In this document: piece by piece, positions 1-5,237 of the stretch | How positions within the stretch are numbered: the stretch's first letter is position 1 | Layout of the letters: every line of letters starts with the position of its first letter | Origin: Naegleria gruberi | Lineage: Eukaryota | Strand: one strand, 5' to 3' | Length of the DNA stretch: 5,237 nucleotides | Assembly: GCA_000004985.1 (NCBI GenBank) | Contig: GG739166.1 | Made by a program: the position numbers and the translations under genes | Notes under the pieces: generated by a model | What the model was told of the DNA's origin: nothing | The model's database searches: none | The model's input: only the letters and a program-made list of their open reading frames with translations

Positions 1-1
1 A

Positions 2-1040
2 CTGAAAAGAGACAGAGAACTTGTTTTAGAGGCTATTAAGTATAATGTTGATGTTTTGAAATATTGTCCTGATGATATGATAAGTGATAGAGAAATTATT
101 ATGAAAGCAGTCCAGACTGATGGATTTGCCACTTCAATATGCATCAAAACAATTACAACATGACAGAGAAATAGTACTTCTTGCCGTTAAGAATAATGGA
201 AAGAGTCTAAAATATAATTACATTAATAAACATGACAAAGAAATAGCAATGGAAGCTGTTAAGCAAAATGGCCTTGCACTTCAACATGTATGTCATTATT
301 TAAGAGACAAAGAAATTGTATTGGCAGCTATTAAACAAAACATGAGTGCTTTTGAATTTGCATCTATTGAGATAAAAAATGATAGAGAACTTGTAATGGA
401 ACTAGTTAAGAAATGTGGATGGATGTTTGAATATGCCTCAAAACAACTAAGAGGTGACAGAGAAATTGTAACAGAAGCTATTAACCGACATGCTGACATT
501 GTTTATAAACATGTATCAAAGGAATTAAGAAATGACAGACAGTTGGCAATGATAGCAATTAAAAACCATGCATGTTTACTTGCATACGCATCAGAGGAAA
601 TTAGAAATGACAAGGAAATTGTAATGGAAGCTATTAAGGGTAAAAGAGAAACGCTCAAAATGGCATCTAATTAATTGAGAAGTGACAAGTCATTTATTTT
701 AGAACTAGTTCAACAAAATTCAGAAATGCTAAAATATGCCTCTGATGAATTGAGAAACGACAAGGAATTTATATTGGACGTGGTTAAAAAAAGAGTATCT
801 ACTATCAAATATGCCTCTTATGATTTGAAAAATGACAGAGAGTTTATTCTAAATGCTGTGAAACTAAATGCAAAGGTTTTAAAATATGCCTCTGATGATA
901 TACTAAGCAAGAGTTTTACAAATGATAGAGAAATTGTATTGGCGGCAATGAAGCAAGATATCAACACCTATGCATATGCCTCTAATGAGGTAAAAAATGA
1001 TAGAGCAGTTTTATTAGAAATATTGTTTAAGATAGAAACT
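2..1040 (+). repeat. intragenic coding tandem repeats (~75-nt units, about 14 copies) of the DUF4116-like motif
   Basis: The peptide motif YAS..(L/I)(R/K)NDREIV..A(V/I)K.NG recurs every ~25 codons. At the nucleotide level there are shared blocks: aaaatatgcctctgatga at 731-748 and again at 881-898, and aaatatgcctct at 807-818. Each pair is offset by multiples of 75 nt. Confidence 0.7.
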
Positions 1041-1052
1041 TGTTTTATTTAG
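2..1052 (+). pseudogene. DUF4116-like tandem-repeat protein gene, 5'-partial, disrupted by a +1 frameshift and an in-frame stop
   Basis: Translating from nt 2 (frame 2) gives LKRDRELVLEAIKYNVDVLKYCPDDMISDREIIMKAVQTDGFA, then runs into TSICIKTITT and a stop at 161-163. Frame 3 from 120 gives (M)DLPLQYASKQLQHDREIVLLAVKNNG..., which continues the same ~25-aa repeat (units 72-78 nt; consensus LKYAS-ELRNDREIVLEAVKQNG-A, about 14 units in all). Removing one C from GCC at 128-130 joins ...DGFA to LQYASKQL... in a single repeat register. A TAA at 672-674 sits exactly where the other units have E/Q/D (ASN*LRSDK versus ASDELRNDK, ASKQLRGDR, ASEEIRNDK), so it looks like a single GAA/CAA to TAA substitution. 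The repeat continues in frame to 1052. The first residue of track ORF 675..1052 is a TTG codon, an artefact of alternative-start calling. Confidence 0.55.
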
Positions 1053-1133
1053 ATGAAAATAAAGTGAGTTTGACTGGATGATGACATTACAGTTTCAATT
1101 AGATCACTAATCTGTCTAAGATTTGTAAGAACC

Positions 1134-1382
1134 TCAGCACTGACAACAAAGAACACAAATCCAACTCATATTTTCTGTAACAATTTCTGAATTCATCCAT
1201 TTAGAAAGTGACAAGTTTACACCTGTTGGCAATTCATGCATTACCTTTTGAATTTGATTCACGTGATTACCATCCATTCCCTTTTCGAATGGTTTACCAG
1301 CAGTATCAAAGATATGATATTCATGACCATTAGAGGAACCAAGATGAACATGTTCATTGTGTTGTTTTGGGTGTAAAACATG
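1134..1382 (-). CDS. orphan His-rich ORF fragment (82 codons, no start codon; first in-frame ATG at 1277..1275 would give 47 aa); possible gene remnant
   Basis: Minus-strand frame open from 1382 to the TGA at 1136..1134: HVLHPKQHNEHVHLGSSNGHEYHIFDTAGKPFEKGMDGNHVNQIQKVMHELPTGVNLSLSKWMNSEIVTENMSWICVLCCQC*. It is preceded by an in-frame stop at 1385..1383, and its upstream side runs directly into the tandem duplication and the F-box gene start. The composition is protein-like rather than low-complexity. Confidence 0.2.
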   Translation of the reverse strand, partial: HVLHPKQHNEHVHLGSSNGHEYHIFDTAGKPFEKGMDGNHVNQIQKVMHELPTGVNLSLSKWMNSEIVTENMSWICVLCCQC

Positions 1383-1458
1383 TTAATTTAAAAGTCAAGG
1401 AGCAATTTCATAATTTGTTAATTTAAATTGTAAAAGTCAAGGATCAATTTCATAATTT
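1382..1458. repeat. tandem direct duplication (35-nt unit, then a 42-nt copy with a 6-nt insertion and 1 mismatch) immediately upstream of the F-box gene ATG
   Basis: Copy 1 is gttaatttaaaagtcaaggagcaatttcataattt (1382-1416). Copy 2 is gttaatttaaattgtaaaagtcaaggatcaatttcataattt (1417-1458). AAAAAA and the ATG at 1465 follow. Confidence 0.8.
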
Positions 1459-1464
1459 AAAAAA

Positions 1465-2280
1465 ATGTTCACCACAACATACGAGCTATGCAATATTCTT
1501 CAATTTTTACCTCCTCGAGATTTGCTTCCCTTTCGTTTAGTTTCTTCCGTGTGGAATTCTTCTTGTTTAACTAATTCTATTTGGCAACAATTTTGCAATA
1601 TTTACATGAGGAATCATCAATACCATTTCGACTCTCTAGATCTCGACGAGAATTCAACGACTTCAAATTTATTCTATTATCAATTATTCAGAAAATTATT
1701 CTACTTTCCAATAATGAAATCCGTTAAAGTTTATGATGATGAAGAATCACCAACTACAGTGTATCATAATCCTGTGGAGGATATTGTCATGCGTTTGCCT
1801 GATGAATTTGGAAAATTTGTTGAGAAATATGAGTATTGTGAAGAATTGTCGAGATTTGCGTTCATTTCCTTGTTGATTGGATTTCTTTCTGGAAGAAATG
1901 GACGAAAGTTGGACTATTTCAATGATACAGTTCGTGTTGGGAGTAAAGATAAGAAAGAAATAGACGAAATGCCACTATGTTGCTTATTTGCAATCATTCA
2001 ATATTCAGAACCTACTGAATTAATCATTTACACTCCAAATTATTTCCCAAATTCGAAAAGATTTATATTTTGTAATTTTGAATCGGATTTATTTTGGGAA
2101 TTTAAATCTTGTGGTTCAGAACCTTTTATGGAAATTAGAGATTTATACGAAATGTTTCCTTACAAGAGAAATACTGATCTTTCAAAATACAGAAATGGAG
2201 ATGGTGCAATTTATTTTTCAAAGAATTGGAAAGAGTTAACCATTCGAGTTTTGTATTGGGAGCGCTACTTTGATGAATAA
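1465..2280 (+). CDS. F-box domain protein (271 aa) with an uncharacterised aromatic-rich C-terminal region
   Basis: N-terminal residues ~5-48 (nt ~1477-1610), ELCNILQFLPPRDLLPFRLVSSVWNSSCLTNSIWQQF, match the F-box consensus (LPxEIL..I...L...DL.....VSK.W......LW). The 271-codon ORF has an A-rich start context aaaaaaATG. The stop is embedded in gaaTAAAg. Confidence 0.8.
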   Translation: MFTTTYELCNILQFLPPRDLLPFRLVSSVWNSSCLTNSIWQQFCNIYMRNHQYHFDSLDLDENSTTSNLFYYQLFRKLFYFPIMKSVKVYDDEESPTTVYHNPVEDIVMRLPDEFGKFVEKYEYCEELSRFAFISLLIGFLSGRNGRKLDYFNDTVRVGSKDKKEIDEMPLCCLFAIIQYSEPTELIIYTPNYFPNSKRFIFCNFESDLFWEFKSCGSEPFMEIRDLYEMFPYKRNTDLSKYRNGDGAIYFSKNWKELTIRVLYWERYFDE

Positions 2281-2281
2281 A
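2276..2281 (+). promoter_or_regulatory. AATAAA poly(A)-signal-like hexamer overlapping the stop codon of the F-box gene
   Basis: gaaTAAag: the stop TAA at 2278-2280 lies inside AATAAA. The gene at 3181 ends the same way. Confidence 0.3.
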
Positions 2282-2398
2282 GTCTTCAAAGGTTTGATTA
2301 TTAGAAAATCTCTTGCATACTCTAGGCTTAAACACCAATAAGGTGGGACAGCCATTGCAACTCTATACGAGTAGCTTAATTGTTGTTCAATTAAAAAA

Positions 2399-3181
2399 AT
2401 GAGTCTACACCTTAAAGATGAGGCGGAGATCACAAAATATTCTTACTGTCCTACCCTGTTGATTCACAATTTCCCGTACTTCTTACTTTCTGGTAAAACA
2501 AGTCTGACAGATAAAAGTATCAAAGTAAATTACCACTTTACCTCACAAAACATTAAAGAAGTTGTGGATAAAGTTATTGATTTAGGTTTTGCTTTTGTGG
2601 AAACATATAAAATGGTGGAGACATATTATGACGATGAATGCTTCACAAACATGAAACAAAATACATGGATCAAATTAGTAAACACCTCTAATACTAAATT
2701 TAAGAAAATTTCCAAAAAACAAGCGTCAATTATAGAAAGCAATCATATTAAATACGAAGAAGAGGTTTTTCTTGGTGATATTCAGTCCAAATTACAACCA
2801 AAGTTTATGATTGTTGTCTTCAGAAGTATTTACCAAAATAATAACATCCAATTCACGTATGACACTGTGGAATATCAAGAGCACAAGTTTGTGGTATTTT
2901 GCATTTCTGGAAATGTGTCAGAGAGTTCTATTACAGTAGACTACAACCTCCATGATCCTGTATTTGAGGTTTGTATGGCAAGTAGAAGCAAGATAATTGA
3001 GATTATATGGAGAACAAATAAGGAACTTTACAAAATATTACAGGAAAATAATGTAATACCCGATTTGGAATACTCTTCATTTAATTTTGAGCCTTTAATC
3101 GATCGAAACTCATCTTCCTTCAATGAGATGAAAAAGAGAGTCCCACGAAAGTGTGAAAACCTTCAATGTGCAAAGGAATAA
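2399..3181 (+). CDS. hypothetical protein (260 aa); tentative, weak resemblance to the CYTH/thiamine-triphosphatase-like fold with non-canonical active-site residues
   Basis: Long ORF with an A-rich start context (ttaaaaaaATG) and non-repetitive, protein-like composition. Local collinear resemblances to mammalian ThTPase: IKVNYHF versus [28 protein letters not shown] versus [35 protein letters not shown] versus LRVDLDTADFGYAVGEVE. This is similarity by eye only, with no search run. Confidence 0.6.
   Translation: [260 protein letters not shown]
3176..3181 (+). promoter_or_regulatory. AATAAA poly(A)-signal-like hexamer overlapping the stop codon of gene 2399..3181
   Basis: gaaTAAattg: the stop TAA at 3179-3181 lies inside AATAAA at 3176-3181. 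Confidence 0.3.
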
Positions 3182-3263
3182 ATTGCTGCAAGTGTTGATA
3201 AAACAAGTGGTGGCTCCAATTAGCTATTAATCAAGTACTGATCCAATTTCATTGTTAGTACAG

Positions 3264-3269
3264 TTTATT
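3264..3269 (-). promoter_or_regulatory. AATAAA (minus strand) just downstream of the stop of the minus-strand gene
   Basis: Plus-strand tttatt at 3264-3269 is AATAAA on the minus strand, 5-10 nt after the stop codon (3276..3274). Genes 2399..3181 and 3274..3927 converge across a 92-nt spacer. Confidence 0.3.
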
Positions 3270-3273
3270 GAAA

Positions 3274-3927
3274 TTAGTTAATTTTTACAGCTTTAATTGG
3301 GGTTTCGAATTGGAATGGATCAAATATTTCAGAGCTGGTATCAATCAACATACTTTCTCTTTCAAGTTGAATCAAAATTCCCTCAACAATACTTCCAGCA
3401 AGATAATCCAACTTTCTAATAGTTGACTGTTGATGATTCTGATAATTTACAAGTGGATAACAGCAGGCTTGACCGCTAATAACTTGTTGAATCCTTTCTG
3501 AACATCTCTTAAAAGCAGAACTGTTTAAAAGAAAGTTCTGAGCTGTTTCTGGATCGACTGAATCATTAAATTGTTGAATTTTAGTATCATCAGCAATCGT
3601 ATCCAATTTGGTAATGGCAAAGGCAACAACTCTTCCCATTTCTCTGGCACTTTCGTGCAAAACTTTGAGTTTTTCCAAGAAACCAGGAGTGAAACAATCT
3701 TCAAATGTCAACATCAACAATACAGCATTGCTTGCTCTCGAAAGATCACTTTCACTAACACTTGGATCATTCTTGGATTGACCAAATTTAAGCATGCCCT
3801 CCAATAAACATTTAAAGCGATCAACTTGCAAATTATCTGAATTGAAATCCCAACCAAAAATATCATTGATTGAGATCTTCTCAGTAAGTGGATAATTATT
3901 AACACTCATGGTAGTATGATCTTGCAT
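3274..3927 (-). CDS. dynamin-superfamily-like protein with a degenerate P-loop (217 aa from the ATG at 3927; alternative ATG at 3909). The ORF is open further upstream to 4119 through N/T/I-rich low-complexity sequence.
   Basis: Collinear matches to the dynamin GTPase domain. Near the N-terminus, EKISINDIFGWDF aligns with the region just after the P-loop, GKSSVLENFVGRDF. Further on, GRVVAFAITKLD matches the G4 region QRTIGVITKLD (TKxD). Then CYPLVNYQNHQ matches GYIGVVNRSQ. The canonical GxxxxGK(S/T) is replaced by YPLTEKIS (both Gly lost, Lys kept), and the switch I/II (G2/G3) region appears deleted. The segment 3928..4119 encodes MKLNRVSIIVNITFEPNILITFTNNTIITITSRSRN..., which looks like AT-rich non-coding sequence, and it contains the AACGTG motif cluster. 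Confidence 0.5.
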   Translation of the reverse strand: MQDHTTMSVNNYPLTEKISINDIFGWDFNSDNLQVDRFKCLLEGMLKFGQSKNDPSVSESDLSRASNAVLLMLTFEDCFTPGFLEKLKVLHESAREMGRVVAFAITKLDTIADDTKIQQFNDSVDPETAQNFLLNSSAFKRCSERIQQVISGQACCYPLVNYQNHQQSTIRKLDYLAGSIVEGILIQLERESMLIDTSSEIFDPFQFETPIKAVKIN

Positions 3928-4019
3928 TTGGATTGTAGTAAGTTCTTGGAATTTGAAACATTTTTTTGTTGTTGAGTTTTGTTTTCTTTCGGTGTGTTTG
4001 TGTATTAAAAGATTTCTGG

Positions 4020-4084
4020 AACGTGAAGTTATTGTAATAATTGTATTATTAGTAAACGTGATAAGTATATTTGGTTCAAACGTG
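4020..4084 (+). promoter_or_regulatory. three direct copies of AACGTG(A) (4020-4025, 4055-4060, 4079-4084), the last two as identical 10-mers aaacgtgata spaced 24 nt apart. Candidate cis-regulatory sites in the divergent promoter region.
   Basis: Direct sequence repeats. The second and third copies are each followed by an A/T-rich (taa/caa)taattg-like block. Confidence 0.3.
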
Positions 4085-4274
4085 ATATTTACAATAATTG
4101 AAACTCGGTTGAGTTTCAACAGATTTTCATCTCGGATTCATTTTCAAAAAATCGTAAGAGATAAGGGGAATCAAGTAATTGAAGAAGATGGGTCTTTCTA
4201 ACGTATGTGCCTGTACATTTAAATGAAAGAGAAAATTATAACAAGTTAATAGAAAACAATGAATTTTTTTTAGA

Positions 4275-4344
4275 AAGCACGTTTCTTTTACTTTACTCAA
4301 GCACCTTTCTAATGGTTTAGAATGGAGGTTGTGTTTATCACGTT
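4275..4344 (+). promoter_or_regulatory. two copies of CACGTT (4278-4283, 4339-4344), the reverse complement of AACGTG, and a 12-mer repeat aagcac(g/c)tttct (4275-4286, 4309-4320) upstream of the ATG at 4423
   Basis: Same ACGT-core hexamer as at 4020-4084 but in inverted orientation. They lie 80-145 nt upstream of the start of gene 4423. Confidence 0.3.
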
Positions 4345-4422
4345 TTGGTTAACTAATAGTAAAAAAACAAACACCATCCTAAAGAAACTAAACTCAACAA
4401 CCGAAACATTAACCAAATAAGA

Positions 4423-4774
4423 ATGTCTTCCCCAACCCACTATGCTTGCCTTGAATCCAACAACTCAAAATTCAGATTTGCCTATCATGAATCTTTCTCA
4501 TCCCAACAATCTGGGAAAGTATTCTTGATTGACTTTGAAAATTCTGTCAAGTATATGAATGGCAATTGTCCTCTTGAAGTCATCAATACAAAGGTTTTTA
4601 CTCAATTGGTAAGTGGACTTGTTTCAGTCAAGATTTCAGACGAAACTCAAGGAGTCATTGAACTCACCATTGGAACCAAGTGTTTGAAATTGGAAAAGAC
4701 TGAAATTACAAGTCAAGATTTCCTTCAAGAACAGGTTTACTTATTGGAGAAGAAGTTTGAAAGAATGCTCAAAG
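4423..4774 (+). CDS. exon 1 of a two-exon gene encoding a hypothetical protein with a coiled-coil-like C-terminus (167 aa after splicing)
   Basis: ORF from the ATG at 4423. A canonical splice donor GTAAGT sits at 4775-4780 immediately after ...ERMLKG. The unspliced frame stops at 4783-4785 inside the putative intron. The start context is aaataagaATG. Confidence 0.55.
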
Positions 4775-4824
4775 GTAAGTTGTAGCCATTTCGAATACTT
4801 TGATTGAAAACAACTTTTTAAAAG
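4775..4824 (+). other. putative 50-nt spliceosomal intron (GTAAGT ... TTTTTAAAAG), phase 1
   Basis: Donor gtaagt at 4775-4780. Acceptor AG at 4823-4824 preceded by a T/A-rich tract. Splicing G(4774) to AA(4825-4826) creates a GAA codon and continues in frame for 48 more codons to the TAA at 4971-4973. Confidence 0.5.
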
Positions 4825-4973
4825 AAAATGATAACAAGATTAAAAGTTTGAATGATGAAGTTAATAGCTTAAGAGCAATGAATGAAGAATTGGTTCTAGC
4901 TGTGAGAACCAAGAACGAAGAACCTGTTCAACCAGTTGCTGAAGAAGTTCCACCAGTTGTTGCTGCAGAATAA
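4825..4973 (+). CDS. exon 2 of the spliced gene (…ENDNKIKSLNDEVNSLRAMNEELVLAVRTKNEEPVQPVAEEVPPVVAAE*)
   Basis: The frame +2 relative to exon 1 is open from 4779 to 4973. Its heptad-like charged composition continues the coiled-coil character of the exon-1 C-terminus (QDFLQEQVYLLEKKFERMLKG). The E/V/P-rich tail is not AT-rich junk. AATAAA lies 20 nt downstream at 4993-4998. Confidence 0.5.
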
Positions 4974-4992
4974 TTGAAAACTTACGATTACA

Positions 4993-4998
4993 AATAAA
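4993..4998 (+). promoter_or_regulatory. AATAAA poly(A)-signal-like hexamer 20 nt downstream of the stop of gene 4423..4973
   Basis: caAATAAAaaacc. Confidence 0.3.
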
Positions 4999-5037
4999 AA
5001 ACCTAGTGCCAGTATTTACCACTATCCATTCACCTTC

Positions 5038-5061
5038 TTAAACTCATTATTAAACTCATTA
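5038..5061. repeat. perfect tandem 12-mer x2 (ttaaactcatta) in the 3' flank
   Basis: ttaaactcatta at 5038-5049 and again at 5050-5061. Confidence 0.8.
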
Positions 5062-5237
5062 TTCATAAATTCCCTCATCTACTTGTTCTCAGTTAAAATT
5101 TGAAGATAAACACAATTATTGCAAAGGGTTACCTTCTTCAATGTTCGTTTTCCCTCCCTGAGAGTGATTACAACCTTTATCAAGAATGCTTTTCTTTTCT
5201 CATCTTGTTTTTTTCAACTTGGTTAAATAGTCAATTG

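What the first reader, a model, noticed from the sequence alone, without database searches (positions are those of the whole stretch)
2..1052. DUF4116-like repeat-protein gene carrying two independent lesions (+1 frameshift and nonsense codon)
About 14 tandem repeat units are interrupted in two places. An extra C in GCC at 128-130 makes ...KAVQTDGFA (frame 2) jump to LQYASKQLQHDREIV (frame 3). A TAA at 672-674 replaces the acidic/Q position of the repeat (ASN*LRSDK). Two lesions within 1 kb in an otherwise well-preserved repeat array suggest one of several things. It may be a recently pseudogenised member of an expanded family or a gene fission in progress. It may reflect homopolymer or sequencing errors. 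A recoding event (programmed frameshift or stop readthrough) is also possible, which is rarer and more interesting. Repeat proteins of this kind often sit in rapidly evolving, host-interaction gene families.
Basis: seen in the sequence. Interest (0 to 1): 0.55.

Follow-up and report, generated by a model that had tools for sequence, protein, structure and literature searches.

The report
Broken DUF4116 repeat gene in Naegleria
The window is a small unplaced scaffold of the free-living amoeba Naegleria gruberi, and its first kilobase holds an unannotated copy of a known helical-repeat gene (DUF4116) that is broken by a one-base insertion and a stop codon, most likely an ordinary young pseudogene.

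Summary
Bases 2-1052 encode 14 tandem 24-30-residue DUF4116 units. After repair they score 470.9 bits against Pfam PF13475 (E 6.8e-145). One extra base at 128-130 shifts frame 2 to frame 3, and a TAA at 672-674 sits where other units have Q, E or D.

The window is an entire 5237-bp scaffold of Naegleria gruberi NEG-M. It is a diverged second copy of part of a 304-kb scaffold. The gene runs off the 5' end and has no gene model. No protein in 5.8 billion is more than 43% identical.

TAA ends four neighbouring genes, so the code is standard. Neither lesion has a downstream RNA structure.

A metagenome contig 98.3% identical to 850-2070 gives an outside comparison. The DUF4116 tail shows four substitutions, all amino-acid-changing, plus a 2-nt indel. 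The adjacent F-box gene shows five silent changes of six and no indel. A truncated, frameshifted GTPase-like relic abuts the gene on the other strand.

Best reading: a young pseudogene (about 0.68). Sequencing error near the end of a small Sanger scaffold cannot be excluded (about 0.2). Recoding is unsupported. Interest is low.

The parts
2..129 (+). 5' visible segment of the DUF4116 array, in frame 2: the end of one unit, unit 1 and the first half of unit 2. The ORF runs off the scaffold end, so the start of the gene is missing.
   Evidence: Translation; Pfam PF13475 match of the repaired protein; unit table.
128..130 (+). Frameshift site. One extra base in or next to GCC moves the repeat reading frame from frame 2 to frame 3 (a +1 shift).
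   Evidence: DNA repeat spacings of 76, 223 and 295 nt (3n+1) occur only across this point. The best Pfam stretch, residues 29-71, spans the repaired junction.
161..163 (+). TGA in frame 2. Translation from the upstream part of the gene would end here, 11 codons after the shift (...GFATSICIKTITT*).
   Evidence: Frame-2 translation; sequence.
131..671 (+). Middle segment of the array in frame 3: the second half of unit 2 through most of unit 9. An ATG at 120 opens a 184-aa ORF (120-674).
   Evidence: AlphaFold2 model of the 184-aa ORF has pLDDT 95.6 and is an all-helical repeat.
672..674 (+). In-frame TAA nonsense codon at the Q/E/D position of unit 9. It is one substitution away from CAA or GAA.
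   Evidence: It aligns to GAA and GAT in the neighbouring units (family D5). TAA is the ordinary stop of four neighbouring genes.
675..1049 (+). 3' segment of the array in frame 3: the end of unit 9 through the partial unit 14. There is no ATG at its start. It lacks the C-terminal Y..R(M/I)E..Y.G motif seen in 7 of 9 Naegleria paralogs.
   Evidence: Against the environmental copy L030 it shows 4 nonsynonymous and 0 synonymous substitutions.
1029..1032 (+). Site of a 2-nt indel relative to the environmental copy. It changes the last residues: the window reads ...EILFKIETCFI*, L030 reads ...EILFN*.
1050..1052 (+). TAG that ends the frame-3 ORF. It overlaps the TAA (1049-1051, minus strand) of the convergent relic.
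1049..1382 (-). Neighbouring relic of a P-loop GTPase-like gene. It keeps only the C-terminal half, has no start codon or P-loop, and is frameshifted near 1169 relative to the environmental copy. It marks this stretch as decaying DNA.

Best explanation
Bases 2-1052 are the 3' two-thirds of a DUF4116 helical-repeat gene of Naegleria gruberi that has recently become a pseudogene.

The ancestral product was an alpha-solenoid built of units of about 25 residues. Each unit has one 10-residue helix, one 6-residue helix and usually a short third helix. Such a protein most plausibly acts as a protein-binding scaffold. That step is inferred from the fold and from relatives fused to F-box-like or ankyrin repeat domains.

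In this copy a 1-nt insertion at 128-130 shifts the frame. A ribosome coming from the missing 5' part would therefore stop at TGA 161-163 and leave about 12 units untranslated. A separate point mutation made TAA at 672-674. The tail also differs by a 2-nt indel between strains.

The repeats still match the family profile as well as intact paralogs do, so the inactivation is young.

The copy lies on a 5.2-kb scaffold that is a diverged second copy (alternative haplotype or segmental duplicate) of part of a 304-kb scaffold. It sits tail to tail with another decayed gene.
For: Shown:
- Both lesions are present, and the array is DUF4116 (470.9 bits, 12 stretches).
- The organism and scaffold are identified. 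P0122 (NAEGRDRAFT_76814) lies on a contig of exactly 5237 bp.
- The second-copy relation is seen in two neighbours. The 188-aa F-box product P0123 is encoded identically on this scaffold and on the 304-kb scaffold. The next gene is 90% identical to P0121.
- No protein among 5.8 billion exceeds 43% identity to the repaired product, so neither copy has an annotated intact gene.
- The genetic code is standard. TAA ends four neighbouring ORFs.
- The four other genes on the scaffold have open frames, so the lesions are confined to this gene and the adjacent relic.
- The environmental contig L030 is 98.3% identical over 850-2070. In the DUF4116 tail it shows 4 nonsynonymous and 0 synonymous changes plus a 2-nt indel (2.0% divergence). 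The F-box gene shows 1 nonsynonymous and 5 synonymous changes and no indel (1.0%). The relic and intergenic stretch shows 7 substitutions and 2 indels (1.7%). By my own hand calculation, one-sided Fisher p is about 0.024 for 4:0 against 1:5.
- The adjacent minus-strand GTPase-like gene is truncated and frameshifted.
- The repeats are not eroded: 39 bits per Pfam stretch against 28-43 in nine intact paralogs.

Inferred: the scaffold function, from the confident alpha-solenoid model and from F-box-like, ankyrin, ubiquitin, rhodanese or BRCT matches in relatives.
Against: - No independent sequence or reads cover 1-849, so neither lesion is confirmed outside the one assembly.
- Both lesions lie within 700 bases of the end of a small Sanger scaffold, where coverage and quality are usually lowest (general knowledge, not tested here).
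- The array is very well preserved, which error-free intact coding sequence would also show.
- The constraint test rests on only four substitutions. At least three of them appear to have happened in the environmental lineage, because the window keeps the consensus residue. They therefore say less about the NEG-M copy itself.
- DNA of the 304-kb scaffold could not be retrieved, so I do not know whether its copy shares the lesions.
Confidence: 0.68

Rival explanations
1. One or both lesions are sequencing or assembly errors in the low-coverage end of a small Sanger scaffold, and the real gene is intact.
For: - Both lesions lie 130 and 672 bases from the scaffold end.
- The repeats are as well preserved as in intact paralogs.
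- Codon-position GC is gene-like.
- The window also differs from the environmental copy by three indels in 1.2 kb, and some of these could be errors.
Against: - The rest of the scaffold has four clean ORFs, and 188 residues are identical to the other scaffold.
- By my estimate only about 1 in 20 random base errors would create a stop codon, so an error-made TAA implies a high local error rate.
- All three indels against L030 fall outside the constrained F-box gene, as real polymorphisms would.
- The tail of the gene shows no purifying selection.
- No intact near-identical protein is annotated from the sister copy.
Confidence: 0.2
2. Gene fission: the lesions split the array into separately made shorter DUF4116 proteins, for example the 184-aa ORF that starts at ATG 120.
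For: - An ATG at 120-122 opens the frame-3 ORF just before the shift.
- That 184-aa piece folds confidently on its own in silico.
Against: - The third piece (675-1052) has no ATG at its start.
- Eukaryotic scanning would not normally initiate at internal ORFs of one mRNA (established knowledge).
- No promoter-like gap separates the pieces.
- The tail evolves without constraint.
- No such short products are annotated.
Confidence: 0.06
3. Recoding: a programmed +1 ribosomal frameshift at GCC-A, together with TAA readthrough or reassignment, yields a full-length protein.
For: Only that simple repairs restore a perfect repeat protein. The GCC ACT T context loosely recalls the Ty3 GCG AGU U site (from memory, not tested).
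Against: - TAA terminates four neighbouring genes.
- Downstream RNA folds are ordinary: z = -0.57 and -0.04, like the control segments.
- There is no stop codon at the shift site. The next frame-2 stop is 11 codons later.
- The homologues found are continuous proteins, so the family does not need recoding.
- The tail shows no selection.
Confidence: 0.02

Closest known systems
DUF4116 (Pfam PF13475) repeat proteins of Naegleria, e.g. NAEGRDRAFT_75016 (P0044) and the N. fowleri and N. lovaniensis paralogs P0007 and P0017-P0020
   Same: - The same 24-25-residue unit with consensus D(R/K)E.VL.AVK.NG.AL.YAS..L+.
- A strong PF13475 match.
- The same genus.
   Different: - Only 26-36% identical, so this is not a recent paralog of any annotated gene.
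- The ORF is broken twice.
- It lacks the C-terminal Y..R(M/I)E..Y.G motif present in 7 of the 9 paralogs read.
- The N-terminal part is missing from the scaffold.
F-box plus DUF4116 fusion protein P0036 (organism unknown, from a public sequencing-run assembly)
   Same: DUF4116 array, 35% identical. It suggests the array can serve as the binding module of an SCF-type ubiquitin ligase adaptor.
   Different: The window gene shows no F-box in the part that is visible. The neighbouring F-box gene (1465-2280) is a separate downstream gene with no DUF4116 units.
Generic alpha-solenoid repeat proteins (HEAT, ARM, TPR and designed helical repeats)
   Same: An all-helical tandem-repeat architecture is predicted with pLDDT 95.6. 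A trRosetta alpha-solenoid model for DUF4116 is reported in PMC8078820.
   Different: No solved structure matches by sequence. None matches by fold either: the best Foldseek E-value is 0.024 and TM-scores stay at or below 0.34. It is therefore not a member of those families.

Membership tests
DUF4116 (PF13475) | Match to the Pfam HMM above the gathering score (24.9 bits) | tested here: met
   The repaired translation scores 470.9 bits, E 6.8e-145, in 12 stretches.
DUF4116 (PF13475) | Tandem units of about 24-25 residues with the family consensus | tested here: met
   14 units. The consensus of the 40-sequence alignment is the same motif.
DUF4116 (PF13475) | Alpha-solenoid fold | tested here: met
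   AlphaFold2 model of the 184-aa ORF has pLDDT 95.6 and is all helical repeats. This agrees with the alpha-solenoid model in PMC8078820.
DUF4116 (PF13475) | Continuous open reading frame (a functional member) | tested here: not met
   Frameshift at 128-130 and TAA at 672-674.
Pseudogene | Disabling lesions in a sequence of clear coding origin | tested here: met
Pseudogene | Relaxed selective constraint compared with neighbouring genes | tested here: inconclusive
   4 nonsynonymous and 0 synonymous changes plus a 2-nt indel in 852-1052, against 1 and 5 with no indel in the F-box gene. The direction fits, but the count is only four and covers only the last 200 nt.
Pseudogene | Lesions confirmed by independent sequence | not testable with these tools
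   N. gruberi DNA and reads are not retrievable. The environmental contig starts at 850.
Pseudogene | No protein product spanning the lesions | not testable with these tools
   No transcript or proteome data are available here.
Programmed +1 ribosomal frameshift | Shift site with a stop or slow codon in the zero frame, a stimulatory element, and conservation in relatives | tested here: not met
   There is no stop at the site, and the next frame-2 stop is 11 codons later. The downstream fold has z = -0.57. Relatives are continuous proteins. tRNA abundance was not testable.
Stop-codon reassignment or readthrough | TAA used as a sense codon elsewhere, or a known leaky context | tested here: not met
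   TAA ends four neighbouring ORFs. The downstream fold has z = -0.04. The TAA-TTG context is not a known readthrough motif (own knowledge).

The most novel reading that the evidence does not exclude
The broken array is still used. Either Naegleria makes a full-length protein by a +1 frameshift at GCC-A plus TAA readthrough, or the pieces, such as the 184-aa ORF from ATG 120, are expressed as separate short solenoid proteins. The second case would be a gene fission caught in progress.
Probability: 0.05. Interest if true: 0.6.

Novelty: new member of a known kind. Interest (0 to 1): 0.1.

Why it matters
It matters little beyond annotation. It adds an unannotated DUF4116 pseudogene and an adjacent GTPase-like relic to a small N. 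gruberi scaffold. It shows that this scaffold is a diverged second copy of a region of a 304-kb scaffold.

It also illustrates that DUF4116 arrays turn over in Naegleria. The function of the family is unknown. The F-box-like match in one relative hints at a role as a binding module, but this broken copy cannot test that idea.

If the lesions proved to be errors, the practical result would be one more intact family member and a corrected assembly.

Tried and rejected
- Ciliate-type code (TAA = Q): rejected, because TAA ends four neighbouring genes.
- An intron bridging the frameshift: rejected, because exactly one base must go and the repeat unit is otherwise continuous.
- RNA editing of TAA to CAA: the only editing I know of in Naegleria is mitochondrial C-to-U (own knowledge). 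This scaffold carries a gene with a likely spliceosomal intron, so it is nuclear, and the change needed runs in the opposite direction. Rejected without a test.
- Recoding signals: downstream RNA folds are ordinary, and there are no Rfam hits in the window.
- Fetching the sister locus or the window's own record: five exact look-ups found nothing, so N. gruberi is apparently not in the gene-position index.
- Metagenome scan for close relatives of the array: the best hit is 46% identical, so no orthologue was found.
- Exact DNA pattern across the frameshift site in prokaryotic genomes: no match.
- Exact look-ups of the broken pieces and of the products cut by the ends of the environmental contig: not in the collection.
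- My first guess that the minus-strand ORF was hemerythrin-like: no Pfam or PDB support. It proved to be GTPase-like.
- Genomic context of the intact GTPase-like homologue (L031): no DUF4116 gene nearby, so it was uninformative.
The 184-aa ORF was used instead.
- The genome paper and the review were not held, so assembly coverage and heterozygosity figures could not be cited.

Full report
**What is in the sequence**

Frame 2 is open from base 2 to 129 and reads LKRDRELVLEAIKYNVDVLKYCPDDMISDREIIMKAVQTDGFA. The repeat then continues in frame 3 as LQYASKQLQHDREIV....

Deleting one base at 128-130 restores a regular unit. The repaired 349-residue translation matches Pfam DUF4116 (PF13475) at 470.9 bits, E 6.8e-145, in 12 stretches. 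The best stretch, residues 29-71, spans the repaired junction.

The DNA gives the same answer on its own. In the repeat families, every start-to-start spacing is a multiple of three except those crossing 128-130, which are 76, 223 and 295 nt.

The TAA at 672-674 is in frame (MASN*LRSDK). It aligns to GAA and GAT in the next two units (family D5).

I count 13 full units of 24-30 residues, one partial terminal unit and three residues of an earlier unit. Tandem Repeats Finder does not detect the array at the DNA level. The units are therefore old and diverged, not recently duplicated.

A run of 349 random codons with at most one stop has probability about 8e-12 at this composition. After the shift, frame 2 ends at TGA 161-163.

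**Where it comes from**

The 260-aa ORF at 2399-3181 is 100% identical to a predicted Naegleria gruberi protein, NAEGRDRAFT_76814, whose contig is exactly 5237 bp. The window is therefore a whole unplaced scaffold of strain NEG-M.

The same ORF is 90% identical to NAEGRDRAFT_73191 on a 304,373-bp scaffold. The 188-residue product of the neighbouring F-box gene is encoded identically on both scaffolds and has adjacent accession numbers there. The window is thus a mosaic, diverged second copy of that region. It could be an alternative haplotype or a segmental duplicate. I could not decide which, because N. gruberi DNA was not retrievable.

The DUF4116 gene runs off the 5' end of the scaffold. 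It has no gene model. No protein among 5.8 billion is more than 43% identical to it, and the Naegleria paralogs listed are 26-36% identical. An intact copy on the sister scaffold would very probably have been annotated and found. Its absence suggests that copy is also broken or missing. This is an inference.

**The genetic code and recoding**

TAA ends the four other genes of the window: 1465-2280, 2399-3181, 3274-3909 on the minus strand, and 4423-4973. The code is therefore standard.

The 100 nt downstream of each lesion fold no better than shuffled sequence (z = -0.57 and -0.04), like two control segments. There is no Rfam hit in the window. Homologues are ordinary continuous proteins.

No intron can account for a one-base excess inside an otherwise continuous unit. 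I found nothing that supports a programmed frameshift, readthrough or editing.

**Outside comparison**

The minus-strand ORF at 1137-1382 has homologues. One of them, P0124, lies on a 1290-bp metagenome contig, L030, from sample ERZ929261. This contig is 98.3% identical to window 850-2070. It is an independent, environmental copy of the locus. It does not reach either lesion, but it allows a test of constraint.

| Region | Substitutions | Indels | Divergence |
|---|---|---|---|
| DUF4116 tail, 852-1052 | 4, all nonsynonymous (A>T, L>I, A>T, R>S) | one 2-nt indel near 1030 | 2.0% |
| Relic and intergenic, 1053-1464 | 7 | two 1-nt indels | 1.7% |
| F-box gene, 1465-2070 | 6 (5 synonymous, 1 nonsynonymous) | none | 1.0% |

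Three of the four tail changes hit consensus positions. The 2-nt indel rewrites the last residues: the window reads ...EILFKIETCFI* and L030 reads ...EILFN*.

By my hand calculation, the one-sided Fisher probability for 4:0 against 1:5 is about 0.024. The tail of the array therefore evolves like the adjacent non-coding DNA and unlike the adjacent gene.

Two cautions apply. The sample is four substitutions. In at least three of them the window keeps the consensus residue, so the changes probably occurred in the environmental lineage.

**The neighbourhood**

The minus-strand stretch 1049-1382 is the C-terminal half of a P-loop GTPase-like protein. It is 43% identical to residues 80-151 of the 162-aa P0125. 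It has no start codon and no P-loop. In the window it is frameshifted near 1169 relative to L030.

Its stop codon (TAA, 1049-1051) overlaps the TAG of the DUF4116 ORF (1050-1052). Two decayed genes thus lie tail to tail.

The DUF4116 ORF also ends inside its last unit. It lacks the Y..R(M/I)E..Y.G motif that closes 7 of the 9 Naegleria paralogs I read, and no trace of that motif lies downstream. This may be a third, older defect.

**State of preservation**

The repaired array scores 39 bits per Pfam stretch. Nine intact Naegleria paralogs score 28-43. GC content by codon position is gene-like. There is no detectable erosion. The lesions are either young or artefacts.

**What the protein was**

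AlphaFold2 models the 184-aa ORF, with 39 homologues in the alignment, at pLDDT 95.6 as a regular all-helical repeat. This agrees with the alpha-solenoid model published for DUF4116 (PMC8078820).

No solved structure matches by sequence. None matches by fold either: the best Foldseek E-value is 0.024 and TM-scores stay at or below 0.34.

One search lists precomputed matches to ankyrin repeat, ubiquitin, rhodanese or BRCT families alongside DUF4116 in some relatives. I confirmed an N-terminal F-box-like domain in P0036. A role as a protein-binding scaffold is a reasonable inference, but no function has been tested.

**Verdict**

The most likely reading is a young pseudogene of a known repeat family on a redundant small scaffold (confidence about 0.68).

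The main rival is sequencing error near the scaffold end (about 0.2). It cannot be excluded without reads. Fission (about 0.06) and recoding (about 0.02) have no positive support.

This is an ordinary finding and of low interest.

Noticed in passing
window 1049-1382, minus strand: Relic of a P-loop GTPase-like gene. It keeps only the C-terminal half (43% identical to residues 80-151 of the 162-aa P0125). It has no start codon or P-loop and is frameshifted near 1169 relative to the environmental copy P0124/L030. Its TAA overlaps the TAG of the DUF4116 ORF.
   Followed up: yes
window 1389-1416 and 1431-1458: A 28-nt direct repeat (TAAAAGTCAAGGAGCAATTTCATAATTT, 96% identical, 42 nt apart) ending just upstream of the F-box gene's ATG at 1465. 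It may be a promoter element. A 1-nt indel against L030 lies at its edge (1389).
   Followed up: no
window 1465-2280 and 2399-3181: The public gene models are shorter than the ORFs. The F-box gene model (P0123, 188 aa) starts at Met84 and omits the F-box itself. The model for the next gene (P0122, 176 aa) omits 84 N-terminal residues that are conserved in its 259-aa paralog P0121. The metagenome gene call on L030 uses the longer F-box start.
   Followed up: partly
window 1714-3181 compared with the 304,373-bp N. gruberi scaffold: Divergence between the two copies is mosaic. The 188 F-box residues are identical. In the next protein 26 of 260 aligned positions differ, mostly non-conservatively (only 7 count as similar), while its last 66 residues are identical. 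This suggests recombination or gene conversion between haplotypes or duplicates, and fast evolution of that orphan gene.
   Followed up: partly
window 4775-4824: A likely 50-nt spliceosomal intron (GTAAGT...AAAAG) joins ORFs 4423-4774 and 4825-4973 into one 166-aa product with a coiled-coil-like C-terminus. It has no Pfam match.
   Followed up: partly
L030 (reverse complement) 1224-1290, against window 2071 onward: The environmental contig stops matching the window inside the F-box gene at 2070, next to a 24-nt tandem repeat (2060-2108). This may be a structural variant or a chimeric contig end.
   Followed up: no
P0036 (422 aa, public sequencing-run assembly, organism unknown): An N-terminal F-box-like domain (25.2 bits, above the Pfam cut-off) fused to eight DUF4116 stretches. 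This hints that DUF4116 arrays can act as substrate-binding modules of SCF-type ligases.
   Followed up: partly
window 3951-3984 and 4385-4418: A 34-nt imperfect inverted repeat (76% complementary, arms 400 nt apart) flanks the AT-rich divergent intergenic region between the minus-strand gene that starts at 3909 and the plus-strand gene that starts at 4423.
   Followed up: no

What the first reader, a model, noticed from the sequence alone, without database searches (positions are those of the whole stretch)
3274..3927. Dynamin-family-like protein with a degenerate P-loop and missing switch regions (candidate pseudo-GTPase)
Three collinear matches to the dynamin GTPase domain are visible.
(i) EKISINDIFGWDF aligns with GKSSVLENFVGRDF, the P-loop Lys-Ser and the following helix. 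The two P-loop glycines are replaced (YPLTEK instead of GxxxxGK).
(ii) REMGRVVAFAITKLD matches the dynamin G4 block QGQRTIGVITKLD (TKLD is the dynamin-type (N/T)KxD).
(iii) CYPLVNYQNHQ matches RGYIGVVNRSQ.
About 90 residues between the P-loop and G4, covering G2/switch I and G3/DxxG, are absent, and the protein is only about 217 aa. This is either a highly reduced, catalytically dead dynamin-domain derivative or a decaying gene. A standalone G-domain remnant that has lost nucleotide-binding glycines but kept G4 is unusual.
Basis: partly seen in the sequence, partly recalled or inferred. Interest (0 to 1): 0.6.

Follow-up and report, generated by a model that had tools for sequence, protein, structure and literature searches.

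The report
Deletion-truncated copy of IFI44-like GTPase gene
The supposed dynamin-like "dead GTPase" is one Naegleria gruberi copy of an ordinary IFI44-like GTPase gene; a 176-base deletion has removed its nucleotide-binding loop, and an intact copy exists in the same genome.

Summary
The 217-aa ORF and the three quoted motifs are present. The window is an entire 5,237-nt Naegleria gruberi NEG-M scaffold, and the ORF is its annotated "predicted protein" XP_002668278.1.

The reading of the motifs is mostly wrong. In a 22-protein family alignment, "INDIFGW" is the G3/switch II DxxG motif, not a degenerate P-loop. G2 (Thr), G3, G4 (TKLD) and a family "PxxNY" motif are all present. Only G1 is missing.

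G1 is missing because this copy lacks 176 nt found in a 97.5%-identical metagenome contig (intact 287-aa ORF). The 266-aa sister protein in the same genome (XP_002671670.1) carries the encoded residues, including APSNVGKSS. The gap lies between two AGATCA repeats and shifts the frame. The original ATG (3961) now gives 20 codons and a stop. The model's ATG (3927) is a fortuitous out-of-frame triplet.

The family is not dynamin. There is no Dynamin_N hit, and hhalign to dynamin-1 gives 7.9%. It is homologous to the G domain of metazoan interferon-induced protein 44 (IFI44)-like proteins (hhalign 99.8%, E 3e-29).

The verdict is a recently truncated, probably non-functional copy or an assembly artefact, not an evolved pseudo-GTPase. 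Interest is low.

The parts
3274..3927 (-). Annotated 217-aa ORF (P0027 = XP_002668278.1, NAEGRDRAFT_76815, 'predicted protein'), as given in the finding
   Evidence: Translation. Exact-sequence look-up places it on a 5,237-nt contig, the same length as the window.
3277..3921 (-). Retained 3' part of the GTPase gene: codons for D52-N266 of the intact 266-aa sister protein P0001 (switch I threonine through the C-terminal helix)
   Evidence: tblastn gives 99.5% identity to P0001 residues 52-266. There are 16 of 645 nt differences from L001, 14 synonymous and 2 non-synonymous.
3917..3922 (-). Deletion junction: the single remaining AGATCA copy. The intact contig L001 has two copies (419-424 and 595-600) flanking the 176 nt that encode S15-A71 of the 287-aa protein, including beta1, the Walker A motif APSNVGKSS and alpha1
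   Evidence: MAFFT alignment of the window minus strand against L001; exact boundaries and deleted sequence by script.
3899..3961 (-). Remnant of the original reading frame: ancestral ATG (3961-3959), 20 codons (MFQIPRTYYNPNARSYYHEC) and a premature TAA created by the frame shift
   Evidence: P0028/L001 start with MFQIPRTYYNPNARS.
3925..3927 (-). Start codon of the 217-aa gene model. It is an out-of-frame ATG spanning the ancestral Asn-Ala codons (AAT GCA), brought into frame with the G domain only by the deletion
3910..3912 (-). G2 / switch I threonine (T55 of P0001), nearly invariant in the family
3853..3864 (-). G3 / switch II motif DIFG (DxxG; D71 and G74 invariant).
   Evidence: (aligns to DTxG of IFI44-like proteins).
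3796..3798 (-). Invariant family glycine G93 (LLEGML), matching the invariant Gly of ILDGH in IFI44-like proteins
3601..3612 (-). G4 motif TKLD ((N/T)KxD)
3442..3456 (-). Family motif PLVNY (PxxNY) after the last beta strand, at the G5 position; equals PVKNY of IFI44-like proteins
   Evidence: (strand E204-207).
3962..4422 (.). Non-coding 5' region shared with the divergently transcribed + strand gene (ATG 4423). The 281-aa TTG-start extension of the ORF (to 4119) lies here and is not coding
   Evidence: The alignment to L001 shows indels of 2, 8, 9, 10 and 80 nt here, most of them not multiples of three.

Best explanation
The locus is a 5'-truncated copy of a Naegleria gruberi gene for a small stand-alone P-loop GTPase. 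The intact form is 266 aa as annotated, or 287 aa from the first ATG. Its G domain belongs to the same family as the GTPase domain of metazoan interferon-induced protein 44 (IFI44/IFI44L).

In this 5.2-kb scaffold, 176 nt between two AGATCA direct repeats are missing. The lost segment encodes beta1, the Walker A/G1 loop (APSNVGKSS), helix alpha1 and the start of switch I. Because 176 is not a multiple of three, the original frame now stops after 20 codons. The annotated 217-aa protein starts at a fortuitous out-of-frame ATG.

Shown: the deletion, its boundaries, the frame shift, an intact protein copy in the same genome and an intact ORF in a near-identical environmental contig, the assignment of the G motifs, and homology to IFI44-like G domains rather than to dynamin.

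Inferred:
- The lesion arose by slippage or microhomology-mediated deletion between the 6-nt repeats.
- This copy is an allelic haplotype or a very recent duplicate of the gene on the 304-kb scaffold.
- It is non-functional. Without G1 it cannot bind nucleotide, without the central beta1 strand it probably cannot fold, and translating it at all would need leaky scanning past the original AUG.

The intact protein presumably works as a GTP-binding switch. This is inferred from the complete G1-G4 motif set and a confident G-domain model. Its cellular role is unknown.
For: - Identity of the window: an exact look-up shows the 217-aa product sits on a 5,237-nt N. gruberi contig. The same 90% cluster holds a 266-aa N. 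gruberi protein on a 304,373-nt scaffold and a 287-aa ENA protein.
- Deletion: alignment to L001 gives a clean 176-nt gap bounded by AGATCA repeats. The flanking coding DNA is 97.5% identical, with 14 synonymous and 2 non-synonymous differences.
- Frame consequences. There is no Walker A on the minus strand of the window.
- Family: an exhaustive HMMER search finds 21 relatives, most of them 210-285 aa. Many align from about residue 10 to about residue 260 of P0001, that is, across the deletion point.
- Conserved motifs in that family: FGxxGxGKSS, T55, D71xxG74, G93, TKxD, PxxNY, FDxFxGE.
- IFI44 link: the family profile hits the bivalve protein P0024 at E 5e-21. That protein's closest relatives are named 'interferon-induced protein 44-like'. 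hhalign of the family against 14 IFI44-like proteins gives 99.8%, E 3.2e-29, over 224 columns.
- Against dynamin: no Dynamin_N hit, and hhalign to dynamin-1 gives 7.9% over 48 columns.
Against: - I could not read the 304-kb scaffold or the sequencing reads. Whether the deletion exists in the organism or only in the assembly or a clone is therefore open, as is allele versus paralogue.
- The retained ORF shows no further decay: no stops, and 1 aa difference from P0001. This fits a very recent lesion, but it would also fit a maintained truncated product.
- A G1-deleted human IFI44 was reported to keep its anti-RSV activity (bioRxiv 10.1101/2020.02.24.963900). Loss of G1 therefore need not abolish every function in this family.
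Confidence: 0.85

Rival explanations
1. Assembly or cloning artefact. The organism has only the intact gene, and the 176-nt gap arose in a Sanger clone in E. coli or in assembly. The small scaffold was then left unmerged because of it.
For: The window is a tiny stand-alone scaffold (5,237 nt) whose gene duplicates one on a 304-kb scaffold at 99.5% protein identity. The same scaffold carries two more ORF-breaking lesions in the DUF4116 gene: a frameshift near 125-127 and an in-frame TAA at 672-674. That pattern is expected of low-coverage, error-rich sequence. Short direct repeats at the boundaries also suit deletion during cloning.
Against: A clean 176-nt loss between 6-nt repeats is equally typical of deletion in vivo. 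The window differs from P0001 by an amino-acid change (E versus D), so it is not merely a corrupted read of the same allele. No reads were available to test this.
Confidence: 0.3
2. A functional, N-terminally truncated pseudo-GTPase. The 217-aa G1-less product is expressed from ATG 3927 and acts without nucleotide, for example as a scaffold or as a dominant-negative partner of the intact paralogue.
For: The ORF is open for 217 codons and undamaged apart from the deletion. In human IFI44, deleting G1 did not abolish antiviral activity.
Against: The loss is private to this copy; P0001 and L001 are intact. The deletion removes the central beta1 strand and alpha1, not just the loop (elements E10-15 and H22-34). 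The upstream original AUG at 3961 opens a 20-codon frame that overlaps ATG 3927. The ATG is a frame-shift by-product. No relative starts at this point by design; the short relatives (P0007, P0011, P0019) look like 5'-partial transcriptome or metagenome ORFs.
Confidence: 0.05
3. One reading: a reduced, catalytically dead derivative of the dynamin G domain, with a mutated P-loop (YPLTEK) and with G2 and G3 deleted.
For: TKLD is also the dynamin form of G4. Two of the 22 family members touch Pfam Dynamin_N weakly (E 0.0025). The mitofusins Fzo1 and MFN2 appear among many G-domain hits.
Against: There is no Dynamin_N hit for the protein itself, even at E<=10. hhalign to dynamin-1 gives 7.9%, covering beta4-G4 only. 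The stretch called the P-loop aligns to G3 in 22 relatives and in IFI44-like proteins. G2 and G3 are present. The protein is 266-287 aa with no middle domain or GED. Structure searches do not favour dynamins.
Confidence: 0.02

Closest known systems
Interferon-induced protein 44 / 44-like (IFI44, IFI44L) GTPase domain (metazoa; usually Pfam TLDc PF07534 + MMR_HSR1 PF01926)
   Same: The G domain is homologous along its whole length: hhalign 99.8%, E 3e-29, 224 columns. Shared family-specific motifs beyond the generic G boxes are GxGKSSFxN, DxxG followed by a hydrophobic residue, the L-x-G glycine (G93), TKxD and P-x-x-N-Y. Some molluscan IFI44-like proteins are also short and lack TLDc (P0050, P0051).
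   Different: There is no TLDc domain; the protist proteins are stand-alone G domains of about 265 aa. The organism has no interferon system (general knowledge). This particular copy has lost G1 through a deletion. Identity to the IFI44-like profile is only about 20%.
N. gruberi XP_002671670.1 (P0001), annotated 'GTP-binding protein EngA'
   Same: It is 99.5% identical over the 215 retained residues, so it is the intact counterpart in the same genome.
   Different: P0001 has the Walker A motif APSNVGKSS and alpha1; the window copy lacks them. The name 'EngA' is not supported. The protein has a single G domain and no KH domain, and NCBIfam returns no Der/EngA hit, only insignificant YsxC and Era matches.
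Immunity-related GTPases (IRG/IIGP), septins, and YsxC/EngB-type TRAFAC GTPases
   Same: These are the best solved-structure sequence matches of the family profile (Irgb10 5e-6, YsxC 7e-6, septin-9 1.4e-5). The fold is the generic G domain.
   Different: The matches are weak, partial and far below the IFI44-like match. There are no IRG helical domains and no septin unique element.
Dynamin superfamily G domain (Pfam Dynamin_N PF00350)
   Same: The spelling of G4 (TKLD) and a hydrophobic residue after DxxG.
   Different: There is no profile match, no middle domain or GED, and the G domain is about 100 residues shorter.

Membership tests
Dynamin superfamily | Significant match to the dynamin G-domain profile (Pfam Dynamin_N, PF00350) | tested here: not met
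   There is no Dynamin_N hit for the 217-aa ORF (E<=1) or for intact P0001 (E<=10). Only 2 of 22 relatives hit, at E 0.0025.
Dynamin superfamily | Large (~300 aa) G domain followed by middle/stalk and GED or equivalent helical domains | tested here: not met
   The intact protein is 266-287 aa in total. It is one G domain plus one C-terminal helix (H220-246).
Dynamin superfamily | Structure closest to dynamin-like G domains | tested here: not met
IFI44 / IFI44L-like GTPases | Full-length homology of the G domain to IFI44-like proteins | tested here: met
   The family profile hits IFI44-like P0024 at E 5e-21 in 5.8 billion sequences. hhalign A2 vs A3 gives 99.8%, E 3.2e-29, over 224 columns.
IFI44 / IFI44L-like GTPases | G1 motif GxxGxGKSSFxN | tested here: not met
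   G1 is absent from the window copy because of the 176-nt deletion. It is present in the intact sister P0001 as APSNVGKSSFIM.
IFI44 / IFI44L-like GTPases | G3 DxxG + hydrophobic residue, invariant Gly of (I/M)LxG, G4 TKxD, and the PxxNY motif | tested here: met
   DIFGW (3864-3850), G93 (3798-3796), TKLD (3612-3601) and PLVNY (3456-3442). All align to the invariant or nearly invariant columns of the IFI44-like alignment.
IFI44 / IFI44L-like GTPases | N-terminal TLDc domain (PF07534), as in vertebrate IFI44/IFI44L | tested here: not met
   P0001 and the ORF have no TLDc hit, and TLDc is not among the 25 Pfam families listed for the protist relatives. Only about 10-30 residues precede beta1. 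Several molluscan 'IFI44-like' proteins also lack TLDc.
IFI44 / IFI44L-like GTPases | Induction by interferon or infection | not testable with these tools
   No expression data were available, and Naegleria has no interferon system (general knowledge).
Evolved pseudo-GTPase (conserved nucleotide-free G domain) | Loss of G motifs shared by orthologues and maintained by selection | tested here: not met
   The nearest relatives (P0001 at 99.5%, L001/P0028 at about 99% aa identity) have an intact G1. The loss is a private, frame-shifting 176-nt deletion.
EngA/Der (the database name of the sister copy) | Two tandem G domains plus a C-terminal KH-like domain | tested here: not met
   There is a single G domain, and NCBIfam gives no Der/EngA match.

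The most novel reading that the evidence does not exclude
The 176-nt deletion is a real allele in N. gruberi NEG-M, and the 217-aa G1-less fragment is translated from ATG 3927. It would then act without nucleotide, for example by pairing with the intact IFI44-like protein. That would be a naturally occurring counterpart of the G1-deleted human IFI44 that kept its antiviral activity. A secondary point is much more likely to be true but only mildly novel: stand-alone IFI44-type G domains exist in free-living amoebae (Naegleria, Amoeba proteus), so this 'interferon-induced' GTPase family predates animals and the TLDc fusion.
Probability: 0.05. Interest if true: 0.4.

Novelty: new member of a known kind. 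Interest (0 to 1): 0.15.

Why it matters
For the finding as posed, it matters little. The supposed pseudo-GTPase results from a deletion plus a gene model that starts at an accidental ATG. It should be treated as a truncated or defective copy, or as an artefact.

Two small practical points follow.
- Two N. gruberi database entries are misleading. XP_002668278.1 is a 5'-deleted fragment, and XP_002671670.1 is not EngA.
- The intact gene and its roughly 20 protist relatives show that the G domain of the poorly understood IFI44/IFI44L proteins occurs as a small stand-alone GTPase in amoebae. These proteins could serve as simpler models for the biochemistry of that domain, and they bear on the pre-metazoan origin of an innate-immunity gene family.

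Tried and rejected
1. Upstream-exon hypothesis. P0001 has 51 extra N-terminal residues that tblastn does not find in the window. I first assumed an intron longer than 1.3 kb with an acceptor at ...gcaag|AT. The contiguous ORF of L001 and the clean 176-nt gap rule this out. The difference is a deletion, not splicing; the missing segment has no GT...AG ends and encodes the conserved G1.

2. The 281-aa TTG-start version of the ORF (to 4119). Rejected because the region carries indels relative to L001 that are not multiples of three.

3. Direct sequence searches with the single protein gave nothing significant: Pfam, NCBIfam and PDB phmmer. Only the family profile was informative.

4. The look-up of encoding contigs returned nothing for P0001, the 217-aa ORF or the F-box ORF. 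Exact look-ups of six other window ORFs also returned nothing. I therefore could not test whether the whole scaffold is collinear with the 304-kb scaffold.

5. The AFDB Foldseek library was unavailable.

6. Metagenome scans for the deletion junction, and for an adjacent sequence shared with the intact form as a control, both found nothing. The collection appears to lack this organism, so the result is uninformative.

7. Literature searches for NEG-M heterozygosity or haplotigs found nothing usable, and the genome paper is not held.

8. I did not model the truncated protein, because AlphaFold does not report stability.

Full report
**What is in the window.** The window is AT-rich (about 31-34% G+C).
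- It carries DUF4116-repeat ORFs (120-1052, + strand; Pfam E 1e-84), an F-box ORF (1465-2280) and an ORF without matches (2399-3181).
- The target ORF lies on the minus strand at 3274-3927 and encodes 217 aa.
- There is no Walker A motif on the minus strand anywhere in the window.

**Identity of the sequence.** A word-indexed search found one protein, P0001. It is 266 aa, from Naegleria gruberi, and named 'GTP-binding protein EngA'. It is 99.5% identical to the ORF over its residues 52-266.

Its 51 extra N-terminal residues (MRLGHLIDWLRIQVLAPSNVGKSSFIMTIHSAIKG...) contain a canonical Walker A motif, and tblastn does not find them in the window.

An exact-sequence look-up showed three things.
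- The 217-aa product is itself a database entry: XP_002668278.1, NAEGRDRAFT_76815, 'predicted protein'. It sits on a contig of 5,237 nt, the length of the window, so the window is a whole small scaffold of the NEG-M assembly.
- P0001 (XP_002671670.1) lies on a 304,373-nt scaffold of the same assembly.
- A 287-aa member, P0028, comes from an ENA metagenome contig.

**The missing P-loop is a deletion.** P0028 starts MFQIPRTYYNPNARS-ETEDRF-MRLGH.... Its first 15 residues are encoded in the window just upstream of the ORF, but in another frame.

The contig, L001 (1,260 nt, with one uninterrupted ORF at 380-1243), aligns to the window's minus strand with a single clean 176-nt gap in the coding region.
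- The gap corresponds to L001 419-594 and is bounded by the 6-nt direct repeat AGATCA (419-424 and 595-600). One copy remains in the window at 3922-3917.
- The lost segment encodes S15-A71 of the 287-aa protein. From the model this is beta1 (E10-15 of P0001), the P-loop, alpha1 (H22-34) and the loop leading to switch I.
- Because 176 is not a multiple of three, the ancestral ATG (3961) now reads MFQIPRTYYNPNARSYYHEC and stops (3961-3899).
- The gene model's ATG (3927-3925) is the out-of-frame 'aATGca' of the ancestral Asn-Ala codons.

The rest of the gene is undamaged. It has 16 of 645 nt differences from L001, of which 14 are synonymous and 2 non-synonymous, and one amino-acid difference from P0001. 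The lesion is therefore recent, or artefactual.

My first idea, an upstream exon beyond the window, is refuted by the contiguous ORF in L001.

**What the motifs really are.** An exhaustive HMMER search with P0001 found 21 relatives with E<=1e-3. Most are 210-285 aa, and many align from about residue 10 to about residue 260, across the deletion point.

Those I looked up come from an Amoeba proteus transcriptome, another EukProt transcriptome, JGI/IMG and ENA metagenome assemblies, and Logan assemblies.

The alignments define these family motifs:
- G1: NILxFGxxGxGKSSxIN
- G2: an almost invariant Thr (T55)
- G3: (W)DTxGW, with D71 and G74 invariant
- an invariant Gly (G93)
- G4: TKxD (D158)
- PxxNY (P207, N210, Y211)
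- a C-terminal FDxFxGE

In the window ORF these are T (3912-3910), DIFG (3864-3853), G (3798-3796), TKLD (3612-3601) and PLVNY (3456-3442).

It follows that:
- match (ii) is right;
- match (iii) is a real motif at the G5 position;
- the claim that G2 and G3 are absent is wrong.

**Fold.** AlphaFold2 on P0001 with the family alignment gives mean pLDDT 87.6 and pTM 0.84, with a G-domain topology plus a long C-terminal helix.

**Which family.**
- Single-sequence Pfam, NCBIfam and PDB searches were negative, including Dynamin_N.
- Among the relatives, MMR_HSR1 hits 13 of 22, the RsgA P-loop region 12, Septin 5, AIG1 3, IIGP 2 and Dynamin_N 2 (weakly).
- The family profile against PDB sequences gives at best Irgb10 (5e-6), YsxC and septins.
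- The same profile searched against 5.8 billion proteins hit P0024 at E 5e-21. P0024's nearest relatives are named 'interferon-induced protein 44-like' in bivalves, gastropods, Ciona and fishes, many of them with a TLDc domain.
- Profile-profile comparison of the protist family (A2) with 14 IFI44-like proteins (A3) gives 99.8% probability, E 3.2e-29, over 224 aligned columns. It matches G1, G3, the LxG glycine, TKxD and PxxNY/PVKNY.

The gene is thus a stand-alone, TLDc-less member of the IFI44-type GTPase family, not a dynamin and not EngA.

Published descriptions agree that IFI44/IFI44L carry predicted G1-G4 motifs with a hydrophobic residue after DxxG. They also report that a G1-deleted IFI44 retained anti-RSV activity (bioRxiv 10.1101/2020.02.24.963900). 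Oyster IFI44L is described as TLDc + MMR_HSR1 (PMC11682996).

**Mechanism and status.**
- Most likely (0.85) this is a defective copy produced by deletion between short direct repeats. Without G1 it cannot bind nucleotide, and without the central beta1 strand it probably cannot fold. Its translation would also require skipping the original AUG.
- Whether the deletion is in the organism (an allele or a very recent duplicate) or only in the assembly cannot be decided here.
- The same small scaffold has two more ORF-breaking lesions in the DUF4116 gene. These fit either a low-quality scaffold or a decaying duplicate. I put the artefact possibility at about 0.3.
- A functional truncated pseudo-GTPase remains possible but unlikely (0.05).

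**Verdict.** Interest is low (0.15). The only mildly new point is that IFI44-type G domains occur as small stand-alone proteins in amoebae.

Noticed in passing
window 2-1052 (+): The DUF4116-repeat gene looks disrupted twice. The repeats run in frame 2 from the window edge to about 122 (...KAVQTDG) and continue in frame 3 from 120 (MDLPLQYASKQL...), which implies a frameshift in the T-run near 125-127. An in-frame TAA at 672-674 also sits inside a repeat (...KMASN*LRSDKSF...). With the 176-nt deletion, that makes three ORF-breaking lesions on one 5.2-kb scaffold.
   Followed up: partly
window 4423-4973 (+): The two adjacent ORFs (4423-4785 and 4800-4973) join in frame if a 50-nt GTAAGT...AG intron (4775-4824) is removed. 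The result is a gene of about 167 aa with a coiled-coil-like tail and no Pfam or NCBIfam match. It is transcribed divergently from the GTPase gene, with 461 nt between the two ATGs. Its start is conserved in L001.
   Followed up: partly
window 1465-2280 (+) and 2399-3181 (+): One ORF has an N-terminal F-box (Pfam F-box-like, E 2.5e-7). The neighbouring 260-aa ORF has no detectable family. Neither exact sequence is in the protein collection, so the database gene models must differ from the plain ORFs.
   Followed up: no
P0003, P0013, P0021 (relatives from Logan and JGI assemblies): Some protist members of the family carry the IFI44-type G domain fused to an N-terminal von Willebrand A domain (P0003 at 862 aa, P0013). 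P0021 instead carries tandem CCCH zinc fingers. These architectures differ from the metazoan TLDc fusion.
   Followed up: no
window 3962-4422 vs L001 1-379: The intergenic region between the divergent genes differs from the environmental contig by several indels (2, 8, 9, 10 and 80 nt), while the flanking coding DNA is about 97.5% identical. The 80-nt segment (about 4149-4228) is present only in the window.
   Followed up: no
P0001 = XP_002671670.1 (same genome, 304-kb scaffold): The database name 'GTP-binding protein EngA' is unsupported: the protein has a single G domain and no Der/EngA profile match. The annotated start (MRLGH) may be 21 codons too short, because L001 has an open frame from an upstream ATG (MFQIPRTYYNPNARSETEDRF-MRLGH).
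   Followed up: partly

What the first reader, a model, noticed from the sequence alone, without database searches (positions are those of the whole stretch)
4020..4344. Five copies of an ACGT-core hexamer (AACGTG x3, CACGTT x2) clustered in one divergent intergenic region
The region sits between the minus-strand gene (start 3927) and the plus-strand gene (start 4423). AACGTG occurs at 4020, 4055 and 4079 (copies 2 and 3 as identical aaacgtgata 10-mers, 24 nt apart). Its reverse complement CACGTT occurs at 4278 and 4339, inside and beside a 12-mer repeat aagcacNtttct. A specific hexamer plus its complement is expected about 0.25 times in 500 nt, so five copies is a clear enrichment. The two orientation blocks each face one of the two divergent genes. 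A related cACGTGATta lies at 1260-1268, about 200 nt upstream of the F-box gene. This is a candidate shared transcription-factor site (E-box/G-box-like, bHLH/bZIP-type) that co-regulates the locus.
Basis: seen in the sequence. Interest (0 to 1): 0.5.

Follow-up and report, generated by a model that had tools for sequence, protein, structure and literature searches.

The report
Mirrored ACGT-motif cluster in Naegleria promoter
A 460-base spacer between two back-to-back genes of the amoeba Naegleria gruberi carries three copies of the short motif ATCACGTTT facing each gene in mirror image; these are most likely docking sites for one regulatory protein, which makes this a real but fairly ordinary candidate promoter element.

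Summary
AACGTG/CACGTT occurs five times in the window, all within 4020-4344. No hexamer in 300 dinucleotide-preserving shuffles clusters as strongly.

The window is a complete 5,237-bp scaffold of Naegleria gruberi NEG-M. The sites are really 3+3 copies of ATCACGTTT, read in the sense direction of the nearer gene. They are placed mirror-symmetrically about position ~4182, inside an imperfect ~480-bp palindrome that fills the divergent intergenic region. The sixth copy is decayed in the window (CACCTT, 4302-4307) but intact in a related contig.

All five sites are kept in a second copy of the locus. Two of the three left-arm sites are kept in a more diverged paralogue. The motif-bearing arms change more slowly than the centre of the spacer or than synonymous sites.

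Best reading (confidence about 0.5): a homotypic cluster of binding sites for an ACGT-core factor (bZIP- or bHLH-like) in a bidirectional promoter that arose by inverted duplication. The binding factor was not tested. The link to the F-box gene is not supported.

The minus-strand gene in the window is a derivative of a small GTPase gene that has lost 172 nt including its P-loop. In intact copies the start codon corresponds to window position 3961, not 3927.

The parts
4019..4027 (-). Site 1, left arm, proximal. GAACGTGAA on the + strand, which reads TTCACGTTC in the sense of the minus gene. It lies 59-64 nt upstream of the ATG at 3961.
   Evidence: Conserved in L124. It reads ATCACGTTT in paralogue L126.
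4054..4062 (-). Site 2, left arm, middle. AAACGTGAT on the + strand, which reads ATCACGTTT in gene sense.
   Evidence: (I6: 11-mer identical to site 5). Conserved in L124. Lost in L126.
4078..4086 (-). Site 3, left arm, distal. AAACGTGAT on the + strand, which reads ATCACGTTT in gene sense.
   Evidence: Conserved in L124 and in L126, together with the flank ATCACGTTTGAAC.
4276..4284 (+). Site 4, right arm, distal. AGCACGTTT. Mirror partner of site 3 (coordinate sum 8362).
   Evidence: Conserved in L123 and L124.
4300..4308 (+). Sixth site, right arm, middle. Decayed in the window to AGCACCTTT. Mirror partner of site 2 (coordinate sum 8362).
   Evidence: Intact AGCACGTTT in L123 and AGCACGATT in L124.
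4337..4345 (+). Site 5, right arm, proximal. ATCACGTTT, 79-84 nt upstream of the ATG at 4423. Mirror partner of site 1 (coordinate sum 8364).
   Evidence: Conserved in L123 and L124.
3944..4006 (-). Outer left arm of the palindrome: the leader and core-promoter region of the minus gene. It contains GTTGTTGAGTTT (3968-3979), which reads AAACTCAACAAC in gene sense.
   Evidence: (I1, I5, I7). Only 2 substitutions in 61 nt against L124.
4362..4422 (+). Outer right arm of the palindrome: the leader of the plus gene. It contains AAACTCAACAAC (4390-4401).
   Evidence: 0 of 78 substitutions against L124 and 1 of 78 against L123 over 4345-4422.
4098..4119 (.). Perfect 9-bp hairpin, TTGAAACTC-GGTT-GAGTTTCAA, just inside the left motif block. 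Role unknown.
   Evidence: I8. One change, G4111T, in L124.
4147..4226 (.). Central ~80-nt segment present in the window but absent from L124. This is the poorly constrained centre of the spacer.
3277..3961 (-). Minus-strand gene, annotated as 217 aa from the ATG at 3927. It is a 172-nt frame-shifting deletion derivative of an MMR_HSR1-like small GTPase gene. The junction lies in the AGATCA microhomology at 3917-3922. The family start codon is at 3961-3959.
4423..4973 (+). Plus-strand gene: exon 1 at 4423-4774, a 50-nt GTAAGT...AAG intron at 4775-4824, and exon 2 at 4825-4973. The product is a 166-aa protein specific to Naegleria.
   Evidence: The spliced translation is identical to P0125.

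Best explanation
The region is a bidirectional promoter between two divergently transcribed genes that were found only in Naegleria.

Each gene is preceded, in its own sense direction, by the same module. The module has three copies of a 9-nt element, consensus ATCACGTTT with core CACGTT, spread over ~65 nt. An A/C-rich leader containing AAACTCAACAAC follows, and then the ATG.

The two modules are inverted copies of each other, forming an imperfect ~480-bp palindrome centred near 4182. The architecture most likely arose by inverted duplication of one promoter arm.

The repeated elements are most likely low- to medium-affinity binding sites for one sequence-specific factor that recognises an ACGT core. 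A bZIP dimer or a bHLH-type protein are the obvious candidates. Such a homotypic cluster would drive or co-regulate both genes.

**Shown:** the sites, their significance, the mirror layout, their retention in related copies, and the slower evolution of the arms.

**Inferred:** protein binding, the class of factor, transcription from both arms, and co-regulation.
For: - **Non-random cluster.** 5 of 5 copies lie in 325 nt, and 0 of 300 shuffles had any hexamer as extreme.
- **Core conserved, flanks random.** Aligned on the hexamer, positions -2 to +6 give ATCACGTTT (4-5 of 5 sites agree). Flanking positions sit at background. Sites 2 and 3 share 10 of 10 bases, but their next 14 bases match only 5 of 14.
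- **Mirror layout.** Site pairs give coordinate sums of 8362, 8362 and 8364. The strongest inverted 7-mer anti-diagonal in the whole window is centred at 4182. The arm-versus-arm alignment scores 54, against 35 +/- 5.5 for block shuffles that preserve local composition (1-5 of 500 reach it). The DNA fold has z = -3.96.
- **Retention in related DNA.** L124 covers the whole spacer and keeps all five sites. L123 keeps sites 4 and 5 and has the sixth intact. Paralogue fragment L126 is 83% identical in coding sequence and 73% upstream, and keeps the proximal and distal left-arm sites as ATCACGTTT together with the leader motif.
- **Constraint on the arms.** The arms show 6 substitutions in 259 nt. 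The centre shows 9 in 106 (p = 0.016). Synonymous sites of the adjacent gene show 14 in 127 (p = 0.0008).
- **CpG retention.** The CpG-containing cores persist in DNA with CpG observed/expected of 0.47.
- **Low background.** No copies occur elsewhere in the window. None occur outside the spacer in L123 or L124. N. lovaniensis DNA has 0.29 per kb, against ~10 per kb here.
- **Known site type.** AACGTG/CACGTT is an established bHLH target elsewhere (PMC2441813, PMC6021540, PMC1131890).
Against: - No binding, expression or transcription-start data exist for this locus.
- The comparison sequences are too close to single out the hexamers. They show 0 substitutions in 30 nt, against 15 in 395 for the rest of the spacer (p = 0.61).
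- One of the six sites is decaying in two of three copies, and the middle left site is lost in L126. Not every copy is therefore constrained.
- The lower divergence of the arms could partly reflect a mosaic history or gene conversion. The plus gene shows synonymous divergence (pS) of only 0.028 against L123, while the minus gene shows 0.11 against L124.
- The motif shows no upstream bias in 21 kb of N. lovaniensis, where 4 of 6 hits fall inside genes.
- The window's minus gene is a deletion derivative that may be a pseudogene.
- The presence of bHLH or bZIP proteins in Naegleria was not checked here.
Confidence: 0.5

Rival explanations
1. The sites are a neutral relic of duplication. One arm with one or two CACGTT-containing units was multiplied by local slippage and then by an inverted duplication. 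The copies are simply decaying and have no sequence-specific function.
For: - The arms are homologous inverted copies.
- Within each arm the two inner copies are 24 nt apart and share arm-specific flanks: AAACGTGATA on the left and AGAAASGTGCTT on the right.
- The indels between copies sit at short direct repeats typical of slippage.
- The sixth site is mutated in two of three copies, and site 2 is lost in L126.
- The hexamers are not measurably more conserved than the rest of the spacer.
Against: - Between the arms, and between repeats within an arm, everything except the 9-10-nt core has diverged to background. Once the motifs are masked, the arm-versus-arm alignment shrinks to the outer 63 nt, and flank information sits at background. 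Neutral decay would not spare a CpG-containing core in CpG-depleted DNA.
- The arms evolve about 4-fold more slowly than synonymous sites.
Confidence: 0.3
2. The palindrome is a foldback or MITE-type transposable element that inserted between the two genes. The motif copies would then be part of its subterminal repeats, for example transposase-binding sites.
For: - The structure is an AT-rich ~480-bp imperfect palindrome.
- The outer arms are 76% complementary over 34 nt (I1).
- The single-strand fold has z = -3.96.
- Subterminal short repeats in mirrored orientation are typical of such elements (my own knowledge).
Against: - No target-site duplication is visible at 3943/4423.
- The arms run right up to the two start codons and look like leaders.
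- The left arm alone, with its sites and leader motif, precedes the paralogous gene fragment L126, so it travels with the gene rather than as an element.
- No other copy was found in the window, in L001, or in 120 metagenome loci carrying the motif pair.
- Transposable elements are reported to make up only ~0.28% of the N. gruberi genome (bioRxiv 10.64898/2026.06.24.734286).
Confidence: 0.07
3. The region is not a promoter. It would instead be an unannotated exon or intron of the minus-strand gene, as the 266-aa reference model P0001 might suggest, or a small RNA gene.
For: The reference model P0001 has 51 N-terminal residues that are absent from the window. This at first suggested an upstream exon and a long intron.
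Against: - L124 shows that the P-loop segment is contiguous with the ORF. It was lost from the window by a 172-nt deletion, so no intron is needed.
- Indels of 8, 9, 10 and ~80 nt between copies rule out coding sequence in the spacer.
- There are no Rfam or tRNA hits.
Confidence: 0.03
4. The cluster is a chance occurrence in AT-rich DNA.
For: One of 200 whole-window shuffles reached five copies, counting copies only and ignoring clustering.
Against: With clustering and all hexamers taken into account, 0 of 300 shuffles match. The same sites recur in related copies of the locus.
Confidence: 0.01

Closest known systems
Pho4 (bHLH) sites CACGTG/CACGTT in yeast PHO promoters
   Same: The hexamer CACGTT is the same. 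Several copies of mixed quality are clustered within a few hundred bases upstream of the regulated genes (PMC1131890).
   Different: The organism and the gene set differ. Nothing links this locus to phosphate. Here all copies are the one-half-site variant and are laid out in mirror symmetry. Binding is unproven.
Plant T/G-box AACGTG bound by MYC2-type bHLH factors, and ACGT-core elements (G-box, ABRE) bound by bZIPs
   Same: The hexamer is identical and has an ACGT core. Such sites often occur in multiple copies in inducible promoters (PMC6021540).
   Different: The flanks here (ATCACGTTT) do not match the ABRE sequence ACGTGG/TC or the G-box CACGTG. Naegleria is unrelated to plants. No factor has been identified.
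SIM2/ARNT non-canonical E-box AACGTG (bHLH-PAS)
   Same: The hexamer is the same. One canonical GTG half-site is paired with a divergent half-site (PMC2441813).
   Different: bHLH-PAS heterodimers are animal proteins (my own knowledge). The resemblance lies in the site only.
Bidirectional promoters with shared upstream sites, such as yeast GAL1-GAL10 and divergent histone gene pairs
   Same: One short spacer between head-to-head genes carries several copies of one site (my own knowledge).
   Different: Here the two halves are inverted duplicates, each with its own oriented triplet of sites and its own leader. The two genes are unrelated in sequence.

Membership tests
Canonical E-box (CANNTG) / G-box (CACGTG) | The hexamer fits CANNTG, or CACGTG for the G-box. 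| tested here: not met
   All five sites are CACGTT/AACGTG, with one GTG half-site only. Only the unrelated site at 1260 is CACGTG.
ACGT-core element, T/G-box type (AACGTG) | An ACGT core flanked by A on one side and G on the other. | tested here: met
   The T/G-box definition is from PMC6021540.
ACGT-core element, T/G-box type (AACGTG) | Bound by a bHLH or bZIP protein of the same organism. | not testable with these tools
   No binding data exist.
Functional homotypic transcription-factor site cluster in a promoter | Located upstream of a start codon, in non-coding DNA. | tested here: met
   The sites lie 59-145 nt upstream of the ATGs at 3961 and 4423. Indels that are not multiples of three separate the copies. 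No RNA family hits.
Functional homotypic transcription-factor site cluster in a promoter | The core is conserved more strongly than its flanks in related sequences. | tested here: inconclusive
   Among repeats within the locus this holds. Between copies of the locus the hexamers show 0 of 30 changes, against 15 of 395 for the rest of the spacer (p = 0.61). The arms as a whole are slower than synonymous sites (p = 0.0008).
Functional homotypic transcription-factor site cluster in a promoter | The motif is enriched upstream of other genes, genome-wide (a regulon). | not testable with these tools
   The N. gruberi assembly is not retrievable. In 21 kb of N. lovaniensis there is no cluster, and 4 of 6 hits fall inside genes.
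MITE / foldback transposon | Terminal inverted repeats. | tested here: met
   Imperfect arms, 34 nt at 76% complementarity (I1).
MITE / foldback transposon | Target-site duplication, and multiple dispersed copies in unrelated contexts. | tested here: not met
   No duplication is visible at the arm ends. Every copy found is attached to the same genes. The whole genome could not be searched.

The most novel reading that the evidence does not exclude
The mirror symmetry itself may be under selection, rather than only the individual sites. Between two copies of the locus, an 8-nt indel in the left arm and a 10-nt indel in the right arm fall at mirrored positions. They change the site spacing from 35/24 versus 37/24 in the window to exactly 27/24 versus 27/24 in L124, where all three pair sums equal 403. 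This could mean the spacer is read as one symmetric unit, for example by a multimeric factor bridging both arms or through a cruciform. That would be a promoter architecture not described for any heterolobosean.
Probability: 0.08. Interest if true: 0.6.

Novelty: new member of a known kind. Interest (0 to 1): 0.3.

Why it matters
My literature searches found no described cis-regulatory elements for Naegleria. A defined, conserved and oriented 9-mer in a compact bidirectional promoter would therefore give a concrete handle for reporter constructs and for finding its factor in an early-branching eukaryote.

It remains a single locus flanked by two genes of unknown function, one of them a damaged copy. 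The kind of element, an ACGT-core site cluster, is familiar. The practical corrections may be as useful as the motif itself:
- the 5.2-kb scaffold is a variant copy of a locus on the 304-kb scaffold;
- the 217-aa "predicted protein" is a form of a small GTPase that has lost its P-loop by deletion.

Tried and rejected
- **Retrieving N. gruberi genomic context.** Exact-protein look-up failed for all window ORFs and for the reference proteins P0001 and P0002, so no genome-wide motif test was possible.
- **Metagenome scan for the motif pair.** None shares DNA or protein similarity with the window. This was a dead end.
- **DUF4116 homologue search for Naegleria background DNA.** It yielded one N. 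lovaniensis locus (L001, used as a small background), one bacterial contig (L002) and one contig that looks like a giant virus (L125). The last two were unusable.
- **Long-intron reading of the P0001 model.** I first considered that the P-loop exon lay beyond the window, with the spacer as an intron. L124 rejected this by showing a contiguous ORF and a 172-nt deletion in the window.
- **RNA and bacterial-signal scans.** Rfam, tRNA and bacterial promoter/terminator scans found nothing relevant.
- **Homology between the two flanking proteins.** There is none, so a head-to-head duplication of whole genes is excluded.
- **Literature.** Nothing was found on Naegleria cis-elements, on the Naegleria transcription-factor complement, on the locus tags or on project PRJEB11402. 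The N. gruberi genome paper is not held.
- **Family searches on the minus-gene product.** Direct Pfam, NCBIfam and PDB searches were uninformative. Only the exhaustive representative search placed it among MMR_HSR1-like GTPases.

Full report
**1. Is the observation true?**

Yes. A search for AACGTG on both strands finds exactly five copies in the 5,237-base window: 4020, 4055 and 4079 on the + strand, and 4278 and 4339 on the - strand. Copies 2 and 3 are identical AAACGTGATA 10-mers 24 nt apart. Site 5 carries the same sequence on the other strand: an 11-nt perfect inverted repeat joins 4054-4064 and 4335-4345 (I6). The 12-mers AAGCACGTTTCT and AAGCACCTTTCT lie at 4275-4286 and 4299-4310.

The dinucleotide model expects 0.91 copies in the window and 0.06 in any 325-nt stretch. 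I scored every strand-symmetric hexamer for its densest 325-nt cluster. AACGTG is the most extreme in the window (Poisson p = 6e-9), and none of 300 dinucleotide-preserving shuffles produced any hexamer as extreme. CpG is depleted in the window (observed/expected 0.47), and six of the nine ACGT tetramers lie within 4021-4340. Chance is excluded. Shuffles cannot exclude duplication, which matters below.

**2. Where are we?**

The minus-strand ORF matches a Naegleria gruberi protein. A cluster look-up shows that the annotated 217-aa protein (XP_002668278, NAEGRDRAFT_76815) sits on a contig of exactly 5,237 bp. The window is therefore a complete small scaffold of the NEG-M assembly.

The plus-strand gene has a 50-nt GTAAGT...AAG intron at 4775-4824. 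Its spliced 166-aa product is identical to XP_002668277. It is also identical to a second entry on a 304-kb scaffold, which UniProt lists next to P0001. The locus therefore exists in at least two copies in the assembly, and there is a third, 91%-identical paralogue of the plus gene (P0002). Word-indexed searches found homologues of neither gene outside Naegleria.

**3. The left gene boundary**

The reference protein P0001 has 51 extra N-terminal residues, including a P-loop (APSNVGKSS), that occur nowhere in the window.

An ENA contig (L124) carries a continuous 287-aa ORF. It reads MFQIPRTYYNPNARS, then ETEDRF-MRLGHL...P-loop...SGGA, then DHTTMSVNN.... Aligning it with the window shows that the window lacks 172 nt between two AGATCA microhomologies, with the junction at 3917-3922. 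This deletion removes the P-loop and shifts the frame. The annotated ATG at 3927 is an accidental in-frame start. The family's start codon corresponds to window 3961-3959.

An exhaustive profile-free search links the intact protein to ~265-280-aa proteins, several of which score above threshold for MMR_HSR1, the 50S ribosome-binding GTPase family.

The coding part is still under purifying selection between the window and L124 (pN 0.004, pS 0.11). The spacer between start codons is 3962-4422, or 461 nt. No long intron is needed, and the region remains a divergent intergenic spacer.

**4. Anatomy of the spacer**

Inverted-repeat detection shows nested arm pairs with nearly constant coordinate sums: 3951-3984 with 4385-4418, 3994-4006 with 4362-4374, and others. 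The anti-diagonal centred at 4182 carries more inverted 7-mer matches than any other in the window.

A local alignment of the left half against the reverse complement of the right half scores 54. Block shuffles that preserve local composition give 33-36 +/- 5.5, and 1-5 of 500 reach the observed score. With the motifs masked, the alignment shrinks to the outer ~63 nt (p ~0.03). The single-strand DNA fold pairs the two ends (z = -3.96).

The alignment pairs site 1 with site 5, site 3 with site 4, and site 2 with CACCTT at 4302-4307. The coordinate sums are 8364, 8362 and 8362. Spacings are 35/24 on the left and 37/24 on the right.

Read in the sense of the nearer gene, every copy is (A/T)(T/G)CACGTT(T), consensus ATCACGTTT. 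Information content falls to background outside positions -2 to +6. Each arm ends in an A/C-rich leader containing AAACTCAACAAC, at 3968-3979 (reverse complement) and 4390-4401.

The two encoded proteins are unrelated. Only the promoter was duplicated, not the genes.

**5. Related sequences**

Three ENA contigs from one sample (ERZ929261) carry relatives of the locus.

- **L124** spans the whole spacer, with ~3.5% substitutions and several indels. It keeps all five sites. The sixth reads CACGAT.
- **L123** covers the right arm. It keeps sites 4 and 5 and has the sixth as an intact CACGTT. The ancestral state was therefore 3+3.
- **L126** is a degraded paralogue, 83% identical in coding sequence and 73% upstream. 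It keeps the leader motif and the proximal and distal left-arm sites, both as ATCACGTTT, but has lost the middle one.

Substitutions between the window and L124 are unevenly spread:

| Region | Substitutions | Comparison with the arms |
|---|---|---|
| Arms (leader plus motif blocks) | 6 / 259 | |
| Centre of the spacer | 9 / 106 | p = 0.016 |
| Synonymous sites, minus gene | 14 / 127 | p = 0.0008 |

The centre also carries an ~80-nt indel. The five hexamers show 0 of 30 changes. At this low divergence that cannot be distinguished from the rest of the spacer (p = 0.61).

One curiosity stands out. L124 differs from the window by an 8-nt indel between sites 1 and 2, and by a 10-nt indel at the mirrored position on the right. 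This gives exactly 27/24 on both arms, with all three pair sums equal to 403. I estimate that coincidence is not unlikely (roughly 0.1), so I record it only as a lead.

**6. Background**

No other AACGTG/CACGTT occurs in the window. Neither L123 nor L124 has a copy outside the spacer.

In the only other Naegleria DNA I could fetch, 21 kb of N. lovaniensis, there are six copies (0.29 per kb, against ~10 per kb here). Four fall in genes and two lie 44 nt apart in one divergent spacer. The motif is therefore not a general feature of Naegleria DNA or of all promoters. The proper genome-wide test could not be run.

**7. Interpretation**

The core is conserved while the flanks are randomised, both between repeats within an arm and between the arms. 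A CpG core is retained in CpG-poor DNA. Each gene sees the same orientation. The motif-bearing arms evolve slowly. Together these favour functional protein-binding elements in a bidirectional promoter that began as an inverted duplication (confidence ~0.5).

The site type is known. CACGTT is the weaker Pho4 site in yeast PHO promoters (PMC1131890). AACGTG is the plant T/G-box bound by MYC2 (PMC6021540). AACGTG is also a non-canonical E-box for SIM2/ARNT (PMC2441813). It is not a canonical E-box or G-box. Which Naegleria protein might bind it is untested.

The main rival is neutral relics of slippage plus inverted duplication (~0.3). The decaying sixth site, the lost site in L126 and the lack of hexamer-specific conservation all support it.

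A MITE or foldback element (~0.07) fits the palindrome. It does not fit the absence of a target-site duplication, the arms ending at the start codons, or the left arm travelling with the paralogous gene. Transposable elements are also reported to make up only ~0.28% of the N. gruberi genome.

An exon, intron or RNA gene reading is excluded.

**8. The F-box link**

The element at 1260 is TTCACGTGATTAC, a full palindromic CACGTG. It lies in an 82-codon stop-free minus-strand frame that matches no family. Nothing ties it to the cluster. The claim that the motif co-regulates the whole locus is unsupported.

**9. Verdict**

This is a real, conserved and neatly organised candidate cis-element cluster, in an organism for which my literature searches found no described promoter elements. 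It is of a familiar kind, at a single locus, between two genes of unknown function, and has no functional data. Interest is modest.

Noticed in passing
window 3917-3961 (compare L124 425-596): The annotated 217-aa gene NAEGRDRAFT_76815 is a 172-nt frame-shifting deletion derivative of an MMR_HSR1-like small GTPase gene. The P-loop segment is lost between AGATCA microhomologies. The former start codon now heads a 20-codon upstream ORF (MFQIPRTYYNPNARSYYHEC). The remaining coding sequence still shows pN/pS of about 0.04 against L124.
   Followed up: yes
window 1389-1416 and 1431-1458: A 28-nt direct repeat, TAAAAGTCAAGGA[G/T]CAATTTCATAATTT, is 96% identical between its two copies, which lie 42 nt apart. 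It fills most of the ~80-nt spacer just upstream of the F-box gene ATG at 1465. This is another candidate repeated promoter element, unrelated to AACGTG.
   Followed up: partly
window 120-1052: A DUF4116 repeat ORF is interrupted by an in-frame TAA at 672-674. The best database relatives are only 31-53% identical, and no near-identical N. gruberi protein is annotated. It is probably a pseudogene or an unannotated gene.
   Followed up: partly
window 4098-4119: A perfect 9-bp stem with a 4-nt loop, TTGAAACTC-GGTT-GAGTTTCAA, lies immediately inside the left motif block. Its 3' arm repeats the leader word GTTGAGTTT. L124 has one change, at the loop-closing pair.
   Followed up: partly
window 4040-4050 and 4310-4320; L124 positions 84-319: Indels of 8 nt (left arm) and 10 nt (right arm) at mirrored positions separate the window from L124. 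They keep the three site pairs mirror-symmetric in both copies: 35/24 versus 37/24 in the window and 27/24 versus 27/24 in L124.
   Followed up: partly
window 4147-4226: An ~80-nt central segment is present in the window but absent from L124. It contains a further ACGT at 4201 and the palindrome CATTTAAATG. Which state is ancestral is unknown.
   Followed up: no
window 1139-1385, minus strand: An 82-codon stop-free frame (HVLHPKQHNEHVHLGSSNGHEYHIFDTAGKPFEKGMDGNHVNQIQK...) has no initiator Met and no family hit. It may be an exon of an unannotated gene. It contains the CACGTG at 1260.
   Followed up: partly
L126 1-756 (ENA ERZ929261): A third, heavily deleted paralogue of the GTPase gene also lacks the P-loop segment, and the leader is joined directly to M-S-E-K-T-T-G-L-E-V. 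Loss of the N-terminal segment has therefore happened more than once in this family.
   Followed up: partly
L001 15976 and 16020 (N. lovaniensis): The only two intergenic AACGTG/CACGTT copies in this 21-kb locus lie 44 nt apart, in opposite orientation, in one divergent spacer. Their flanks differ from ATCACGTTT.
   Followed up: no
L125 (ENA ERZ842040, 14.5 kb): The contig holding the second-best DUF4116 match is densely packed with short genes, including topoisomerase IB, a RING finger protein and three DUF4116 genes. It looks like a giant-virus contig rather than Naegleria.
   Followed up: no

What the first reader, a model, noticed from the sequence alone, without database searches (positions are those of the whole stretch)
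4423..4973. Two-exon gene: canonical GTAAGT donor, 50-nt intron, phase-1 junction restoring a 48-codon coiled-coil-like tail
The unspliced ORF ends 3 codons into a perfect GTAAGT. The +2 frame is then open from 4779 to the TAA at 4971-4973. Joining at G|GTAAGT...AAAAG|AA recreates a GAA codon. The downstream peptide (ENDNKIKSLNDEVNSLRAMNEELVLAVRTKNEEPVQPVAEEVPPVVAAE) matches the charged and heptad character of the exon-1 end. AATAAA follows 20 nt after the stop. This is the only intron I can support in the window, consistent with an intron-poor genome. It is also the main evidence against a prokaryotic origin.
Basis: partly seen in the sequence, partly recalled or inferred. Interest (0 to 1): 0.5.

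Follow-up and report, generated by a model that had tools for sequence, protein, structure and literature searches.

The report
Annotated two-exon Naegleria gruberi gene

Summary
The ORF at 4423-4785 stops three codons into AAG|GTAAGT. Removing 4775-4824 (50 nt, GT..AG, phase 1) joins it in frame to an open frame ending at the TAA at 4971-4973, giving a 166-aa protein.

That protein is 100% identical to an annotated Naegleria gruberi NEG-M protein (NAEGRDRAFT_76816 / NAEGRDRAFT_81432; EFC35533.1, EFC38985.1). The neighbouring gene is NAEGRDRAFT_76815, recorded on a contig of 5237 bp, which is the window's length. The intron is therefore already in the public gene model.

Independent support for the splice:
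- In a near-identical metagenome copy, similarity runs from the 5' flank to 12 nt past the TAA and then stops. Its two exon-2 indels are each 3 nt.
- A paralog annotated without the intron keeps 113 of 117 exon-1 residues, plus one inserted residue, but only 5 of 12 "read-through" codons.
- Codon usage favours only the proposed exon-2 frame.
- A predicted helix (98-148) runs across the junction.
- A GTAAGT-type extension this long arises at about 0.07% of simulated ORF ends.

I found no transcript evidence. The protein has no credible relatives outside Naegleria and no assignable function. Interest is low; the feature is already known.

The parts
4423..4774 (+). Exon 1 coding part: ATG to the first base (G) of the split GAA codon. 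It encodes residues 1-117 plus one base.
   Evidence: ORF listing and translation. Identical to residues 1-117 of N. gruberi P0002. Codon-usage score is +0.26 bits per codon in this frame and negative in the other five.
4772..4780 (+). 5' splice site AAG|GTAAGT. The exon ends at 4774 and the intron starts at 4775.
   Evidence: Read from the sequence. GTAAGT is kept in the metagenome copy L001. The paralog P0001 reads ...K G K L here, which fits GGT AAG TTG.
4775..4824 (+). Spliceosomal intron: 50 nt, GT..AG, phase 1, 28% GC.
   Evidence: Removing it gives exactly the annotated 166-aa protein. Its length is not a multiple of 3. It carries in-frame stops, and its codon-usage score is not positive in any forward frame. 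The paralog's read-through peptide lines up codon for codon with a 50-nt intron but matches at only 5 of 12 codons.
4783..4785 (+). TAG that ends translation if the intron is retained, giving a 120-aa product.
   Evidence: L001 has a stop at the same place, giving GKF*.
4800..4804 (+). Candidate branch site TTGAT (fits YTNAY). The A at 4803 lies 21 nt upstream of the 3' splice site.
   Evidence: Pattern read from the sequence only. Not tested. ACAAC at 4810-4814 is an alternative.
4815..4824 (+). T-run and 3' splice site TTTTTAAAAG|. This AG is the first one after intron position 11.
   Evidence: Of 68 formal GT-AG pairs that reach the same stop codon, 4775/4824 has the best donor, the shortest intron and the longest product.
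4825..4973 (+). Exon 2 coding part: the last two bases of GAA, 48 codons and the TAA stop (residues 118-166).
   Evidence: Identical to P0002 residues 118-166. Codon-usage score is +0.58 in this frame against -0.67 and -0.91 in the other forward frames. The two indels relative to L001 are +3 and -3 nt. Predicted helix, with pLDDT above 90 over residues 121-140.
4993..4998 (+). AATAAA, a possible polyadenylation signal.
   Evidence: Read from the sequence. L001 has an AATAAA in its unrelated 3' flank. This is weak evidence in an AT-rich genome.

Best explanation
Positions 4423-4973 are the coding part of the Naegleria gruberi NEG-M gene NAEGRDRAFT_76816. An identical product is annotated a second time, as NAEGRDRAFT_81432, on a 304-kb scaffold.

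The gene has two coding exons separated by one ordinary U2-type GT-AG intron (4775-4824, 50 nt, phase 1). The spliceosome removes the intron, joining G4774 to A4825. The mRNA then encodes a 166-aa protein with three parts: a beta-rich N-terminal region (about residues 1-90), one long helix (about 98-148) that spans the exon junction, and an acidic, proline-rich tail.

If the intron is retained, translation stops at the TAG at 4783-4785 after 120 residues.

What is shown: the sequence anatomy, the identity to the annotated model, and conservation patterns that fit exon-intron-exon. What is inferred: that splicing really happens, which branch site is used, and that the helix oligomerises. The protein's cellular role is unknown.
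For: 1. The spliced product equals P0002 (166 aa; EFC35533.1, EFC38985.1; XP_002668277.1, XP_002671729.1) at every residue.

2. The minus-strand neighbour at 3277-3927 equals EFC35534.1 (NAEGRDRAFT_76815), recorded on a contig of 5237 bp, the window's length.

3. Metagenome copy L001, region by region:
- exon 1: 348/352 identical
- intron: 49/50 identical
- exon 2: only a +3-nt and a -3-nt indel plus 2 substitutions
- 3' flank: 10/12 identical for 12 nt past the TAA, then about 39%
The conserved unit therefore ends at the exon-2 stop, not at the exon-1 stop.

4. Paralog P0001 matches exon 1 at 113 of 117 residues, with one extra residue. Its annotated read-through (GKLSAIRIILLITTI*) stops at the TAA of TTTTTAAAAG and matches the window's intron translation at only 5 of 12 codons after GKL. 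Conservation drops right at the donor.

5. Codon usage marks only the proposed exon-2 frame as coding.

6. The simulated chance of such an extension is 0.07% per ORF end.

7. AlphaFold2 predicts a single helix over residues 98-148, across junction 117|118.

8. N. gruberi has spliceosomal introns: 1.7 exons per gene, mean intron 203 bp (PMC8296547). Short introns are usual in the related Acrasis kona, at 9-95 bp (PMC11589745).
Against: - I could not reach any transcript or peptide evidence. The exact 166-aa sequence is held only from annotation-derived sources, and no paper in the library names the locus tags.
Both follow the same splice-site logic.
- L001 is 98-99% identical, so it gives few informative substitutions.
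Its intron was inferred from the annotated read-through peptide.
- The heptad register is not continuous across the junction.
Confidence: 0.9

Rival explanations
1. The intron is mostly retained. The real product would be the 120-aa unspliced protein, and the downstream open frame would be unused or used only in a minor isoform.
For: The paralog NAEGRDRAFT_73210 is annotated unspliced at 133 aa. A metagenome gene caller also reported the 120-aa form, though that caller does not model introns. Intron retention is reported as the most common form of alternative splicing across eukaryotes, N. gruberi included (PMC6142364).
Against: - Exon 2 keeps its frame through two 3-nt indels.
- Exon 2 has the strongest codon-usage signal in the locus.
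- The conserved block ends just after the exon-2 stop.
- The read-through codons are poorly conserved between paralogs.
Confidence: 0.06
2. There are two separate small genes: the 120-aa ORF, and an independent small ORF in 4800-4973 with its own start codon.
For: the ORF listing reports a 57-aa ORF at 4800-4973 with a TTG start.
Against: - TTG is not a usual eukaryotic start codon.
- The first in-frame ATG is at 4879, leaving only 31 codons. Yet the frame is open and coding-like from 4825.
- Only 14 nt would separate the TAG from the TTG, leaving no room for a promoter.
- The public annotation joins the two parts.
Confidence: 0.01
3. The intron is real, but a different splice-site pair is used, for example donor 4775 with acceptor 4860. 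That would remove 12 more codons.
For: 68 formal GT-AG pairs reach the same stop codon, 10 of them using the 4775 donor.
Against: - 4824 is the first AG downstream of the candidate branch site and T-run.
- It gives the shortest intron and keeps all of the coding-like sequence.
- Residues 118-129 are identical in L001.
Confidence: 0.03

Closest known systems
Naegleria gruberi NEG-M gene models NAEGRDRAFT_76816 and NAEGRDRAFT_81432 (EFC35533.1 / EFC38985.1; UniProt D2VVZ0), 'hypothetical protein'
   Same: The 166-aa product is identical, so the exon-intron structure is the same. The neighbouring gene is identical to NAEGRDRAFT_76815, recorded on a 5237-bp contig.
   Different: Nothing differs. 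This is the same gene. Assigning 76816 to this scaffold rests on its accession and locus-tag numbers being adjacent to 76815, which is an inference.
Paralog NAEGRDRAFT_73210 (EFC38933.1, D2VW11), 133 aa
   Same: It matches at 113 of 117 exon-1 residues and has the same G-K-L codons at the donor.
   Different: It is annotated without the intron and reads through to the TAA at the end of the intron-equivalent 50 nt. This is probably a mis-annotation that lacks exon 2.
Ordinary short U2-type GT-AG spliceosomal introns of heteroloboseans
   Same: It has a consensus MAG|GTAAGT donor, an AG acceptor after a T-run, and a YTNAY-like motif 21 nt upstream. It is AT-rich, has a length that is not a multiple of 3, and contains in-frame stops.
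   Different: At 50 nt it is shorter than the N. gruberi mean of 203 bp. It lies within the range reported for the related Acrasis kona, 9-95 bp. Nothing about it is unusual.

Membership tests
U2-type GT-AG spliceosomal intron | GT at the 5' end within a donor consensus (MAG|GTRAGT) | tested here: met
   AAG|GTAAGT at 4772-4780. GTAAGT is conserved in L001.
U2-type GT-AG spliceosomal intron | AG at the 3' end, preceded by a pyrimidine-rich stretch | tested here: met
   TTTTTAAAAG| ends at 4824, and this AG is the first one after intron position 11. The pyrimidine tract is short, at 5 T.
U2-type GT-AG spliceosomal intron | Branch-site motif 15-40 nt upstream of the acceptor | tested here: inconclusive
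   TTGAT at 4800-4804 fits YTNAY, with its A 21 nt from the acceptor. This is a pattern match only. I had no Naegleria branch-site consensus to compare with.
U2-type GT-AG spliceosomal intron | Removal restores one continuous reading frame, and the intron itself does not look coding | tested here: met
   The spliced CDS is 501 nt and 166 aa. The intron is 50 nt, has in-frame stops, and has no positive codon-usage score in any forward frame. The paralog's read-through codons match at only 5 of 12.
U2-type GT-AG spliceosomal intron | The spliced junction is seen in RNA | not testable with these tools
   No N. gruberi transcript data could be reached. The exact 166-aa product is held only from annotation-derived sources. 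Metagenome scans found nothing.
Annotated N. gruberi gene NAEGRDRAFT_76816/81432 | Identical protein sequence and genomic context | tested here: met
   100% identity over 166 aa. The neighbouring gene has an exact match on a 5237-bp contig.
Coiled-coil protein | A long helix with continuous heptad (a/d) hydrophobic periodicity | tested here: inconclusive
   The predicted helix covers residues 98-148, with pLDDT above 90 over 121-140. Hydrophobic residues fill 71% of a/d positions in the exon-1 part and 67% in the exon-2 part, but in registers that differ by 3. No dedicated coiled-coil predictor was run, and oligomerisation was not tested.
XRCC4/SAS-6-like proteins (beta head plus coiled-coil stalk) | The head-domain fold matches family members | tested here: inconclusive

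The most novel reading that the evidence does not exclude
This may be a Naegleria-restricted orphan gene family with at least three copies in NEG-M and two in an environmental relative. The conserved 50-nt intron carries an early in-frame stop and could act as a switch: regulated intron retention would toggle between a full-length protein and a 120-aa form lacking the second half of the helix and the acidic tail. The N-terminal domain might also be a new fold. Nothing here tests either idea.
Probability: 0.05. Interest if true: 0.3.

Novelty: already known. Interest (0 to 1): 0.07.

Why it matters
It matters little beyond quality control. The result shows that reading the raw sequence alone recovered a correct eukaryotic gene model and the correct kind of genome.

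Two small practical points follow:
- The paralog NAEGRDRAFT_73210 is probably mis-annotated. It reads through the equivalent intron and lacks exon 2.
- The 5237-bp scaffold looks like a partly degraded duplicate of a region on the 304-kb scaffold.

The protein remains an uncharacterised gene restricted to Naegleria.

Tried and rejected
1. Homologs outside Naegleria.
- The word-indexed search returned only the paralog cluster.
- A full phmmer search of 1.84 billion representatives gave three more hits, all to giant repetitive proteins. Their scores come from many weak repeated stretches, and their Pfam hits are equally scattered. I rejected them as spurious.
- Pfam gave nothing above its thresholds.
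- PDB sequence search gave nothing below E = 0.25.

2. More genomic copies or spliced transcripts in JGI metagenomes. Both the protein-pattern scan and a degenerate exon-2 DNA pattern found nothing.

3. Fetching N. gruberi DNA for the paralog or the 304-kb copy. There were no records for P0001, P0002 or the window ORFs.

5. An upstream mini-exon (ATG GGT CTT TCT AAC|GTATGT at 4189-4209, with a TTTTTTTTAG acceptor ending at 4272). The spliced frame stops after 12 more codons. The donor also lies in an 80-nt segment that is missing from relative L002. I dropped the idea.

6. Literature. No paper in the library names the locus tags or describes Naegleria splice-site consensus. The 2010 genome paper is not held.

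7. Rfam found no RNA family in the window.

Full report
**1. Observation**

The window is 5237 bases with 32% GC. An ATG at 4423 opens a 120-codon ORF that ends ...CTC AAA GGT AAG TTG TAG, with the TAG at 4783-4785.

GTAAGT occupies 4775-4780 and is preceded by AAG. The second forward frame is open from 4779 to the TAA at 4971-4973.

Removing 4775-4824 joins G4774 to AA at 4825-4826, giving GAA. The removed piece is 50 nt, starts GTAAGT, ends TTTTTAAAAG and has 28% GC. AATAAA lies at 4993-4998 and starts 20 nt after the stop. Every coordinate in the finding is correct.

**2. Is it more than chance?**

GTAAGT on its own is not informative. It occurs 5 times in the window against 2.1 expected, and 10 of 200 shuffles reach 5. 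One copy lies inside exon 1 at 4609 and is lost through a synonymous change in a relative.

The combination is rare. I generated random sequence with the window's dinucleotide content. A GTAAGT within 9 codons of an ORF end, plus an AG 30-250 nt downstream that continues the frame for at least 48 codons, occurred at 0.07% of ORF ends. The figure is 0.11% for GTRAGT and 14% for any GT. A random frame stays open for 49 or more codons 2.5% of the time.

68 formal GT-AG pairs reach the same stop codon. Of these, 4775/4824 has the best donor, the shortest intron and the longest product. It also uses the first AG after intron position 11.

**3. What it is**

A search with the spliced product returned a Naegleria gruberi cluster. 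Three members are relevant:
- P0002 is 166 aa and identical to the spliced product at every residue. It is 'hypothetical protein NAEGRDRAFT_81432' / 'NAEGRDRAFT_76816' (EFC35533.1, EFC38985.1, XP_002668277.1, XP_002671729.1, D2VVZ0).
- P0001 (NAEGRDRAFT_73210) is a 133-aa paralog annotated without the intron.
- P0003 is a 120-aa product called on a metagenome contig.

The minus-strand neighbour at 3277-3927 is identical to EFC35534.1 (NAEGRDRAFT_76815). That protein is recorded on a contig of 5237 bp, which is the window's length. The window is therefore a whole small scaffold of the N. gruberi NEG-M assembly. By adjacency of accession and locus-tag numbers, the gene is NAEGRDRAFT_76816. An identical product is annotated on a 304-kb scaffold.

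Other genes in the window fit a Naegleria origin: an F-box protein and a DUF4116 repeat array. N. gruberi has 33% GC, 1.7 exons per gene and a mean intron length of 203 bp (PMC8296547).

**4. Independent support for the splice**

*(a) Metagenome contig L001* (ENA ERZ929261) carries a near-identical copy. Its identity to the window by region is as follows:

| Region | Result |
|---|---|
| 5' flank | 178/185 identical, plus a 9-nt indel |
| Exon 1 | 348/352 identical |
| Intron | 49/50 identical; still has an in-frame stop |
| Exon 2 | One +3-nt indel, one -3-nt indel, 2 substitutions |
| First 12 nt after the TAA | 10/12 identical |
| Next 100 nt | About 39% identical |

Beyond that point L001 runs into a different, convergent gene. 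The conserved unit therefore ends at the exon-2 stop, not at the exon-1 stop. Both exon-2 indels keep the frame.

*(b) Paralog P0001* matches exon 1 at 113 of 117 residues, with one extra residue. Its annotated read-through, GKLSAIRIILLITTI*, lines up codon for codon with the window's intron translation, GKL*PFRIL*LKTTF*. It ends at the same TAA inside TTTTTAAAAG, so the paralog's intron is also 50 nt. Only 5 of the 12 codons after GKL match. Protein-level conservation collapses exactly at the donor.

*(c) Codon usage.* I trained a codon table on the window's other ORFs. It scores exon 2 at +0.58 bits per codon in the proposed frame, against -0.67 and -0.91 in the other forward frames. Exon 1 scores +0.26. 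The intron is not positive in any forward frame, and both flanks are negative in all six frames.

*(d) Structure prediction.* Single-sequence AlphaFold2 predicts one helix over residues 98-148, spanning junction 117|118, with pLDDT above 90 over residues 121-140. The N-terminal beta-rich part is modelled poorly.

**5. Limits**

No RNA or peptide evidence was reachable:
- The 166-aa sequence is held only from annotation-derived sources.
- Look-ups for encoding contigs failed.
- Two metagenome scans found nothing.
- No paper in the library names the locus tags.

The 'coiled-coil' label is only partly supported. Hydrophobic residues fill 67-71% of a/d positions in each half, but the best registers differ by 3.

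The candidate branch site, TTGAT at 4800-4804, is a pattern match only.

**6. The protein**

No Pfam family passes threshold, and no PDB sequence scores below E = 0.25. A full phmmer search of 1.84 billion representatives found only the paralog plus three giant repetitive proteins, whose scores come from many weak repeated stretches. I treat those three as spurious.

The best description is a small protein restricted to Naegleria. It has a beta-rich head, a helix of about 50 residues that probably oligomerises, and an acidic, proline-rich tail. Its function is not assignable from these data.

**7. Rivals**

- *Predominant intron retention giving a 120-aa product.* This cannot be excluded without RNA data. 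It is disfavoured by the coding signatures of exon 2 and by where the conserved block ends.
- *Two separate ORFs.* This is very unlikely. The first in-frame ATG of the downstream frame is at 4879, only 14 nt separate the TAG from the TTG 'start', and the frame looks coding from 4825.
- *An alternative acceptor such as 4860.* This would delete residues that are conserved in L001.

**8. Verdict**

The feature is an ordinary spliceosomal intron in a gene model already in the public N. gruberi annotation. Novelty: already known. Interest is low.

The decisive test is to map N. gruberi RNA-seq (PRJEB23822; PMC6142364) across 4774|4825.

Noticed in passing
window 3928-3960 (minus strand), compared with L002:380-1243: The neighbouring GTPase-like gene lacks 176 nt in this scaffold. 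In L002, P0008 and P0009 that stretch encodes the P-loop (APSNVGKSS). The length is not a multiple of 3. The gap is flanked by the near-repeat GCAAGATCA / GCAGATCA. The upstream ATG (MFQIPRTYYNPNARS...) is now out of frame, and the public model NAEGRDRAFT_76815 starts at the ATG at 3927, just after the gap. This looks like a deletion allele or a decaying duplicate.
   Followed up: partly
window 1-1052 (+): An array of DUF4116 repeats (Pfam E = 1e-84 and 2e-44) is interrupted twice. There is a 1-nt frame break near 148 (…AVQTDGFA / LQYASKQL…). There is also an in-frame TAA at 672-674, where the repeat pattern expects a sense codon (MASN*LRSDK). This could be a pseudogene, a degraded duplicate or assembly errors.
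   Followed up: no
window 4020-4085 and 4338-4344: AACGTGA occurs four times, all inside the region between the two divergent genes. The whole window is expected to hold 0.36 copies, and 0 of 200 shuffles reach 4. These may be transcription-factor sites of a bidirectional promoter.
   Followed up: partly
window 3968-3979 (-) and 4390-4401 (+): The 12-mer AAACTCAACAAC occurs exactly twice in the window. The copies lie 10 nt and 21 nt upstream of the upstream ATG of the GTPase-like gene (3957) and of the ATG at 4423, each in that gene's sense orientation. It may be a shared leader or promoter element (pair I1, 53).
   Followed up: partly
window 1389-1416 and 1431-1458: A 28-nt direct repeat, TAAAAGTCAAGG(A/T)(G/T)CAATTTCATAATTT, is 96% identical between its two copies, which start 42 nt apart. 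It lies just upstream of the F-box gene's ATG at 1465 (family D10).
   Followed up: no
window 1134-1376 (minus strand): An open frame (…HVHLGSSNGHEYHIFDTAGKPFEKGMDGNHVNQIQKVMHELPTGVNLSLSKWMNSEIVTENMSWICVLCCQC*) has no in-frame ATG near its 5' end. It could be a terminal exon or a degraded gene.
   Followed up: no
paralog NAEGRDRAFT_73210 (P0001; DNA not in the window): The public 133-aa model reads through the intron-equivalent 50 nt and stops at the TAA just before the acceptor AG. It is probably mis-annotated and missing its second exon.
   Followed up: partly
L001 and L002 (ENA ERZ929261, PRJEB11402): One environmental metagenome holds two slightly different copies of the region upstream of this gene. 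L002 has a 10-nt deletion and substitutions relative to L001. The relative therefore also carries the locus in at least two copies, and L001's copy has a different downstream neighbour from the window's.
   Followed up: partly
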